Source: Thermoproteota archaeon
GTDB taxonomy: Archaea > Thermoproteota > Thermoprotei_A > Sulfolobales > Ignisphaeraceae
Assembly: GCA_030550585.1 (NCBI GenBank)
Contig: JAUQPB010000003.1
Location: 209,691-273,690 of the forward strand
Length of the DNA stretch: 64,000 bases
Direction: 5' to 3'
Shown: piece by piece, positions 1-64,000 of the stretch
Layout of the letters: each line of letters opens with the position of its first letter
Numbering within the stretch: position 1 is the first letter of the stretch
Made by a program: the position numbers and the translations under genes
The notes under the pieces: model-generated
The model's input: only the letters and a program-made list of their open reading frames with translations
What the model was told of the DNA's origin: nothing
Databases searched by the model: none

Positions 1-2528
1 TTCAAGGCTTTCACTATATTACTAACATGATCTATTATCATATCAGCATATCTAAGCGACATTAACATGTTTTTGTCGTAGCCCTTGGGCAGCTCTAGCA
101 CCTTTGCCGATATTCTACCCTCAGCAAAGGTTTTGCTCCATATCTCCTCTGCTATATATGGTGTGTAAATGCTTATTAGACCAAGCCATATTCTAATCAC
201 ATTTATAATCCTCCTTGAAGGTGTTTCAACAAGCTTTAGATATGAATCTATCAACTCTTTTATTTCATAGAATATCTTGATCCCTGCCTCCCTTAATTTA
301 TACTCCTCTAATAGCTTCATTATTTCGTTAACAATGTAATCAAATTTTGCAAGAAACAGTTGATCGAGAGTTGTTTCCTCTGCTCTTAGCCTAGACGCAT
401 TATTATAGATTCGAATTATTGTATCATGTATTTCTAGTAACAGCTGAGGATATTCAGACTTGCCTAATTTGCTAAGCATATCCATGTCTATGTTTTCATC
501 CTGATAAACCTCTGCATTCAGCGCCAGCAACAGCCTAACTATATCTGTCCCATATTCATCGATAAGATTCTTAAGCGGTATTATATTTCTTGCAGATTTG
601 CTCATCTTCTGCTGTTTTATGAGAACCCATCCATTAGCTATTATACCCCTAGGCCATAGGCTACTTGGAAACAAAGCTACATGGTTAAATATGAAGAATG
701 TGAGGTGATTTGGAATCAAATCTTTACCGCTAACCCTCATATCTAGGGGATACCAATACAAGAATTCTTTTCTTAAATAATCGACAACCTTGCTTTCAAC
801 ATTAATTAACTTGGCCACATTTCCTACATCACCCCTACCCAGGAATACGTAATCCCAGAATTCCTTGGGCAATGCCTTGATTCCACGCAGAGCCTCTCTA
901 ATTCTGTGAACCACAGTATAAAAGGCCATGTATATAGTTGAGTCGCTAAGGCTTTCAATAATCCATTTTTCATCCCAAGGCAGAGGTGTTCCAAGCCCCC
1001 TAGTCCTTGCACATGCTCTTCTTTTAAGCCAATCTATTGTTGCTTCAAATTGTGCTCGAGCTTCTGGAGGCACTATCTTCATTTTCTCTAAAGCTTCTCT
1101 TGCAATGGTCTTCCAAGATTCGCTTCCATAATTTATGAACCACTGGTCCTTCAATAGCTTCACAACAATTTCTGTGCCACATCTACAGTAGACAGGTTTG
1201 TTCAATATTTCATATATGATTGTGCCCAGATTGTTATTCACTATAAGGCTCTCCATAGCTTCTCGAGCATTCTTGACAGGTCTACCACACACCTCCTTCT
1301 CTATATACTCTCTAAATCGATCCAAAACCTTGAGATCTTTGACCATAAACCCTCTTTGATATTCCAGTGAATACACATATTTGGTTGCTTCATCAAGCTT
1401 CTCCCTCTCTGTTTGCGCCGAGATTTTGAATTGTTTTAATGCTTGATAAGCTGAGGCAACTCTTTCTCCATCGACCTCGATAATCACCTTTGGCGTTATG
1501 TTGCTAACAAGTTCTCTTAATTTATCACTACCTTTAATATCCTCCAAGGCGATAGCGTCATAGGGGGCGTGAGCAGGGACGCTCATAACAACACCTGTAG
1601 CGAATGACGTATCAACAAATGATGCAGGTAGTACGGGTACTCTTTCTCCTGTGATCGGATTTGTGACAAATACACCGATAAGAGAGCTACCTGGAAGTCT
1701 ATCTACCACCTCGAAATCTAGCTGATATTTAAGTCTCGATGCAGCGTCTTCTCCCACGATCCACAAATCTCCATTACTTAACCTTATTTTCAAATAATAT
1801 TTATCTGGGTTCACCCATATGTTGGTCACGCCAAATATGGTCTCAGGTCTCAATGTAGCTGTCGGATATGCTACACCATTATCATCCCTAAATAATATTG
1901 CCACAAATTCCCCTATCTCTGGCTCAACATCACCTTTAGTATCATGCATACCTACAGGCATTTCATGTTTTGGACACCACCCCACTGGATGTGTGCCCCT
2001 CTCTATGTACCCCTTCTCGTAGAGTGTGAGAAATTGCCATTGTATAAATGATTTGTAGTCATCGTCTATGGTTGTGAACTCCCTTCTCCAATCAATTGAA
2101 AGTCCATAAAGTTTCATGACCTCCTTTGAAACATTGTGAAAATATCTTGCCAAGTATAATGGATCTACCATTTTCTTGATATCCTCATCGACTACACCAT
2201 AAACATTTTTGAACAAATAAAGCAGATCCTTATCCCCGTTTTCAATAGCCTCAGCCATTGTTATTATTGGTGTTCCTGTGTAATGGAACCCCATTGGAAA
2301 CAATACATTGTATCCTTGTAGTCTTTTGAACCTAGCTATAATATCTGCTATTAGGTATGTTCTTCCATGTCCTATGTGAATAGGGCCATTGGGATACATA
2401 TAAGCAGCAGTTATGAAAAACTTTGGTTTGGAGCTATCCGGATCTGCTTGATATAGCTTTTCCTCATTTAGTATCTTACTCCATTTGTATGTTAGTTGAA
2501 CGAAATATTCGTTAATATTATCAGCCAT
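1..2528 (-). CDS. leuS: Leucyl-tRNA synthetase (3' end outside the window; absent from the ORF track)
   Basis: Manual translation from ATG 2528 gives MADNINEYF...KFFITAAYMYPNGPIHIGHGRTY (HIGH), the editing-domain motifs ATLRPETIFGVTN and TGVVMSVPAHAPYD, and SGKDLIPNHLTF, plus KMSKS near 600. Confidence 0.95.
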   Translation of the reverse strand, partial: MADNINEYFVQLTYKWSKILNEEKLYQADPDSSKPKFFITAAYMYPNGPIHIGHGRTYLIADIIARFKRLQGYNVLFPMGFHYTGTPIITMAEAIENGDKDLLYLFKNVYGVVDEDIKKMVDPLYLARYFHNVSKEVMKLYGLSIDWRREFTTIDDDYKSFIQWQFLTLYEKGYIERGTHPVGWCPKHEMPVGMHDTKGDVEPEIGEFVAILFRDDNGVAYPTATLRPETIFGVTNIWVNPDKYYLKIRLSNGDLWIVGEDAASRLKYQLDFEVVDRLPGSSLIGVFVTNPITGERVPVLPASFVDTSFATGVVMSVPAHAPYDAIALEDIKGSDKLRELVSNITPKVIIEVDGERVASAYQALKQFKISAQTEREKLDEATKYVYSLEYQRGFMVKDLKVLDRFREYIEKEVCGRPVKNAREAMESLIVNNNLGTIIYEILNKPVYCRCGTEIVVKLLKDQWFINYGSESWKTIAREALEKMKIVPPEARAQFEATIDWLKRRACARTRGLGTPLPWDEKWIIESLSDSTIYMAFYTVVHRIREALRGIKALPKEFWDYVFLGRGDVGNVAKLINVESKVVDYLRKEFLYWYPLDMRVSGKDLIPNHLTFFIFNHVALFPSSLWPRGIIANGWVLIKQQKMSKSARNIIPLKNLIDEYGTDIVRLLLALNAEVYQDENIDMDMLSKLGKSEYPQLLLEIHDTIIRIYNNASRLRAEETTLDQLFLAKFDYIVNEIMKLLEEYKLREAGIKIFYEIKELIDSYLKLVETPSRRIINVIRIWLGLISIYTPYIAEEIWSKTFAEGRISAKVLELPKGYDKNMLMSLRYADMIIDHVSNIVKAL

Positions 2529-2618
2529 TTTGGACTACCCTTTATACATCACTTTAATCCTTTAATAATTTGCCAAAAATAATTTTAAATTTTAAATTAG
2601 AAGCTGGATTGGCTGAGA

Positions 2619-2840
2619 ATGTTGAGCAGGTGTACAACTGGAAGGGATATTGTAAAGGTTATTGTGTACTCAACCATATTCATAGTCCTAATAGACGTGA
2701 TTATTCTACTTATTCTAAGTTTGATAACTATATTACGAAAGGCTCTCGGTGATGGACTTTCACTATCACTGTTGATTTTTATCGGTCTTCTTATAATCTA
2801 TGGACTTTACACACTATTACGAAGAATTCTAAATTTGTGA
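2619..2840 (+). CDS. Small membrane protein with two predicted TM helices, unknown function
   Basis: 73-aa ORF with two long hydrophobic stretches, divergent from leuS. Confidence 0.5.
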   Translation: MLSRCTTGRDIVKVIVYSTIFIVLIDVIILLILSLITILRKALGDGLSLSLLIFIGLLIIYGLYTLLRRILNL

Positions 2841-2890
2841 TACATTGATGCTTAAAACATATATTGCTGTGAGTAGAATTATAATGCGAT

Positions 2891-2950
2891 AGATGATGAT
2901 CTTGGCCGTAACCGATGGATCTCTAATGAGGATTTTGGTAGCCTCTGAAA
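2891..2950 (+). ncRNA. C/D-box sRNA (2'-O-methylation guide)
   Basis: C ATGATGA 2893, 12-nt guide, D' CCGA 2912, C' ATGAGGA 2926, 12-nt guide, D CTGA 2945. Confidence 0.8.
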
Positions 2951-2952
2951 TG

Positions 2953-3007
2953 GGATGACGAAACTTGCCCCCTACAGATTTGATGAAGATATTATCGCGA
3001 ACGGACC
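2953..3007 (+). ncRNA. C/D-box sRNA, tandem with the previous one
   Basis: C ATGACGA 2955, guide AACTTGCCCCCTA, D' CAGA 2975, C' TGATGA 2981, degenerate D CGGA 3002, short GG/CC terminal pairing. Confidence 0.55.
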
Positions 3008-3009
3008 AT

Positions 3010-3864
3010 ATGATAAACAATTTCCTTATGTTCCTAAAGAATATGGGTTTTTCTAGTGGGCAAGGAAGCGAGTTTGTGAACCTCTTTCCCTATACATCTA
3101 ATGTTATATGGGAAAAAGAGCCTCTTCTTTGCCTAGGAATGTCTGTATGCTATTCCGTTGGCGACAGGGTTGTTGAATACAATTCAAAGAGTTTTAATTA
3201 TGATAATTTTTCCTTCGATTTTCCAGTTAAAAACAACATTTACTGTTTTGATAATCTTTGTAAAATATGTGGCAACAATAATTACATTGCAATCTATTCT
3301 TCGCGCCAAATCGATGCACTACAAGTTGTTAGGGCTAAGCCTTTTGCATTAATAAAAACTGATTTAACAATAGTTAGCGAGTTATCATCGGTCATGGCTA
3401 TTAATATAGTGGGAGAAAAAGGAGCGGGCTTGTCCGTAGCCTTTAAAAACCCAGCTAGGATTTCGTACTTGAGCCGCCATCACATCTTTATCGAATACTA
3501 TGGAGATTGCATATATGTATCGAAGGAGCCTGTGATGATGGCTATTAGGAGATTGTTTATAGAGACATCCATGCACAGGTCTAACATAGTTATTGGTAGT
3601 TTGCACTACATACCTTTTATGGAGGTTGTTGATCCATATTCGGTTCTAGTTCCACAGAACTTCCATGACCGTTGCATAGAAATGTCCTTGTATAACATTA
3701 CCGATAATGCCATTAACAGCATTATCAAAGTTTATGGTGGTAGGGTCGCAAAAATTCAGATAGATGATGTTGAATACGAATATAGACATAATGTTGTAAG
3801 AGTGGCTATGGCACCAACATCCAAGTCCCGACTGAGACTTTGTCTACAACCAAAAACAGTTTGA
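3010..3864 (+). CDS. Hypothetical protein
   Basis: Long ORF with no recognised motif; start moved to ATG 3010 because upstream codons overlap the predicted sRNA. Confidence 0.6.
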   Translation: MINNFLMFLKNMGFSSGQGSEFVNLFPYTSNVIWEKEPLLCLGMSVCYSVGDRVVEYNSKSFNYDNFSFDFPVKNNIYCFDNLCKICGNNNYIAIYSSRQIDALQVVRAKPFALIKTDLTIVSELSSVMAINIVGEKGAGLSVAFKNPARISYLSRHHIFIEYYGDCIYVSKEPVMMAIRRLFIETSMHRSNIVIGSLHYIPFMEVVDPYSVLVPQNFHDRCIEMSLYNITDNAINSIIKVYGGRVAKIQIDDVEYEYRHNVVRVAMAPTSKSRLRLCLQPKTV

Positions 3865-3869
3865 TCTTT

Positions 3870-4595
3870 CTACAATTCTAGTTGTGCCAATCTCTTCACT
3901 GCTTTAAGTAGCTGTGTCTCATAGGGTAGTCCAACGAATACAACCCTACCATTTATCGCAATTGTAGGAACTGTTGTAACAGCATATTTGTCTGCTATAT
4001 CTGGATTCTCATATGCTTCAACAACTACTGATTTTACATTGTTAGACCCATATAAACTGCTGGCATATGCAAACATATTTGCTAGCAAGACGGCATAGGG
4101 GCAGTAAGGACATGGAGGCGTTACAATAGTTTCTATCGTAGCTTTGCCTTCCAGCTTAGCCAATTCATTGACTGTTGCTGTAGAAAGTCCATGATCTCCT
4201 GTGCTTATTCTAATTATTGTTTCAACCAATGCTTTAATTTCTTCTCCTGCAGGCATTCCATAGTATGTTATAGCACCTTCAAGAAGCAGTATAGTTGGTA
4301 CCCTACTAACATCGTATTTCTTAAACATATCATTGCTAGTCTCTAAATCATATTTTTCAATTACAATAGCCTTTTCAGAGCCTATTGGTGGGCTTGCCTC
4401 GATTAAAACATTTAGCAGTTTTTCTGTCTCTGAACATGAGAAGCATTGCCTATTATTACCAGATGTGAAAAGCTTTAGCTTGACTTGCGTCTTCATATCC
4501 CTTAGCGTTTCCTTAAGTGCTTCCATATCACTATCTGTGATGTCAAACTTAAACATTTCTTCAATATATGGTGGTAAACTGTACTCTGTTGTCAT
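3870..4595 (-). CDS. Protein disulfide oxidoreductase (PDO, two thioredoxin folds)
   Basis: Two CxxC motifs (CFSC, CPYC), two cis-Pro VPT motifs and G-P-GEE; GGTGA SD-like site before ATG 4595. Confidence 0.9.
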   Translation of the reverse strand: MTTEYSLPPYIEEMFKFDITDSDMEALKETLRDMKTQVKLKLFTSGNNRQCFSCSETEKLLNVLIEASPPIGSEKAIVIEKYDLETSNDMFKKYDVSRVPTILLLEGAITYYGMPAGEEIKALVETIIRISTGDHGLSTATVNELAKLEGKATIETIVTPPCPYCPYAVLLANMFAYASSLYGSNNVKSVVVEAYENPDIADKYAVTTVPTIAINGRVVFVGLPYETQLLKAVKRLAQLEL

Positions 4596-4669
4596 ATCTG
4601 GTTCACCATACTTGAGACATTTTAACATCTTCTAATTCTACTTAAAAAGCATTTCTCATGTGAAAATCA

Positions 4670-5491
4670 CTATGAGTAATAATCTTTGTTGATGTATCTT
4701 TGAGCTAGCAACTTCACTCTTTCAACGTCGTTGCGTATTTTTTCATCTTTCAACTCCTCTAATCTCTTTTCATTCGACTGTAACACAAATTCGAATACCT
4801 TTGACGAATACACTGAGTTGAGTATCTTAGTGTTTGGAATAAGGCAGTGTCCCCCTATATAATCCGGGTAGTATATGGGTCTATCATGTAAAACTTCATG
4901 CACTTCGCCAACAAATTGTGCAATAGCTTCTATGTCTGCACCGAACCTCAGGGCTATTCTGTGTATTTCATGCCAAGAAGCTATCATTATAGCTCTGTAA
5001 ACAGTTTCCCACAGTTTTGCTAGTTCTAGTGACTCTGGTTCGCCTCTATACTCTTTCACCTTGAATCCAGCAAGAAGATGGTGCAATACAAAAATTGATA
5101 GCTTTTCTAATGGAAGGCTTACGATCCATTTAGGCCAAAAGTATAGATGTTTAACAATATTTGGATGCTTTCCTCTCACAGGTGAGAAGGCTGTTGGAAC
5201 AAAGCTTGCATTGTAAACCTCTCTTGTGATCCCTGGAGCTACCGTAGAATGTATCACAATATACTCAGGACTGAATTTAGCTACATACTGTTTTACAATA
5301 TCAACGAATCTTGATGAATAAGGTATTGCTATATGCATGAAGTCAATGTTTCGAGGAATCTCTTCAAGCCTATTAATGGTTTTGTTGGGATCTATATCAT
5401 ATCCATAAACCTCAAACTTGCCACTATATTCAAATACCTTATAAATCGCGCTACCGACCTCGCCAAGCCCAATTACAACTACCTTATCCAA
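4670..5491 (-). CDS. UDP-glucose/GDP-mannose dehydrogenase family protein (short form)
   Basis: GLGEVG Rossmann motif, IHSTVAPG, ELAKL and catalytic GGHCL. Confidence 0.85.
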   Translation of the reverse strand: MDKVVVIGLGEVGSAIYKVFEYSGKFEVYGYDIDPNKTINRLEEIPRNIDFMHIAIPYSSRFVDIVKQYVAKFSPEYIVIHSTVAPGITREVYNASFVPTAFSPVRGKHPNIVKHLYFWPKWIVSLPLEKLSIFVLHHLLAGFKVKEYRGEPESLELAKLWETVYRAIMIASWHEIHRIALRFGADIEAIAQFVGEVHEVLHDRPIYYPDYIGGHCLIPNTKILNSVYSSKVFEFVLQSNEKRLEELKDEKIRNDVERVKLLAQRYINKDYYS

Positions 5492-5632
5492 TCATAATCA
5501 CCGTTCGTGGTTATACAAATTTTGCAACCTAGGCTTAAAAATAGATAGATTCAAATGTTTAATACAAATGTCACTAGCATGAAACGTCTCTTCATAGAAA
5601 TTGATAGGTATTCCAGCTCAAAGCTAAGTACG

Positions 5633-5692
5633 CCTCAGTGCCGGAAATAGTTCATCATTATTTTACTCAGCCTAGGACGCCAACATCACAAT
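5633..5692 (-). ncRNA. C/D-box sRNA
   Basis: Minus strand: GTGATGT, TGGCGTCCTAGG, CTGA, spacer, ATGATGA, ACTATTTCCGGCA, CTGA. Confidence 0.75.
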
Positions 5693-5729
5693 CAATGTAG
5701 TGAAAGATTAAAAAACAATATGTGACGAG

Positions 5730-5781
5730 AATCAGAGTAGCTCAGCCACATCACATGTCAGTGCCTTTACCATCATCACAA
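5730..5781 (-). ncRNA. C/D-box sRNA, probably tRNA-targeting
   Basis: Minus strand: GTGATGA, TGGTAAAGGCA, CTGA, cat, GTGATGT, GGCTGAGCTACT, CTGA; the D guide is complementary to tRNA GTAGCTCAGCC. Confidence 0.75.
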
Positions 5782-5800
5782 ATTATCACATTATTTATGA

Positions 5801-6202
5801 TTATGATCTTATTGCTTCGAAGCTGCTTCTATCTGCATAGTTTACTGTATAGTACTTTGGTTTTAAATTTCTTACAATGTATTCAAATGCTTTCCAGGGA
5901 TCGCTTTTCTCGCCACAGGTATAAACATCGACTGTTGCATATCTGTATTCTATCCAAGTATGGATAGCTATATGACTTTCGAGAACAAGTGCTATTACTG
6001 ATACCCCTCCTTTTTTCCCTCCAAAGCTCCAACTCTTAACCTCATGCAAAGTCATATTAGCTATCTTAGCTGCTTCTATGACTATTTGCCTTAGCTTATC
6101 CTCATCTTTAGCTATATCTACATCGACTTCATATAGATTTCCATACACATGCTTTCCTACTATTCTATCCATTTCAGTTTGATTATTATTGCCTTGATCC
6201 AT
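5801..6202 (-). CDS. Pyruvoyl-dependent arginine decarboxylase proenzyme (AdoMetDC/SpeD family, crenarchaeal ArgDC type)
   Basis: [23 protein letters not shown] cleavage site, YTCG and YADRSS; resembles the Sulfolobus ArgDC paralog as recalled. Confidence 0.8.
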
Positions 6203-6331
6203 TTTTGTTTGACGCCTAGAGACGGGCTAGATATGAGTAACCGGCTTATAAGCTCTATGCTAAATAAATAGCCAAACCTTTTTGAAGTTTTATTCATTTA
6301 GTTAGTGGCATAGCTTTCATTTCTGCCTTTA

Positions 6332-6961
6332 TCATGATTGCGCTGTTTTCTTATTGGAACACAAAATTGCGTAGGGGCAATACGAGCACTCCCAACTGTA
6401 TCTAGGAGCAGGTTTTAACGACAGAATACTTCGAATGAGATCTGCTACTTCGCCATCTGAAACAGGGTCTTCTATGAAATATTGCGATAACCTGTTTTGC
6501 GTGATATAGAGCAGTATGGCTTTTCTTAACCCCGTTAACCAGAGGTATAGCCTTGTCTGCAAAATGTGATGCTGATGTGGAATACTCAAATCTGATCTGC
6601 TTGACTTGATCTCTATTAACCAATCACCTATAACAGCATCTACACGCCCTTTCACAATATATGTGGCACCATCAACCACCACCTCTTTTTCGTATTCTAC
6701 TTCCAACCTCACATTGTCCTTGCCTAAGAGATCTTCAAGCAGTTTGCCAATGCCCAAATGAATTAGCTCTCCAGATATTGTAATAGGGTCAAACGCATTT
6801 GCTATTGCTATCTCTTTATACATCCTCTGGTAGTAGTATTTTAGTGGACAGTAAATTAGATCAGTAATGTAAATTTCATTCTCAAGCTTCTTTTCCAACC
6901 TTTTTCTAGCTTCCTCTATACGCCAACCATAAATCAGTTTAACAATATCAAAATTCGACAT
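6332..6961 (-). CDS. cas4: Solo Cas4-like PD-(D/E)xK nuclease with Fe-S cluster
   Basis: N-terminal YCP, GELIH, GRVD...IEIKS, QxxxY and C-terminal WECSYCPYAILC. Confidence 0.85.
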   Translation of the reverse strand: MSNFDIVKLIYGWRIEEARKRLEKKLENEIYITDLIYCPLKYYYQRMYKEIAIANAFDPITISGELIHLGIGKLLEDLLGKDNVRLEVEYEKEVVVDGATYIVKGRVDAVIGDWLIEIKSSRSDLSIPHQHHILQTRLYLWLTGLRKAILLYITQNRLSQYFIEDPVSDGEVADLIRSILSLKPAPRYSWECSYCPYAILCSNKKTAQS

Positions 6962-7000
6962 GGTTTCCCCACTTACTTTACCTAGCTAATTAATAGAGTT

Positions 7001-7054
7001 GCTCAGTAACACGGGTTATCATCAAATCTTCAGAAACAGCCGTGATCATCATCC
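7001..7054 (-). ncRNA. C/D-box sRNA
   Basis: Minus strand: ATGATGA, TCACGGCTGTTT, CTGA, agat, TTGATGA, TAACCCGTGTTA, CTGA; both guides are 12 nt. Confidence 0.85.
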
Positions 7055-7063
7055 AATAGTTTT

Positions 7064-7318
7064 TTACTTTTTGACCCGTTTATATATTCTAATCAAAATC
7101 CTTGCAGCTAGCGTGAGTTTGTATCCACCGCCTTTGGTTCTTCTTATGAAGCCCTCTCTTCGCAACTTCCTCAGAATCGTCTTGGCTTTTTCTTTATCGA
7201 TGCCCCACATTTCTGCTAGTTCATTAATTGTATATACATGTTCCTCATTTTTTCCCAGAGGATGGATATAGTCCATAAACTTTAGAAATTTCTGCATTAG
7301 GTCTGTATCTTGAGACAT
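7064..7318 (-). CDS. Small winged-helix DNA-binding protein
   Basis: TINELAEMWGIDKEKAKTILRKLRREGFI...GGYKL (wHTH pattern). Confidence 0.8.
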   Translation of the reverse strand: MSQDTDLMQKFLKFMDYIHPLGKNEEHVYTINELAEMWGIDKEKAKTILRKLRREGFIRRTKGGGYKLTLAARILIRIYKRVKK

Positions 7319-7348
7319 GATATTCCAACCCTTTATCCTAAGCTTAGT

Positions 7349-8725
7349 CTATTTAAGGAACTTGCTCTCCCATTTCTTTGCTATCTCAACGCTCTGTGAA
7401 ACATCTATAAATAATTTGCATGCCTCTTCAACATCCTCTTCTTTTATTTCGTCTCTGCCCTTCCTCTCGGCAATGATTTTGGCTGGCTGCATTAATTGGA
7501 TTGCATACCTCAAGCTTCTTTCACTTGCTATCTTAACTAAATACTCTATTGCATCCTTAGAGAGTTTTATCTCCTCCTCCTCGGCTCTGATCATTATTAT
7601 TTCCCTTATCTCATCCGGGTTATATGGTCTTACACTTATGATTAGAAGTCTATCCAAAAGATCGAGAGGCATTCCGTGAGGACCTTCATAATCAGTACCA
7701 CGAATTCTTGTTATACCTCTGTTTGTAGCAAGTATAAGTATTGGCGAGAACTCGCTTTCCATCACCCTTGTTAGAAAGCTGAATGCCTCTATATCAAGCA
7801 TATGTACATCGTCTATGAATAACACACCTGGGACAAGGGTTACCTTGCCCTCACTCAACGCCTTTCTAACAGAATCGTCAACAGCTTTTCTGATCTCAGG
7901 ATCTATTTCCCTCTCCTCGGATCCAACGCCAATCAATGATATTACAGCCCTCTTCTGCGCCGCATATGCTTCATCCAAGTCATGTAGTGTAACAGTTCTC
8001 ACAATTTCTTTTTCTTTGAATATCTTTCCCTTTGGCATATCCTCTAAAACCCTAGACGTTTCTATGTCATAGTATCTTGCCTTTTCTATTCCCTTCACCC
8101 TGCCCAACTTGAAAACTTCACCAGAATCGGCATCTATACTTATCAGATCACCCCTCCTTATAGAGAGTTGCGCAAGTTGCATAGCTATCGACTGGTCCAC
8201 CTCTAGCGTTTTCTCCTCATCTTTCGTGGTGAGGGTTATCCTAGCACCACGTGGCACTTTAACATATGGGTTAAAGGGGTGAGACGCTAAAGCAAACTTG
8301 ATCTCCTTTACAACACCTTCGTAAACCCTTCTCAACTCCCTTACTCTGATTCCAATAGCTCTTCTAACAGCCCTCATCAAAATTTCTGTCTTTTTAATTT
8401 CAGTTGAATAGAGCTCAGCACCATTTATCATTACGAAGGGTGTGTCCTCACCAAGCTCTCTCGCTATTGCGATTGCAAGTGCTGTTTTGCCTGAGCCCGG
8501 TGGGCCAACAAGCAATATTCCTCTTCCAGCAAGCTTACCCTCTTTAATCATCTTGACAACTATTCCAGCCGCTTTCCTCGCCTCTAGCTGCCCCACAAGA
8601 CCGTCTGCAATGTATTTAGGCTCGCCTTTCTCATCTAAACCCAGCCCCCTTATGTGGCTATGTGCGCTAATCCTCTTCAACATCTCTCTTTTGGATTCTT
8701 CTTTCACCTCTCTAATCATGCTCAA
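7349..8725 (-). CDS. TIP49/RuvB-like AAA+ ATPase
   Basis: HSHIRGLGL, Walker A GPPGSGKT, Walker B DDVH, ATNRG and PLDLLDRLL. Confidence 0.95.
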   Translation of the reverse strand: MSMIREVKEESKREMLKRISAHSHIRGLGLDEKGEPKYIADGLVGQLEARKAAGIVVKMIKEGKLAGRGILLVGPPGSGKTALAIAIARELGEDTPFVMINGAELYSTEIKKTEILMRAVRRAIGIRVRELRRVYEGVVKEIKFALASHPFNPYVKVPRGARITLTTKDEEKTLEVDQSIAMQLAQLSIRRGDLISIDADSGEVFKLGRVKGIEKARYYDIETSRVLEDMPKGKIFKEKEIVRTVTLHDLDEAYAAQKRAVISLIGVGSEEREIDPEIRKAVDDSVRKALSEGKVTLVPGVLFIDDVHMLDIEAFSFLTRVMESEFSPILILATNRGITRIRGTDYEGPHGMPLDLLDRLLIISVRPYNPDEIREIIMIRAEEEEIKLSKDAIEYLVKIASERSLRYAIQLMQPAKIIAERKGRDEIKEEDVEEACKLFIDVSQSVEIAKKWESKFLK

Positions 8726-8896
8726 TGAACATCACCTATTATATACATTAAGTTTATTTCTATACAATTCCAAGCTTATAACCTTTCATATTAAGTGAGC
8801 TTGCTACTATGACTTAATGAAAGTTCTTAAAAGAGCTTATAAAACAGAAATTTATATCCACATGCAGTCAATAAAAATAGGCAGCGGGTATGTATT

Positions 8897-10339
8897 GTGA
8901 AAAAACAGATTGATTATATTACTATAACTCTTTTGATTATTATCACGGCTGTTCACATATATCTAACAACAATGCAAGCTCTAAACTTTGAAAGAGAAGA
9001 GCTGCAGAGATTCTATTCGGGTGCAAAGGGTTATGTATCTGATGAAGTTTGGTATGTTGATGCTGCTAGAAATATTTTGAGAAAGGTATTTGGGCTAGAG
9101 CCTAAGCAGATAGGGGGATGTAATGCAACAATAGTGTATCCCACTAAAGACGATGCTTTAAAGGCTGCATCAATTGCGCCGCAGTATGGAGTGTCCGTTG
9201 TTACAACATCTTTTAATAAGATAAACGCTATTTATGTTCATGCAAAAGATGGAGATACCATAAAGAGGTTTGCAGATGCCACTAGTGCAAGTGATGTTGT
9301 TTATGGATGGATACTAGGCGATGCTGAGGGTATAAACAATTATCTTAATCTTGAGCACCCGCCAATGGCAAAATATATAATAGCTATTTTTATGGCTTTG
9401 CTAGGGGATAGACCAATTTACTGGCGAATTCCCTCAATTATAATGGGTTCTCTAACAGTTATAATCTCTTTTCTAATTGTGAAAAAGCTCACAAAATCTA
9501 ATGAACTTGGTCTCATAGTAGCTGCAGCAATAGCTGTTGATCCTATGATGAGAAATCTTGCATCTATTGCATTACTAGATATATATGTGGCTATGTCGAC
9601 AGCGCTAGCAATTCTATTAGCCGTTAATGAAAGATATAAAGAATCCATTATAGCACTGGGCTTTGCATCCACATTCAAATTCACGGCACTTCTAGCCTTT
9701 CTACCAATACTTTTGCTATATATAAACAGTCTTGTTAGAAATGGTGAGAGAAGATTCATAAAAATATTTTCTAGATTCGTGGATCTCTTCATACTGATGC
9801 TATTATCCTTTATCTTCTTCCAATTGGTGGTGTCAATACCAATAATATTCAAGTTTGGATTGAGTACATGGATTAATCAAAGTGTTTTAGGGGCTATCTC
9901 ATGGCACCTTAGAGTTAAATGTGTTGGAAGTGGATGTCCTATTGCATCTACTCCCTGGGAATGGTTCTTCGGACTAAATTCTTTCCCTCTCTACATATAT
10001 CCAACAGGAGTGACAGTATATGCACAAGGATTTGTGCCAGCATATGCTCTAAGCTTCATCTTACTGATACTCACAATAGCTTATAGAGGTTTTGACTCTG
10101 CAAGCAAAAAACCTTGGCTTATACTAACTGGATTTGTTCTAGCATATGTAATGCTTTGGCTTGCTGGATCTAGATCACAGTATAGCTTCTATGCTGTTCA
10201 AATAACACCGTATATCTACATCTACCTTCTCACACAGTTGTATGAGTATGTATGGAGAGATGCTATAGCCAAAACCTTCGAAGCATGGAAAAAGGTCTTT
10301 GAGAATACATGGCACATAATCTTGGTTTTGCTAGGTTGA
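8897..10339 (+). CDS. GT-C fold glycosyltransferase (PMT/GT39-like)
   Basis: SDEVWY, EHPP, WRIPSI and many TM helices. Confidence 0.8.
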   Translation: MKKQIDYITITLLIIITAVHIYLTTMQALNFEREELQRFYSGAKGYVSDEVWYVDAARNILRKVFGLEPKQIGGCNATIVYPTKDDALKAASIAPQYGVSVVTTSFNKINAIYVHAKDGDTIKRFADATSASDVVYGWILGDAEGINNYLNLEHPPMAKYIIAIFMALLGDRPIYWRIPSIIMGSLTVIISFLIVKKLTKSNELGLIVAAAIAVDPMMRNLASIALLDIYVAMSTALAILLAVNERYKESIIALGFASTFKFTALLAFLPILLLYINSLVRNGERRFIKIFSRFVDLFILMLLSFIFFQLVVSIPIIFKFGLSTWINQSVLGAISWHLRVKCVGSGCPIASTPWEWFFGLNSFPLYIYPTGVTVYAQGFVPAYALSFILLILTIAYRGFDSASKKPWLILTGFVLAYVMLWLAGSRSQYSFYAVQITPYIYIYLLTQLYEYVWRDAIAKTFEAWKKVFENTWHIILVLLG

Positions 10340-10343
10340 GAAA

Positions 10344-11177
10344 ATGGTTATAGAAAAAGATCTTGGGAAAATGCTTAGCGAGCTATCCAAAACCCTTTCA
10401 AATCTAGGTCTCGATATGAATGATCTGAAAAGCTCTGTCCACGGGCTTGAAAAAAGCCAGCAGTTCCTCATATCAATAAAATCGCTAAAAATCTTAGAGA
10501 AAATCTTTACAGGATTAACTGATCTTAAAGGGCTCTTAGAAAAAAGCGAGCTGAAAGACTTTTTGACCCAGGCAATCCCCATCATCAAAAGTATTTCAAA
10601 TAGTGTAAAAGATCTGAGCATCGAATTCAATGCCTCTACGGCTAGATTAATCCCACTTCTTACAATAGCCATACTCACTTCAATGATATCCAGCGTCACA
10701 ACATTAGCAATCTTATATCAATTTCAAATATTAGGTACACCGAGTTTCCTAGTCCTTACATTAATGGTATTGTTCGTGACAGTAATTGCACTACTTTCGC
10801 TATACCTCAAATTATTATTGGTGCTTACTTTAGCGCCTCTGGCTGCCCTTCCATCGCTAGTTGCATCCACAATAGGCCTAATTTTACATCGATCTATGAG
10901 CCCCGTAATTATTATTCTAATTGTGTTTAACATAATTCTATTAGTTGCATTGCTCAGATTCTTGATTCTACAGGCAAATGCATATAAGATTGCCATTAGC
11001 ATTGTAGCGTCTATTTATCGTGTGATAGATGAGCTAAAGACAATTGCTGAAAACAAGTTGAGAACAGCCCCAGCTAGTCAGCTCGCCACACCAAATGAAG
11101 TTCTGTTCACTAAGGTTTATGGTAATGAAGCTAGTGAGCTTATTAAGTACGCTACAGATGTTAACAAAGTAAAGTAG
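10344..11177 (+). CDS. Membrane protein with N-terminal coiled coil, unknown function
   Basis: Heptad-like N-terminus followed by about 4 TM segments; 4 nt after the upstream gene. Confidence 0.7.
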   Translation: MVIEKDLGKMLSELSKTLSNLGLDMNDLKSSVHGLEKSQQFLISIKSLKILEKIFTGLTDLKGLLEKSELKDFLTQAIPIIKSISNSVKDLSIEFNASTARLIPLLTIAILTSMISSVTTLAILYQFQILGTPSFLVLTLMVLFVTVIALLSLYLKLLLVLTLAPLAALPSLVASTIGLILHRSMSPVIIILIVFNIILLVALLRFLILQANAYKIAISIVASIYRVIDELKTIAENKLRTAPASQLATPNEVLFTKVYGNEASELIKYATDVNKVK

Positions 11178-11196
11178 TTTGCTTGGTGTTTTTAAA

Positions 11197-11670
11197 ATGC
11201 CTGAGAAACAAGTGCAACAACAAAAAACTAAGGAACTTAAAACATTTTCAACACAAGTCGTCACACTAGATACAATAAAAAACGATAAGAGAAAAATGAC
11301 ATTGCTACACATAATTAAGGTGCTAAATGCTGTAAGTGAAAAAGGGTTATCTTACCTAGTAACTGTGCTTCACGACGAGAAGAAAGTTGACCTAGGTTAC
11401 ACAATTGTTAGGTTGGGTAACAGAGTCATAGTGAAAGACTTGCTTGAGGATATAAAAGCCCTACTATATGTAGGTCTCATTGAATCTGATCCAAAAACTA
11501 AAAAACTTCAGCTAACTAGTAGAGGAAAGGAGTTTTTGGAATCCTTACAAATTGCAGATACAAAATTGTCTGAGGTGCTCAGCTCAGTAGAAGAATTGAA
11601 GAGTAGGGTAATTGCGGTAGACGAGGAGGTTGCGGCGGCAACGCAATTAGCAAAACAATCTAGGAAATGA
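11197..11670 (+). CDS. Conserved crenarchaeal winged-helix-like protein
   Basis: LLYVGLIE...LQLTSRGKEFL wing pattern; ATG at 11197. Confidence 0.7.
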   Translation: MPEKQVQQQKTKELKTFSTQVVTLDTIKNDKRKMTLLHIIKVLNAVSEKGLSYLVTVLHDEKKVDLGYTIVRLGNRVIVKDLLEDIKALLYVGLIESDPKTKKLQLTSRGKEFLESLQIADTKLSEVLSSVEELKSRVIAVDEEVAAATQLAKQSRK

Positions 11671-11765
11671 CTGTGAAGCAAATGAAATAATAAAAAGTGC
11701 CAAAAGGTATGCGAAAATAATGTCAAAAACGCGTTTAGGTATTTTAGATAGTGAGTTGCTTGTCT

Positions 11766-12191
11766 TTAAATTGATAGTGATATGCCTTCGCGTTCTCCTC
11801 TTCTTCTTCTACCACTATCACTAAATAACTCTAGTAGAAGGGGGTTTAGCTTACCCTCTTTCTCTAACTTAGATATGTAGTCTCTAAACTCTGATGTGTG
11901 CTTAATGTCTAAATCTATTAATTGCTGTAGTATATTGTAAACAGTGGTCCATACAAATTCGAGCTCTTCTTTAGGCATGTTACTAATTATGAATGGATCT
12001 TGTAGCCAGTTGTCAAAGGCTTTTAGCGTTCTGATCATGTGTTGAAAAGCCATTCTGGTGTAGAGTATTAGTTCGAGTCTGTCGCCTTTCTTGGCATTCT
12101 CATTAACATTGCCAAACCATTCCTTAACCTTTTTCTGCATTTCAATCCATTGTGTTAAGCTATCATACATTGAAGACATCTCATGTTGCAC
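11766..12191 (-). CDS. DUF2153-like conserved crenarchaeal protein
   Basis: DRLELI...AFQHMIRTLKAFDNWLQDP...DIKHTS. Confidence 0.8.
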   Translation of the reverse strand: MQHEMSSMYDSLTQWIEMQKKVKEWFGNVNENAKKGDRLELILYTRMAFQHMIRTLKAFDNWLQDPFIISNMPKEELEFVWTTVYNILQQLIDLDIKHTSEFRDYISKLEKEGKLNPLLLELFSDSGRRRRGEREGISLSI

Positions 12192-12239
12192 CTTATAACA
12201 TTATTCATTTTCCTGTGTTTTACATTAGCATAAGTTGTG

Positions 12240-12653
12240 TTATTTGCTTAATAAATTATATGGTTTCCCATGTAACTTAATCTCGTCTGGTATTTTATCT
12301 CTATACATGTTGAGAAATGCTGTGTCCTCCTCTTTTTTCCTGTAATTATCTGGCAACAGCCTAGGAATCTCATCTAATATGGGATACCATCTACCGCAGT
12401 TTTCACAATATAAAATACCTGTCTTCACCTCAATCTTTATGCATTCATCGCATGGCACTTCCTCACCCTTCTCGCTAAGATCCTTAATATAAGTGTTTTT
12501 GAATGAGCAATACAAATCGCAAAGAGGTTTTTGAATATTCTGCGGAATCCTTCTATGATCATATATCACAGTTTCTATTACAAATAACCTTAGAGGAAAA
12601 CCCTTGTCTTTGCAGTAAGGACATGCCAAGTAATTTAGGAGTCTATACTTCAT
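12240..12653 (-). CDS. Trm112 family methyltransferase activator
   Basis: MKYRLLNYLACPYC and GILYCENCGRWYPILDEIPRLLP. Confidence 0.85.
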   Translation of the reverse strand: MKYRLLNYLACPYCKDKGFPLRLFVIETVIYDHRRIPQNIQKPLCDLYCSFKNTYIKDLSEKGEEVPCDECIKIEVKTGILYCENCGRWYPILDEIPRLLPDNYRKKEEDTAFLNMYRDKIPDEIKLHGKPYNLLSK

Positions 12654-14038
12654 CTTCCTAACCTTTTCCTGATTTCCTCTATTTTGTCTAGCAGTTCAGA
12701 TAATATCCTCTTCGATACTGCTTCATCCCACGATTCCACAGTTATCCTCATCAATGGCTCAGTACCGCTTGGTCTAACAAGAAATGCTGCATTATCCATG
12801 ACAACCTTTATCCCATCTATATCAATTATTTTATACGAGCTATAATATTTCTTTAGAGCCTCTACAATAGCAAGTCCCTCTTCCCTATTGTTAATCGGTA
12901 TTTTCGTTCTTAATATAGCTGGTTTTTGAATGGAGTCTACAATATAGGAGAGTTTGAAGTCTCTTTCCACAAGCATGTCAGCCATCAAGGCAGCTGAAGC
13001 CGTTCCATCTCTAACTAGTTGGTGAGGAACATAAGCAAATCCTCCATTGTCCTCAAATCCGGAAAGGGCTCCTCCGAGTTCAACAATTTTTCTTGCTATA
13101 TTCAAGAACCCAACTCTTGTCCATACAACCTCTATGCCATTTTTGATCAGATACTTGTCTGATAGAATATGACTTGTAGATATAGCTGTAACAACCCTTC
13201 TTGGCAGACCAGGATTCTTCTCAGATACATAGTTAGTTAATATTATTGCAGATATTGTCCCGTCTACAAACCTACCTTGATCATCAACAAAAATGGCTCT
13301 GTCACCATCTCCATCATGTGCTACGCCAAAATCAGCGTTAACAGCTTTAACAACCTGCATTAGGTCTGCTAAGGTTTCAGCTGTTGGCTCATATGGTCTA
13401 TAGGGCAAGCCTATGTCTGCATTTATTGTTAGAACCTTTAAACCAAGTTCTTTTAGTACTCTGGGTGTCGTTAAAGCCGAGACACTATTAGCACAGTCTA
13501 CAACAACTCTCATCTCTTTTCTTTTAAATTTATTGCCATCAAAATGTTTCTTAACGCCATTTACATAATAATCTATTGCTGAATCGAATCTCTCAACAGG
13601 TTTTAGATCATGCCAAGACACTCTCCTAAATTTTGTTTCAAATAATATCGATTCTATTTCAGCATCAACCTCAGGTGGGGCCTCTATACCGTCACTCAAA
13701 ACAACCTTTATTCCCACCCACTCAGGAGGGTTGTGACTTGCTGTGACAACAACACCGTAATCAAAACCGCATTCTTTAACACAGTATTGTAAGGCTGGCG
13801 TGGGTATGAAGCCAGCATCATAAACCTTTGTACCTGCTGAGACCAACCCTGCTACGACCAGATTGTAAACTAGGTTGTTGCCTATTCTCGCATCCTTACC
13901 TACTAAGGCTCTAGATCCTGTGGGAAAGTAGCTTGCAATGGCCATAGCTAATCTCAAGGGAAATGATGCATCCTCTTTATCTACAACCCACCTAACACCA
14001 TCAGTTCCAAACAGTTTTCTTTCAACTGTTTTCTGCAT
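12650..14038 (-). CDS. Phosphomannomutase/phosphoglucomutase family
   Basis: LFGTDGVR, TASHNP, DGDGDR and RPSGTEP. Confidence 0.92.
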   Translation of the reverse strand: MQKTVERKLFGTDGVRWVVDKEDASFPLRLAMAIASYFPTGSRALVGKDARIGNNLVYNLVVAGLVSAGTKVYDAGFIPTPALQYCVKECGFDYGVVVTASHNPPEWVGIKVVLSDGIEAPPEVDAEIESILFETKFRRVSWHDLKPVERFDSAIDYYVNGVKKHFDGNKFKRKEMRVVVDCANSVSALTTPRVLKELGLKVLTINADIGLPYRPYEPTAETLADLMQVVKAVNADFGVAHDGDGDRAIFVDDQGRFVDGTISAIILTNYVSEKNPGLPRRVVTAISTSHILSDKYLIKNGIEVVWTRVGFLNIARKIVELGGALSGFEDNGGFAYVPHQLVRDGTASAALMADMLVERDFKLSYIVDSIQKPAILRTKIPINNREEGLAIVEALKKYYSSYKIIDIDGIKVVMDNAAFLVRPSGTEPLMRITVESWDEAVSKRILSELLDKIEEIRKRLGR

Positions 14039-14136
14039 TAGCTTCACCCAGTTAGTGCTTGTTCTTCTTCTGTGAAGAGCAATCACCTTATAAATTTGTT
14101 TAAAAGTTTATCTATACGATAATGTGGTAGAAAAAA

Positions 14137-15210
14137 TTGATGACAATATGGCTAGATGTTTTAACGCCAAAGCAGGCAAAGCTTTTTGGCCATATCTATC
14201 TAAGCCTAAGAGAAAATGGCTACAAGGTTATTCTAACTGCAAGGAACTATGAATATACACTCTCTGTCTTAAGGAGCATTGGCGTAGAATACAAAGCTGT
14301 TGGACAATATGTTGAGGGTTTAAAAGAAAAGGTCGTTGAAGAGGCGAAAAGGATGCTGTCTCTTCTTGAGATTTTAGAGAATTTCGATGTTTTGATAGCC
14401 TTTCCCAACCCAGTTGCATCTAGAATAGCCTTTGGCTTAGGAAAACCATACATAGCATTTACTGACAGCCCTCATAGCAAGGCTCCATCAAGACTTTCCC
14501 TACCTCTTTCAACTGCCGTCATATTTTCTTCGTGTATTCCTAGAGAAGAGATTGAAAAATATATATACAGAGAAGGAACTATCATTAGACAATTCCACGG
14601 CGTAGATGAGGTAGAGTGGCTAAAAGAATTCAATCCAGACCCTCACTACATAAGTAAATGGGGTTTAGAACCATACGAATATGTTGTGATTAGACCGCCA
14701 GAGACAAAGGCCTCATATTACACAATGCAGGGACATAACATTGTTGCACTACTTGAAAAGATTATCGCAGAATCCATAGCAAAAGGATACAAGGTTTTTT
14801 ACATACCAAGATATAAAGACGATCCTCTAATGCATAAACATGAAGGGAATCCAAATGTCATTATACCAAGTAATACTGAAGATGTAGACGCTTCGAAGAT
14901 CAGCTACTATGCAAAACTTGTTATTACCGGTGGGGGAACTATGGCAAGAGAAGCAGCACTACTTGGAACACCAGGACTGTGCCTATTTCCAACTAGGCTT
15001 TATGTAAATGAGTGTGTATCTGAATGGGGATTTCCACTATTCCATGTACCAGAAGTGCAAAAAGCATATGAAACATTTAGACATTTAATAGATACGCCGG
15101 CCAACCAATTAGAGCAGTATAAAGTGCTCGCAAAAGAGAGAATCCGCCTTCTCGAAACACCATCACAAGCACTCAAAAACGTCTTAAAAGAGATAGAAAA
15201 GGGGATTTAA
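14137..15210 (+). CDS. DUF354 family GT-B fold protein
   Basis: IWLDVLTPKQ, AFGLGKP and GGTMAREAALLGTP. Confidence 0.85.
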   Translation: MMTIWLDVLTPKQAKLFGHIYLSLRENGYKVILTARNYEYTLSVLRSIGVEYKAVGQYVEGLKEKVVEEAKRMLSLLEILENFDVLIAFPNPVASRIAFGLGKPYIAFTDSPHSKAPSRLSLPLSTAVIFSSCIPREEIEKYIYREGTIIRQFHGVDEVEWLKEFNPDPHYISKWGLEPYEYVVIRPPETKASYYTMQGHNIVALLEKIIAESIAKGYKVFYIPRYKDDPLMHKHEGNPNVIIPSNTEDVDASKISYYAKLVITGGGTMAREAALLGTPGLCLFPTRLYVNECVSEWGFPLFHVPEVQKAYETFRHLIDTPANQLEQYKVLAKERIRLLETPSQALKNVLKEIEKGI

Positions 15211-15435
15211 ACCCCATACTCCATGTAATTTTTATGATGCCACAATATTTTCTTATATTTGTCCTCACCAGACTGCCATAATTTCAGGATGGTTTAAAAT
15301 ATTCATCTCCAATAAGAGCCCAAGCTATTGTTTGATACAATCCGGAAATATATTTTGTTTTTAATATTTTAAACCCTAATCCAAGATTTTGATTCTAGGA
15401 TGCTAGTATGTCAGAAGCTGTGTTGAGGTAGTAAT

Positions 15436-16119
15436 ATGCGCACAAAGATTTTAGCTGGCATTGATGAAGCTGGAAGAGGGCCAGTTATAGGCGATATGTT
15501 CATAGCCTTGGTCGCTGTAGAAAGTAGATATCTACCAGTGCTACAAGTAGCTGGGGTAAAAGACAGTAAAAAGCTGTCTAAAGCGAAAAGAGAGCAGTTG
15601 CTTCCCATAATATTTTCCCTTTCATCTCTGGTTATTGTAAGCAGAATTCAACCTAATCAAATAGATGAATACAATATCAACGTCTTAGAGATGAACACTA
15701 TTTTAGACTTGGTTAGAAGGGCCCGAAGGTTGGTAAACCTAGAGGAGGTTTATATAGATGCTTTCACAGATCCAGGTAAAATCGTAGAAAAGGTGAGATT
15801 GGTAGACAACGACTTAAAGATTTTCGCAGAATTTAAAGCAGATTCCAAGTATGTGGTTGTTGGGGCAGCAAGCATAGTAGCAAAGGTTCTACGTGACAAG
15901 CATATAGATGGTCTCAAAGCTATCTACGGCGATTTTGGTAGTGGCTACCCGAGTGATGGGAAAACGATAGAATGGTTGAAAAACTATTATAGACTTCATA
16001 AAGAGATTCCCCCAATTGTTAGAAGATCTTGGGCCACAGTAAAAAAGTTGCTATACGAAGAGGTTGGAAGAAGCAAAACACTATTCGACTACACTTACAA
16101 CAGAGAAGCGTCTAAATAG
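15436..16119 (+). CDS. rnhB: Ribonuclease HII
   Basis: GIDEAGRGPVIG, DSKKL, AASIVAKV and GSGYPSD. Confidence 0.96.
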   Translation: MRTKILAGIDEAGRGPVIGDMFIALVAVESRYLPVLQVAGVKDSKKLSKAKREQLLPIIFSLSSLVIVSRIQPNQIDEYNINVLEMNTILDLVRRARRLVNLEEVYIDAFTDPGKIVEKVRLVDNDLKIFAEFKADSKYVVVGAASIVAKVLRDKHIDGLKAIYGDFGSGYPSDGKTIEWLKNYYRLHKEIPPIVRRSWATVKKLLYEEVGRSKTLFDYTYNREASK

Positions 16120-16171
16120 CTTATAATCAAGAATAGGCAACACAGATTTTGCATAAAAAGAGGAAGAGCTA

Positions 16172-16738
16172 ATGCCAAGTTATCCAAGGTTTGTAGTAGA
16201 TTCAATGCTTGGTCATGTGGCTAGATGGCTAAGGCTTTTAGGCTATGATACACTATACTATAGGAAAATAGATGATTGGAAACTTCTGAGAATAGCAAAG
16301 AACGAGGATAGAATACTTTTGACTAGGGATCAGGGGCTCTACAATAGGGCAAAAAAGCTGCGTATAAGAGCCTTTTTTGTTGAGGATCCTGACATAAGTT
16401 CTGTTTTAGCCGAGCTTTCTACTAGGTTTAACATACAGCTAGAGTTTAATAAGAATGATACGAGGTGCCCAAACTGTAACACTCCTCTTCGCTACACAAC
16501 GTCAGTTGCTGAAGTTGCGCACAAGGTCTCCAAAAACATCGCGTTGAAGTATAGGGAATTTTGGATATGCCCTTCATGCAAAAAGGTCTACTGGCAGGGC
16601 ACCCACTGGAAGACGATAAATGATATTCTAGAAAATTCTAAGATTAAAAAAGCTAGTAGGCTAGGAAACATAGCTATTAATATGAGGAGAGTTGGTGTAG
16701 AAGATAGTGGTATAGGTGCTGGAAATGAGTCAAGATGA
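16172..16738 (+). CDS. Mut7-C RNase domain protein (PIN-like plus Zn ribbon)
   Basis: FVVDSMLGHVARWLRLLGYDT, LLTRD, RCPNCN and CPSCKKVYWQGTHW. Confidence 0.88.
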   Translation: MPSYPRFVVDSMLGHVARWLRLLGYDTLYYRKIDDWKLLRIAKNEDRILLTRDQGLYNRAKKLRIRAFFVEDPDISSVLAELSTRFNIQLEFNKNDTRCPNCNTPLRYTTSVAEVAHKVSKNIALKYREFWICPSCKKVYWQGTHWKTINDILENSKIKKASRLGNIAINMRRVGVEDSGIGAGNESR

Positions 16739-17378
16739 CATCATTTTACCTAGCGAATTGACGCTTGAGGATGGAGTTTACCTAGTGAAATTGGCTAGAA
16801 GAGCCATAGAGGAATATATAAAGAAAGGTATTAAGTTGGAGCCCGATAGAGATGCAAATAAAAAGTTTTTAAAACGTGGAATGAGCTTTGTAACCATAGA
16901 AAGAATTGTTGGCTCCAATGAGAAAGAGCTTAGGGGTTGCATAGGATTTCTACAGCCAATCTCATCGTTGGCGAGAGTAGTAATAGAATCGGCAATCGCT
17001 GCTGCTACCGAAGACCCGAGATTCCCGCCGCTGAGAGAAGAGGAGCTAAATGAAATTGTTATAGAGGTTTCTATACTATCGCCTCCAAAACCTGTGAAAA
17101 ACCCACTAAATGAAATTGTAATTGGTAGGCATGGAATAATAGTTTCGAGGGGGTGGAACTCCGGAACACTTCTACCGCAAGTTCCAATAGACTACTGTTG
17201 GGATGTAGAAACATTTCTTGCAGAAGGGTGTTTGAAGGCTGGGCTAGAGCCAGACTGTTGGTATGATCCTAAGACCAAGATATTTGTTTACGAAAGCAAG
17301 GTATTCTACGAAGAGAAGCCGTATGGCAATGTGAAAGAGCGCGATCTTAACATGGAGTATGCTACAAAATGTCAATAA
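16716..17378 (+). CDS. AMMECR1 domain protein
   Basis: LRGCIG, AATEDPRF, GTLLPQV and CLKAGL. Confidence 0.92.
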   Translation: MLEMSQDDIILPSELTLEDGVYLVKLARRAIEEYIKKGIKLEPDRDANKKFLKRGMSFVTIERIVGSNEKELRGCIGFLQPISSLARVVIESAIAAATEDPRFPPLREEELNEIVIEVSILSPPKPVKNPLNEIVIGRHGIIVSRGWNSGTLLPQVPIDYCWDVETFLAEGCLKAGLEPDCWYDPKTKIFVYESKVFYEEKPYGNVKERDLNMEYATKCQ

Positions 17379-17469
17379 GGATTTGGAGTCAAATCCAATA
17401 CTACTTTTAAATTTTATATACGATATTTAGGGTATTGATGCGACAAAACCTTGTCTAGGTGTATATTTT

Positions 17470-18000
17470 GTGATACTATCAGATTTTGATTTAATCAATT
17501 ATATAAAAAGCGGAAGACTTGTAATAGAGCCTTTTTCAGATGAGATAGTTAGAGAGAATGGTCTAGACCTTAGAATTGGAGACGAAGTATGTATTTTAAA
17601 CGAGGTAAACACAGTTTTAGACCCATACGACGCCAATGTCGATATAAACACCTTTTATAACTGCTTTAAAATAGATGAAATTGTCTTCGAACCGAGGAAA
17701 ATCTATTTAGCTACAACAGTTGAGTATATAAAGGTCCCTCCAGAGCTCATGGCCTTTGTAGAGCTCAGATCAACATTTGCAAGAATGGGTTTATCGATAC
17801 CTCCAACAATAATCGATGGCGGATTCGAAGGTCAAATAACAATAGAGATTCATACATCAACTTTTCCAATAAAAATCAGAAAGAACACTAGGTTTCTCCA
17901 CATAGTGTTCTCAAAAGTTTCTACACCTATTCAGAAACCATATACTGGTAGATACCAGGGGCAAAGAGGTGTTAGGCCACCGAAACTTCCAATCCAATGA
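17470..18000 (+). CDS. dcd: dCTP deaminase
   Basis: MILSD, DLRIG, RSTFARMGL, IDGGFEGQITIE and YTGRYQGQRG. Confidence 0.92.
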   Translation: MILSDFDLINYIKSGRLVIEPFSDEIVRENGLDLRIGDEVCILNEVNTVLDPYDANVDINTFYNCFKIDEIVFEPRKIYLATTVEYIKVPPELMAFVELRSTFARMGLSIPPTIIDGGFEGQITIEIHTSTFPIKIRKNTRFLHIVFSKVSTPIQKPYTGRYQGQRGVRPPKLPIQ

Positions 18001-18137
18001 AAAATAGAATCGAGTGATTTTAATTCAAGTTCTACTCTATTTCCTATGGTTTAGCTATGTTCTGAAGTTGTATGGCTATGGATGATTAAACATAATATCC
18101 TAGTTAAGCCAGATTTTTTAACGAGGAGTGCTAGCTG

Positions 18138-18491
18138 GTGATCGAAATGTATTTCTGTCCGAAATGTGGTGCTGTTATGATTGTAAAAAATGTAGAGGGC
18201 ATTTCAACGCTTATCTGTGTCAAATGTGGTTATAAAAAGGTTTTGGAAGGAAGCCTTTCTTTGGGCATGAAAAAGACCACTGTATTTACAAAATATGTTG
18301 AGAGAAGAGAGGGGGTAATGTTCGATATCCCGCCTATGGCAATATTTGACGAGTCTATTTCATGTCCCCACTGCGGTAAGAGGGGTGTTTATTACTGGAG
18401 AAAACAAGTTTCTTCTGCTGAGAGCTCTGACTCTATAATTAAAACCTTTAAATGCTCGAACTGTGGCTATACATGGATTGAGACCGAATAG
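18138..18491 (+). CDS. TFS/RpoM-like double zinc-ribbon protein (non-canonical paralog)
   Basis: FCPKCG...CVKCGY and CPHCG...CSNCGYTW; lacks the RSADEP hairpin. Confidence 0.8.
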   Translation: MIEMYFCPKCGAVMIVKNVEGISTLICVKCGYKKVLEGSLSLGMKKTTVFTKYVERREGVMFDIPPMAIFDESISCPHCGKRGVYYWRKQVSSAESSDSIIKTFKCSNCGYTWIETE

Positions 18492-18515
18492 TTAGAAACG
18501 ACTTTGCTAAGAGAC

Positions 18516-19436
18516 CTAGGCTTTTGCTATTATAGCCTCAATTACTCTAAGATTTTCCACAGCATCATATAGGCTCGGTCTGTAATCAGCTGGTTTTTGC
18601 TTTACGGTATTTATGAACCACTCTAATTCTCTTTTTAGCGGTTCGCGATACTCTACATGAATTATCCTTTCTTTTTCACCTGTATTTAACGAGCTTTGAT
18701 AAAGAATTTGATTCTTAGTGGTGTCAGCCCTTATGAAATACCTTTCTGTTGCAATATCAATTTCACGAACTTTGTGAGGAGAAACACCGTCTACATGTAT
18801 AATGCAATGGATATTGCTTACAGTTTTTAAAAATGCAAATAAAATCTCATCATATGTCAACCTGATTCTTTGCACCTTGATAACCTCACTTATTTCACTA
18901 TCTGTCAGATACCTACATAGATCTATATCATGTACACCAAGATCCAATAATATGGGATAAGCAAGCATATGGGAAGGTCTTCTAGACAGTCTTTTAAATA
19001 TGATATAAAATATGTCTTCATTTTTCAAGAGCTCCTTAAGCTTATTTATGGTGCTGTCAAAGCGCATTATCATGCCAGGAGCCGCTATAACGTTATTCGA
19101 TTGGGCTATTCTCCAGAGTTTTATAGCGTCATTTACATTTGTTGCAACAGGCTTCTCTATGAGTGCATGCACACCCTCAGTTAAAGCATCTTCTGCAACC
19201 TTGGATAGAGAGTCTATAGATGTTGAAATAACTACAGCATCTACATATTGAAGAATCTCCCTATGATCGGTTTTCGCCATCGGTATTTTGAATTCGTCTC
19301 TAATACTTGATAATACATCGTCTCTAACATCACACACAGCCTCCAGCCTCACCTTACCCTCTGCTTCCAATTCTTTCAGCACCCTTACATGGTTTCTACC
19401 CCATCTACCAACACCTATTACACCAATTCTTAGCAT
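18516..19436 (-). CDS. Gfo/Idh/MocA family oxidoreductase
   Basis: GVGRWG, EKP and DLGVHDID. Confidence 0.9.
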   Translation of the reverse strand: MLRIGVIGVGRWGRNHVRVLKELEAEGKVRLEAVCDVRDDVLSSIRDEFKIPMAKTDHREILQYVDAVVISTSIDSLSKVAEDALTEGVHALIEKPVATNVNDAIKLWRIAQSNNVIAAPGMIMRFDSTINKLKELLKNEDIFYIIFKRLSRRPSHMLAYPILLDLGVHDIDLCRYLTDSEISEVIKVQRIRLTYDEILFAFLKTVSNIHCIIHVDGVSPHKVREIDIATERYFIRADTTKNQILYQSSLNTGEKERIIHVEYREPLKRELEWFINTVKQKPADYRPSLYDAVENLRVIEAIIAKA

Positions 19437-20851
19437 AGCGTCTCGCCATACAAAGATCTAAAATGTATGATAAGCAACAACATTAAAAGCATTTGCATAA
19501 CTATAACAAGAGATACGAGAATAATCTTCTTGAAGCTAATCAACGATGCCATGTATATAATGGAATCTAGAACATCGCTTGGAGTGAGTATCCTAATAGG
19601 TGATAGTGAATATTGCTGAATTATGCTAATAGCATAGATAATATAGTAGTTGATCGACTGCATAAGCAATGCGCGAGCATCCCAATAACCGATGTCCTCG
19701 GCTATGAATGTTGGTTTTTCGCTTATGGCAGGTGCTAAGTAAAGAAATATGGCACTCATTGGTATAGAAACTAGCAACACTATTAAGGATGTTATGATAT
19801 AGAATTTCTTTAGATTTGCGCATCCAAATGCCATTAACGATGTCGGCACAAACCAAACCACGTAGTTGATGTTTCCAATCTTACTAAATGTAATAGTTAG
19901 TATAAGTGATATTGAGGTTGATACAGCTAAGAACCCTAGTGAAAAACTAGGCTTTTGTTTCAATATTGTGAAGAGACCTAAAAATGTTGATAGATATGCT
20001 ATTAGAAATGGTATCATCCAGAGCTTGTTTAGGAGACTATTATACATGTTGATGCCAGATTCCAGCACAAATGTTGCTATAGCCCATGGCGATGCATCTT
20101 GTGGAGGCCTCGATGCATGAAAGCTTATAACATTCTCTATGAAGCTATTGCCAGATGCAAATAGAAATGGTGCTGTAATAGCCATTCCAACTGCCACTGC
20201 TATAGCAACATATTCAAGCGCTTTTTTTGCCCCATTCTTCTTATATATGAAAATTAGGTGTAGCGGTGCAATAACAGCAGCTACTGGTTTTATTAGTGTT
20301 GCTATAGCTGTTGATATTGCTGCTTTGCGGTATTCCCCGTGCCATGTGTAGATAGTTGAAAGAAGTATGAAGAGGGCTAGAAGAACATCGAATTGAAGTG
20401 CAAATAAAATTTGGAGAAACGGTAAGCTCAGTAGCCAGAGCATAGCTATTTCAGATCCTCTATACCTCTTGATAATCCTGAATATTATGTAAGCTGGTAT
20501 GACAACAAGCACAAGCTTTAGTATAATGTATCTAACTTGATATGGTGCCAACATAGCCAGAGCATAGACAGAAACAAAGGTTATCACAGCTATGGGTGGG
20601 TAGGGAGCTTTGCATGAAGGTGCTTCACATAGTTTGTATATGGAGAATATTGACTGAGGCCCATGTTTCTCCACGATTCTGTACCAGGAGACCCACCACA
20701 TTATATCGTAGTAGTTCCAGCCGATGACCAGAGAGGCGGCTAGAAGTGCTATTATTAAGGCTACCACATATTTTCTCTGCTTGTTGTAGAGACTAGGAAA
20801 CTCCTTGTAACATCTTTCTCTATCATACGAAAGCTCTTTTGCAGATATCAT
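19430..20851 (-). CDS. Multi-pass membrane glycosyltransferase-like protein (GT-C, GT87-like)
   Basis: YPP, QFD, K-P and ITAPF motifs; about 11 TM segments. Confidence 0.65.
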   Translation of the reverse strand: MISAKELSYDRERCYKEFPSLYNKQRKYVVALIIALLAASLVIGWNYYDIMWWVSWYRIVEKHGPQSIFSIYKLCEAPSCKAPYPPIAVITFVSVYALAMLAPYQVRYIILKLVLVVIPAYIIFRIIKRYRGSEIAMLWLLSLPFLQILFALQFDVLLALFILLSTIYTWHGEYRKAAISTAIATLIKPVAAVIAPLHLIFIYKKNGAKKALEYVAIAVAVGMAITAPFLFASGNSFIENVISFHASRPPQDASPWAIATFVLESGINMYNSLLNKLWMIPFLIAYLSTFLGLFTILKQKPSFSLGFLAVSTSISLILTITFSKIGNINYVVWFVPTSLMAFGCANLKKFYIITSLIVLLVSIPMSAIFLYLAPAISEKPTFIAEDIGYWDARALLMQSINYYIIYAISIIQQYSLSPIRILTPSDVLDSIIYMASLISFKKIILVSLVIVMQMLLMLLLIIHFRSLYGETLC

Positions 20852-20922
20852 ATATAAGACCGGTGAGCCTAAGCCTAACCAAAAGGTTTCGAGAAGTATT
20901 TAAATAGTTTTTGGATGCTATC

Positions 20923-21324
20923 CTACGAGCACTTGAGTATCTCTAGGGCTATCTCTGTAAATGTTTTGCCTTTTTCATTCTCAAGCTTCTTAATTTTTTG
21001 ATAGAGCTCTATATGAGCCTTATCTTTCTGCCTAACGAAATATGTTATATGATTAACAAGATGCCTTGCATCAGTAAAGGTCTTGCCACATGCTTCGCAG
21101 CGCCAGCAAGGACCTTCAGCAATCCTCTTTTCACCTGCAGAAGCTGCAGCTGGGGTAGCGGTGGTTGCTGTAATAGGCTTGCCCAGGATCTCGTACCAAA
21201 GCTTGTAAGGGTCTTCGTTGCATATTCTGGCAATTGATCTCACAACCTCTATAGTGAATGGTGCTCCCGAGCTCCTAGCAATATCGATGAGATTTTTGCT
21301 ACAGTCTTTCAAGTTTTCCGCCAA
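20923..21324 (-). CDS. Small C2H2-type zinc finger protein
   Basis: CEACGKTFTDARHLVNHI. Confidence 0.65.
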   Translation of the reverse strand: MAENLKDCSKNLIDIARSSGAPFTIEVVRSIARICNEDPYKLWYEILGKPITATTATPAAASAGEKRIAEGPCWRCEACGKTFTDARHLVNHITYFVRQKDKAHIELYQKIKKLENEKGKTFTEIALEILKCS

Positions 21325-21382
21325 GAAAAAGTCTGTTTTTAAGATGCGCCTAAATTAGGTTTACTACAAATAGCATTATGTA

Positions 21383-21440
21383 GCATGATGAATGTGGTGG
21401 CCTTGCTGAATAGATATGATGATGCTTAGAAGGGCTGAGA
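21383..21440 (+). ncRNA. C/D-box sRNA
   Basis: All four boxes canonical: ATGATGA 21385, CTGA 21406, ATGATGA 21416, CTGA 21435. Confidence 0.88.
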
Positions 21441-21472
21441 AGCGGTTAACCTATCGCGATATTTATCTAAGG

Positions 21473-21480
21473 CTTATAAA
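21473..21480 (+). promoter_or_regulatory. TATA box of the tRNA-Met gene
   Basis: CTTATAAA about 25 nt upstream of the mature tRNA start. Confidence 0.6.
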
Positions 21481-21504
21481 GTCTTATCAAATAAACTATC
21501 CTAG

Positions 21505-21596
21505 GCCGCCGTAGCTCAGCCCGGTAGAGCGCCGGACTCATATGCTAAATGGGTTGGGAGATCCGGTGGTCGCGGGTTCAAGTCCCGCCGGCGGCA
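21505..21596 (+). tRNA. tRNA-Met(CAU), elongator, with an 18-nt intron at 37/38 (21543-21560)
   Basis: Acceptor GCCGCCG/CGGCGGC-A, anticodon arm CCGGA-CTCATA^A-TCCGG, T loop GTTCAAGTC; bulge-helix-bulge formed by CUCA/UGGG with UAU and AGA bulges. Confidence 0.93.
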
Positions 21597-21667
21597 CTAA
21601 TCAATTCTAATATTGGGTTCCAACCTAATAAATATGTTATTCGAGTGATAATATCTTTGGTGCGTTT

Positions 21668-22141
21668 ATGTTGCCTTATCCAACTTTTAGACTAGATGAT
21701 GTAGAAATATGTGTTTATACAATAGACGATGAGAGAGAAGATAGCTGTGTTCCAGAAGCGCTACAAGCACTATACGAAATATCATCGTTTTTAGGCGTGA
21801 AAATAAGATATTCAACACTATCATCATTTGCAAACTATGTGAGAACCCTAACCACGTTGACAGATTTTGAAAAAGAGCAACTAATAGACTTGCTAAAGTC
21901 ATTGGTAACAAGCTACAGAAGATACGATTATGAAGAGTCGAAGAGAGCAGCACAAAAAATATTCAAAATAGTTATCGGAGCACAAATCGACTTCAAATCA
22001 GCAAAAGACGCAATTGAAATAGCGTTGAACGCTGTATACGCATCAATAGCAACCTCCATAGACTCATCAAACTACGAACCAATAGAAAAGGAAATAGCAA
22101 TAGACCTTATAAAGCTGCAAGAAGTAAACACCGTGGCTTAA
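21668..22141 (+). CDS. Hypothetical protein between two tRNA genes
   Basis: 157-aa ORF with normal composition and no motif recognised. Confidence 0.6.
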   Translation: MLPYPTFRLDDVEICVYTIDDEREDSCVPEALQALYEISSFLGVKIRYSTLSSFANYVRTLTTLTDFEKEQLIDLLKSLVTSYRRYDYEESKRAAQKIFKIVIGAQIDFKSAKDAIEIALNAVYASIATSIDSSNYEPIEKEIAIDLIKLQEVNTVA

Positions 22142-22209
22142 CATTTTCAAAACAAATAACCCATTTAAACACAACAGTTTAAAACCCTTAGACTATTGAA
22201 AAGGTAATA

Positions 22210-22283
22210 GGGGCCGTAGTTTAGCTTGGTAGAATGCGGGGCTTGGGCCCCCGTGGTCCGGGGTTCAAATCCCCGCGGCCCCA
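22210..22283 (+). tRNA. tRNA-Pro(UGG)
   Basis: Acceptor GGGGCCG/CGGCCCC-A, anticodon arm CGGGG-CTTGGGC-CCCCG, T loop GTTCAAATC; TTTAAAA upstream at 22178. Confidence 0.95.
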
Positions 22284-22573
22284 TCAAACCAATGTTAGAG
22301 CCGTTACTTAATGTTTGTAACAACTATGTGGCTATGTCTATCGATTGTGAACATAATTGTACTTCCGATGTCTAGGTTGTCGAATGATATCATGCACAGA
22401 GGCCGTGGAAGAAGGTATCCTTACTGTTTCACCTCTCTTAACACCGTTCACAGTATCGTCTACGGAGAGTCTCACATTAACCACGCAGTAGAAATCGTCA
22501 TAGCTATGAATAATCTTCAAAGAAACTCTCATCATGCTTAGATTCAAGCTGATCTGGTTTCATAGTATTTCGC

Positions 22574-23776
22574 TCAAGCCTTGAATTCTTTCTTATGTGA
22601 GAATAGAAATCTTAACTTGAGATATTCAAAAGAGGCTCTTATTACACCATAACTCACAGCCTCTTCAAGGCTCCTATCAGAATTATTTATTTTGTACTTT
22701 AGAGCCCAAAGAAGAACCCAAGTTCTAGAATCCTTAGGTATAAGACCCTTAGGCAACTTCTTCCTCTTAATTCTTTTCTTAATTATTATCCATAAGCTAT
22801 CGACTATAGAAAATGCTAAATGTTTACGCTTAAAAACAAAACCTATAAGACCGTAAATGAGTAGCCTTAAAAGATATCTAAAAGGCCCTAAGTACTCATA
22901 GGTTAGGAGAAGCATGTTCTTGGAGAAGTGATAGGGGATGTTCATAAAGATGGTGGTTTCTTGTTGCTTAGAGGCTCTAAAAGACTGTTTCTGAGTACCT
23001 CCACGAACATGCCATACCATGAAATCTCTAAAAACGTATACAGGAATGCCTTTGCTCCACAATCTTAGACAAAACTCTGTATCTTCAAAATATATTACAT
23101 AATCGTTACGAAGAAACCCAAACTCTTCAATAATCTCTCCTTTTATTGCAACAGCAGCAAATAGAGCGTAATGTATTGTGTAAATCAGAGGAAGTCTTTT
23201 AATAAGACTTTTGATAGTATCTGTCATTTTTACATGACATAATATGTCTTGAGGATTACCGAGGAAATCTATAAATGCTCCCAAACTGTCAATAACAACC
23301 TCCTCTTTTTCTCCGGAAATAGTAGCTACTCCAACAACAGGAAGAATGCCAGCTAACATTTCCACCTTACTAAAGAAATTCTTATCGATAATATATGTAT
23401 CGGGATTTAGAAGCAGAAGTATTTTATTTCTCAGCTCCCCTAAAATGTTCTTAGCTAAGGCTAGTCCCACGTTATTGGCAGGTGCAAAACCTAAATTATC
23501 GCTAAGCCTCACAGCAATAAAGTTAGCTTTTCTCTTTGACGATAACCTCTCTAGAAGCAATAGAATTTCGTCATATGTATTATCCTTAGAAGCATTGTCT
23601 ACTACTATCAGTAATAGCTTTGATAAGTCATAGTCCTGAGAGAATATAGAGTCTATCAGTCTATCTATGAATGCTCTAGAGTTATAGGTTACTATCAATA
23701 CTACGATCTTTATCTTAGAAACATTGTAGACATGCATTCTAAGGTTTCTCACGTTATTCACCATAGTCCTTAACAA
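22574..23776 (-). CDS. Glycosyltransferase family 2
   Basis: IVTYNS, VVDNASKD, NLGFAPANN, LLNPD and YFEDTEFCLR. Confidence 0.92.
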   Translation of the reverse strand: MLRTMVNNVRNLRMHVYNVSKIKIVVLIVTYNSRAFIDRLIDSIFSQDYDLSKLLLIVVDNASKDNTYDEILLLLERLSSKRKANFIAVRLSDNLGFAPANNVGLALAKNILGELRNKILLLLNPDTYIIDKNFFSKVEMLAGILPVVGVATISGEKEEVVIDSLGAFIDFLGNPQDILCHVKMTDTIKSLIKRLPLIYTIHYALFAAVAIKGEIIEEFGFLRNDYVIYFEDTEFCLRLWSKGIPVYVFRDFMVWHVRGGTQKQSFRASKQQETTIFMNIPYHFSKNMLLLTYEYLGPFRYLLRLLIYGLIGFVFKRKHLAFSIVDSLWIIIKKRIKRKKLPKGLIPKDSRTWVLLWALKYKINNSDRSLEEAVSYGVIRASFEYLKLRFLFSHKKEFKA

Positions 23777-24869
23777 GATCTATAAGCTTTAACATAAAGT
23801 CCTTTGGATTTGAAGCTATTATGACATTGCCATGTCTCTCAACTATAGGTTCTAAACCTTCAACGGCTTCCCTAGAGGCTACTATAATCTTGTCTTTGAA
23901 CCTCAGATAATTAAGCATCTTAGTACTAACACCACTCATGGTGAACATTGGTGCAAGCAACACATCTGCCTCATTACATAGGAGATCATCTATATCCTCA
24001 ACATAGCCCAGCATCTCAACTTCTTTCTTTATTCCAAGCTTTTCAACTAGATCGTTGAGAAGATGGCTAGCCTTTTCTCCTACCCGCCCCACAATTAATA
24101 ACTTGATATTCTTTTTTGCGACCTTCTTTAGCAGGGGCAGCATCCTTATAATGAAAGTTGCCGCCTCTAAGTTATGTTGCATTTCTAAGTCTCCTACAAA
24201 TGCTAAAGTTATGGCCCTCTCCCTAGATCTAGCTCTACAGTAGCTTATTGTGCCAAGCCTGCTAGGTAGTGCATGCGGAACCACGAATATTTTCTCTTTA
24301 GGATACTCGAATTTTTGCATAATGCTCTTCGCCATATCCTCGGAAATAGCTATTACCATAGAGCTTTTAGTGAAGAAGAGCTTTTCGAGAACAAAGGTTA
24401 TGTAGCTCAGAAACTTGTTTCCTCTACGCTCCTCTCTCTCTGAGAGCAGCATCTGAGGGTCAGCAATAAGCAGAGAGTTTTTATTGATAAGTCTGAGAAG
24501 TAGCAAAGAAGGTGCAAAGAGTTCGCCACCAATAATGATTAGCTTGAGCTTTTTCATCATATCTCTGAGCTTTATAGTGTTTATCAGCTGATACAGAAGA
24601 AATCTTACATAGCCTAGGATTCTCGGACTTCTCATTTCATTTCCAGGGACTTGAATTTTAAAGGCGTTTTTCATGCCAAAACTTTTTATAGAGTATCTTT
24701 CGCTACTTCTAAGACCCTCTGTATACTCGATTAAAATTACCTTGGCATCCAGTTTACTGACTATATGTTCGATTAGCGAGTACATCCTTACAAAGTGTCC
24801 ATTGCTAAGTTTTTCAATGGGACCCCATCCAATCACTCCTATGAGTCCAATACCCTTTTTACTGCTCAA
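23754..24869 (-). CDS. Glycosyltransferase family 4 (GT-B)
   Basis: AISEDM, FVGDL...HNLEA, GYVEDI and SGVSTKML. Confidence 0.85.
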   Translation of the reverse strand: MSSKKGIGLIGVIGWGPIEKLSNGHFVRMYSLIEHIVSKLDAKVILIEYTEGLRSSERYSIKSFGMKNAFKIQVPGNEMRSPRILGYVRFLLYQLINTIKLRDMMKKLKLIIIGGELFAPSLLLLRLINKNSLLIADPQMLLSEREERRGNKFLSYITFVLEKLFFTKSSMVIAISEDMAKSIMQKFEYPKEKIFVVPHALPSRLGTISYCRARSRERAITLAFVGDLEMQHNLEAATFIIRMLPLLKKVAKKNIKLLIVGRVGEKASHLLNDLVEKLGIKKEVEMLGYVEDIDDLLCNEADVLLAPMFTMSGVSTKMLNYLRFKDKIIVASREAVEGLEPIVERHGNVIIASNPKDFMLKLIDLVKDYGE

Positions 24870-26265
24870 CCTTTGGAGACCCCCTAAGGTATAATATGAA
24901 GCTTAATAGGAAGAGGAGAAGCGGGATCAAATTGAAGATTAAGATACTGACGTAGAGCATTTTAAACTTTTCAGTATAAGATACTATTACGGTGAGGTTA
25001 CTGTAACCGTTTGGATCTATATAATAGCCTCTAAGTCCTCTATAACTGATGGGTTCAACTTCTAAAGGTTTGCCATTAGCATACACCTCTATTTTTACAG
25101 GATTAGGTAGGGAGCTACTATACAGTAGTGGAACTACCATTAAGGCCTTCCCACCATCTTCTTGCATGGTTATCCTAGCCTTTATGAAACTCGATTTGCA
25201 TTCTAATATCTCCATCTTTGCATTACTAGGTTCTACTATCTTTATTGGAGACGTGTTCACGGGAGTTCTATATACGCTCAGCACCTCCCCATCGTATATG
25301 GTCTTAAAGTTCTCCCTTAGTATTTGATCTACGATTTCCCAGAACTTATTATAGGTATTTAGCGATCTATCTACTATTATGTACTTCACATTTAATAAGC
25401 TAAGCATGTCTAAGTAAGTTTCTGAAAGTATGGCCCTATTGCCAACCTCTACCCTCAGAAGTATTTTAACGTATAACCTTGAATTATTTATCTTTTGTAG
25501 ACCATAAATTCTCAGCATAAATCCTGTAATGTGATTGGGGTCGTAGATTGAGTCTGGCCACGGCTTATCTGAAACCCCAACGGCATAGACCCTCGAAACA
25601 CTACCTGGCAGGGTTATGGTATCTAAAATGTGGGCACCAGCAAAATTATCACTATATATGAAAAGCCAGGGGGTCAGCGTAACATTCTCTTCTCCACTAA
25701 TACTTAGGTCTATCTCCAATAGCTTGTACATGGAGATGTTTAAGGGTCTAGTGAAAGGAAGTATTATGTCTGCGTAATCCCACCCAGACTTATGCAGAAC
25801 CACATCTAGAAGTAACGATCCATTTTCAAGCAATCTTGCATAGAGGAGCTCCCCTTGCCCACCCCAAACATATGCCTTCTCAACATTAACCTGCGAAGTT
25901 AAGGAAACCCCATCAACAACCTTTAACTGAGGTCTTGTTAACATACCATAAACTTCCTCCCAGCTTGTGTATTCAGAATAAGGTGCAAACGTGTAGGAAA
26001 GTATTGCACCATTAAGCATATGATACCATCCAATAGAGCCTTGCCACCCCCAGGACGTTGAGACATATGTTGATGTTGCAGGCAACAATAAGATGTGCTC
26101 GTAAGGTTTAGCTTCTAGATCCATAACTATTCTATAGTCTTTAGGTATGACAAACCCTTTAATGCTTTCGTCGTAATATTGTCCAAATACCTGGCCAGAG
26201 AAAATAGGTAAAGAGGTGAGGAGCAACAATACCAGTAAGACTATGATGAAAGCCTTAGCAAACAA
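24859..26265 (-). CDS. Membrane-anchored extracellular protein, probably the C-terminal half of a 5'-truncated GT-C-associated membrane protein
   Basis: One N-terminal and one C-terminal TM; IPKDY, ILLLP and LNVKYIIVD motifs; frame stays open to about 26350 with no ATG. Confidence 0.6.
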   Translation of the reverse strand: MFAKAFIIVLLVLLLLTSLPIFSGQVFGQYYDESIKGFVIPKDYRIVMDLEAKPYEHILLLPATSTYVSTSWGWQGSIGWYHMLNGAILSYTFAPYSEYTSWEEVYGMLTRPQLKVVDGVSLTSQVNVEKAYVWGGQGELLYARLLENGSLLLDVVLHKSGWDYADIILPFTRPLNISMYKLLEIDLSISGEENVTLTPWLFIYSDNFAGAHILDTITLPGSVSRVYAVGVSDKPWPDSIYDPNHITGFMLRIYGLQKINNSRLYVKILLRVEVGNRAILSETYLDMLSLLNVKYIIVDRSLNTYNKFWEIVDQILRENFKTIYDGEVLSVYRTPVNTSPIKIVEPSNAKMEILECKSSFIKARITMQEDGGKALMVVPLLYSSSLPNPVKIEVYANGKPLEVEPISYRGLRGYYIDPNGYSNLTVIVSYTEKFKMLYVSILIFNLIPLLLFLLSFILYLRGSPKVEQ

Positions 26266-26345
26266 TTTTCCAAGCAGAAATCTCCTAGCATTGGAACGGT
26301 GTTTTCTTAGATCGACGACTGAGACTAGATTTAAGAATTTAAGAA

Positions 26346-27133
26346 CTAGGCCTTAGGATCACCGTGTACTTTGAGCTCTGGTAGCTCTGGCAGGTTCGGT
26401 AGCTCAATTCTGCTCGAACCAAGCTTCTCGGCGAAGATGTTATAAGCTGCTACAAGGGTCTTGGGACAAGGTGGTTTTACAAGGAGCTCTACTGGGGTCT
26501 CACGAGTATTGCTATGTACGCTTTCCACGGGTTGGGGGTCTTGATGTACTCTGTCACGAGCTCTAATTCCTCTAACCTTATGTTGAGGCCCACCAACATG
26601 GCTTTCATCAGCAATCTGCCTTTGAATAAACACGAGAACTCGAGCATGTCATCTAGTACTCGACTGAGAGATAGCTCGTGATGAGGTCTGTTAATTTTCT
26701 TCTACATCTACTCACCCACAGCATTCACCTTTACTGAAACGATACCAGCACTAAGCAAGCTCTCCCTAGCCTCCTCAACATACAGCAGAGAGTCGTTGGA
26801 TAGCCAGCTACGGGCTTATCATCAACCTCCTTAATGTCTGCTATTAGTAAATCTGCTCTCTCGTCGAGGAGGGGTTCATCATCCGACACTAGCATGATGC
26901 AATCGACATCGCTGCTCCATTTCATGAGAAAGTCGCGCACCTCATCAACTATTTCACGGGGGTCATAAAATGCTGTTCTCTTGACTATGTAATTGATCGT
27001 TCTACCTAACTGGTAATACACAAGAGCACGTACAGGTCTTGTAGGGAACATGATTGATGCCTAGGCTCCTGCCCAACCTCCTAGACCTCACAAGGCCGAA
27101 GACATACCTGTATCGTTGCTTATCGTGCTCCAA
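26346..27133 (-). pseudogene. Frameshifted radical SAM protein pseudogene
   Basis: From TTG 27133: [30 protein letters not shown], then a frameshift to YYQLGRT...AFYDPREIV, with a later fragment VKPP...AYNIFAEKLG...IEL; CxxxCxxC is broken. Confidence 0.8.
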
Positions 27134-27274
27134 AATCTACTACCATTTTATGATGCCTTACCTTATTAAGGTAGGAGACTTAATGAAAACCCAGTAGAGC
27201 GGAACTATATCCCTATTCTCTTCAAACCCGCAACTGAGACATTTCATGGTTCTCACATGTTTCTTTCTTCTTTT

Positions 27275-27572
27275 GAGCACTAGCTTCCCTCCGTATTTAG
27301 GGGTTCACCTCTTTGCATATTTGTATATGTATGTTTTTGTATGATGTGTCATCGGCTCATCTTTTGAGGTCTACTCTTCGATCTGGCTTCACACTTCAAT
27401 GTAGAGGCATTTTAGAGAGGTTCGGGACTCACATACGCCTGCAAAGCTTCATTGCACATCCTTAGGCATCAGTCTCGCCAAGCAGATAAACCCCTTCATT
27501 GGAAACCACATAAATAGCTGTTAGCACACAGACCTAGAATTTTTGTGCTCAATAATAGAGAAAAGCGATTAA
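27275..27572 (-). mobile_element. Internally deleted, non-autonomous relative of the tnpB element at 41515-42987
   Basis: Colinear blocks shared with the full locus: AGCGATTAAAA (end of small gene), ATGAAGG.GTTTATC...GATGCCT.AGG (tnpB start) and ATGAGCCGATGAC...AAAGAGGTGAACCC (tnpB end). Confidence 0.8.
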
Positions 27573-28639
27573 AAGTATTTAGATGTAATTAAGAACAAAC
27601 AAAAATCAGTTACGGCCTCCATATGCACATCTTGTAGATGCCTATAATGGTAAATCTACCACCATACTAAAGCGCAGGATCCGATGTTGTTGTCTGAAGA
27701 CATCAACACAATCTCAGTTCTATTGGGTTCATGCACAAGGTAGTAAACAGAATAGCAATGCAGCGACAAAGAATCCTCCTCACAGAGACCTACCAACACG
27801 TTCAAGGGTCACTGTCTAGATGCAATCTCCGTGCTCTTAAGCTTAAACACTGTACTCCTAATCCAAGTACACCCTTTATTCTTTCTAGTCCATATACATT
27901 GGTAATATCAGCTGAAAAATCTTGATAGTTGAAGAGCCTTTCATGATATTGTTGCGTTAGTAATCTCGTAAAATAAATACTGTATACGAGTTACCGACTA
28001 TGTTAAAGTGACTTGTAAGAGCAGTCTTGTAAGCTATAGGATCGTGTTTGAGCATAATGGATGAAATTCAAGCCTTAATCCTCCATGATGTGTCGGAGTT
28101 CTGCGAAGTCTTTTCTCCATAGCTAAGAAACCGAGAGGCATCGCCCCAGAGAATTACAGCAAAATGCCAAAGATAATTCAAGGACAGCTATAAATAATAC
28201 TATACTAAATCTCGGCAAAGCCAATGTTTAATTAGCAAACTAATTATGTAATGTCAACATGCATTTTCTTATATTACTCAACCAATTATAGCATCATCAT
28301 GCCATAATTAATTCTACGCTTAAGCAAGTCTCTCATGTATTAGCAGTAAATATGTTTTGAGAATAAGCAACCATGAGATTATTTGCAGTAGAATTTGTCT
28401 ATATAGTTGCACCTGAAAATAGCTGAGATCTTAAGGACATGCAGAACAGTATAAGGGTATAATGCCATATTCCGATATAAAGATGATGTAACTAGACGGG
28501 TTACAGAATCTAGAGGGATAATATATTATAGCTAGAAGCCCTAATTGTATTGAAATATTGAAACCCTAAGGAGTTCATCATAATTATCGATAGCTTATTT
28601 AAGGCTAATTACAGTAATATAGGTGTGGGAATAGAGATT

Positions 28640-28846
28640 ATGGCTAGAGTTGTCCGTGTTCGGTATGAAAATGGTGTTTTAAAGCCTCTTGAAAAACTCG
28701 ATCTTAGCGAAGGCGAGGAAGTCGAGGTTGTTATACGTAGAAGACATGATCATGCCTTCGGCGCTCTTCTTCGTAGAAGACCTGATCTAAAACCTGAAGA
28801 TGTTAATAAGGTTATTGAGGAAATTGAAAGTGAGGGTATTCTTTGA
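28640..28846 (+). CDS. vapB: Antitoxin, AF2212/DUF104-like (VapB)
   Basis: VRVRYENGVLKPLEKLDLSEGEEVEVVI; overlaps the PIN gene. Confidence 0.88.
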   Translation: MARVVRVRYENGVLKPLEKLDLSEGEEVEVVIRRRHDHAFGALLRRRPDLKPEDVNKVIEEIESEGIL

Positions 28847-29267
28847 CTCCAATGTTTTCCTCAAGTATCTTGCTGGTGTTGAAGAAGCCAAGAAACTCCT
28901 AGATAAGGTTGAATACGGTGAATGGAAAGGTTATGTGAATGATGTTGTAATAAGTGAGGTTGTCTATGGGTATCTAAGGTTAGCTCTTAACATATCTAGG
29001 TATAGGCTTAGAGAGTATGTAGTCAACTATGTGGATAGGGTTGGGGAATTGCTAGAGCAAGATGTATATCCATTGTTTGTAAACTTCGAGCATCTACCAA
29101 CCAGCACAGGCATAGACACATTGTTGGAATACGTAGTTAGGTATAAATTGTTGCCGAATGATGCCCTAATAGCAACTACATGTAAAGTCTACGACATAAA
29201 GGACATCGCTACATTCGACGAAGACTTTGCCAGAGTTCCATGGCTAAGGATATGGAAGGAGGTGTAA
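28830..29267 (+). CDS. vapC: VapC PIN-domain toxin
   Basis: VFFDSNVF, VISEV, LPNDALI and ATFDEDF. Confidence 0.92.
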   Translation: MRVFFDSNVFLKYLAGVEEAKKLLDKVEYGEWKGYVNDVVISEVVYGYLRLALNISRYRLREYVVNYVDRVGELLEQDVYPLFVNFEHLPTSTGIDTLLEYVVRYKLLPNDALIATTCKVYDIKDIATFDEDFARVPWLRIWKEV

Positions 29268-29487
29268 GAAATAATGCAATGAGATAAGCTCCTTGAGAAA
29301 CTATTTGGCTATTGCGCCCATATATTCCCACAATGCCACTAATGTAACACCTCTTAATACAGCACTTGTTTATTATGGCATATCGCATTCCAATTGATGA
29401 CTGTCTTGATAGCTTTAATTGAATGTCAGTCACGTCTATTTGGCATATCGGCTATATGCTAACTGAATTGTCTCTGACATATCCCTA

Positions 29488-29520
29488 GGATCCCCGGTTT
29501 CAAATTTCCCTGCCCCACCA
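29488..29520 (+). other. Degenerate tRNA 3'-end-like fragment (possible att remnant)
   Basis: GGATCCCCGGTTTCAAATTTCCCTGCCCCACCA resembles a T arm plus acceptor 3' strand plus CCA. Confidence 0.35.
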
Positions 29521-29590
29521 AACAAACATATGTATTTGCTTTTCCATACTTCTAATATTTCAAATATGCCGAAAAATTTTGAGAATGCTG

Positions 29591-32212
29591 CTAAGTCTTC
29601 AGCTGAGATGTTGATCTTCTTTTTAATGAATTAATGCATATGTATGACAATGCTATAGATGTTGAGATCGCAGTGATTTTGTATCCAATACTGACATATG
29701 GAGGATTCCATACTATGCGAATTAGTGATGTGTTGTTGGAGGGTGCTACTACTAAGAATCCTGTTGCAGATCTCCATATTTGTGTGTTAGTTATCCAGTG
29801 AGATGTGTACGCTATTTTAACTAGACATGCAGTATCTTTGTATGGTTCAACGTATAGTTCTGGGGGATTAAATTTAATGGAAGCATTACATGGTTTTATA
29901 GCTATATTTGTATATCTTGCTATGAAATCCCATAGTTTGGATGCTTCATCGACAATATCAGCCAATTCATCATGAGATATACTTCTATCCCACTTTAGAT
30001 AAGTCCATGGATTTCCAGGGTCATAAGGGAGGATTTGTGTGCCTAGTAAAGTGGTGTCAACCTGTGCGAAATTGGTATCTATCTTGTTTATCGAGAATTT
30101 GCTTCCCTTTGTAAGTAGTATTGTTCTATACCCTTCCTTTAGGTATTCAGCCGCTTTCTCTGGATCGTCAGTTACTATACCCGCTATCAACTCTTTCGGA
30201 ATATTCTGCATGCCTTCAACTATTATAGCTTTATTGCCGTTGTCCGCCATTAAGTTGAGCAGCTTTGGGTTGAATTCTTTGGTGTCGAATACAATTATCT
30301 TTGAGCATATTGCTGGGGAAGGGTTGCCGTTATATTCGTAGAGATTGAATCTGTATCCTCGATATTCATAAGTGGCTACTTTCCGCAAATTCAGAGCACC
30401 AAGTTCTATACCTAGTACATCGTTGTTATTTTGCATATATAGCTTGATTCCGTGCACATTATACCTACATCTATTTTGACAGTGAGGTTGTAAAACAAAT
30501 GAGGTTTTTACTGGATTAACTATTTTCTCGATAGGCTCTAGCTCGATTTCTGAACCATTTGTGAGTATGGCTGATGCTCTCACAAAATTCGAGGAATAAT
30601 TTGTTAGCTCAATCTTTATGCCACTAAATTCGTTGAATTCTATAATGCTATCGAATACACATTCTAATACTTCTGAGTTGTTCTGGTTTTTGCTGTGTCT
30701 ACAGCTATAAGAAGTTGCATTGATATGTACTAGCTCTACAGGTATATTTAGATCCGTGAATATGTACTTTGATTGGCTAAGCTCAATTGTATTACTTAGT
30801 GTGACTGGATTGGTTAAGAGGCTATTCATCCACTCGTAGTACACTGTTAGGTCAAAGAATGTGGGATCTCCTTGGTTGTATGATCCTGTAGATGTGGTGT
30901 AGTTGTATAGAATAGAGAATGTGACAGGGCTATTAGGTAATACTAATGGTGTACCTACAACTAGAACTCTACTACCTTTCACTATATTGGTGAACCCGGG
31001 AAAAGCCTCATCGATAGGTTTTTCATAGGGTGCAACAGTACTGGTAACAACGATGCTTGCGATAGTCCCCACAATTAGTAGGCTTGTGATAAAGATTAGC
31101 ATATTGGGTTTGCGCGCCGATATAGAAGCCATGTATTTGCTGTTCCCTATGTACATAGATATGAATGTGGCGTTGTTTATAAGGAGAAACCTCCAAGGCA
31201 TTATAAATGATGTTACTTCTCTGATTAGCACCGGTTCAGAGAGCTTAATGTTGTTTAGCATAATTAGTAGTAGGGCAATGGATGTGTACAGAAATAGCCC
31301 CCAGAACACCACGAAATTGCCTCTGCGCGTGTCGCTGGAGATCAGCATGTGTATCAAAACAGCTAGACTCGCAACCAACGTTGCTAGCACTATAATGTCT
31401 ATGCCTAGAGATTCTATGTATAGCCCCGGCACCCAGGCAAGTGGCGATACTTCATGAAGCGGCGAGGAATCTTTGTATGTGATAAGCACTGATAAGAGGT
31501 ACCCAGAGGAGATGCTAAGGGCGATCGCCATATAGGCAAGAGCTAGTAAAATACTTTTCCTCCAGCTTCTTCTAGCCGTAGTAATCAGCAGTAATGTCAC
31601 AGGAAAAACAATGTTTACTAGACCGTACGAGTGTGAGAGAATGGATAGACCTCCGGCAACAGCTGATAAAACCATGTACTCAGTACGCTGACTAGAGCTA
31701 TACGATAAAATCAGGGCTGCGGAGATGACTGTAAAGCTCCACGAGAGTATGTAGGGAAAAGCACCTTTGTAATACGCGATCCAAAGCGTTGGAAAGAATG
31801 TTGCAACTGGTATTAGAGGCAGTAATCTTCTTCTATCGATTCCTGATTTCGCTGCGAGAAGCAACAGAGATGCTGTATAAAGTGCCAGGGTCAGTGCTCT
31901 GCATATGTTGTAGGAGTGGATAGGGCCAACCAAATACGAAAAAAGTTGGGCCACAGCGTAAAATAGGGGTGCGTAATTCAGTAGGATCATCCCGTTGTAC
32001 TGCCTAAGGCTAAACCCCATATTCAAAACGTATTCGCTTAAAAAACCCGATATTCTGTAGATATGGGCTCTCGAATCATCTCCTGGAGGGACATCCAGCG
32101 ACTTAGCTAACTCGAATAAATTTAATGCAATAAAGACACAGAGTATAACAACAATTGCATACAAATACACCCCCAAACGGATCCTCATCATTCCCCTAAC
32201 CATGTAATTCAC
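29591..32212 (-). CDS. Large membrane protein: N-terminal GT-C-like multi-TM domain, extracellular domain and C-terminal anchor
   Basis: PGDDSRAH, YAPLFY, PWRF, about 12 TM segments, a soluble region and a final TM. Confidence 0.7.
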   Translation of the reverse strand: MNYMVRGMMRIRLGVYLYAIVVILCVFIALNLFELAKSLDVPPGDDSRAHIYRISGFLSEYVLNMGFSLRQYNGMILLNYAPLFYAVAQLFSYLVGPIHSYNICRALTLALYTASLLLLAAKSGIDRRRLLPLIPVATFFPTLWIAYYKGAFPYILSWSFTVISAALILSYSSSQRTEYMVLSAVAGGLSILSHSYGLVNIVFPVTLLLITTARRSWRKSILLALAYMAIALSISSGYLLSVLITYKDSSPLHEVSPLAWVPGLYIESLGIDIIVLATLVASLAVLIHMLISSDTRRGNFVVFWGLFLYTSIALLLIMLNNIKLSEPVLIREVTSFIMPWRFLLINNATFISMYIGNSKYMASISARKPNMLIFITSLLIVGTIASIVVTSTVAPYEKPIDEAFPGFTNIVKGSRVLVVGTPLVLPNSPVTFSILYNYTTSTGSYNQGDPTFFDLTVYYEWMNSLLTNPVTLSNTIELSQSKYIFTDLNIPVELVHINATSYSCRHSKNQNNSEVLECVFDSIIEFNEFSGIKIELTNYSSNFVRASAILTNGSEIELEPIEKIVNPVKTSFVLQPHCQNRCRYNVHGIKLYMQNNNDVLGIELGALNLRKVATYEYRGYRFNLYEYNGNPSPAICSKIIVFDTKEFNPKLLNLMADNGNKAIIVEGMQNIPKELIAGIVTDDPEKAAEYLKEGYRTILLTKGSKFSINKIDTNFAQVDTTLLGTQILPYDPGNPWTYLKWDRSISHDELADIVDEASKLWDFIARYTNIAIKPCNASIKFNPPELYVEPYKDTACLVKIAYTSHWITNTQIWRSATGFLVVAPSNNTSLIRIVWNPPYVSIGYKITAISTSIALSYICINSLKRRSTSQLKT

Positions 32213-32639
32213 ACTCCATCAAACAATATTAGACATTTCATTTAAAACACATTTTTAAAATTTAAAGGGTGCTAACACAATGCATTATCAAAGCAAATAG
32301 CATTCGCAGAACTGATGTTTTTGAAGAACTCTCTATACCTTCTCAGACAAGGAATGTGTTAATTTTGCACCTTTTTCAAACACAATCTTAGCAACTATTG
32401 GAAGCCTTAGCTTGATTGACTATCGTCGTATTCAATGAAGTTGTACATACCATCACGCCCTCAAAACAGAGTCAATCTAGTGTATGTCTATTTCATAACT
32501 CTAGGACTATATGTTCTTGATTTGCTTTAGTTACCATTTTATTGTATGATCAAATGGCTTGGCCCCAAGATCGTGCTATGAATTGTACATAATTTTTATT
32601 ATCTCGTTTGTAGCATTTGTCTGCAATAAGGTGGGCTCC

Positions 32640-34151
32640 TTGGAAAACGCTAAGCATGTCTATATTACCACACCAATATACTATCCTAATGACAGACCTC
32701 ATTTGGGGCACGCATATACAACTGTTTTGGCTGATATTGTCAGTAGGTGGTATAGTCTTCTAGGATACAATGTCTTCTTTTTAACGGGCACCGACGAGCA
32801 TGGGGCTAAGTTGCAGAGAGAGGCTGAGAAGAGGGGGGTAACACCAAAGGCTTTTGTCGATGAGATGTCAGCTATTTTTAAAGAGTATTGGAGTAAACTG
32901 GGTGTAGGCTATAGCAGGTTTATCAGAACGACTGACGAGGACCACGAATCTCTTGTGCGTAATGTGCTGAATTTGTTGAATGAGAAGGGGTATGTGTACC
33001 GCGGTGTGTATAAGGGTTGGTATTGCACCGCTTGTGAGAGGTACTATAGCGAGAAGGAATATGTTGTCGAGAATAATATTCCCTACTGCCCCATTCATAG
33101 AAGACCCTTGGAATTTGTTGAAGAAGAGACATATTTTTTGAGGCTATCCCAGTTCAGGGACAGGGTGTTGAAGATATTGAGGGAAGGGGAGGTTGTATAC
33201 CCAAGACAATACGCAGAAGAGGTTGCATCTAAGATAGAGTTAGAGGGTTTGCAGGATCTGTCAATTGCTAGACCTAAGGAGAGGGTTAGCTGGGGTATAA
33301 CATTGCCGTTTGACAACCGGTTCACAGTATATGTGTGGATAGATGCTCTTCTCAACTATCTAACGGGAGCAGGTTTCAACAAGGATAAAAAACACTTCGA
33401 GACTCTGTGGAAAAACTCTATACAGTTCATAGGCAAGGACATTCTATGGTTCCACACAGCAGTTTGGTTCTCACTACTATCGATGCTAGATTTGCCGCCG
33501 CCAAAGAAGCTTGTTGTCCACGGTTTCTTAACCGTTAAAGGAATGAAGATGGGCAAGTCTACAGGTAATGTAACATCAATTGATGATATGATTAAAAGGT
33601 ATGGGAGTTCAGATGCCGTTAGATTTATAATAGCTAGAATAGCTAACTACGAAAAAGACTCTGAGGTTTCTTGGGAAATATACGACTCGATCTACAACGG
33701 AGATTTGGTAAACAACTATGGCAATCTCGTTAGAAGGGTTACAAGCCTAGCCATAAAACTGTTCGATGGTGTTGTAAGGATTGCCATAGACCACGAACAT
33801 GCCAAGAAGGTTGAAGAGCTTGTTCAAAAAGCGATAGAATATTATAACAGAATAGATATAGCAGAGGCAGTGAAAACAGCTCTCGACATAGCACATGAGA
33901 CAAATGCTTATCTAAATAGAAAAGAGCCTTGGAAACAGGAAAACCCCCAGCCAACAATATACACAGCACTCGAGTCTATAAGGCTGGTCACACTGCTTCT
34001 ACACCCGGTAATGCCGAACATAACGCAAAACATCATGAATTCTCTGAACATCGCCATAGAGAGGGGCCTAGACCAGTTCAAAGTGGGTTATATAAGCGAG
34101 TACAAAGTAAAGGAATCTCCAATACCATTCAAAAAACTGGCAACAAGCTGA
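32640..34151 (+). CDS. metG: Methionyl-tRNA synthetase (short, bacterial MetRS1-like type)
   Basis: YITTPIYYPNDRPHLGHAYTT, GTDEHG, YVWIDAL, IGKDILWFH and KMGKS; TTG 32640 follows an AGGTG SD-like site. Confidence 0.93.
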   Translation: MENAKHVYITTPIYYPNDRPHLGHAYTTVLADIVSRWYSLLGYNVFFLTGTDEHGAKLQREAEKRGVTPKAFVDEMSAIFKEYWSKLGVGYSRFIRTTDEDHESLVRNVLNLLNEKGYVYRGVYKGWYCTACERYYSEKEYVVENNIPYCPIHRRPLEFVEEETYFLRLSQFRDRVLKILREGEVVYPRQYAEEVASKIELEGLQDLSIARPKERVSWGITLPFDNRFTVYVWIDALLNYLTGAGFNKDKKHFETLWKNSIQFIGKDILWFHTAVWFSLLSMLDLPPPKKLVVHGFLTVKGMKMGKSTGNVTSIDDMIKRYGSSDAVRFIIARIANYEKDSEVSWEIYDSIYNGDLVNNYGNLVRRVTSLAIKLFDGVVRIAIDHEHAKKVEELVQKAIEYYNRIDIAEAVKTALDIAHETNAYLNRKEPWKQENPQPTIYTALESIRLVTLLLHPVMPNITQNIMNSLNIAIERGLDQFKVGYISEYKVKESPIPFKKLATS

Positions 34152-34197
34152 TATAAGCAAACAATTTAAACCACACCACAAAACAAACAGTTTTGGA

Positions 34198-34274
34198 GCC
34201 GCCGTAGCTCAGCTCGGTAGAGCGCCGGCCTCGTAAGCCGGTGGCCGCGGGTTCAAATCCCGCCGGCGGCTCCA
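34198..34274 (+). tRNA. tRNA-Thr(CGU) with encoded CCA
   Basis: Acceptor GCCGCCG/CGGCGGC-T-CCA, anticodon arm CCGGC-CTCGTAA-GCCGG, T loop GTTCAAATC. Confidence 0.95.
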
Positions 34275-34381
34275 CACCTAAAACAACATTGTGATCCGAA
34301 TTGCAACGTAGTTTGCCAGCTCATCACTAAGGTGAGGAGAAACCACCTACTTTGTGTTTTAAATCGAGCAAATTAGACGTT

Positions 34382-35404
34382 TTATACTCCGAAGAACCTA
34401 AGCCTTCTAGCTCTAGGTCTTAGAGCCATCACTGTCCAGTTCCAATCATCTTTTGTTACCACTTGTGTTAGTGCTACGTATAGTTTTTCGTTGTCTGAAT
34501 CCATAGATCCTAAAAATGATGTGAGGATTTGCGGCCCTCTAGATAGCCTCACTGAATCTACTACAGATAGTCTGTCACTTGATAGCATATATGCATCGTT
34601 ATCGGATACCACAACTATGTTTGGGCCTATGGGTGTAGAGGGGTTCTGGGTTGAGTAGACCTTCACCCCGGGAATCGATGTTATGGTTGTTAGCACCTCT
34701 CCTTCCCTGCTCAGTTTTGCTATTGCACTTCTACTAACAGCATAGATGTTGCCTTCTGGGTTTATGGCCAAGCCTGTTATCGAGCCCTTGATATTGGTTC
34801 TAACGATTTTTATGAGCTCTAGATCTCTATTTAAAAATATTAGGAGCCAGTTCATAGCACCTTCGCTCTTGTCGAAGCCTCCAACAACAAATCTGTTGGT
34901 GTTTCTGTTGAATGCTATTGTGTATGCCCCTGCCTCTCTCCCCTCTCTACCCATCGAAAAGCTCTTATAAACTGAAAGCGTGTCGGGCAACACCATAGCT
35001 ATGTATGCAGCTGTGGAGCCTTGGGGTGTGAGGGTGGTTCCAGCAATGTATATGTATCTATCGATTGCTATAGCTGAGAAAGGCACTAGATAGGGCTTGT
35101 CTATATCGGTTCTTCTAACTAGGTTCAAGTTTCTATCGAATTCGAGTATGCTCCAAAAACTGTCGGAGACGCCGAAAGCGTATATATGGCCTCCTAAAGA
35201 GGTGCAGGAGATTAGAGATGCTATGTTGTAGCTCTTTTCATCTGCCCACCTAGCGAGGGGGGTTCCATCTATAGCGTTGTAAGATTCTATTCTATACCTT
35301 TTCTTTCCATAGCCGTGGAGCTCATCAAATCCAACAGCATACACATTACCCTCGGCAAAACACACACTGTGAACACCATCTCTATAGCCACTAGCACTAC
35401 TCAT
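34382..35404 (-). CDS. Predicted beta-propeller protein, unknown function
   Basis: Repeated blade-like motifs NVYAVG, HIYAFG, YIYIAG, RFVVGG, NIYAVS and KLYVAL. Confidence 0.65.
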   Translation of the reverse strand: MSSASGYRDGVHSVCFAEGNVYAVGFDELHGYGKKRYRIESYNAIDGTPLARWADEKSYNIASLISCTSLGGHIYAFGVSDSFWSILEFDRNLNLVRRTDIDKPYLVPFSAIAIDRYIYIAGTTLTPQGSTAAYIAMVLPDTLSVYKSFSMGREGREAGAYTIAFNRNTNRFVVGGFDKSEGAMNWLLIFLNRDLELIKIVRTNIKGSITGLAINPEGNIYAVSRSAIAKLSREGEVLTTITSIPGVKVYSTQNPSTPIGPNIVVVSDNDAYMLSSDRLSVVDSVRLSRGPQILTSFLGSMDSDNEKLYVALTQVVTKDDWNWTVMALRPRARRLRFFGV

Positions 35405-35489
35405 TCTACTCCACACAATATCCAAAAGCAACACCAATAACCAAAACAAGGTTCCAGCTAATATGCTTTTAGAATTATATTCAGCTATT

Positions 35490-36683
35490 TTATCTAATAA
35501 AAACGACTTTAAATGGGATAAGATTGAATACCGTTGCCAAAAAGACAGAAGCTTGTATCAAAGCTAAGACAATGGCTACAAACCTGAATCTGCGACCAGA
35601 TAACCCTTGCAGTGCGAGGCATAGGTTTAGGTATAGATATGGGAGAACATTGATGTAGTACCAGTCGAGGGGCCCAGCAACAATATTCAGTAGCGAGAGC
35701 CAAGACATTAGAACAACAGTATATAGAAACTTGCTACTGTTGCTACCCATTAAAACTTTGTATGTGTTGTATAGCAGAGCTGGGAACAGCAAATACCAAA
35801 GCACTGATCCACCACCTACAAAAACATCTATGTAGAGCCCTCTTTCAGGCAAGAAGACGTTGCTTATGGGAACCACACTGCTCCCCACTATAGACACAAT
35901 CAAGTTGATGCTCCCAAGCTGCCTCCACACCTCGACCCTGGCAAGAAGCTTCATAAAACCTATCACAGCTATTGCAGGCGAGAAGCCGTGCCTCCAAGAC
36001 ATATACCTATACATCTCAATATGGTGGACTATAATGGTGCTCCAGCCAAGCCGAAGATCAGCAACATATGTAGATAGATAGACAGCCAATGCAATAAGCA
36101 GGTATCTAACAGCCTCCCTCCACCTCCTCTCAAAAACAAGCAGAGCCAACACCCCGAGAAGAACCGGAGCAGAGCTAAACTTGCTGGCAACAGCCAAACC
36201 CATGAAAACAGCTGATAAACCGAGTCGCCCACAAGCATAGAGATAGAGAGCCGAGACAGCCATAAAAACGGCTATGGGATCCAACAACAAAAACCTGTGG
36301 GTATTGAAATAGATTGTGTCGAAAACGAGAAGAAGACCGGCGATAAAACCGGGAAGGGAATAGCCGTAGACCCTGGCAAACAAGTAGATGAGAAAACCAG
36401 TGAAAACACCAAGCAAAAGAAAGGCATGGCGCCCAACACCAAACAAACTCAGAAAACCAATCAAATACTTAGCAAAAGGAGGGTGCTCAAAATTACACTG
36501 AATAGGAGCAACACCACCAACATACTCCAAACCACAAGAAATGTAAACCTCCTCATCCAAGTACCTAGCAAAATTCGAAGAAGCCGAAGAAACATAGTAA
36601 GCAACAAAATAGAGAATGCAAGAAAGCACAAAGGTTATGAGACTAGATGAAGACTGAGAAAAAAAAATATTCGTTTTCCTCAA
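35490..36683 (-). CDS. GT-C glycosyltransferase (PMT/GT39-like) downstream of the pilin genes
   Basis: DEEVY, NFEHPPFAKY, LLLD, GLAVASKFS and multiple TM segments. Confidence 0.8.
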   Translation of the reverse strand: MRKTNIFFSQSSSSLITFVLSCILYFVAYYVSSASSNFARYLDEEVYISCGLEYVGGVAPIQCNFEHPPFAKYLIGFLSLFGVGRHAFLLLGVFTGFLIYLFARVYGYSLPGFIAGLLLVFDTIYFNTHRFLLLDPIAVFMAVSALYLYACGRLGLSAVFMGLAVASKFSSAPVLLGVLALLVFERRWREAVRYLLIALAVYLSTYVADLRLGWSTIIVHHIEMYRYMSWRHGFSPAIAVIGFMKLLARVEVWRQLGSINLIVSIVGSSVVPISNVFLPERGLYIDVFVGGGSVLWYLLFPALLYNTYKVLMGSNSSKFLYTVVLMSWLSLLNIVAGPLDWYYINVLPYLYLNLCLALQGLSGRRFRFVAIVLALIQASVFLATVFNLIPFKVVFIR

Positions 36684-36715
36684 GCTTGATAACCCTACTA
36701 TAGATAGGAGCTACC

Positions 36716-37135
36716 CTACTTAGCCTGGACAGTGGCAGATATCACATTGCCTGCTTTGGTGTATACCTTTACCTGGTAGTTGGTGCCAGCAACAACATTA
36801 GCATTAAATGATAGGGTCAGTGTTGTTTCTTGTCCTGGCGTAATAGTTGTTTCAGTAGTAGCAGCTCCAAATGTTGTTATTGTAGTGACACCGACTATCT
36901 CTACCTTGTATATTACCGCTGATGCAGATCCCTCGTTCTTAACATGGAGATATAACACCTTATTACTAGCATTTATGTAGCTGTCTGGGTACACCCTAAC
37001 AGACTCTGTTGCTCCCATTGTGCCCCACCAGCCCATTATCCACCCTATCACTCCAATGGCTATCACTAGTGTTACTGCTACCAATATTACTACTGCTATT
37101 ATTGGCTCAATACCTTTGTACAGCCTGCTTTTCAT
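36716..37135 (-). CDS. Archaeal type IV pilin (class III signal peptide)
   Basis: MKSRLYKG/IEPIIAVVILVAVTLVIAI followed by a beta-sandwich with VKNEG and YQVKVYTKAGN. Confidence 0.9.
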   Translation of the reverse strand: MKSRLYKGIEPIIAVVILVAVTLVIAIGVIGWIMGWWGTMGATESVRVYPDSYINASNKVLYLHVKNEGSASAVIYKVEIVGVTTITTFGAATTETTITPGQETTLTLSFNANVVAGTNYQVKVYTKAGNVISATVQAK

Positions 37136-37247
37136 GGGTTTCCAGCACCTACAAATTTCTACTATTTAAAGGTATATAAAGTTTTTTGTTACACAATTAA
37201 ATAAAACTTTAACATAATTTTTTGTGGCTATAGCTTTTCATATCCGT

Positions 37248-37646
37248 TTATACTTTGACTATTTTCTCTATTACTGGGTATACTGTTCCTGATTTTAGGT
37301 ATAGCCTTATGGTATAGGCTGTTCCAGAGCTGTACTGTTTGCTTAGCTTTATGGTTATCTCTTTTTGTTCTCCTGGTTTTATGGTTATTGCTGGGCTACA
37401 GCCTATGGTCTCTATTCCATGTATCTCCACTTTGTATATTTCTGCTGTTTCCTCTCCCTCGTTTATAGCTACTATTTTCAGCCACCAGCTGCTGTTTTCG
37501 TCTTGGTATATGCTTGCCTCTGTTATTCTAAGTATTTCTGGTTTCCACGTCATTGAGTTGTATGTTGTTATAATCCATGTTGTAGCTGTAGCTGCTAGGG
37601 TTATTGCCACGGCGAGGAGTATTATTATGGCGAAAAATCTGTTCAT
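37248..37646 (-). CDS. Minor pilin-like protein
   Basis: Hydrophobic N-helix; INEG, IYKVEI and TIKPG are shared with the adjacent pilin. Confidence 0.75.
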   Translation of the reverse strand: MNRFFAIIILLAVAITLAATATTWIITTYNSMTWKPEILRITEASIYQDENSSWWLKIVAINEGEETAEIYKVEIHGIETIGCSPAITIKPGEQKEITIKLSKQYSSGTAYTIRLYLKSGTVYPVIEKIVKV

Positions 37647-37647
37647 G

Positions 37648-39483
37648 TCACATACCTATATAGGCAAAGGTTGTTGCCAAGGCTGCGAGTGATACGGCTG
37701 TGAGTGCTGCTGCGTGTATGAATCCTGCTGCTGTGGTTGATTGCGATGCTTTTCCGGCTATCAATCCCATTATGAATGAGTTCACCATGCTCCCCATGGA
37801 CAGGACTAGTATGAGTGGTGTTGCTGTGGCTATCGGTATTTTGGCTATGGACAGCAACATGTATAGAATTATCATAGGTATAGATGCTAGAAGTATGGCT
37901 CCGAAGTAGGGTAGGAACAGCTGTGATCTCATCCTCCTTCTTGTCTCCTCCTCCAACTCGCCTAGAGTCTGGGTAAACCTAGCCAAAGCGTCTATAACCT
38001 CGGGCGAGCCCCCACCAACAATTGTTGAGTCCACCAAGAACCTCAGAGATGCTATGACAAACCACTCCTTGACTCCTCTAAGCGCCTTTCTAATAGCCTC
38101 CTCAAGACTAAAACCTATGCTGAGTGCCGCTGCCGCTCTCTCCACAACAGGTGTCAAATTCCTGTAGTTCCTAGACGATACAAGCACTATACACTTCTCT
38201 GGGCTTAGACCAGTCTTCCTAATCTCGCTAATATCCCTCAGAAAATCTGCTGTGGATCTAACCAAACCCTTATGCGTCTTAACCACAGACCTATATTTTA
38301 TGGCGGGGGGTATAGACACTGTTAGAAATGCTGCTGCAGTAGCGTAGACAAGAGATTTAACCCCTTGGGGGTCTATCACACCACCCAACACACTGATCCC
38401 GCCGGTGACGATAAGAACCAGTACAAATGCTGCAATCGATATTGGTAGCCATGCCAATAGTGTTAGATACACCTCGTTATACCTGATAGGGGTTCTAGGC
38501 TGGTTCACATGTATAGCCCACATTATAGCAAAGCCCATGAGGGGCAAAACAAAGAAGTTGTAGAGTGCTGGAACAGTAACATCTATATTCATAGATGTTA
38601 ACCCCTCTGGCGTTCTAGCTGCTTGTGCAGCTGATATAGCTGTATTAACTACGAAGAAGATGAACAGCGTTATGGAGACAACTATGCCAAATATGATGTA
38701 TAGCTCTAGAAATGTTGCCAATCTATTGAGAATATTCCTAACCTCGTTCATTCTCGATTCAATTAATTCCCTTGTTCTAATCTCTAGATAGTGTAGAACA
38801 TCTCCACCACTTCTCAAAGTGGTTGTATAGCCAAGCATTATGTCTCTGAATCTCGTGCTCGGATGGTCCGATGCCACCTTCTCCAACGCTGTTATCGGGT
38901 CATCGCCAAACATCTTAATTCTTGTGATAACCATTTGGGCCTCTCTTCTAATAGCTTTGAAAACCCTCAACTGGCTAACCCTCTCAACAACCTTTTCAAG
39001 ACCATAGCCTCCTCTGACCATTGTTGCCACATAAGCCATGAAGAAGGGCAGTTCATTCTCTGTCTCCACTTTTCTCATAGTCATAGCTACATAGGGATGT
39101 GCGAGTCTAACGACAAACACCATTATTGGTATTGTAACGCATATCACAATCCCTATTATCATCTGTACAACGCTTAGTCTAATGGTAAACATAGTAACAA
39201 TGAATCCTATAACAACAAAAACAGCTGATAGAACTAACATTGCCATGGTCTCTGCTCCATACTTTATTGGGTGGATATGCAAACCAGCTCTAGAGAATAG
39301 CCTATCAAACTCAAATGTTTTAGCTAGAGCCCTACCCGGGGACTCGAAGAATGATAAAGAAAAAGCTGTGAAAACATCTCTAACTGTTACCACAGGGCGT
39401 TGAGCAGTTTTTAGAGGTCTTGTAGATGTTGCTGCTTTCTTCTCTTTCTCCTCTTTCTTTCTCTTAAAGAATCCCAATCTCAT
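37648..39483 (-). CDS. Type IV pilus membrane platform protein (TadC/ArlJ-like)
   Basis: Two T2SSF-like repeats (ELPF...SGGD; FLRDISE...GGG); ATG overlaps the ATPase stop (ATGA). Confidence 0.9.
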   Translation of the reverse strand: MRLGFFKRKKEEKEKKAATSTRPLKTAQRPVVTVRDVFTAFSLSFFESPGRALAKTFEFDRLFSRAGLHIHPIKYGAETMAMLVLSAVFVVIGFIVTMFTIRLSVVQMIIGIVICVTIPIMVFVVRLAHPYVAMTMRKVETENELPFFMAYVATMVRGGYGLEKVVERVSQLRVFKAIRREAQMVITRIKMFGDDPITALEKVASDHPSTRFRDIMLGYTTTLRSGGDVLHYLEIRTRELIESRMNEVRNILNRLATFLELYIIFGIVVSITLFIFFVVNTAISAAQAARTPEGLTSMNIDVTVPALYNFFVLPLMGFAIMWAIHVNQPRTPIRYNEVYLTLLAWLPISIAAFVLVLIVTGGISVLGGVIDPQGVKSLVYATAAAFLTVSIPPAIKYRSVVKTHKGLVRSTADFLRDISEIRKTGLSPEKCIVLVSSRNYRNLTPVVERAAAALSIGFSLEEAIRKALRGVKEWFVIASLRFLVDSTIVGGGSPEVIDALARFTQTLGELEEETRRRMRSQLFLPYFGAILLASIPMIILYMLLSIAKIPIATATPLILVLSMGSMVNSFIMGLIAGKASQSTTAAGFIHAAALTAVSLAALATTFAYIGM

Positions 39484-41123
39484 GCCAGTCCAACCTCCTT
39501 TAGAACAGACTTGGGCTCCACATAGTATCTGTAGACATAGGTTGAAACTGATCTGTAATCGCTTAAACCTCTTTTTGCTAGCCACAGCAACACTTGTTTT
39601 CTCCTCTCCACCTCTTCTATTAGTTCGTTCTTTGATATTCCGGTCAACTCTCTTATCTTGTCTATTACAATGCTTTTACTGAGATCTATAGCAAATGTGT
39701 CTTCGGCTGGGTTCCACCTCGCTATCTCTACATAGTTTTCATAGTCTTTCACCTCCCACAAATTCGTTATTCTTCTAGCTGGTCTTGGCCTACCCTTCTC
39801 ATCTCTTATCTGAACCCTTCTTATCACCATGGCTATATTCACTAGCGGTATGTATGAGGGTGGTATATTCATTGGTGGTGAGGTAAGCCTCTTTACAGCA
39901 GCATCTATGTTCTCAGCGTGGAGCGTTGTCATACCGCTGTGTCCAGTTGCAATGGCTTGGAAAAGAACATATGCCTCTTCGCCTCTAACCTCGCCTACAA
40001 CAATGACATCTGGCCTATATCTAAGCGATAGCTTCACCAAGTGGAACAAAGACACCTCTCCAACACCGCTACCAATATATGATGGTCTTGAGACAAGCTG
40101 AACCCAGTTCTCGTGGGGTAGTCTAAGCTCTGGTGTATCCTCTATGGTCACTATCTTGTAGGTGGGTCTGAGGAGCGTTGCTAGGGCATTCAACGTCGAT
40201 GTTTTGCCTGCACCAGTCACACCAAGAATTAGCGTCGTCATTTTGTAGTCCATGGCAAGCCAGAAATAGGCTGCCATGTCAGGGGAGATCGTTTTGAAGT
40301 TTATCATATCAACTATCGTTATAGGCGATTCGCTGAACTTTCTTATAGTGAAGGTCGAGCCTGCTGTCGACACCTCTTTCCTGAATGTAGCCGCAAGTCT
40401 GTGCCCCCCAGGGAGTATAGCATCTAGAATTGGATATGCAACAGATATGTGTTTACCAGCCATATGAGCAAGCTTAAGTATGTATTCGTCGAGTTCCCCC
40501 TCTGATGCAAACTCTATGTTTGTTGGTAGAGACTCGTATTTTCTGTGCCAAACATACACAGGTTTCTTCGGGCCATTACACGATATATCCTCTATGTATC
40601 TATCCCTGAATATAGGGTCTAAAATGCCATAGCCAACAATATCCCTGTCAACATAGTACATGATCTTGCTCCACGAAAGCCCAGGTGTTCTCGTGAACTT
40701 TATTTGAAACTCCTTTATAATCCTCCTAGCTATCCTCCTTATCTCGCTAGCAACATCAACATCCAACTTTGCAATAGGTTTCAACTCCCACACTATGTGA
40801 TCTCTTATCTCCTTGTATATCTTCTCCTCTTCAGGTGTTAGCGAAACCTCCTGCACCTCATATATGAGCTTCCCCTCTGGGTCTTCAACAATGTTTATAT
40901 ATGCATAGGGCTCGTATATAGGATATGTATCGACAACCTTGTAACCGGGTCTAATACTATATAGTGTATGCGAATATCGCGATTCTGATTTAGGTAGCTC
41001 CCTAGTCTCTTCAGCGCTCTCCAAACGCTCCTCCTCTACTTTGCTTTCTTTTTTAGACTTGCCAAAAATTCCGCTGAAGCTCCATAAGCGTTTTGATTCC
41101 CTGTTTCTACTTATTATTATCAC
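39480..41123 (-). CDS. Type IV pilus assembly ATPase (VirB11/ArlI-like)
   Basis: EDISC, GVTGAGKT, IEDTPEL, RPDVIVVGEVRGEE and TGH...TTLHA. Confidence 0.95.
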   Translation of the reverse strand: MIIISRNRESKRLWSFSGIFGKSKKESKVEEERLESAEETRELPKSESRYSHTLYSIRPGYKVVDTYPIYEPYAYINIVEDPEGKLIYEVQEVSLTPEEEKIYKEIRDHIVWELKPIAKLDVDVASEIRRIARRIIKEFQIKFTRTPGLSWSKIMYYVDRDIVGYGILDPIFRDRYIEDISCNGPKKPVYVWHRKYESLPTNIEFASEGELDEYILKLAHMAGKHISVAYPILDAILPGGHRLAATFRKEVSTAGSTFTIRKFSESPITIVDMINFKTISPDMAAYFWLAMDYKMTTLILGVTGAGKTSTLNALATLLRPTYKIVTIEDTPELRLPHENWVQLVSRPSYIGSGVGEVSLFHLVKLSLRYRPDVIVVGEVRGEEAYVLFQAIATGHSGMTTLHAENIDAAVKRLTSPPMNIPPSYIPLVNIAMVIRRVQIRDEKGRPRPARRITNLWEVKDYENYVEIARWNPAEDTFAIDLSKSIVIDKIRELTGISKNELIEEVERRKQVLLWLAKRGLSDYRSVSTYVYRYYVEPKSVLKEVGLA

Positions 41124-41514
41124 TTCTCTCTACCTAACACTAAAACTTGTAAATAAAGATTTAAATAATTTTGAGAAACCATCACCAAGTGGTAGTTAAG
41201 ATTCGGGGGTATAGTTTCTAGACAGTTCTGTAATTAGATGTGCCAAAGATAGTTCACATAGCTAGAATTGCTTAACCAAAAAGCTGTGCGGAGATAATTA
41301 AAGTAATGGCTATTCCAGCTACCTATTGCTAAGAGTTGTTGATAGCGCAACAATGGCAAAAGAAATAGAATTTGCAGAGATGGAGGTTAGCAAGTGTGTT
41401 ATGCAGATCTGGGCTACAGTATTTGAGCCTGCTATAGCCGTAGCAAAATTTATATGACTGCATATAAAAGCATATGCTCTTCGTGGCTTAGCTTATGTCT
41501 CCATTTGATTGTTT

Positions 41515-41670
41515 TTAATCGCTTTCTTCTATTACCACTACCTTAACCTTCTTTCCGTGTAGTTTTGATAGCTTTTCTTGGTATTCTTTTGGTGGGTATA
41601 TCAGGTATTTCCTCATGGTTTTAACAATCTTTGCTTCAAACACATATATAGAGACCATCACTTTCACCAT
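41515..41670 (-). CDS. Small AbrB-like protein divergent from tnpB
   Basis: 51 aa, FEAKIVKTMRKYLIYPPKEYQEKLSKLHGKKVKVVVI (beta-beta-alpha-beta pattern); its 3' end recurs in the mini element. Confidence 0.6.
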   Translation of the reverse strand: MVKVMVSIYVFEAKIVKTMRKYLIYPPKEYQEKLSKLHGKKVKVVVIEESD

Positions 41671-41733
41671 ATAGGTAATAGAGTGTAAAAACTTATAAAT
41701 TTGCACTCTGAATAACTAATGTTGTGAGTTCCG

Positions 41734-42963
41734 ATGAAGGCGTTTATCCACCTAGGCTGTAGGTGGATGCCTGAGGGTGCATACTACAAAGCCTTTAAGG
41801 CTGAGGCAGAGGTTGTCGAAGGGAATGCTAGCGACTTGCTGTGGGATTTAACGATATATAGGTATGCTTTGCAAAAGGTTGTAGACGCTCTATGGGATTT
41901 AGATGGGCTTCCGAAGAAGAGTCAGCTACACCAAATGTTCTACCCAGTGCTCAGAGAATATGGCTTTAGAGCGCATGTGGCTAGAAATATCTACAGCTAT
42001 GCACTAGCCTTGGTCAAAGCCGCTAAAAACAGCAATGGCGACAAGCCAAAGATTAAAAGATTGTCTGCTAGACTAGACCACCAGGATGCAAGAGTTGAGC
42101 TAGACAAAGGAGTTGTCAAAGTTGTTTTGAGAAACAAGCAATATACTCTTAGATTAAAGCATAGGAGAGAGTACATCGAGAGGTTTAGGAATTTAAAGTG
42201 GAAAGAGGTTCACGTAAAGTACGAGAATAAGAAAGTCTTTGTTAGCATAGTCTTCGAGGTTAGGTACAATCCATATGTTCCAAAAGGCTTAACAGCAGTT
42301 GATGTGAATCTGAGAACTGTTACAACATTCGACGGCTCTGAAACTAGAAGATATAGAACAAGATTTGTCGAGGCATTGAGCAAGAAGGCTAGAGCTGAAG
42401 AGATACAGAAGAGATATTCTAAGAGGTGGAGATACAATGAGAAGACTCTGAATAGAGTCAGAGCTCTACATAGAAAAGCTAGAAACATCATAACCGATTT
42501 CTGCTGGAAACTAGCAAAGGAGGTTGTAGCTAAAGCGTATAGACAAAAGCATGCTATTGCCTTGGAAGACCTAGAGTACTTGAGGAACTCTATTAATGGC
42601 AAAAGCAGCGGTGTTAGGTGGAGGCTAACACTATTTGCCTATAGAAAGCTTCAACATACTATTATAGCCAAGTCAATTGAGTACAACGTCCCAGTAGTTG
42701 TTGTAGACCCAAGAAACACGTCATCGATTTGCCCAAGATGCGGCTCTAAGCTAATCTACGTGAGCAGGCTAGCAATCTGCAGGAAATGCGAGTTCAAAAG
42801 AGACAGGGATTTTGTTGGAGCAATAAACATCTACTTACGGGGGATGTGGGGAAGCATCGGGTCTTCCCCAAACGGGGGTGGAATGAAGAATGAAACCCGA
42901 CAAACCACCCCAAACAGAAATGAGCCGATGACCACTTATATAAAATCATATACAAGCATATAA
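41734..42963 (+). CDS. tnpB: TnpB RNA-guided endonuclease
   Basis: RuvC-I AVDVN, RuvC-II ALEDL, VDPRNTSSICPRCG...CRKC zinc finger and RuvC-III DRDFVGAINI. Confidence 0.92.
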   Translation: MKAFIHLGCRWMPEGAYYKAFKAEAEVVEGNASDLLWDLTIYRYALQKVVDALWDLDGLPKKSQLHQMFYPVLREYGFRAHVARNIYSYALALVKAAKNSNGDKPKIKRLSARLDHQDARVELDKGVVKVVLRNKQYTLRLKHRREYIERFRNLKWKEVHVKYENKKVFVSIVFEVRYNPYVPKGLTAVDVNLRTVTTFDGSETRRYRTRFVEALSKKARAEEIQKRYSKRWRYNEKTLNRVRALHRKARNIITDFCWKLAKEVVAKAYRQKHAIALEDLEYLRNSINGKSSGVRWRLTLFAYRKLQHTIIAKSIEYNVPVVVVDPRNTSSICPRCGSKLIYVSRLAICRKCEFKRDRDFVGAINIYLRGMWGSIGSSPNGGGMKNETRQTTPNRNEPMTTYIKSYTSI

Positions 42964-43140
42964 AGAGGTGAACCCAAGCTGGTGCCTAGGTTTTTCTATC
43001 CACAATTTTGTTAGATTATGTATTAAATGGTTATGCACATGTTTTATGAGAGAACTATTGCTATTAATGAGGTTTGTGAGGAGAGGGATTACCCTTGTAT
43101 ATTGAATTAAAAAATTGATTTGCTTCTTTTATCTCTATCA

Positions 43141-43554
43141 CTATGATAATTTGAGCACAATTGTTCTTGGAACATCATCTACATATACAACTGTAATCTT
43201 TGCCCCAACATCTAATCCGCTCAGAATTTCAAGCTCTTTTCTAACTGTTGTCAACAACGTTATCTTACTATTTATTGCCTCAACAGCTGATTCTAAGGCT
43301 GATAGCTCTTGTGATGGAGAGGGGTTGACTATTATCTTAACATTTTTTAGTTCTACCTCATTCGAGGGCGTTGCCTCAGAAATGCCAAGTTTGCCTAAGA
43401 GGCTCTTCAACTTCTTCTCTTGCTCGCTTTTAACTCTGAGCTCCTCTAATCGTCTAAGCATTTCGCCAAGTCTCTTCCTATACTCCGCTAATGTATCGTC
43501 AACACTCTTCATAAATTCATTCAAATTATTGAACTCCCGAATAACTGCCGCCAT
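43141..43554 (-). CDS. Conserved crenarchaeal coiled-coil protein
   Basis: Two coiled-coil helices separated by IIVNP, with a C-terminal VDDVPR hairpin. Confidence 0.75.
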   Translation of the reverse strand: MAAVIREFNNLNEFMKSVDDTLAEYRKRLGEMLRRLEELRVKSEQEKKLKSLLGKLGISEATPSNEVELKNVKIIVNPSPSQELSALESAVEAINSKITLLTTVRKELEILSGLDVGAKITVVYVDDVPRTIVLKLS

Positions 43555-43788
43555 ATAGACACCGCTCTGCTTCTCTATTTTCTGATACCAAACACTCAGA
43601 ATTAAAATATTTTTTGAGATATCACGTTGTTAAATAGCTCTTAACATTATTTTGCCAATCCAACAACTTGATATAGATCTTTTGTGAAAACTTGCAAAAA
43701 TCTGGAAAAAGACTGTTTTATTAACTTCATAAATACATAAATATCTTTGTTCGAAACAATCTATCTGGGCTTACCTAGGGTGTGGCAA

Positions 43789-44709
43789 ATGTTCTTGGGT
43801 AGTGGCACAATAGTAGAGGTTGCTGAGGCGAGGGTAAAGAGTTTAGGACGTATTCTAAAAGACTATGTTGCTAAGAATTTTAGTGGGTATGTAATTTTCC
43901 GAAATGATGTACGAGGGGTATACATATTCATAGCTCTAGTCGAAGGGCGTCTCGCGGCATGTAGATCCATAGAAGCTGGTAGAGTATACGAGGGTGCAGA
44001 ATGTAGCGAAACGGCGATGAAATATTTGTATGAGCCTGAAGGCGTTATAGAGGTTCAAAATGCCCCCCACAACCTACTAATCTTGGATGCAACTATATTT
44101 CCGTTGTCGAAGATAGAGAGGCCAACATCTCTATCCTCACTATTGGGAGCTGAGGTGGGTGTGCAAAGGGTTGTTGCTGCTCCCCCTAGTCCTTCCATCA
44201 CTGTGCCTCCTCCACCAGCACAGCCTGTTACAACACCTGCAACACAGCCTATGCCTAAAGAGGTTGCTGTAGCAAAAGAAGTTACTCCAGAAAAGCCGGT
44301 AAAGGAACTGCCTCCACAGCCACAGCCTGTACCACCCCCACCTCCTCCAGCTCTACCTAAAATAGAGAAGCCAACCGAGGCTGAGATTACCGTATCTAGT
44401 GAGTGCATAGATCCGCTAGCCTTGTACATGGTGATAAAATCTGGGCAACTCCTAGAAGCACTGACAAGCCCTTCACCATATAGAGAGCTACTAGAGAAGA
44501 TAAGAAATATTGTGAAGGAAAGAAAGCCCAGCTATATCTACATAAGTGGCGAGCTTGAGGGAGCCACATTAAAGATTTTGTATGATTCGCAAAGCTCAAG
44601 CATAAGCATAACTATTGAGAGAGAAGGAGCCTCGATATGTGGTAATGAAGCTAGAAAAGAGCTAGAGGGCAAATCTATATCAAATGTAAAGATATGGCAT
44701 GTCGCATAA
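43789..44709 (+). CDS. Two-domain protein with a Pro-rich linker (DUF2226-like N-terminal domain)
   Basis: NFSGYVI...LVEGRL...YEGAE domain, about 70-aa P/V/E/T-rich linker and a second similar domain. Confidence 0.6.
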   Translation: MFLGSGTIVEVAEARVKSLGRILKDYVAKNFSGYVIFRNDVRGVYIFIALVEGRLAACRSIEAGRVYEGAECSETAMKYLYEPEGVIEVQNAPHNLLILDATIFPLSKIERPTSLSSLLGAEVGVQRVVAAPPSPSITVPPPPAQPVTTPATQPMPKEVAVAKEVTPEKPVKELPPQPQPVPPPPPPALPKIEKPTEAEITVSSECIDPLALYMVIKSGQLLEALTSPSPYRELLEKIRNIVKERKPSYIYISGELEGATLKILYDSQSSSISITIEREGASICGNEARKELEGKSISNVKIWHVA

Positions 44710-44927
44710 AGATTGGGCAAAGCATATGCCTTTGGATTTGACAGAATATGTTTAACTGCAACACTATCTCACAATAAGGTTAGCTTTTAATGGGCTAACA
44801 TCTCCACGTTTCTTACAGTTTGCCGAATCCAATCACACAATTTAGTATCTATGGAATTGCCACTACACCTATAGAGGTGCCTCGATGTAATAATAGAATT
44901 GCCGCGCAGATACCCCACTAAAAATAT

Positions 44928-44983
44928 GTTCAGCACTCAAGACCCCTATCATCTTGTCAACCCCGCTAAACGCTCATCATCTC
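44928..44983 (-). ncRNA. C/D-box sRNA
   Basis: Minus strand: ATGATGA, GCGTTTAGCGGGG, TTGA, caag, ATGATAG, GGGTCTTGAGTG, CTGA. Confidence 0.8.
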
Positions 44984-45068
44984 TTTTTCAAGCAATTTAT
45001 TTTCAACAAAACACTAAAGTTACGTTACTAATTATAGTTGTTACTGGTAAATATAGGTTTGGATTAAC

Positions 45069-45875
45069 ATGAGGCTTTTGAGAAATTCTGAAGTAGATGC
45101 CATTGTATCTAGATCAGATGTTGTTATAGAGGTTGTCGAGGCTAGGAATCCTTTAGAGACTAAAAGCAGAGTTATAGAAAGTATAGCTAGGAAAAAAGAT
45201 AGAAGGTATATTCTAGTATTGAATAAATGTGATCTTGTGCCAAGACATGTCTGTAGGGAGTGGGTAGGCTATTTCAAGGAGATTGAAACTAATGCACTTT
45301 GTGTGTCATCCATCAAAAGAATTGGCGTAAAAGAGCTGAGGCGCATGCTCATAGATTTTGCTGAGAATAAGAAGCCTATTAATGTATCTCTATTTGGCTT
45401 GCCAAAAGTTGGCAAGTCGTCTTTAATAAATGCTTTGAAAGGCAGGGACTCAGCACCGACAAGCCCATATCCAGGATCCTGGGGGTATACAAAAGGCATA
45501 ACTTTATACAATATCATGCCAGGTATATACCTGGTTGATACCCCTGGCTTTGTCCCACCGGATGTGAAAGGATTCGAGGTGTTGATAAGAAGTAGACCTA
45601 TAGACCTCGTGCCAAATCCTATAGCAATAGCAAAAGAGATTATAGTTAGGATAATGCGTTTTAACCCTATTTCCATTGAGAGAGCCTATGGATTAGCAAC
45701 AACAGATTACTTAAAGCTGTTAGAGCATATAGCCATCAAAAGAGGGTGGTTCTATAAAACAACAAAAGAGCCTAATATCGACGAAGCTGCAAAGGCTGTA
45801 ATAAGAGATTATCTGAATGGCAAACTCACATTCTATTTAAATCCCCCTACAAGAAGCTCTATCGACTCTCGCTAA
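45069..45875 (+). CDS. Circularly permuted GTPase (YlqF/RbgA family)
   Basis: G4 NKCD precedes G1 GLPKVGKSS and G3 DTPG. Confidence 0.92.
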   Translation: MRLLRNSEVDAIVSRSDVVIEVVEARNPLETKSRVIESIARKKDRRYILVLNKCDLVPRHVCREWVGYFKEIETNALCVSSIKRIGVKELRRMLIDFAENKKPINVSLFGLPKVGKSSLINALKGRDSAPTSPYPGSWGYTKGITLYNIMPGIYLVDTPGFVPPDVKGFEVLIRSRPIDLVPNPIAIAKEIIVRIMRFNPISIERAYGLATTDYLKLLEHIAIKRGWFYKTTKEPNIDEAAKAVIRDYLNGKLTFYLNPPTRSSIDSR

Positions 45876-46871
45876 AACCCTCTTATAGTATCTCTCATCT
45901 AATTGAAGTTCCTTCATAAGCCTTTTAATCATATCCTCTAGAGCCTCATTCCCTCTACACATTTTTGAAACCTCGTAGACCACCCTATAGATCTTATCAT
46001 CAACCCCCATAGCATCTTTGATAGCCTCATCCATGGTTTTGCCAGCAAATCTAACATCCAAGACTATCTCTATAACCTTGTTTATCTCTTTTGGAACGCC
46101 TATAACACTACCCCTATATGTTATCGACTTTCTCTCTGCATTCAATCCTCTTACCATATTTGCTCCATATGTGGCAAATGGTCTTGGAAACATATCGTCT
46201 ACCAATAGCTCAACCAAAAACACATCGCCATTCATTACATCGTTTTCAGTAAGTCTATCCGATGCATAGGGATCTAGTACTATGACTCTATGGTTTTTCA
46301 GAAGATCGTAAGGAAACTTGTGGAGTACCTTAATAGAGTTCTTAAATGAGTTTAGCAATGCCATTATCTCATGGGATGGGAAGACAAGTAAAACATTTAA
46401 ATCAGTCAAATATTGCCTAACAATGTTTATAGATACCAACAACTGCTTCAAAGCCTTCTTCTTTTCATATTCATGGTGAAGCTCCCAGAAAAGCGCATCA
46501 AATACTATGATAGGCCTTCTTGGATAGATCTCAGCAAATATGCTCAAAAAATGGTTTGTGAAATCATCGCCGAGGCAAGGGCTCTTAGCATCCTTTACAA
46601 CAAGGTTAAAAGTATTTGATTCCCTTGTTATTCTAGCTATTGAAACGCCTTTGTAGAAACCTATGATTTTGCCGGAGACGTTTTCCCTACATAGTTTTGC
46701 TTTGCCAATAATTATGTTATTCGCTATCTCATTTAGAATTTCATAGCTGTGTATAATTCTACCACGGTATCTCTCAGTTATTTTTCCATATAACAACGAG
46801 TCTATAACAAGACCATCGGCATTAAGACTGGCAACAACTTGTGTAACCACATCAGCTACTATCTGCATCAT
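45837..46871 (-). CDS. Trm10-like tRNA m1R9 SPOUT methyltransferase (divergent)
   Basis: LHHEYEKK, IVLDPYA, RKSITYRGSVIGVPKEINKVIEI. Confidence 0.7.
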   Translation of the reverse strand: MMQIVADVVTQVVASLNADGLVIDSLLYGKITERYRGRIIHSYEILNEIANNIIIGKAKLCRENVSGKIIGFYKGVSIARITRESNTFNLVVKDAKSPCLGDDFTNHFLSIFAEIYPRRPIIVFDALFWELHHEYEKKKALKQLLVSINIVRQYLTDLNVLLVFPSHEIMALLNSFKNSIKVLHKFPYDLLKNHRVIVLDPYASDRLTENDVMNGDVFLVELLVDDMFPRPFATYGANMVRGLNAERKSITYRGSVIGVPKEINKVIEIVLDVRFAGKTMDEAIKDAMGVDDKIYRVVYEVSKMCRGNEALEDMIKRLMKELQLDERYYKRVLARVDRASCRGI

Positions 46872-46917
46872 TAGTCTAATTCAAGACCCAGACTAAAAGT
46901 TCTTTATCCTAATTGTT

Positions 46918-47331
46918 CTAAGCTGTAGTTGCTACACCTGCTTCTGCGGAACTGCTTGTGGTTGCAATATTCTCAGCGTTTATCGCTGGATTTGAGTCTG
47001 ATCCATCTGCAGTTGCAAAGGTGAATTTCTTATTGGTTAGAAGAATGTCTAGAAGTTTCTTCCCTGTTTCAGAAAGTCTATAGATTTTGTAGTTGCCTCT
47101 AGTATAAACAACCTCGACTATGCTTAGAGCCTCCAAAACATGGAATGCCGCCAAAACCTCGTATCTAGGCAAGCCAGTCACAGCTATCACATCACTTGGC
47201 GATGCGATCCTATCCTTCAATGCGTTTAGTATCGTCAACAGCTTTTCCCGGGGAGTCAAAAACAATTCACCGATATCCTCATTATTTAGCAAAGGGTTAT
47301 TATAAGGAGGCAGACTAATCACAATGTACAT
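46918..47331 (-). CDS. Winged-helix transcriptional regulator
   Basis: SPSDVIAVTGLPRYEV...KIYRLSETGK. Confidence 0.75.
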   Translation of the reverse strand: MYIVISLPPYNNPLLNNEDIGELFLTPREKLLTILNALKDRIASPSDVIAVTGLPRYEVLAAFHVLEALSIVEVVYTRGNYKIYRLSETGKKLLDILLTNKKFTFATADGSDSNPAINAENIATTSSSAEAGVATTA

Positions 47332-47362
47332 TACTTTAACTTCTCATATTAGATAGGGGTTT

Positions 47363-49645
47363 ATGAAACAGGCTACTATTATAGAGCTTGGCGAGCCCGC
47401 TATAACTAGTTCATGCAAACTCACTTTATACTCTCATAAATGGAGTTTGGTTAGAGTATTCGACCAAAACCTGATCGCGCATCCACATATCATGCTTTAC
47501 TCAGACCTTCTTCTCTTCTCAAATGCACCATTTATACGAAGATACGGCGACAAAGCCAGGGCTTATAGCATTGTGTTAGACAAAAGAGGTGAGAGATTTC
47601 AACTGGATTTGAAGAGCTACACCAGTATCTCGACATATACAGAGGATAGCAGCATCTTATTGCCACTCCGTGGAGACATGGCTAGAGTTCTCCAGTTTCG
47701 AATTGATGGAACGGTGAATGAATATGATGTCGAAAAACCCCATTACATCTTGCCGCAAGGAGATCACAGCTATGTTGTAAAAAGCCGAAATATTCTCGCT
47801 ATCGCTAGAAGCCCTACAACAATAGACGAGATAACACAGTGCAAAAACGTGTTTTACCGCGACTACAACGGTTACAAGATGCTACAATGCGTGTCAAATG
47901 ATGAGAATATTCTTGTTGTTAGCGATGGATTATACGGGTACTCGCTTCAGCATAGAAAACGTGGATTTACCGTAGAAAGCGCTAGCATGGGTTTGAACAC
48001 TGTAGTATTCAGCTCTCAGAGGATGTCACTACTAGTTCACTTCTCTAGAAGAGGAGAAGACGTCTATGAAATCCCATTTAAATTAGATGATACAGTATTT
48101 ATTGATGATAATACTTGTCTTGGTAGAATCAACAATAAGCTTGTTCTTTATAGCCCCAACAACGATTCGCTAAAAATTTTGAAGAATGTTGATAGAGGAA
48201 CTAGTATACACCATGATGCTTTACATGGTTATATAGCTTTGAAAAACGACAATGAAATAGAGCTAATCGACGTAGACAACAATTTGCTGTTATCTATAAA
48301 GATGCCTGCAAAAGATGTTGTGTTGGTAGATTCTAAGCTGATTTTGCTAAATAGGAATAGAATCATTGTATACAGCATAGAGACAAATGATAAAAGGATT
48401 CGCTTAGAGAAGCTTCGCGACGCCCCAACAACTCTCGTACACTGCATTGCAGCTGATTCTCACAACATTTTGTGTATAGATTTGCTGGGCAGGCTCCTTA
48501 AATTAGATGTTAGAAGCCTTGTCAATTCTATTCCAAAAATGCAAGTTCTCCGCAGCGACAAAGGCATTGTAGCGCTGTTGAAGCTTTTTTCGCCTGGCTA
48601 CCCCATAAAGTTTTGGCCTTCAGACAATCTCAACCTCGAATTGAAAAAACTTGATGCATACTCTACAATGGTGTCGATCAAAGACGGTTTAAGGAATAAA
48701 GCCATTCTCACAGTAAGAGCAAATGGAGTTTTAGATTCCTTGGAAAAAACCTTGAAAGCCTTTTGGGAAACACATGAAGTGGAGATAGAGAAGCCCTTGG
48801 TTTTCGATCTTATAACAGCCTTGAATGGAACTCCACTTGCCTGCAACGAGAGCTTGCGCAAAAGTCTCATGAAATGCCTCAACAAAGCACCAGCTCAGGA
48901 AAACCATAAAAACAGTATATTGACGTGTTTTGTTGATGTTACCCAAGCAGAGGATTCTGTGAAGCGCCACCAGATGGTGTTTATCAATAAAGTTAGGTAT
49001 ATTAATATAAACCCTGAGATAAGAGCCGAAACAAATTCTTTGTGTCTAGCCAATGCCCAGATACCTGATTTAAAGGGTGTTGATATTGGCATAGAGGTTC
49101 TATGCGACGACAAGCTCTATACCCTTAACAGCGGCTGTGTAAAGATAGATGGATGCAACTACATCAAAATGCTCGTCTATGCTAAACTTACGAAAGATGG
49201 CTGTGTTGTTGAGGTGCCAATAAGCTATGATGCTGAGATCCATACAAATTTCTATGATGGCTCATCTATTGTGGTAAGGCGTGGACTTGGATACCATATA
49301 CTAATTCCCGTAAGATGCTACAGTATCGAATCGTCGAGGATCGTGTACAAGGATGGTCTAAAGCTAGAGGTTGTAGCTAGAAACAGGTGCAGGGACACTG
49401 CATTGACTATAGCTCTATCCGATAGACGTATAATAATCCCACCAGAAACCGAAATTGCTGTGGAAACCCCTCTTGATATAGACGATATTATCAGGAGCTA
49501 CAAGGAACTTGTAGTTATTGAGCCCTCCGGCCCCAAATTGATTGTGTTTCCCCTAGAACTTGGTTCCCTACTTGGCGTTGCTCACAAAATCACTTTAAAA
49601 GTCTCTGCTTTAACTGGGCTGAGAAGATGGTTAGAAAAACCTTAG
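47363..49645 (+). CDS. Large Cys- and beta-strand-rich protein (possible propeller plus Ig-like domains), unknown function
   Basis: 760-aa ORF of short beta-strand patterns with no signal peptide; overlaps the next gene. Confidence 0.7.
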   Translation: MKQATIIELGEPAITSSCKLTLYSHKWSLVRVFDQNLIAHPHIMLYSDLLLFSNAPFIRRYGDKARAYSIVLDKRGERFQLDLKSYTSISTYTEDSSILLPLRGDMARVLQFRIDGTVNEYDVEKPHYILPQGDHSYVVKSRNILAIARSPTTIDEITQCKNVFYRDYNGYKMLQCVSNDENILVVSDGLYGYSLQHRKRGFTVESASMGLNTVVFSSQRMSLLVHFSRRGEDVYEIPFKLDDTVFIDDNTCLGRINNKLVLYSPNNDSLKILKNVDRGTSIHHDALHGYIALKNDNEIELIDVDNNLLLSIKMPAKDVVLVDSKLILLNRNRIIVYSIETNDKRIRLEKLRDAPTTLVHCIAADSHNILCIDLLGRLLKLDVRSLVNSIPKMQVLRSDKGIVALLKLFSPGYPIKFWPSDNLNLELKKLDAYSTMVSIKDGLRNKAILTVRANGVLDSLEKTLKAFWETHEVEIEKPLVFDLITALNGTPLACNESLRKSLMKCLNKAPAQENHKNSILTCFVDVTQAEDSVKRHQMVFINKVRYININPEIRAETNSLCLANAQIPDLKGVDIGIEVLCDDKLYTLNSGCVKIDGCNYIKMLVYAKLTKDGCVVEVPISYDAEIHTNFYDGSSIVVRRGLGYHILIPVRCYSIESSRIVYKDGLKLEVVARNRCRDTALTIALSDRRIIIPPETEIAVETPLDIDDIIRSYKELVVIEPSGPKLIVFPLELGSLLGVAHKITLKVSALTGLRRWLEKP

Positions 49646-50265
49646 CAAGTTTCTTCAACCGGATAAAACTTTTAGAAAATGCTATCGAAAATCTCTATAC
49701 AATCCCAAGACTATTCTCGAAGAGAATCTATGGAAAGGATTTTAGATGCGAAGAGATTAGAAGAGGTGTTTATAGATGCTATAGCCGTTCAGAAGCGAGG
49801 CTAGTTGCATTGTACAGCCTAGAAGATTCATTTGCTAGAATAGAGGAGATGGAGTACATCGATTTTCTCACCCATCTAAAGAGATATATCAGCACCTTGG
49901 CACCGCCAGGCTGCTCACTAGTATCAATATCTAGTGTGACTCCCTTAAACCCTGATAGCTATTTGTCGAAGATAAATAGCAAACTTCAGATGAAACTTGT
50001 TGAGTTGGAGAGCGACAAAGCAAATACCAGACTTAGAAGCCTGGTTGAGCGGCTCATGGAAATTAGGAAACGTGTTCTAGGCGGGGTGATACCCATAGAG
50101 ACCTCTGTCCTTGCAGCAGTCATATGCCGAGACACCAAAGCACATGAAGATATGCTTGCAAACATGCCTCAAGTGAGCAAGCAGATTTTGGGTATCTCGC
50201 TAAAGAGTGTTAGAGACTTTGAGAAAATAAGTCAGCTAATCAATTTTCGTCAATGGCAAGCATAA
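49627..50265 (+). CDS. Probable N-terminal domain of a VirB4/HerA-like ATPase (see findings)
   Basis: Alpha/beta domain with a coiled-coil insert; ends ...LINFRQWQA over the open +1 frame of the ATPase. Confidence 0.65.
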   Translation: MVRKTLASFFNRIKLLENAIENLYTIPRLFSKRIYGKDFRCEEIRRGVYRCYSRSEARLVALYSLEDSFARIEEMEYIDFLTHLKRYISTLAPPGCSLVSISSVTPLNPDSYLSKINSKLQMKLVELESDKANTRLRSLVERLMEIRKRVLGGVIPIETSVLAAVICRDTKAHEDMLANMPQVSKQILGISLKSVRDFEKISQLINFRQWQA

Positions 50266-50272
50266 AACAAGT

Positions 50273-51355
50273 TTGCTAGACTCATTCGCTTACCTAATGC
50301 CACTCACCTTACCGCCTTCACAAACCATGGGCTCTGAGAACAGCGCTAACGATGTGTATATAGGCGTGGATCTGGTTTTTGGCAGGAGGGTGTCTTGGAA
50401 TGTAGAGACATCTCCATCCCAACACATATTGGTTGTTGGACCAACAGGTTCAGGGAAAAGCATAGCTGTTTCAGTACTGGCATCAAGACTTGGCAGAAGA
50501 TTTGATGCCCCGATAACAATATTCGATATTAAGAATGAGTATGGGGATTACATGAGGCTTTTTCTAGGTAGACCCTTCAATGTGTGGAACGTTATGCATA
50601 CCCCCATACCCCTATGTACCTGTGGTGACGATGAGAACTCCCTCCACTATGACGTGCATTTATTTGTAACCACAGTGAATAGCGTTTTTAAAATGCCCTC
50701 ATATACGAGAGAGCAACTGTATGACACTCTTGTAAGGCTGTGTAAACAATGCGATGAGGTTACATTAGAAGAGGCTGTGCCAAGCCATCTTCTTACAGAT
50801 GAATATGAGTCTCTCAGCACATTATTTAGCGTTTTCAAGGTCTATGAATCGCCGTATAATGCGCTAAACATGCTGTTGGAAAGAGACTCTGTCATAGACC
50901 TTCATAAGCTGTTTCTTCTAGATAAAAGAGTCTCTGCAATAACAATACTCTACATAGTGAAGCAGATATTGAAAAAATCTAGGGTATTTTTCGAAAGCAG
51001 AATCAGTAGGATAGTGGTTCTAGACGAGCTGTGGCATCTAACTCACTATGCTGTTGACGAATTTATGAACGTTCTTGTAAGGTATAGCCGAGGCTTTGGA
51101 ATCTCTCTTGCAATGGCAACTCAAAACATCGATGATTTGAAACCGTATACAGATTCCATAGTGGAGAACTGTGGAATGCTACTAGCACTTTCATCGGCTT
51201 CGCAAAGCTATTGGCTAAAACTGGCAAGGTATCTCAACCTCAGCAGAAAAGGCATAGAAAACGCTATGAGGTTTTCTAGCCAAGGCACAGGCGTGTTGAG
51301 GATATACCCACATGAAAAACCTTTTCACGTTTATCTAGATCCTTTTGATGAGTGA
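50273..51355 (+). CDS. VirB4/HerA/FtsK-superfamily ATPase domain (DUF87-like)
   Basis: VYIGVD, HILVVGPTGSGKS, FDIKNEY, VVLDELW and RYSRGFGISLAMATQN. Confidence 0.88.
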   Translation: MLDSFAYLMPLTLPPSQTMGSENSANDVYIGVDLVFGRRVSWNVETSPSQHILVVGPTGSGKSIAVSVLASRLGRRFDAPITIFDIKNEYGDYMRLFLGRPFNVWNVMHTPIPLCTCGDDENSLHYDVHLFVTTVNSVFKMPSYTREQLYDTLVRLCKQCDEVTLEEAVPSHLLTDEYESLSTLFSVFKVYESPYNALNMLLERDSVIDLHKLFLLDKRVSAITILYIVKQILKKSRVFFESRISRIVVLDELWHLTHYAVDEFMNVLVRYSRGFGISLAMATQNIDDLKPYTDSIVENCGMLLALSSASQSYWLKLARYLNLSRKGIENAMRFSSQGTGVLRIYPHEKPFHVYLDPFDE

Positions 51356-51359
51356 ACCT

Positions 51360-52031
51360 CTATTTCTCTATCCCAAGCTCTTCATAGACCTCCTTAGGTG
51401 CTATAAGCCTTGCGCCACGGCTTGCCTCATGCCTCTTCTTAAGCTCTCTTTCCTTCTGCTTCTTCTTCCACTTGTACTTGTGTGTTCCTCTAAGACCTCT
51501 AACAGCTAGCAACCCTCTAGCCTTCCTACCAGCAGAGGTCTTGCCTCTGAAGACCCTGCCACGCTGGCTTGGATTCGCTATCCAGTTTATGTCGGGATCG
51601 CTTAGTATTGCTGGGTGGTGTGGATCTACAAGAATCACCTCATAGTATTTGTATAAACCGTCTTCGCCAACATAGTAGCTGTTGAGAACCTCTAGATTTC
51701 TATACTTTCTAGCTGCCCTCTCCTCTGCTATAAGCTGCAGGCTCTTCCTAGGCGAATGGCCATATACACCCATTCTCTTTGGTCTCCTACCAGAGTTTGG
51801 CCGCGGCTTTCTCAGACCACCTTTTCTAACTCTAACCCTAACTACGACGAATCCCGGCTTAGCTTTGTATCCAAGCCTTCTAGCCCTGTCTATTCTAGTG
51901 GGCTTCTCGACTCTTACTATCGATGGCTGTCTCCTCCACTCGACTAACCTCATCTTCATTAGTTGCCCATGCTCGCCCTCGTATGGTTTTTTCCATGCAA
52001 GAGCCATGTAATGATACATCGATTGCGCCAC
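51360..52031 (-). CDS. rpl15e: 50S ribosomal protein L15e
   Basis: [29 protein letters not shown] and [11 protein letters not shown]. Confidence 0.96.
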
Positions 52032-52120
52032 TAAAGCCACCTTTTTCTCTACAGCTTTTACACTGTCTATCGATAACTAGTTTTAAGCAGTAATGAAAAT
52101 TAGTGCCATGGGAAGGTTTT

Positions 52121-53341
52121 ATGCCCATACCAAAAATCTATATAGGGTTACTGGGAAAGACAAATGTCGGCAAATCAACGTTCTTCTCCGCAGCCACACT
52201 TGTCCCCACAAAAATTGAGAACAGACCTTTTGTGACCTTAGAGCCCAATACAGCAATTGCATATGTTAGAAGAACTTGTGTCCACAAAGAGCTTGGTCTC
52301 CCAAAATGCAACCCAGTATCTTCTCTGTGCATCAATGGCGAGAGGTTTATCCCTATAATTCTAGTTGACTTGCCTGGCCTAGTTAAAGACGCTCACAAGG
52401 GCAGAGGGCTTGGAAACAAGTTCCTCGACGCAATTAGACAGGCAGACGCCCTTATACACGTTGTTGATGTGTCCGGCTCTACAGATGAGGATGGAAGGCC
52501 TGTGAAGCCTGGGTATAGAGATCCCATAGAGGATGTCATGGAAATTGAGAGGGAATATGATGAGTGGATGTATGGAATAATATCCAAGGACTGGCCGCGA
52601 CTGGCAAGAGCCTTGGACACCATGGGCCAGAGCCAAGTGATTGACACATTGGCTCAGAGACTCTCTGGACTATCTATAACAAGAGCTCATGTGGCTAAAG
52701 CCCTTGCTGTCACGGGGCTGGAAAACTCTAAGCCATCTTCTTGGAGAGAAGAAGAGCTTAGAATGTTTATGAAAGCTCTTAGAGAGGTTGCCAAGCCCAT
52801 TGTTATCGCTGCAAACAAAATTGATGTCCCAGAGGCTAGAGACCTCTACAAAAGCCTTGTCAAGAGATTGCCGAACAGGATAATAGTGCCTGTTACAGCA
52901 CTTGGAGAGCTAATGCTTAGAAGATTTGCTGAAAAAGGCTATGTTGAGTACCTTCCGGGAGACCCAGACTTTGTGATAAAGGATAGGACTGCCTTCACAC
53001 AACAGCAGCTGAAGGGCTTAGAGCTTTTGAGGGAGATAATGAGAGAGTTTGGCGGTACTGGGGTTCAGAAAGCATTGAATAGCGTGGTTTTCGATGGTCT
53101 CAACAAAATTGTTGTCTATCCCGTTGAGGACGAGGATAGGTATACTGATAGCAAGGGAAATGTTCTTCCAGATGCATACCTAGTTACCAAGGGCTCTAAA
53201 GCCATAGACCTTGCGTACCTGGTTCACACAGATCTTGGCAAAAGATTTCTCTACGCAATAAACGCCAAAACCAAGCAGAGAATAGGTAAAGATTATGAGC
53301 TTAAAGACGGGGATGTGATAAAAATTGTTGCAACTGTGTAG
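52121..53341 (+). CDS. ychF: YchF/OLA1-like Obg-family NTPase with TGS domain
   Basis: GKTNVGKST, PFVT, DLPGLV, GRGLGNKFL, NKID and C-terminal TGS. Confidence 0.9.
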   Translation: MPIPKIYIGLLGKTNVGKSTFFSAATLVPTKIENRPFVTLEPNTAIAYVRRTCVHKELGLPKCNPVSSLCINGERFIPIILVDLPGLVKDAHKGRGLGNKFLDAIRQADALIHVVDVSGSTDEDGRPVKPGYRDPIEDVMEIEREYDEWMYGIISKDWPRLARALDTMGQSQVIDTLAQRLSGLSITRAHVAKALAVTGLENSKPSSWREEELRMFMKALREVAKPIVIAANKIDVPEARDLYKSLVKRLPNRIIVPVTALGELMLRRFAEKGYVEYLPGDPDFVIKDRTAFTQQQLKGLELLREIMREFGGTGVQKALNSVVFDGLNKIVVYPVEDEDRYTDSKGNVLPDAYLVTKGSKAIDLAYLVHTDLGKRFLYAINAKTKQRIGKDYELKDGDVIKIVATV

Positions 53342-53350
53342 TGAGCATAT

Positions 53351-53824
53351 ATGCAGGAAAGCGATAAGAGAAAAGCCCTGTTAACAGAAATCACATTGAC
53401 GACACTATGCCATGCTACCGAGGATTGCGACAAGGTTAAACAAGCATTGCTTAACCTCATCCCACAGGATATAGCATCCTCAGCACAGATACTTGCAGAC
53501 ACCATGAAGGGGTTCTACGGCAACACCATCACAAGATTTGAGCTCAGAGCCCACGGCAATGACGCGCAAAAGGTTTTGGAGCACATTGCAAAGCTTCTAA
53601 GCGAAAGCGATAGGAGGTATATTATAAGCTCCCTTGAGATTAGATATGATAGGAAATCGAACAAGGTGTTTATTAGAATAGATAAGCAGAGCGCCTATCT
53701 CAAAACGCCATTTGTTTCCGAAGGCGACGACGTCGTAAAAATCGTTTTGTCTTTTTCCATGCTGAGATCTTTGGATAGTGTTAGAGAGGTTCTAGAGGAG
53801 ATATTCTTTGGCCCAAAGAAGTAA
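53351..53824 (+). CDS. Predicted RNA-binding protein of the exosome/RNase P superoperon
   Basis: HATED..KV..AL, GFYGN.I and FIRIDKQSAY. Confidence 0.85.
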   Translation: MQESDKRKALLTEITLTTLCHATEDCDKVKQALLNLIPQDIASSAQILADTMKGFYGNTITRFELRAHGNDAQKVLEHIAKLLSESDRRYIISSLEIRYDRKSNKVFIRIDKQSAYLKTPFVSEGDDVVKIVLSFSMLRSLDSVREVLEEIFFGPKK

Positions 53825-54473
53825 GGCAAACATGCTCGTATTGTTTGATTCATGCGAAGACATTAAAAAGTACATTGATTCCGATGCCAATGCCGGGTTG
53901 ATTGGCTTGGAAGAGAAGTTCTTTGAAAAATGCAGAGAGCTGCTTCCATTAATAGATGAAAACAATGTTGTATTAGTGCCAAGGAGCTTGAAGCCAGTGA
54001 GCAGAAGATCTGTTCCACATGAGTCTAGCGTAGGAGGGGTTATAACATCTTACATACCATTTGATACACAGTCAGCCCGCACACTAGCAAAAATTCGAAG
54101 GTCTAGCATCATCCTAATCACGCCCAGCACCTTGAAATATGTGGACGAGGCTCAGATAAACTTTATGAAGCAATCACATGAGCGAAAATTTCTAGAGGTT
54201 GCACTAGGGCATTTCATAAAGATGCTTGAAGAGAATGGAAAGGGGTATGCACAAGTGGAGAGGGCGTTTAGAATCCTTGGAGATGTTATTGAGAGGGCTC
54301 TGAAATACGATGTTGGTGTTGTTGTTTCCGGTGCTGTAGAGCCTTATCCCAAAACGCTTTTCACTAGCCACCTTGACTTAATACTTTTTTCGATCGGCTT
54401 TTCAAAAAGAGAGAGGCGGATGGTGCTAGAGGTCTACCCCTTTGAGATACTGAAAATGATGTTCGGTGGCTGA
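53808..54473 (+). CDS. Divergent RNase P subunit Rpp30-like protein
   Basis: Conserved position between the RNA-binding gene and Pop5; ALKYDVGVVVSGA and C-terminal LEVYP pattern. Confidence 0.6.
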   Translation: MAQRSKANMLVLFDSCEDIKKYIDSDANAGLIGLEEKFFEKCRELLPLIDENNVVLVPRSLKPVSRRSVPHESSVGGVITSYIPFDTQSARTLAKIRRSSIILITPSTLKYVDEAQINFMKQSHERKFLEVALGHFIKMLEENGKGYAQVERAFRILGDVIERALKYDVGVVVSGAVEPYPKTLFTSHLDLILFSIGFSKRERRMVLEVYPFEILKMMFGG

Positions 54474-54476
54474 GCA

Positions 54477-54926
54477 TTGGAGGTATTGCTTTTCATAGCC
54501 GTTGCACTGTCTCTGGCATCGCTAGCCACATCCATCGTCTATGCATATAAGGTTAGGAAATATGTTTCAACACTTCTAGACGAGCTCTCCCTATCGCTAC
54601 TCACAAGGAGAAAGAGCAAGAGGGTAAAGAGATATGTTCTGCTAAAGTTTGTGTGCAACGATAAAACAGATTTGAAGAGTTTTGTAAACGGACTTGAAAA
54701 AACTGTAGCAAGATTTCTTGGAGAACTAGACAAAATCGACTGTAGCATAACTGTCGCATCTGTTTCAACAGCTTCTAGAAGAGCCATCATAAGGGTTGCT
54801 GGAGACTATAGATGTGTGAAAAGAGTCTTGGTAGCACTGTCTATCCAGCACATATTGTTTGATGGCTGTATAGTTGTCCCTCTGAGAACCTCGGGTCTAC
54901 TATCAAGGCTAAGAAAAATGCTCTAA
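54477..54926 (+). CDS. rnp2: RNase P subunit Pop5 (Rpp14 family) with an N-terminal hydrophobic helix
   Basis: KRYVLLK, AIIRV and PLRTSGLLSRLRK. Confidence 0.75.
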   Translation: MEVLLFIAVALSLASLATSIVYAYKVRKYVSTLLDELSLSLLTRRKSKRVKRYVLLKFVCNDKTDLKSFVNGLEKTVARFLGELDKIDCSITVASVSTASRRAIIRVAGDYRCVKRVLVALSIQHILFDGCIVVPLRTSGLLSRLRKML

Positions 54927-54937
54927 CATCCTAGATG

Positions 54938-55252
54938 CTAGGACCTCAGAATAGCTATTATGCTCTCCAAGAATTTTACAGCCTTCTCAAACTCCTCTCT
55001 GCCCCTCTGAGACAACTTGTATAGGGTCTCACCATCAGATTTTACAGTCTCTAGAAGACCCTCTCTAGCCATTCTATAAACAACACTGTATATAGTTATA
55101 GTCGATGCCTTTATCCCCATATCATTCTTCAATATTTTCACAATGTCGTAGCCCTTCAAAGGCTCTTTATCCATTAGCGCCTTTGCGATGTATATCCACA
55201 GCATTTCCACAGTCAGCTTCCTCTTCAACCTTCTCACAGCTTTTGACTCCAT
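54938..55252 (-). CDS. PadR family transcriptional regulator
   Basis: LWIYI...GYDI...TIYSVVYRMAREGLL...YKLSQRG. Confidence 0.88.
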   Translation of the reverse strand: MESKAVRRLKRKLTVEMLWIYIAKALMDKEPLKGYDIVKILKNDMGIKASTITIYSVVYRMAREGLLETVKSDGETLYKLSQRGREEFEKAVKFLESIIAILRS

Positions 55253-55358
55253 AGAGTTTTGCACCTCTTTTCAAAGCCAGTTCTTGCCCCGAATTCTAAT
55301 TAAGGTTTATATGTCTCTCTGTTTATATATCTCTGCAGAAATATTTGTGGTGAGAAAT

Positions 55359-56486
55359 ATGGTTAGAGTTGGAATTGTTGGTATTGGAAACATTGCAGCA
55401 ATGTTTATCCAGGCGGTAGAGTATTATAGGAGGTATGAGAGAGAAGATGGGCTGATACACCACGTAATCGGAAATTACAGAGTACATGATATCAGATTCG
55501 CATACGCTATTGACGTCTCCAAAAACAAGGTTGGCAAAGATCTCTCCGAAGCCATATTCGCCAAGCCAAACCAGGTTCCAAAGTACATCGATGTGCCTAG
55601 AACAGGCGTTGTTGTCAGAATGGGTAGGGTTCTAGACGGTGTTGCAGAGCATATGAGAGAGGATTTTGAGCCTGCCAACGAGCCCGAGCCAAGCCTCCGC
55701 GAAATTGTAAAAGAGCTCGAGGACAACAACGTCGATGTTCTCGTAAATCTTCTTCCAGTTGGAAGTGCACAGGCATCTAGATTCTATGCAGAGGCAGCGG
55801 CAAAAGCTGGTGTAGCATTTGTTAACTGTATTCCCGAATTCATAGCCAGTGACCCAGCATACAGCAAAATGTTTGAGGAGAACAACACCCTCATTCTAGG
55901 CGATGACATAAAGGGGCAACTAGGCTCAACAATAGTTCACAGAGCCCTTGCAAGCCTAGTCGCTATGAGGGGCGGCGAAATTGTCGAGTCTTACCAGCTC
56001 AACGTCGGTGGAAACACAGACTTCAAGAACATGCTCGATCATGGCAGGCTTCACAGCAAGAAGATAAGCAAGACAATGGCTGTCGCATCCACTCAGCCAG
56101 ACCCTGAGAAGATATTGGAAAACCTCTTTGCAGGTCCAAGCGGCTACATACCATTCCTCGGAAACACCAAGGTAGCATACATATACATGAAGGTGCTCGG
56201 CTTCATGGGGCTCCCAATAACAATAGATTTGAAGCTAACAGTAGACGACAAGGCAATGGCCTCTGCAATCCTAGCAGATGTTGTTAGACTGGCAAAGGCG
56301 TTGAGAGACAAGGGTGTTAAGGGAAGCCCGGACTGGGCATCGGCATTCTACTTCAAGTACCCGCCAAAACAGGCTAAAAGCGATGAGGAGGCTCTGCTCA
56401 ACCTCTATCTGAAGCTTGAAGAGCTTGGAATAGACATAGAGCCTAAGAGACTCTACTTGTGGAACTATCTAAAGCAAAAGCAATAG
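55359..56486 (+). CDS. ino1: myo-Inositol-1-phosphate synthase
   Basis: GIGNIA, LPVGS, GDDIKGQLG, QLNVGGNTDF and SKKISKT. Confidence 0.95.
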   Translation: MVRVGIVGIGNIAAMFIQAVEYYRRYEREDGLIHHVIGNYRVHDIRFAYAIDVSKNKVGKDLSEAIFAKPNQVPKYIDVPRTGVVVRMGRVLDGVAEHMREDFEPANEPEPSLREIVKELEDNNVDVLVNLLPVGSAQASRFYAEAAAKAGVAFVNCIPEFIASDPAYSKMFEENNTLILGDDIKGQLGSTIVHRALASLVAMRGGEIVESYQLNVGGNTDFKNMLDHGRLHSKKISKTMAVASTQPDPEKILENLFAGPSGYIPFLGNTKVAYIYMKVLGFMGLPITIDLKLTVDDKAMASAILADVVRLAKALRDKGVKGSPDWASAFYFKYPPKQAKSDEEALLNLYLKLEELGIDIEPKRLYLWNYLKQKQ

Positions 56487-56533
56487 GCTTATTACACCGC
56501 CAAGCCTTTTCCACTTTCTGCAGCAACTAGAAG

Positions 56534-56597
56534 AGATGATGATGCCGCTCCAAACAGTTTGCTAGACACAATATGAAGACCCCGCGACGAACTGATC
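56534..56597 (+). ncRNA. C/D-box sRNA (D guide probably targets 23S rRNA domain V)
   Basis: C ATGATGA 56536, C' ATGAAGA 56573, guide CCCCGCGACGAA, D CTGA 56592; D' is degenerate. Confidence 0.7.
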
Positions 56598-56637
56598 AAA
56601 CCACCTAGAAGATATCGCAATGCTATTACCTGTTGCT

Positions 56638-57813
56638 TCAATTGTGTGAGAAGTCTATGCTGTAGACAATCGATGGAAGTGTGCCGTGTATCACCCTAAG
56701 CCTCTCTATACGGGCATCGCCAAATCCTGCCAAAACCCTCTCCGCCACCTTGGTTGCCGATGTTATAAATACAATCTTTCTAAAGCTGTTCTCCCTCAGA
56801 ACAGCAATAGCTTTTCTATAGAGCTTCTCCAGACCACCTGGCTTCATCCTGTAGCCGTATGGAGGATTGAACACAGCTATATCCATTTCAACTCCAAACT
56901 CGTGCTCCAAACCCCTAATCTTCGGTGTGACCTCCACCATATCCCCAGCTATGAATATCGCAGAGTCGTCTACACCAGCATTCTTCGCATTTATTACAGC
57001 GCCCTCCACAAACCTCGGGTTTATGTCCACCCCTATATGTATCCTCTCCCACTCAATCAAGCTCTTCATACACAGCCTATCTATTTCATCTACTACCTGT
57101 GGGAAAAGCCTGTCCAGCATGCCGAGGTCTATACTCCTCCTCGCTATACATGGGATCTCCACACCCTTGCTAGCTAGAGCAGCCTCAATAACAACTGTTC
57201 CCCCACCACACATAGGGTCGTACAACCCGTCCCCAGGTCTCCAACCCGCTATTCTAAGCATCGCAGATGCTATTGTGCTTTTTAGTGCAGCTGGATGGCT
57301 GAAAACCCTATACCTTCTCCTGTGGAGAGATTCTCTCGTAAGCGAGATTGCCACAACCAGTCTACCCCCATTGAGTTCCACATAGACCTCGACATCAGGC
57401 TCATCAAGATTCACCCTAAGCCTAACACCCTTCGCCTGCATATAACTATCTATCACAGCCTGCCCCGCCACCCTACCTATATCAATACTCGTAAAACTGT
57501 GCTCGCCAATCCTCTCAGGTCTTATCGCAAAGGATTGATTGGGATCTATAAACAATGTGAAGTCTATGTCCCTAACGATTTTGTATATCTCATCAAGCGT
57601 AGAGACATTGTCTGCAGACTCTACGATATAATATATGTTGTTTGCAATACGAGAGCGAAAAACGTTTGCAAGATTAGCCCCATCAACATCTATGAATACC
57701 CTGCCACTCGACTTTTCGAGTATATGGGCACTGGCAAGCTCCTTGAGTTCCTCGGCAAGAACCCCCTCAAAACCTGTATCAGACGTGACCAAAAGCTTCA
57801 AGAGACCCACCAT
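56638..57813 (-). CDS. trm14: THUMP-domain tRNA (guanine-N2) methyltransferase, Trm14-like
   Basis: THUMP domain (FTSIDIGRVAG), SLHRRRYR, DPMCGGGT and NPPYG. Confidence 0.85.
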   Translation of the reverse strand: MVGLLKLLVTSDTGFEGVLAEELKELASAHILEKSSGRVFIDVDGANLANVFRSRIANNIYYIVESADNVSTLDEIYKIVRDIDFTLFIDPNQSFAIRPERIGEHSFTSIDIGRVAGQAVIDSYMQAKGVRLRVNLDEPDVEVYVELNGGRLVVAISLTRESLHRRRYRVFSHPAALKSTIASAMLRIAGWRPGDGLYDPMCGGGTVVIEAALASKGVEIPCIARRSIDLGMLDRLFPQVVDEIDRLCMKSLIEWERIHIGVDINPRFVEGAVINAKNAGVDDSAIFIAGDMVEVTPKIRGLEHEFGVEMDIAVFNPPYGYRMKPGGLEKLYRKAIAVLRENSFRKIVFITSATKVAERVLAGFGDARIERLRVIHGTLPSIVYSIDFSHN

Positions 57814-57817
57814 AGTT

Positions 57818-57874
57818 TGTCAGACAGCCACCGCAACCTCATCACTCGGTAGCGGTCGGGATTGACATCATCCA
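57818..57874 (-). ncRNA. C/D-box sRNA directly upstream of trm14
   Basis: Minus strand: ATGATGT, guide, CCGA, GTGATGA, guide, CTGA, then 6 nt and the ATG. Confidence 0.7.
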
Positions 57875-57923
57875 AAAGCTGTTTTACTCCAACAAGACTA
57901 ATAAGTATAGTTGCCTAGAGGCT

Positions 57924-58610
57924 CTATCTACACGAGATTATTTTCGTGCCCACAGCCTCCCCCGAGAGAATCTTCTCAAAGTTTCCGGAGTCAAACCCGT
58001 TGAAAACGACAACCTCTATACAACTTCTTTTAATGACCTGCACAGCTATGGGATCCAAAAGCTCGTAGCCTCCAGCCTCAAACCTCTGGCTCATAACCTG
58101 CTCAAGCACATCTATAGATATGCTGTCAAATCTCTTTGCATCTGGAAATCTCTTCGGATCTTTATCATATACCCCATCCACATCAGTTGCATAAAGCATT
58201 CTCCTAATCCCAAGCGTCTCAGCGACCACAGCCGCAACAGCAGCTGTTGACTGCCCCGGCTGAAGACCACCAACAACAACGACTTTGCCAGTGCTCCAAG
58301 CCCTCTGCACATCCTCTATACTCCTAGGTATGGGAACATATGCGTAGTCTCCAAGAGCATATGCAAGCAAAAGCGCATTGATACGCGCAATCTCGATTCC
58401 AATCATATCTGCTTGCGCATTATTCAGCCCCAATGCTCTTGCACATCTTATGTATGTCCTAGCCTGCTGCCCACCACCAACAACGACAGCAATCCTCCTG
58501 CCACTATCAACAGCTCTTATAATAGCTTGCACATACCTCTCGATAAGCTCTGGGCTATCTGGATTCACAATCTTTCCAGATAGCTTTAACAAGACCTTTT
58601 CTCCAGCCAT
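57924..58610 (-). CDS. pyrH: UMP kinase
   Basis: LLKLSG, VVGGG, QPGQSTAAVAA and DVDGVYDKDP. Confidence 0.95.
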   Translation of the reverse strand: MAGEKVLLKLSGKIVNPDSPELIERYVQAIIRAVDSGRRIAVVVGGGQQARTYIRCARALGLNNAQADMIGIEIARINALLLAYALGDYAYVPIPRSIEDVQRAWSTGKVVVVGGLQPGQSTAAVAAVVAETLGIRRMLYATDVDGVYDKDPKRFPDAKRFDSISIDVLEQVMSQRFEAGGYELLDPIAVQVIKRSCIEVVVFNGFDSGNFEKILSGEAVGTKIISCR

Positions 58611-59650
58611 ACCACACACATCCACATACTTCTAGAGTTGCATACCTCTATAGGAATATAAAAGCTTTGAGATCTGGAGAAACCACTTGGATAACTATCT
58701 ACATGATCTATACACCATACTATATAATCAAAGCCAATACCGTTGTATCGATGATTTGCATACATATAATACAATCTCGTAATGCAACTACGAATAAATT
58801 TGTCTGTGCATTGTTCGATACACTAGTATATCGACTAGATTAGTAGCTAATACTCAAAGATCATTCTATTGCTTTACAAAAAATACATTCAATTGAAATG
58901 ACATAGCCTCTGGCCTTGGGATCTGAAGCAAGAAAGCTATATCAAACGGGTTATAGCCCAAGACATTAAAATATCGAAATATGCTGAATATTATGAGAAT
59001 TACTAACATAATGAAGTGTTATGATGATCAATATTGAAATATGTACACTATCTGTATTGAAATAAAGCGAACCAGTTGGTGTATAGGTAAGTCGATCAGC
59101 TGGTACACCTAGTAGCTAGTTATCTAGCTATCCCCAGAACCACCTCAACTAATTTGGAACCCTAAACGCTTTGAGCTAGTAGCGTGGCATCTAGCACTTG
59201 TAAATTAGCGTTTTTGAGACATTTGTTTTGCAACTGGATTTGATAAGGAATTGATTGGAGCTGTTCATGCGATGTTTCCAATTTTGAGATAGAGGAAAAC
59301 AGCGTATATACACCCCATGCAGCATATAGACTCTATTGGATTTCATCAGCCTATGGAGTCTCGTAAAACTGCTTAACTTTACTGGCTGAAAGTTAAGCAC
59401 CACTTAACTACACCATCAACCAGCAAAAGCCCCACAAAACCCGCAGGAAATCTTCACAGACTCTCATCAGCTTCATCAAACCTAAGGAGAGTCTTGAGCC
59501 CAAGATGGTACTCTCAGAGATGTTTGTATCCAAACCAGCCCATGCACATCTCCATAGATCAATTTTCATTAAAAGATATATATACCAGACCTGCTAGCCA
59601 CAATACGTAGGGTAAGAAATAGTTAGTAAGATGGCTATGGATGGATTTGT

Positions 59651-61069
59651 ATGAGCATAGATTCAGAGCAAAGCACTATTCCACGGAACTATGTTTTTGG
59701 TGACGAGGTTCTAGATCAGCTGCTTGCAGGGGGTATAGAGCCGGGGTCTCTGATACTGGTTCTCGGGCACCCTGGTGCGGGAAAATCAACTTTTGCTACA
59801 CGTATAGTCTTCGAGAATGTTATGAGGTATAACATAAAAGGTGTTTATCTGAGCTTTGCTGAGACAAAAGCCAAGTTCTACTCCTATATGAGGAGATTCA
59901 ACATAGATCTGGAGCTGGCAGAGAAGAAACAGCTGTTCGAATTTGTGCAAATGCTTACTATGAGCGGGAAAGACCTTCTAGACTTTACTGTTTCGACCTT
60001 GGGCCAAAAGGTTCTTGGTGAGGGCTACTCGATTGCTGTTGTAGACTCGATAACACCGATACTAAATGTTCTGACAACAGATGAGGCTAGAGCGTTTCTA
60101 CACTCAACGCTATACAACCTAGTGTCTAACACCAACGCTCTTCTCATCTTGATTGCTGACCTCCCATTTGCAGTAGAGACAGTTGATTTGAGGGGTCTTG
60201 AGTTCATAGCTGATGCTGTATTTGTTTTTAAGACAAGGATTGAAAAAGGATTGATACACAGATTCATGGAGATTAGAAAGTTTAGGGGAAAACCAATTCC
60301 AATGGCTGAAATACCGTTCTCCATAGAGGACGGCAGAGGTGTAAGAATGTTGCTATCGCCAACAGTGATACAACCACCATATACAGCCTCTGTAACAAGC
60401 TATAGCGATGAGTGTAGCAACTTGGTTTGGAGAGGGCTTGCCTCTGGAAGCTATGTAGGTGTGGTAGCAACATGTAACGTTATACCATTAACATTTTGGG
60501 CACTTCTAGCAAGAATTGTCTTTAGCTATGGAGCAAACTATGGGATTATATCATTTAGAGACTCGCCAGAGAACATAAAGAACATTCTACGCAATGCTGC
60601 TGGCCTCATGAAAATACCGCCACACTACATTTTGAATAAGGCGGCATTCATTGAAAGTATTCATCCTGCTGCATATTCAACACAGCAGCTAGAGACCATT
60701 ATACGCAATTACATTGATAGCAATATCCAGATCCTTGTATTAGATGGAATCGAATCTCTATATCTATACTACGACCCTATACTTGTTGACAGAATGCTCA
60801 AATCCATATCGATGTACGTCAAATCCAGCCCGTCAGTAATGTTTGAGCTTGTGGACAACATATACACACAGTCACAAACAATGCGATACGACATTATACA
60901 CAAGATTTTATGTGATCAGGAGAAGCTTCTACACAGCGCCACAACCACAAGGACATCAACATCCTATCTAAGAACCCCAAGCTACATAGTAAAGGTGTAT
61001 GATGATGACCTAGCTAAATGCATTGAAACACATCCTTTCACCGTTCCATCAACTTCTCAAAGTGGCTGA
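59651..61069 (+). CDS. KaiC-like RecA-superfamily ATPase, two domains (second degenerate)
   Basis: GHPGAGKST, AVVDS, EFIADAV and IRKFRG; the C-terminal domain lacks Walker A but keeps LVLDG. Confidence 0.88.
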   Translation: MSIDSEQSTIPRNYVFGDEVLDQLLAGGIEPGSLILVLGHPGAGKSTFATRIVFENVMRYNIKGVYLSFAETKAKFYSYMRRFNIDLELAEKKQLFEFVQMLTMSGKDLLDFTVSTLGQKVLGEGYSIAVVDSITPILNVLTTDEARAFLHSTLYNLVSNTNALLILIADLPFAVETVDLRGLEFIADAVFVFKTRIEKGLIHRFMEIRKFRGKPIPMAEIPFSIEDGRGVRMLLSPTVIQPPYTASVTSYSDECSNLVWRGLASGSYVGVVATCNVIPLTFWALLARIVFSYGANYGIISFRDSPENIKNILRNAAGLMKIPPHYILNKAAFIESIHPAAYSTQQLETIIRNYIDSNIQILVLDGIESLYLYYDPILVDRMLKSISMYVKSSPSVMFELVDNIYTQSQTMRYDIIHKILCDQEKLLHSATTTRTSTSYLRTPSYIVKVYDDDLAKCIETHPFTVPSTSQSG

Positions 61070-61074
61070 AGATA

Positions 61075-62226
61075 ATGCCAGACGTGTATTATGAAGTTGA
61101 AGATAGTGAAATATATGTAGTTAAAAAAGAGCAGAAAGAGCCTCTAGCCCTGCTGGGCGTAACTTGGGTTGGTTTCGAGCTTCGTAGCCATGTTGTAGGA
61201 GGGCTCCATATCAGAAACTGGCTTGAGATACTGCAAACGGTGAAAGACCTTGGCTTCAACGCGATAAGAATACCGTTTTGCTCTGCCTCTGTCAGACCAA
61301 GGGTTTTTCCACATATTCGCTCGATAAACTACGCTCTTAACCCAGATCTCCTAGGTCTGGACTCTCCCACAATACTAGAGAAGATCATTGCAAAAGCAGC
61401 TGAGCTTGGCCTCTACGCGCTTCTGAATTTCCATAGCATCAGCTGTGTTGTTATGGAGCCTCTTTGGTACACACCATTGTTTAGTGAAGAGGATTTCATA
61501 TCCACTTGGGTTTCCATTGCAAAAAGATATGGGAGATACTGGAATGTCATAGGTGCAGAACTCCTCAATAATCCGCATGGTAGAGGCCCTAGACAGGAGT
61601 ACTATACAAGAGGAGATTCAGCTACTTGGGGTGTTGGCAATACCAAAACAGATTGGAACTTAGCCGCTGAGAGAGTGGGCAAGGCGATCTTAGAGGTTGC
61701 TCCCCACTGGCTGATAGTTGTCAAGGGCACTCAATTCACGAATCCCAAATCAGATGATGTGAAGCACTACCCAGACTCTACATATTGGGGCGAGAATCTC
61801 AGAGCGGTGAAAGACTATCCAGTTAATCTACCGAGAAACAAGCTGGTGTACGGAGTAAATACCTATGGCCCTGACATGTATGTCCAAGACTATTTCAACG
61901 ATCCAAGCATCTTCCCGGAGAATCTCCATGTCATATGGGATCAGAACTGGGGCTATGTCAAAAAGCAACTGCGATACCCCGTGGTCATAACTGAGTTTGG
62001 TGGTAAGTGTGGCGATGGCGATCCCAGGGATGCTGTGTGGCATGAGAAATTCATTGAGTATCTAATTGAAAATAACTTTTGCCAGTGGTTCTATCTAGCG
62101 CTGAACCCCGAGCATGTTGAAACAGGTGGTCTTCTGAAAAACGATTGGAGAACTGTTAAAGAGAATAAATATGCTCTTTTGAAGAGGCTTATGGAGTATT
62201 GTAGAAGCAGGTATTCAAAGGCATAG
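61075..62226 (+). CDS. GH5 endoglucanase homolog with no signal peptide and a mutated acid/base residue
   Basis: LGFNAIRIPF, EPLWY, WNLAAER, WGENL and ITEFGG; NEP is replaced by NNP. Confidence 0.88.
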   Translation: MPDVYYEVEDSEIYVVKKEQKEPLALLGVTWVGFELRSHVVGGLHIRNWLEILQTVKDLGFNAIRIPFCSASVRPRVFPHIRSINYALNPDLLGLDSPTILEKIIAKAAELGLYALLNFHSISCVVMEPLWYTPLFSEEDFISTWVSIAKRYGRYWNVIGAELLNNPHGRGPRQEYYTRGDSATWGVGNTKTDWNLAAERVGKAILEVAPHWLIVVKGTQFTNPKSDDVKHYPDSTYWGENLRAVKDYPVNLPRNKLVYGVNTYGPDMYVQDYFNDPSIFPENLHVIWDQNWGYVKKQLRYPVVITEFGGKCGDGDPRDAVWHEKFIEYLIENNFCQWFYLALNPEHVETGGLLKNDWRTVKENKYALLKRLMEYCRSRYSKA

Positions 62227-62246
62227 AAAATACCTATAACAATTAG

Positions 62247-63305
62247 CTATGTTTCTATATCTTCAAAGTCTATGCTATATCTAAGTATTGCTATGATCCC
62301 CCCAAGCATCTTCACCCTCTCCCCAGGTGGCGACCTACCCGGAACTATAACTACTGCACCACCCTTCTCCACAACATTTCTTAGAATTGCCTCAACCTTC
62401 TCTCGATTCTCATCAAATCCCGCAAGCATGTCATCAACCACAAGAAGCTTCTCAACAGCACCTATACTAGCAGCAAGCTCCACATGGCTAAGCCCATATG
62501 CAACCCTATTAATATCTTTTGCAATGAGGTAATCAAATTCCTCAAGAATCCTAGACGCTTTCTCTATCGAGGAGTCTCTAATAATATTTCTAACAACATC
62601 TCTGTTTAGAAGTTCTTGAAGTCCCGCATACCCCCCATTAGCAACAGTATCCAAAAAAACCTTTATCCCACTATCCAGCGAGGCTATAGCGTCCCTCACC
62701 TTATTTTTCAAACTTCCTGGAGATGCCACAACAACAGCCTCAACATTATATCTGTGAGCAGCCTCAATAATTTTCTTAGCAAGCTCTGAAACAAGCTCTT
62801 TTTCAGCAGCCTCAAAATATTCATCGCTTAGAGGAAGAGAAACATTTCTCGAATCCAGAATCTTCATACCCTGCATCTGAAGAACTGCTATAGCATATTC
62901 ATCGAAATCAACAGCCACGAGCATGACATTCAATGGCCTAACAATCTTCATAACCTCGTCTAAGACCCTTGGATCCCAAAAAACCTTTTGAACAGTAATC
63001 TCATCGCCAACACCAACAGAGATTGTGTGGTGAGATCCCTTAACACCAAACCTATCAGGACCTTCAACAACTATCCCATGAATCCTAAGCCTATTTGTAA
63101 AAGGCTGAAACTCCATCTTCTCAACCCTCACAGCCAAGATCATAGGTATCCTTCTCTTCTCATCGCCAATGCTAACATCCCTCGAAGTCCTAGCCCTAAC
63201 AATATCACCTCTAGATATAATCATACTCAGAATCCATAAATCATCAAAACTATCAATACTAATACTTAAAACACCATCCCTATAATCCAAAACCTCTAGT
63301 CTCAT
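62247..63305 (-). CDS. pelA: Pelota (Dom34) ribosome rescue factor
   Basis: DDLWIL, FQPFTNRLRIHG, GSHHT, GAVEKLLV and LGGIIAILRY. Confidence 0.93.
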   Translation of the reverse strand: MRLEVLDYRDGVLSISIDSFDDLWILSMIISRGDIVRARTSRDVSIGDEKRRIPMILAVRVEKMEFQPFTNRLRIHGIVVEGPDRFGVKGSHHTISVGVGDEITVQKVFWDPRVLDEVMKIVRPLNVMLVAVDFDEYAIAVLQMQGMKILDSRNVSLPLSDEYFEAAEKELVSELAKKIIEAAHRYNVEAVVVASPGSLKNKVRDAIASLDSGIKVFLDTVANGGYAGLQELLNRDVVRNIIRDSSIEKASRILEEFDYLIAKDINRVAYGLSHVELAASIGAVEKLLVVDDMLAGFDENREKVEAILRNVVEKGGAVVIVPGRSPPGERVKMLGGIIAILRYSIDFEDIET

Positions 63306-63326
63306 CACATACCACACAAAGATAAA

Positions 63327-63647
63327 AACGGTGCACGGCCCCCACTATATGGATGTGTATTGTCTATACAAGCCAACCACACCATACCTCCCCCCGTAGA
63401 CCCGCGAACGTCGACGGCCGGGGGTTAGGCTGCTCCCTTCCGGGCCTGACCGTCCCCCCGTTAGGATGGTAGCCACCTCCCTACAGAGATGGCCCCATCC
63501 ACCGTCGACCCCACGGGGCGGGGCTCATAGCGGTGTGGTTGGCTTGTATAGACAATACACATCCATATAGCGGGTTACTGGCTCCCGCATTCGCCCATTT
63601 CGGGTCTGGGGGAGGGCGAGCCCCCCGAGCCCTACCCGTGCACCGTT
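63327..63647 (-). ncRNA. ffs: Signal recognition particle (7S) RNA
   Basis: Helix 8 GGTCAGGCCCGGAAGGGAGCAGCC, 12-bp terminal helix AACGGTGCACGG/CCGTGCACCGTT, TATA-like AAAGTTTATT about 25 nt upstream. Confidence 0.93.
63345..63570. repeat. Perfect 39-bp inverted repeat (63345-63383 and 63532-63570) inside the SRP RNA gene
   Basis: CTATATGGATGTGTATTGTCTATACAAGCCAACCACACC and its exact reverse complement. Confidence 0.95.
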
Positions 63648-63845
63648 ATAGCATTGTGTTTGTGGGCTAATAAACTTTATATGTGGTTTAAGAATCAATA
63701 CTTTGTCTAGCTAATAATTCATGTGATAGTCAAATAGGTTTAGTCTCAATAATGTTGATACTGTGTATTCTGATTTGGTTTCCATTTGCCTTTACGCCAT
63801 GTTTTTAAGCTTGTTTTCTTCTTATCTCTTTTTTCGGTGGTTTGA

Positions 63846-64000
63846 ATGGCCTGTACAAAGCCTGTTAAAGTTAAGCTGCCTGATGGTGGGGAGAAGGAGC
63901 TGGTTCCAAAGAAGGTTTGGAGCCTATCTCCAAAGGGTAGGAAAGGAGTTAAGATAGGGCTGTTCCAAGACCCAGCATCAGGAAAATACTTCAGAGCTAA
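63846..64000 (+). CDS. creN7: Chromatin protein Cren7 (runs off the window; absent from the ORF track)
   Basis: [51 protein letters not shown]. Confidence 0.95.

Follow-up and report, generated by a model that had tools for sequence, protein, structure and literature searches.

A putative cedB-like locus in two reading frames

The locus comprises two overlapping open reading frames (ORFs) on the forward strand, preceded by a gene for a 760-aa protein. Coordinates refer to the window, which is the whole stretch of 64,000 nucleotides that was analysed.

47363 to 49645, + strand: upstream gene coding for 760 aa, from the ORF listing
49627 to 50265, + strand: ORF1, N-terminal VirB4-NTD-like domain of a CedB-like protein, frame 0, 212 aa
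50237 to 50239, + strand: TAA in the +1 frame, 5' limit of the shift interval
50242 to 50251, + strand: proposed shift site AAT TTT CGT C; TTT followed by CGN, TGA or TGT in 38 of 38 split orthologs
50249 to 51355, + strand: part in the +1 frame, linker and HerA/VirB4-type ATPase domain, 368 aa after the shift
50263 to 50265, + strand: TAA stop codon of frame 0, 3' limit of the shift interval
50438 to 50461, + strand: Walker A motif GPTGSGKS of the ATPase, from the translation

Direct reading of the ORF1 end gave ...ATC AAT TTT CGT CAA TGG CAA GCA TAA, and the last five residues, RQWQA, are a non-conserved tail. The ORF of the ATPase is open in the +1 frame from 50240 to 51355 and stops with TGA at 51353-51355. 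The stop codons at 50237-50239 (+1 frame) and 50263-50265 (frame 0) thus define an interval of 23 nt, 50240-50262, that is open in both frames. In this interval, the proposed site places AAT in the E site, TTT (50245-50247) in the P site and CGT (50248-50250) in the A site, followed by C at 50251. Reading through in the +1 frame yields a product of 207 + 368 = 575 aa with the junction ...ISQLINF-VNGK.... The sequence-only reading had described two ORFs, both stop codons, TTT CGT C within a 23-nt interval, a 575-aa fusion and the junction peptide ISQLINFVNGK; direct reading and the computed product returned the same anatomy. The first canonical start codons of the +1 frame are TTG at 50273 and ATG at 50297, 9 and 17 codons past the site. 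Besides the shift site, TTTC occurs in frame at four other places.

The end of the upstream 760-aa gene overlaps the ORF1 start by 19 nt, so both genes probably belong to the same operon. For the 760-aa protein, a Pfam and NCBIfam search yielded no family above noise. By tblastn, 18 further loci of the family (L002-L018 and L020) have its gene immediately 5' of the split gene. A search of the genome contigs for related loci detected one locus only. The same genome has an intact CedD-like paralog.

The downstream ORF was identified as a P-loop ATPase by Pfam matches to the DUF87/HerA central domain (3e-10), AAA_10 (1e-09) and the TraG P-loop (8.7e-07). This agrees with the VirB4/HerA-like ATPase assigned earlier, and NCBIfam narrows the assignment to a CedB-like protein. 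The N half matched positions 122-221 of the NCBIfam CedB model NF041017 with an E value of 0.04 (12.5 bits), the C half positions 224-587 with 3.5e-40 (138.2 bits). Unsplit relatives of 587-600 aa cover the model in one piece, with E values of 1e-84 to 1e-96 (282-324.5 bits). The curated cut-off of 700 bits is reached only by family f13, present in 35 of 251 genomes; the halves of the split gene and the unsplit relatives are below it. Scores far below the cut-off indicate a distant CedB-like clade. The true CedB of f13 is encoded by one ORF. On these matches, the split gene is predicted to encode a CedB-like VirB4/HerA ATPase, the motor of the Ced DNA-import system. The domain order, with the VirB4-like N-domain ahead of the HerA/VirB4 P-loop ATPase, is shared with CedB of Sulfolobales and with bacterial VirB4/TrwK. 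The conceptual +1 product aligns across the junction with 23 unsplit proteins, and the columns G-P-x-G-x-G-K (Walker A) and DE..W are invariant in both alignments (A1 and A2). Both ORFs are predicted to represent one protein in two frames that is known elsewhere as a single ORF.

An AlphaFold2 model of an unsplit ortholog (L029, pLDDT 78.9) served to locate the junction in the fold. The homologous F-F-R (residues 195-197) closes the last helix of the N-domain, and a low-confidence linker (197-234) lies between F-F-R and the ATPase. The best Foldseek matches of the model were TrwK/VirB4 of R388 (E 1e-18) and the C-domain of a Thermoanaerobacter VirB4 (TM 0.72 by target length). In the modelled structure, the junction is at the end of the N-domain, ahead of a flexible linker, so that the default product would be a whole domain.

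Conservation of the junction and its decoding context

Orthologs of ORF1 were present in 30 of 41 related genomes. The gene is split in every examined locus of two families of hot-spring archaea, f1 and f6, which amounts to 25 + 13 = 38 genomes of 9 genera with protein identities down to about 25%. Without exception, the ATPase half of the 38 follows in the +1 frame. Both frames overlap by 8 to 89 nt, and the overlap always contains an in-frame TTT, never TTC, at the site. The next codon is CGN (32 loci), TGA (3) or TGT (3). The E-site codon is AAU or UUU among the relatives. The run of T at the site has a length of T4-T5 in f1 and T6 in f6 and in unsplit relatives; most Ignisphaera loci have TTTT. 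Three Ignisphaera loci (L008-L010) carry a stop-codon version, AAT TTT TGA, and have an overlap of just 8 nt, TCAATTTT, immediately 5' of the TGA. In 38 of 38 loci, the open part of the +1 frame reaches back as far as the motif, with a 5' limit that varies from 2 to 28 codons upstream. For one representative per genus, the chance of TTT-CGN in 9 genera was estimated as ~10^-10.3 from the joint synonymous choice. Splits at variable positions or in variable frames, which the sequence-only reading had named as an argument against the frameshift, did not occur. A search for longer proteins containing the N half, as expected for fused close relatives, gave none; this is weak evidence.

The frame under selection was determined from 12 close pairs. 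In the 14 codons before TTT, the ratio of synonymous to non-synonymous changes was 44/36 in frame 0 versus 15/66 in the +1 frame. In the 14 codons after TTT, it was 48/48 in the +1 frame versus 6/86 in frame 0. Purifying selection changes from frame 0 to the +1 frame exactly at TTT, and the frame-0 tail beyond TTT is not under selection.

The genome has a single tRNA-Phe with the anticodon GAA. It can re-pair from UUU to UUC, or to UUU in the TTT-T variants. CGT is used 1.77 times per 1000 codons, and all CGN account for 9.3% of the Arg codons in a crude set of 1517 ORFs; the rarity ascribed to CGU before is evident from these numbers. A slow A-site codon is thus present as CGN in 32 loci and as TGA in 3, whereas TGT, which occupies the A site elsewhere (3 loci), reaches 5.2 per 1000 in this genome and is not a rare codon. 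Within the split genes, TTT and TTC are used at about 1:1 and CGN makes up 0-30% of the Arg codons; six f6 genes have CGN in 0-1 of about 40 Arg codons. In-frame TTT-CGN was found 58 times in the 1517 crude ORFs, with no depletion relative to the TTC/AGR combinations (odds ratio 0.91, p 0.71). The absence of a genome-wide depletion suggests that the heptamer alone seldom provokes a shift, or else that selection does not act against it. Conserved RNA structure was not detected within 70 nt on each side of the site in the 38 loci (mean z -0.53 downstream and -0.54 upstream, from mononucleotide shuffles, a crude test). A Shine-Dalgarno-like stimulator at the site was not evident by eye. Programmed +1 frameshifts of the P-site slippage type have such stimulatory elements in some cases, but not all of them need one.

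Other ORF pairs of this genome in a 0/+1 relation with TTT-CG or TTT-TG yielded 14 candidates, of which three were inspected. One pair was followed up and rejected; the cause was an additional T, specific to the strain, in a run of T.

Proposed frameshifting and alternative readings

Overlapping frames that are joined at UUU-CGN and maintained in 38 genomes point to a programmed +1 ribosomal frameshift. We assign a probability of roughly 80% to this reading, in which the cedB-like gene would yield an N-domain protein by default and a 575-aa motor after a slip. The frameshift proposed in the sequence-only reading gains support from the intact junction in independent contigs, the constant frame and motif in 38 of 38 loci, the switch of the selected frame at TTT and the unconserved start codons of the ATPase half.

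Decoding may proceed as follows. The tRNA-Phe (GAA) would read the P-site UUU by G:U wobble, with the rare and slowly decoded CGU in the A site; in relatives, the A site would hold another CGN, UGA or UGU. Most ribosomes would read CGU and terminate five codons later, releasing the 212-aa N-domain protein. A fraction would slip one base forward. The tRNA-Phe would re-pair with UUC (50246-50248) in Watson-Crick geometry, and GUC (50249-50251) would be read next. The slipped product would have 575 aa and comprise N-domain, linker and ATPase (...ISQLINF-VNGKHK...). We infer shifting by the ribosome rather than by RNA polymerase, slippage in the P site, a ratio of two products and a regulatory role.

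A genuinely split gene is an unlikely explanation. It would code for two polypeptides, the ATPase being produced from an internal ATG, GTG or TTG or by termination-reinitiation, and TTT-CGN would be inherited from an unsplit ancestor. The TTG and ATG 9 and 17 codons past the site are in line with this, as are canonical starts within 17 codons downstream in 23 of the 38 loci, the motif conservation in unsplit orthologs and the position of the break at a domain boundary, where two-chain versions are plausible. However, the start positions are not conserved among the 38 split loci. Four of them (L016, L021, L022 and L039) have no ATG, GTG or TTG within 60 codons after the site; their first start is at residues 80-99, beyond Walker A at residues 63-74. 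In seven more loci, the first canonical start appears only at +23 to +45. An ATPase start at 50273 or 50297, which the sequence-only reading had considered as the counter-explanation, is therefore not supported as a general rule, but separate initiation may occur in the many loci, this one included, that have a canonical start 1-17 codons past the site. Moreover, purifying selection acts in the +1 frame on the codons between TTT and the starts, beginning with the very first one, and the +1 frame is open to the motif in all 38 loci although its 5' limit lies anywhere from 2 to 28 codons upstream. The motif was lost in 2 of 16 unsplit genes of the clade, but in none of the 38 split genes.

Somewhat less probable still is a correction at the RNA level. 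The RNA polymerase would slip on the T run and omit one U or add two in some transcripts, which would bring both ORFs into one frame for normal decoding by the ribosome. In favour of this mechanism, T is repeated at the site (T4-T5 in f1, T6 in f6 and unsplit relatives), and frame relation, motif conservation and absent starts fit it equally well. For transcriptional slippage to be productive, about 7-9 or more A/T in a row are required, whereas most Ignisphaera loci have only TTTT. Slippage of the polymerase also leaves unexplained why C/T-G strictly follows the run and why frame 0 has a rare Arg codon or a stop there. A search listed no RNA run containing this DNA, which counts as a blank and not as evidence.

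A broken gene, that is, a frameshift mutation or sequencing error in a decaying cedB pseudogene, can practically be dismissed. In its favour, no artefact is more common than a frame break by a single base, and a T run in a second gene of the same genome carries an extra T that is specific to the strain. But 38 genomes from 9 genera share the break, purifying selection acts on both of the intact halves, the residues of Walker A do not vary, nor do others of the ATPase, and independent assemblies at depths of 181-206 have no indel at the junction. The independent assemblies are contigs of other public metagenome runs, X2 (depth 206), X3 (depth 181) and X4, which span the junction without an inserted or missing letter. 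Together with the arrangement common to 38 genomes, they rule out the sequencing error that the sequence-only reading had still allowed for.

Unsplit relatives, known recoding systems and biological meaning

Unsplit orthologs provide a view on the origin of the site. Of the 16 unsplit orthologs in the clade, 14 have TTT TTT CGN at the same position, a choice that runs counter to the codon usage of these genes (~10^-11.6 as the joint chance for 8 genera). The true CedB of f13 is without TTT TTT CGN. Retention in unsplit orthologs suggests that the site is older than the split; it also means that motif conservation alone is not proof of a role in frameshifting. In a quick tree, the f1-split, f6-split and unsplit f3/f4 groups form a three-way fork. 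The support for a single split clade was 30, so that one and two origins of the split are indistinguishable in this tree.

That the slippery site predates the split and is active in split and unsplit genes alike, as an ancient switch for the ratio of N-domain to full motor in an archaeal DNA-import machine, is a tentative idea that we regard as rather doubtful. Unsplit genes might also frameshift at the site, which would produce an N-domain-only protein with a tail of 7-16 residues. A small indel just after the site in Ignisphaera and in the second family would have flipped the default, so that the N-domain would now be made as a rule and the motor only after a slip. With Arg CGN as the hungry codon, the ratio of N-domain to motor could respond to the supply of charged tRNA-Arg or to stress.

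The proposed programmed +1 frameshift resembles several known systems. The +1 site of influenza A virus PA-X is UCC UUU CGU C. As proposed for the candidate site, it has tRNA-Phe on a P-site UUU, a rare CGU in the A site and re-pairing to UUC, and it does not need a strong RNA structure. PA-X is a minor accessory product of a viral gene in eukaryotic cells, whereas the cedB-like gene lies on an archaeal chromosome and would depend on the shifted product alone to connect its motor domain with the N-domain. Unlike in PA-X, the A-site codon varies among the relatives (CGN, UGA, UGU). Bacterial prfB, coding for RF2, has a +1 frameshift at CUU UGA C. Common to both would be a P-site slip to an overlapping cognate codon, a slow A-site signal and deep conservation in a cellular gene; the AAT TTT TGA of L008-L010 is the stop-codon version. 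prfB is autoregulated and has an upstream Shine-Dalgarno-like stimulator, whereas no such element or structure was found at the archaeal site and no feedback logic is evident. Escherichia coli dnaX produces full-length tau and the shorter N-terminal gamma in a set ratio by frameshifting. Both genes would yield a long and an N-terminal short protein with a shift at a domain boundary. In dnaX, a -1 shift makes the short form; here, the short form would be the default and a +1 shift would make the long form.

Among Archaea, the only experimentally shown programmed frameshift, according to a 2021 review, is that of fucA1, encoding the alpha-L-fucosidase of Saccharolobus solfataricus (PMC8211752). 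According to the same review, it is a -1 shift on A-AAA-AAT that is confined to two strains, relatives being full length, and a +1 shift in Archaea has so far only been suggested for a haloarchaeal virus (PMC8211752). fucA1 and the cedB-like gene are both crenarchaeal chromosomal genes with two overlapping ORFs, a fusion like the single-ORF homologs and rare codons adjoining the slippery site. They differ in the direction of the shift, -1 versus a proposed +1, and in range: two strains versus two families.

Searches for CedB with frameshift, Ignisphaera with frameshift and CedB or Ced with Ignisphaera found no published report of this frameshift. In the main text of PMC9905601, the terms 'frameshift' and 'split' are absent. 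The main text of PMC3711429 is without 'VirB4' and 'HerA'; its cluster tables could list such a gene. SSO5209 was not mentioned in the literature searched. Recoding of the +1 kind has probably not yet been shown for a cellular archaeal gene. If true, the case would give Archaea their first chromosomal +1 frameshift with deep conservation.

The variants found in nature, which differ in the A-site codon (CGN, UGA or UGU) and the E-site codon (AAU or UUU), are a ready-made mutational series. They offer a simple test bed for frame keeping and frame loss at hungry codons by archaeal, eukaryote-like ribosomes. In these lineages, cedB-like genes are currently annotated as a 'hypothetical protein' and a separate ATPase, and surveys of the Ced DNA-exchange system can therefore miscount them. 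For DNA exchange among hyperthermophiles, the proposed shift points to translation as the step that may set how much motor is made relative to the membrane-proximal N-domain.

Identity and surroundings of the split gene

CedB, the DNA-import ATPase of the crenarchaeal Ced system, was the top NCBIfam family for both halves of the gene in profile searches. The N half (ORF1) matches model positions 122-221 (E 0.04) and the C half, in the +1 frame, positions 224-587 (E 3.5e-40), so that the halves correspond to neighbouring stretches of a single protein. In unsplit relatives (587-600 aa) the match is continuous (E 1e-84 and 1e-96). The scores of halves and unsplit relatives are all far below the curated cut-off of 700 bits, which points to a CedB-like clade at a distance from CedB proper. 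Pfam matches to the DUF87/HerA central domain, AAA_10 and the TraG P-loop bore out the ATPase nature of the downstream frame proposed in the sequence-only reading. The unsplit relative L029 was modelled with AlphaFold2 (23-row alignment, pLDDT 78.9); among solved structures, those that match the model best are TrwK/VirB4 of plasmid R388 and the Thermoanaerobacter VirB4 C-domain. Near-identical N-half proteins are named 'hypothetical protein [Ignisphaera sp.]' at NCBI.

The genome G000, which carries the window (1.76 Mb, 41.3% G+C), contains in addition an intact CedD-like gene (549-aa open frame). An upstream 760-aa gene of no known family shares 19 nt with the beginning of ORF1; in the window's own family, f1, 18 further loci have it together with the split gene. 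Further neighbours are:

39480-41123, minus strand: FlaI / bindosome BasE-like secretion ATPase (NF058587, E 3e-112; NF053672, E 1.3e-87; both below cut-offs)
41734-42963, plus strand: TnpB-family RNA-guided endonuclease gene (NF040570, E 1.7e-34, above cut-off)
46918-47331, minus strand: SSO5209 family protein match, 137 aa, divergent and adjoining the operon (NCBIfam NF053658, E 9.8e-22, below cut-off)
51360-52040, minus strand: basic 226-aa ORF directly downstream of the cedB-like gene, judged by eye from the translation
52103-53341, plus strand: 412-aa GTPase-like ORF downstream of the cedB-like gene, judged by eye from the translation

The TnpB gene is an IS200/IS605-type element about 5 kb upstream of the cedB-like operon. 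No mention of SSO5209 was found in the literature searched. The two downstream ORFs look like housekeeping genes by eye; the operon would thus sit among core genes, outside any obvious mobile element.

The junction and its conservation

Direct reading of the window confirmed the layout for which a +1 frameshift had been proposed:

49627..50265, plus strand: ORF1, frame 0, 212 aa, 3' end ATC AAT TTT CGT CAA TGG CAA GCA TAA
50237-39, plus strand: TAA in the +1 frame, which is open from here to 51355
50240-50262, plus strand: possible junction stretch, open in both frames
50245-47, plus strand: TTT, inside the junction stretch
50248-50, plus strand: CGT, inside the junction stretch
50251, plus strand: C after CGT, inside the junction stretch
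50438-50461, plus strand: Walker A GPTGSGKS in the downstream P-loop ATPase

The +1-frame TAA and the frame-0 stop confine the junction to 50240-50262. The computed +1 product has the expected 575 aa.

The N half as query found matches in 30 of 41 related genomes. All 24 other f1 genomes have an open frame of about 190-250 aa; in three genomes of other families, the match lies in a frame of 587-602 aa, the fused form. The CedB model was run over 251 genomes of the order, with Sulfolobus acidocaldarius as positive control genome. Among the best matches listed, those of f1 (26 rows) and f6 (13 rows) are open frames of 363-405 aa, all starting at model position 210 or later, and the gene is one frame of about 540-630 aa in families f3, f4, f7, f10, f12 and f13. 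The CedB cut-off was passed by f13 alone (35 genomes of the 251 searched).

Junctions were extracted from 38 split loci (25 f1, 13 f6; nine genera); two loci were cut by contig ends. The frame relation is constant, as a frameshift predicts: the ATPase is +1 to the N-domain frame in 38/38. The stretch open in both frames has 8 to 89 nt and always includes an in-frame TTT, followed by CGN (32), TGA (3) or TGT (3). The consensus is AAT TTT CGN in f1 and TTT TTT CGN in f6. In loci L008-L010 the overlap is only TCAATTTT, immediately 5' of TGA, which leaves no other place for a shift. The split genes themselves use TTT about as often as TTC. In most of them CGN accounts for 0-30% of Arg codons, and six f6 genes have 0-1 CGN among about 40 Arg codons. 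With one representative per genus and genera assumed independent, the joint chance of TTT-CGN at Phe-Arg in all nine genera is about 10^-10.3. Codons neighbouring the site show free synonymous variation.

The f1 locus L026 (G019, genus g4) has an f6-type site, TTT TTT CGA, and the tree places it with the f6 genes (support 96); gene transfer between f1 and f6 or a misplaced long branch may be the reason. In the f6 loci L032, L034 and L035, the open N-domain frame spans about 206 codons, but a start at the first ATG/GTG/TTG would give only 102-112 residues up to the site.

Translation across the site

Selection was analysed over 14 codons on each side of the TTT in 12 closely related pairs, some loci being used twice. 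Synonymous/non-synonymous changes 5' of the TTT were 44/36 in frame 0 and 15/66 in frame +1; 3' of it they were 6/86 and 48/48. Purifying selection changes frame at the TTT, which means that the +1 frame is the one translated immediately past the site. Separate initiation of the ATPase in a split gene is unlikely. Canonical start codons in the +1 frame have no conserved position. The first ATG/GTG/TTG of L016, L021, L022 and L039 is at C-part residues 80-99, past Walker A at 63-74, and in seven further loci it is 23-45 codons past the site. An independent start at 50273 or 50297, considered in the sequence-only reading, thus finds no support as a general rule, since positions vary and four genomes lack a canonical start before Walker A. 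Most loci have nothing able to start translation right after the site, though the +1 frame is translated there. No other argument speaks as strongly for ribosomes arriving from ORF1.

Four points are unhelpful to the frameshift reading: genome-wide avoidance of in-frame TTT-CGN was not seen in G000 (58 cases, odds ratio 0.91, p 0.71), no RNA structure common to the flanks of the site was found, TGT, the A-site codon in three loci, is not rare, and a shorter ATPase could in principle begin at TTG 50273 or ATG 50297 here. Slippage during transcription is improbable as the source of the +1 product. A pseudogene or error is hardly credible: four public metagenome runs besides the likely source were compared over 49900-50600, and contigs of X2 (depth 206) and X3 (181), covering the whole stretch, and of X4, covering the junction, show 7-15 substitutions and no inserted or missing letters. 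No RNA run turned up among the public runs matching this DNA.

A second gene, outside the window (G000:C4:231541-232558; L063, L065), exemplifies an unconserved break, in contrast to the cedB-like gene. It is broken into 241 + 137 aa at AAT TTT TTT CGA (G000:C4:232240). Nine relatives encode the protein in a single frame (331-368 aa), and the nearest of them, with 90% identity, carries T6 at the point where T7 stands in G000. The break is either an additional T peculiar to this strain or a homopolymer error. The protein, which had no Pfam family match, would be whole again after a +1 slip at that same motif.

The motif in unsplit orthologs and a possible mechanism

In an alignment of 36 conceptual +1 products and 23 unsplit proteins, unsplit f3 and f4 proteins have F-F-R at the position homologous to the site. 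It is written TTT TTT CGN, mostly CGA, in 14/14 (L028-L030, L042-L050, L053, L055). This choice runs against the codon usage of these genes, where TTT:TTC is about 1:1 and CGN accounts for about 12-38% of Arg codons; its joint chance across eight genera is about 10^-11.6. Elsewhere in the 14 genes, in-frame TTT-CGN is nearly absent (two cases). The motif is lost in 2/16 unsplit clade members versus 0/38 split loci, and the seven more distantly related unsplit proteins, among them true CedB, do not have it. A quick tree joins f1-split (support 99), f6-split with L026 (96) and f3/f4 unsplit genes (89) in one clade (94) as a three-way polytomy. It thus appears that the slippery sequence arose before the gene was split. 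It may have had another purpose, for example a pause at the domain boundary, and made a later indel tolerable; alternatively, the unsplit genes may also frameshift there and would then release the N-domain with a tail of 7-16 residues. In the L029 model, F-F-R (195-197) terminates helix 185-195, followed by a low-confidence linker (197-234) and the ATPase. Both gene forms could accordingly yield a complete N-domain, as far as the model indicates.

G000 has one tRNA-Phe gene (anticodon GAA, intron-containing) and one tRNA-Arg gene each for CCT, TCT, CCG, TCG and GCG. CGT is rare, as had been claimed, with 1.77 per 1000 codons in a crude set of 1517 ORFs of G000; CGC (1.34), CGA (1.37) and CGG (0.79) are also rare, and AGA (32.0) and AGG (19.4) are common. 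PA-X, prfB and Ty1 are slippage cases that serve as analogues for the mechanism we infer. tRNA-Phe would read UUU by wobble and UUC by Watson-Crick pairing, favouring a forward slip during the A-site wait for a scarce tRNA-Arg or release factor. G is invariably the first base of the codon read after the putative slip (Val, Ala, Glu, Asp, Gly).

The comparative evidence supports the frameshift interpretation: a programmed +1 ribosomal frameshift at UUU-CGN in the cedB-like gene, conserved in two archaeal families, has a probability of about 0.8. A frameshifted or split cedB was not mentioned in the literature searched, including the main texts of PMC9905601, PMC3711429 and PMC11868833. A 2021 review of archaeal recoding (PMC8211752) gives the fucA1 -1 frameshift as the only one shown in Archaea, a +1 event as merely suggested for a haloarchaeal myovirus and the Mg chelatase frameshift as presumed. 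A cellular +1 frameshift has so far not been shown in Archaea; the cedB-like site, if true, would add to a known kind of recoding.

Follow-up and report, generated by a model that had tools for sequence, protein, structure and literature searches.

A conserved and co-inherited gene pair encoding a KaiC-like ATPase and a remodelled, signal-less GH5 protein in Ignisphaera-type archaea

The window (i.e., the whole 64,000-nucleotide [nt] stretch of DNA that was analysed) includes two adjacent genes on the forward strand, the strand on which all of the features described here are located. The upstream gene (59651..61069) encodes a KaiC-like ATPase of 472 amino acids (aa) with two RecA-like domains, and its TGA stop codon ends at position 61069. 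An intergenic spacer of 5 nt follows (61070..61074; AGATA), as the first-pass annotation had reported, and the ATG at 61075 opens the second gene (61075..62226), which encodes a signal-less, 383-aa (beta/alpha)8 protein of the GH5 subfamily-1 type in which three of the eight canonical cleft residues are gone. The 5-nt spacing points to tight coupling, and the two genes are probably co-transcribed. In the orthologous loci, the two genes overlap by 1 nt at one extreme and lie 21 nt apart at the other. The matches found in public runs are DNA contigs from hot-spring metagenomes, with no RNA run among them. A role of the pair in a defence system was considered and dropped; PADLOC gave only P-loop-level matches for the ATPase (E values of 5e-4 or weaker) and nothing for the GH5 protein.

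Upstream of the KaiC-like gene lies a conserved noncoding element of ~50 nt (59369..59421), in which a 10-bp hairpin (GCTTAACTT / AAGTTAAGC) whose loop varies precedes an invariant tail containing a third CTTAAC half-site. The genome contains a single copy, and the element is 85 to 89% identical in four other loci, including one NEP-type locus (see below); the remaining intergenic DNA is unalignable. An Rfam search of positions 58000 to 64000 returned only an SRP RNA, with no match to the element at an E value of <=0.1. This element may represent a cis-regulatory site or a small RNA, and its membership in the KaiC-GH5 unit is uncertain.

Residues 20 to 233 of the KaiC-like protein matched the Pfam KaiC family (PF06745; E value, 6.8e-35; 120.9 bits against a cutoff of 26.6). 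The AF2 model of the protein (pLDDT, 78) aligned with KaiC chain 8zn5_C over 441 columns (Foldseek E value, 1.2e-27; TM score, 0.74) in a match spanning both domains, and the top listed Foldseek matches were all full-length KaiC chains. The protein is thus predicted to consist of two RecA-like domains in tandem, folded as in KaiC. The N-terminal domain contains a Walker A motif (GHPGAGKST, residues 39 to 47; 59765..59791), the catalytic Glu (E71; 59861-59863), the Walker B Asp (D132; 60044-60046), and an RKFRG motif (residues 209 to 213), all of which are invariant in the 13 orthologues and paralogues aligned; this domain is presumably an active ATPase. The C-terminal RecA-like domain (roughly residues 247 to 472; 60389..61066) is of the inactivated KaiC type, i.e., no GxxGxGK[ST] motif is present at the equivalent alignment position, and its one Pfam match is a weak match to DUF835. 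An inactivated second KaiC-type domain (iKaiC) is described as an archaeal feature (PMC5847659).

The GH5 protein matched the Pfam Cellulase family (PF00150; E value, 2.5e-38; 132.6 bits against a cutoff of 23.5). Among solved structures, it aligned with chains of the Pyrococcus horikoshii endoglucanase EGPh (3axx and others; E value, 8.6e-144), with residues 3 to 379 corresponding to residues 38 to 415 of the 458-aa EGPh precursor. The GH5 protein therefore represents the enzyme without its signal sequence and C-terminal tail, and the end-to-end likeness to the P. horikoshii endoglucanase claimed by the first-pass annotation holds against mature EGPh. Its AF2 model (pTM, 0.83) contains eight strand-helix units, as predicted for a (beta/alpha)8 fold. 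The absence of a signal peptide, also noted from the sequence at first, was confirmed by three features: the reading frame is open for just 16 codons 5' of the ATG with no start codon there, the N terminus is acidic, and hydropathy is low (the top 15-residue Kyte-Doolittle mean, 1.15, falls on the first barrel strand). The open reading frame (ORF) is intact, as had been stated, with no stop codon and no frameshift. The region is also represented by contigs from four further public runs, for which no indels are listed; one of these contigs (2840 nt) covers positions 60535 to 62300 with 20 substitutions and 0 gaps.

Eight cleft residues are described for EGPh: Arg102, His155, Asn200, Glu201, His297, Tyr299, Glu342, and Trp377 (PMC4853606). 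Mapping of the GH5 protein on EGPh revealed that five of them are kept (R65, H120, N165, Y264, and E307) and that E201, H297, and W377 are replaced. Codon 166 (61570..61572), at the end of strand 4, is AAT, so that Asn stands where EGPh has the acid/base Glu201; this turns NEP into NNP, and the codon is two changes away from GAA or GAG. In the clade to which the window's protein belongs (the NNP/NSP clade; 11 sequences aligned), this position is Asn in seven and Ser in four sequences, and it is Glu in all 4 NEP-type KaiC-linked proteins and all 11 other GH5s. Codon 262 (61858..61860) encodes Asn for His297 (H-x-YGP to NTYGP), with Asn in 10 clade members, Asp in 1, and His in the 15 others. 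Codons 341 to 343 (62095..62103) read L-A-L for W377-S378-W379 (YWSWNP to YLALNP); the W377 position is Leu in 10 clade members and Asn in 1, and Trp in 15 of 15 others. A clade-specific charge reversal is seen at codon 217 (61723..61725), which is predicted to lie at the end of barrel strand 5 on the catalytic face: Lys is present in all 11 clade members, whereas the 15 others have Glu (EGPh Glu252). His at position 323 is another of the conserved substitutions in the clade. The nucleophile (EGPh Glu342) is retained at codon 307 (61993..61995; TEFGG, end of strand 7) and is Glu in 26 of 26 aligned sequences; R65, H120, N165, and Y264 are invariant along with it in the clade (11/11). The three altered motifs and the kept nucleophile had all been read correctly in the first-pass annotation. 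With respect to GH5 membership, the protein thus has the fold and the nucleophile, lacks the acid/base Glu, and keeps four of the six other cleft residues. All eight residues are present in 148 of the 166 GH5 stretches of the 150 best 50%-identity representatives, and the window's combination of substitutions at E201, H297, and W377 occurs in none of these 150. Of the positions that both groups conserve, 34 lie on the catalytic face, 9 of them switched, and 93 lie in the rest of the protein, 5 of them switched (Fisher P = 0.002); strand ends in the secondary structure of the model served as a proxy for three-dimensional (3D) mapping of the catalytic face.

It had been proposed at the outset that NNP-type homologues be sought and examined for KaiC linkage and purifying selection. 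The search revealed a monophyletic NNP/NSP clade (support, 100/100) on a long stem (0.42), comprising seven distinct Ignisphaera-type lineages. All members of this clade are substituted in the same way, which argues against chance. Its sister is a group of NEP-type, KaiC-linked GH5s (100/99), and the secreted GH5s of the genus branch next; the GH5 protein derives from multidomain endoglucanases that the genus itself secretes. The NEP-type sister proteins (L013/L088, L087, and L089; cluster P0008) are likewise signal-less, share the operon layout and the pelota locus with the NNP clade, and already carry R156N, G158S, and W379L. In contrast to the window's protein, they keep all eight cleft residues (NEPH, SPHVYGP, GEFGG, and YW..NP) as well as Glu252, and their KaiC partners are just 46 to 49% identical to that of the window. 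Because the sister reads YWALNP, W379L came first, and because the sister clade is KaiC-linked with all eight cleft residues in place, the linkage predates the catalytic loss. The order of events indicated by these comparisons is as follows: the signal peptide and tail were lost and linkage to the ATPase was acquired with an intact cleft, a state surviving in the sister clade; later, in one descendant clade including the window, the acid/base Glu, His297, and Trp377 were replaced and Glu252 became Lys. Catalytic loss was accompanied by a burst of fixed changes, which in the structure model cluster on the catalytic side of the barrel. One genome (G013) apparently holds both kinds of pair, with L086 matching L008 and L088 matching L013.

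A KaiC orthologue is located directly upstream in every NNP/NSP locus with flanking sequence, i.e., in seven distinct lineages (L001/L003, L012, L004/L005/L083, L006/L084, L007, L008/L086, and L085), and in the three NEP-type lineages. A conserved neighbourhood with a partner protein, the property looked for in archaeal KaiC hubs, is therefore found in both groups. The pair stays linked when its genomic place changes, and three contexts are seen: it is located at the pelota locus in G000, G004, G005, G007 (C6 copy), and G010; in G015, its surroundings are of the EamA/fumarase type; and in L085, a cation-efflux gene lies next to it. KaiC matches of at least 51% identity were found in the same 6 of the 16 other genomes of the genus that hold an intact GH5 gene, the remaining genomes reaching at most 42%, although co-occurrence among close relatives does not count as independent evidence. 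In G001, both genes contain stop codons and adjoin pelota (co-decay), and 9 of the 16 genomes have no match to the pair. The nine genomes without the pair and the broken remnants in G001 indicate that it is dispensable. In Ignisphaera-type archaea, the KaiC-like and GH5 genes are thus conserved and inherited together as one unit. Comparison of the neighbourhoods revealed no gene for a transcription factor, regulator, DNA-binding protein, or output protein within the conserved unit. A scan of genome contigs with the GH5 protein yielded distant bacterial and Thermococcus homologues alone (27 loci; 31 to 45% identity) and no relatives from the genus. Complex prediction for the two proteins, run with separate alignments and without controls, gave scores of 0.26 and 0.00 (mark, 0.32), which speaks neither for nor against an interaction. 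A fusion search found a KaiC domain in none of 15 longer homologues, which is weak negative evidence.

The least saturated pair of loci (L001 versus L012) gave a dN of 0.049 and a dS of 0.376 for the GH5 gene (dN/dS, 0.13) and a dN/dS of 0.17 for the KaiC-like gene; most other pairs yielded unusable ratios because dS is saturated, with dN far below dS in the distant pairs. The GH5 proteins are also more conserved (72 to 76% identity) than the neighbouring pelota in the same genomes (61 to 64%). Both genes of the pair are therefore under purifying selection, and the same holds for the NEP-type sister (dN/dS, 0.15).

We see about an even chance that the GH5 protein works together with the KaiC-type ATPase as a subunit that binds a ligand or partner rather than hydrolysing a substrate. 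Such a protein would no longer hydrolyse beta-glucans via the standard two-glutamate retaining mechanism, and its cleft, remodelled and less acidic, would now accommodate another ligand or the surface of a protein. Serving as a regulatory or adaptor subunit of the ATPase, without hydrolytic activity, it would couple the occupancy of this cleft to the ATPase/autokinase cycle, either modulating the cycle or being modulated by it. The loss of Trp377 and His297 from the -1 subsite argues against simple retention of cello-oligosaccharide binding, and a changed ligand or a protein partner would fit this loss better than ancestral sugar binding. A more specific version, which we put forward tentatively and rate well short of even, is that the cellulase fold was recruited as the receptor or adaptor of a KaiC switch, with the cleft binding a cytoplasmic metabolite or a loop of the ATPase and thereby gating the ATPase/autokinase cycle. 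One candidate for the metabolite is a glycan from an imported polysaccharide that carries a phosphate or some other modification, and the NEP-type sister pair would represent a living intermediate between enzyme and receptor. The interpretation given in the first-pass annotation, a glycan-binding sensor or non-hydrolytic enzyme feeding a KaiC-type switch, is partly supported: it survives two of the refuting outcomes named there, relaxed selection and a lack of conserved linkage. Since the linkage arose with an enzyme-built GH5 protein, as the NEP-type sister with its full cleft shows, it was not brought about by the loss of catalytic residues, and since it is common to a competent-looking sister under purifying selection, the partnership needs no inactive GH5 protein. 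It may even serve a purpose unrelated to sensing.

Invariance of the nucleophile and of the four residues that orient it (R65, H120, N165, and Y264) in all 11 clade members is not readily explained for a pure binder and fits retained chemistry. A serious rival, which we hold to be less likely than the subunit reading, is that the GH5 protein is an enzyme of altered chemistry, in which E307 still forms a glycosyl-enzyme intermediate and the ATPase is a co-expressed regulator or an energy-coupling partner. The substrates might have good leaving groups (e.g., glycosyl phosphates, nucleotide sugars, or activated glycosides), or the acid/base role might pass to a different group or to an exogenous anion (e.g., phosphate), permitting a cytoplasmic transglycosylase- or phosphorylase-like activity. 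Plant myrosinase (GH1) works without an acid/base Glu on a good-leaving-group substrate. The substitutions in the clade (Asn/Ser at 166, Asn/Asp at 262, Lys at 217, and His at 323) are specific and conserved rather than random; E201N and E252K make the cleft less acidic, which would suit an anionic donor; and the sister with the full catalytic set is likewise cytoplasmic and KaiC-linked, which makes an enzymatic role plausible for the lineage. However, no candidate replacement acid/base was placed in 3D, much of the -1 subsite gripping the attacked sugar is gone without Trp377 and His297, and the combination, being absent from the 150 best representatives, has no characterised GH5 precedent.

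The two genes might also share a transcript without a joint function, the GH5-like protein having an independent role (structural, chaperone-like, or in storage-glycan binding) and the adjacency reflecting shared ancestry in one genus. That all loci come from one genus-level group makes it possible that the linkage is partly inherited rather than selected. The KaiC+iKaiC paralogues of these genomes, moreover, occur in many unrelated neighbourhoods with no recurrent partner, and no general rule of KaiC plus pseudo-enzyme emerged. Nevertheless, we regard independent functions as improbable: the pair is intact in three different genomic contexts, the spacing stays between a 1-nt overlap and 21 nt, the presence, absence, and decay of both genes coincide across 16 genomes of the genus, and saturation of synonymous sites between most lineages indicates ample time for the genes to separate. 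Least credible of all, and in our judgment next to negligible, is that the GH5 gene is decaying into a pseudogene or was produced by misassembly. It is true that the catalytic cleft lacks three of its residues and that the copies in G001 are truly broken, but this explanation is contradicted by ORFs that are intact in seven lineages, by the low dN/dS and the identity above that of pelota, and by contigs from other runs showing the same frame without indels. The fixation of the same substitutions in seven lineages behind an orthologous KaiC-like gene, together with the low dN/dS, is not the pattern of decay.

Makarova, Galperin, and Koonin reportedly proposed in 2017 that archaeal KaiC-like ATPases serve as a "signal transduction hub." These ATPases are widely proposed as signalling hubs, with few having known inputs. 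Our search of the literature on GH5 pseudo-enzymes and Ignisphaera GH5s found nothing on the KaiC-GH5 pair, and no glycoside-hydrolase-derived KaiC partner was found in the literature searched, the scope of which did not extend to the neighbourhoods of the 2017 hub paper. If the receptor reading were true, it would be the first case in which an input module of the KaiC network derives from a glycoside hydrolase, and the route by which that module evolved would still be preserved. The ancestry of the GH5 partner is clear, so the likely ligand class can be guessed, which provides a defined two-protein KaiC case. Both the catalytically equipped form and the remodelled form are extant and can be compared side by side. 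The KaiC partner in L007 is identical to an NCBI protein named from the type strain Ignisphaera aggregans DSM 17230, which makes expression and biochemical tests feasible. A natural GH5 protein that is under strong constraint with its nucleophile kept and its acid/base gone would either be a novel type of glycan-derived binding protein or point to unusual chemistry. The genes of the NNP/NSP clade are at present annotated as "glycoside hydrolase family 5 protein" or "endoglucanase," and they should not be tallied as cellulases in hot-spring metagenomes.

The window's ATPase shares the double RecA-like KaiC fold with cyanobacterial KaiC and the archaeal KaiC-like proteins ArlH and CirA, and it resembles known KaiCs in its Pfam KaiC match and in the Walker A/B motifs, catalytic Glu, and RKFRG of domain 1. 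It is only 15 to 19% identical to solved KaiCs. Unlike circadian KaiC, it has no Walker A motif in domain 2 and falls below every NCBIfam equivalog cutoff (73.2 versus 408 bits for PRK09302, circadian KaiC; 62.2 versus 215 bits for ArlH). KaiC-like proteins are described as regulatory switches in archaea (PMC5847659, PMC13286277) and are discussed as post-translational switches (PMC13286277). The GH5 protein is 56 to 57% identical over the whole catalytic domain to EGPh (PH1171; PDB 3axx, 2zum, and 3qhm-3qho; GH5 subfamily 1), which is described as an extracellular hydrolase (PMC7469102). The strand order of EGPh matches the predicted (beta/alpha)8 order in the GH5 model, and all four EGPh disulfide cysteines (C106-C159 and C372-C412) are kept, as are R102, H155, N200, Y299, and the nucleophile E342. 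The GH5 protein differs from EGPh in lacking both the signal peptide and the C-terminal tail, its gene sits behind that of a KaiC-like ATPase, and it has Asn for E201 and H297, Leu for W377 and W379, and Lys for E252.

Among proteins of other families, the GH18 chitinase-like lectins and the GH28 pseudo-pectinases of leaf beetles are pseudo-enzymes derived from glycoside hydrolases. Pseudo-enzymes are described among plant-cell-wall-degrading enzymes (PMC6549527). The window's GH5 protein resembles these examples in being a duplicated glycoside hydrolase paralogue that has lost catalytic residues and is still under selection. In contrast, the GH28 and GH18 proteins are secreted and stand alone, whereas the GH5 protein is cytoplasmic, archaeal, and coupled to an ATPase in an operon; it further differs from them in that the nucleophile is kept and the sugar-stacking residues are also lost.

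The KaiC-like gene (59651-61069, + strand; 472 amino acids [aa]) and the GH5 gene (61075-62226, + strand; 383 aa) are open reading frames that lie 5 nucleotides (nt) apart, in agreement with the first-pass annotation. Contigs of four other public runs cover this stretch with no indels listed, including one 2,840-nt contig from another run that spans 60535-62300 with 0 gaps. Residues 20-233 of the KaiC-like protein match Pfam KaiC (PF06745; E 6.8e-35), and the GH5 protein matches Cellulase/GH5 (PF00150; E 2.5e-38) and the solved Pyrococcus horikoshii endoglucanase EGPh (E 8.6e-144). GH5 residues 3-379 align with residues 38-415 of the 458-aa EGPh precursor; because only this part is covered, the GH5 protein lacks both the signal peptide and the C-terminal tail. 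Its frame is open for only 16 codons 5' of the start, with no start codon in that stretch, and the N terminus is acidic, which bears out the earlier claim that the protein lacks a signal peptide.

The cleft residues common to EGPh and other GH5 enzymes, as given in an excerpt of the EGPh literature (PMC4853606), are Arg102, His155, Asn200, Glu201, His297, Tyr299, Glu342, and Trp377. Alignment with codon checking showed that five are kept (R65, H120, N165, Y264, and E307) and three are replaced (Glu201 by N166, His297 by N262, and Trp377 by L341); the motif details first described for this gene, including the AAT codon at 61570, were all correct. All four cysteines of the two EGPh disulfides (excerpts of PMC4853606 and PMC3691470) are present.

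A search of 61 related genomes, the window's own among them, found GH5 matches in 10 genomes, 7 of them among the 16 other genomes in the genus. Aligning these matches with database clusters and metagenome loci defined a clade of signal-less proteins of ~380 aa (the NNP/NSP clade), every member of which has N or S at 166, N or D at 262, L (once N) at 341, K in place of Glu252, and an invariant nucleophile. In a maximum-likelihood tree of 30 sequences, the clade has a support of 100/100 and a long stem (0.42 substitutions per site). Counting as fixed the positions with one residue in at least 10 of 11 clade sequences and another in at least 9 of 11 other GH5s, we identified 14 clade-specific positions. 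Nine of them lie on the catalytic face, which we defined, for each of the eight barrel strands, as its final four residues and the three that follow (56 residues in total), with strands taken from an AF2 model (pLDDT 75; pTM 0.83) in which several loops have low confidence. Among positions that both groups conserve, 9 of the 34 on the face were switched, compared with 5 of the 93 off it (Fisher p 0.002). The cleft is probably less acidic, because E201N removes a carboxylate and a Glu at the end of strand 5 is reversed to Lys.

The NNP-type GH5s make up a conserved clade; they are not the product of gene damage. By the Nei-Gojobori method, the sole pair with unsaturated synonymous sites (loci L001 and L012) had a dN of 0.049 and a dS of 0.376 (dN/dS 0.13), so that the purifying selection anticipated for this gene was indeed found. 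A closer pair (L004-L005) gave a dN/dS of 0.32, resting on very few changes (dS 0.04); in the remaining pairs dS was saturated and dN was far below dS. In the same genome pairs, GH5 identity was 72 to 76%, versus 61 to 64% for pelota, its neighbor. In a 1.84-billion-protein library, the top 150 representatives contained 166 GH5 stretches, of which 148 carry all eight cleft residues; none has the NNP-clade combination, the clade itself being masked by a secreted-type representative at 50% clustering. Seven of the 166 are degenerate, being additional domains in proteins with multiple GH5s.

Several observations concern other GH5s. The seven degenerate stretches (in P0045, P0094, P0162, P0172, and P0120) lack one or both catalytic glutamates and represent a separate route to inactive GH5 domains; P0045, P0094, and P0162 each contain several GH5 stretches, a canonical one alongside degenerate ones. 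P0010, the cluster representative that bears the name of the 458-aa P. horikoshii endoglucanase, carries Phe299, as in the Y299F mutant PDB chain; thus, an engineered mutant sequence acts as representative. A second kind of signal-less GH5 (~370 aa; contig C1 of genome G015 [L081, 4382-5488] and clusters P0012 and P0013 [Infirmifilum lucidum]) has intact catalytic residues and no KaiC neighbor; its placement in a clade of its own means that GH5s of cytoplasmic appearance originated at least twice in these archaea. The second GH5 of the window's own genome (G000, contig C7; L078, 3983-7321) lies within a 1,113-aa secreted-type protein with the full catalytic set and intact motifs, followed by a 578-aa T2SSF-domain protein (type IV pilus/secretion platform; 7589-9322). 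At locus L076, another KaiC+iKaiC paralogue also adjoins a T2SSF-domain gene.

A KaiC-like orthologue lies directly upstream of GH5 in every NNP/NSP-type locus with upstream sequence, which upholds the proposed conserved linkage. The pair occurs in distinct lineages (window/G007-C6; G007-C3; G004/G005 [L083]; G010 [L084]; G015; G013-C37 [L086]; and L085), with spacings from a 1-nt overlap to 21 nt. Full- or near-full-length orthologues are 51 to 100% identical to that of the window, and the cut fragments in L085 and L086 are 47% and 41% identical over the part present. KaiC matches of at least 51% identity occur in exactly the 6 of 16 other genus genomes with an intact GH5, and those elsewhere in the genus reach at most 42%; these counts come from close relatives and are not independent. 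In G000 and G010 the pair is flanked by an amino-acid kinase gene and pelota, and in G007 (C6 copy), G004, and G005 it likewise adjoins pelota; the G007 C3 copy has the same upstream genes, its contig stopping within GH5. In G015 the pair lies between EamA transporter and fumarase genes, and in L085 it adjoins a cation-efflux gene; therefore, the unit stays together on moving. The sequence beside pelota in G001 contains fragments of the two genes, both interrupted by stop codons. None of 15 longer homologues proved to be a KaiC-GH5 fusion.

Other features of the locus were recorded. A ~50-nt noncoding element with a 10-bp hairpin and a third CTTAAC half-site (window 59369-59421, + strand; L083, 2681-2731; L084, 3076-3127; L087, 1748-1794; L082, ~5509-5560) is 85 to 89% identical across species amid unalignable intergenic DNA. 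It occurs once in the genome, always lies 230 to 870 nt 5' of the KaiC-like gene at NNP-type and NEP-type loci alike, and has no match in Rfam. An archaeal SRP RNA (RF01857; 63332-63642, - strand; 189 bits, E 6e-46) lies just past the pelota-like gene (62247-63317, - strand) in window coordinates. With respect to the KaiC-like gene, the amino-acid kinase gene upstream of the unit has one orientation in the window (57924-58625, - strand) and the opposite one in G004- and G010-type loci (L083, 1263-1931, + strand; L084, 1761-2429, + strand). Genome G007 carries two copies of the region of THUMP methyltransferase, amino-acid kinase, gap, KaiC, and GH5 (C6, L003/L046; C3, L012/L082), one 99 to 100% and the other 86 to 91% identical to the window; the region may truly be duplicated, or the assembly may combine two strains.

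The AF2 model of the KaiC-like protein (pLDDT 78) matches full-length double-domain KaiC structures (8zn5_C: E 1.2e-27, TM 0.74, 441 columns). Domain 1 has an invariant Walker A motif (GHPGAGK[ST]T), E71, Walker B D132, and RKFRG; no Walker A motif was present in domain 2 in the alignment. The protein is a KaiC-family paralogue, neither circadian KaiC nor ArlH, because its scores are far under the NCBIfam cutoffs. Paralogues of ~470 aa give one to eight matches per genus genome, in unrelated contexts. Orthologues are named "ATPase domain-containing protein [Ignisphaera sp.]" and [quoted passage not shown] at NCBI; the KaiC encoded at L007 is identical to the second of these.

The sister group of the clade (support 100/99; L013/L088, L087, L089, and cluster P0008) is also signal-less, follows a KaiC-like gene 46 to 49% identical to that of the window, and likewise occupies the pelota locus. 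These NEP-type GH5s keep NEPH, SPHVYGP, GEFGG, Trp377, and Glu252, are under purifying selection (dN/dS 0.15), and share R156N, G158S, and W379L with the NNP clade. The next branch outward comprises the secreted multidomain GH5s of the genus. The order of events follows from this topology: a secreted cellulase was duplicated, export signals were lost and the ATPase was coupled, and the cleft was then remodeled, with the NEP-type sister as a surviving intermediate state. Genome bin G013 apparently holds both kinds (NSP-type, C37/L008; NEP-type, C47/L013), and one metagenome supplied both of the corresponding contigs, L086 and L088; its NEP-type pair occupies the pelota locus, where other species have an NNP-type pair, and pair duplication, replacement, and transfer within the genus are candidate histories. 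In L089 (5001-6117), the NEP-type GH5 lies in two frames near residue 173 (frameshift or sequencing error), with intact KaiC and pelota neighbors.

The two genes form a co-inherited, selected unit, and the catalytic face of the GH5 paralogue was rebuilt after it joined the ATPase. By the established GH5 mechanism, the window GH5 would be incapable of standard retaining hydrolysis of unactivated glucans, because the acid/base Glu, His297, and Trp377 are missing, and the conserved new residues may point to a new binding function. We favor, with moderate confidence, the reading that the GH5 acts as a non-hydrolytic ligand- or partner-binding subunit working with the KaiC-type ATPase. The glycan sensor originally proposed is harder to sustain: loss of the -1 sugar platform weakens cello-oligosaccharide sensing, and the KaiC-linked NEP-type sister weakens pseudo-enzyme status as the explanation of the pairing.

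That same sister suggests that catalytic capacity would be possible for this lineage in a KaiC-linked setting, and the nucleophile and all four residues positioning it are invariant; an enzyme with altered chemistry is accordingly the main rival, possible but less probable than the binding subunit. Mere co-transcription without joint function is improbable, because the unit moves together and both genes decayed jointly in G001. A pseudogene is contradicted by the conservation of the clade under selection and is hardly credible.

The KaiC-GH5 unit is confined to one genus, and no report of the pairing was found in the literature searched, outside which lies a 2017 paper on KaiC neighborhoods that may mention it. 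Judged from sequence, the unit appears to give a clean enzyme-to-non-enzyme series, and bench tests look feasible, since the KaiC partner has a matching counterpart among proteins named from a cultured type strain. Pseudo-enzymes derived from glycoside hydrolases are already a known kind, as are KaiC-like ATPases with varied partners, and the Walker A-less domain 2 resembles the "inactivated KaiC" domains mentioned for archaea in an excerpt of PMC5847659.
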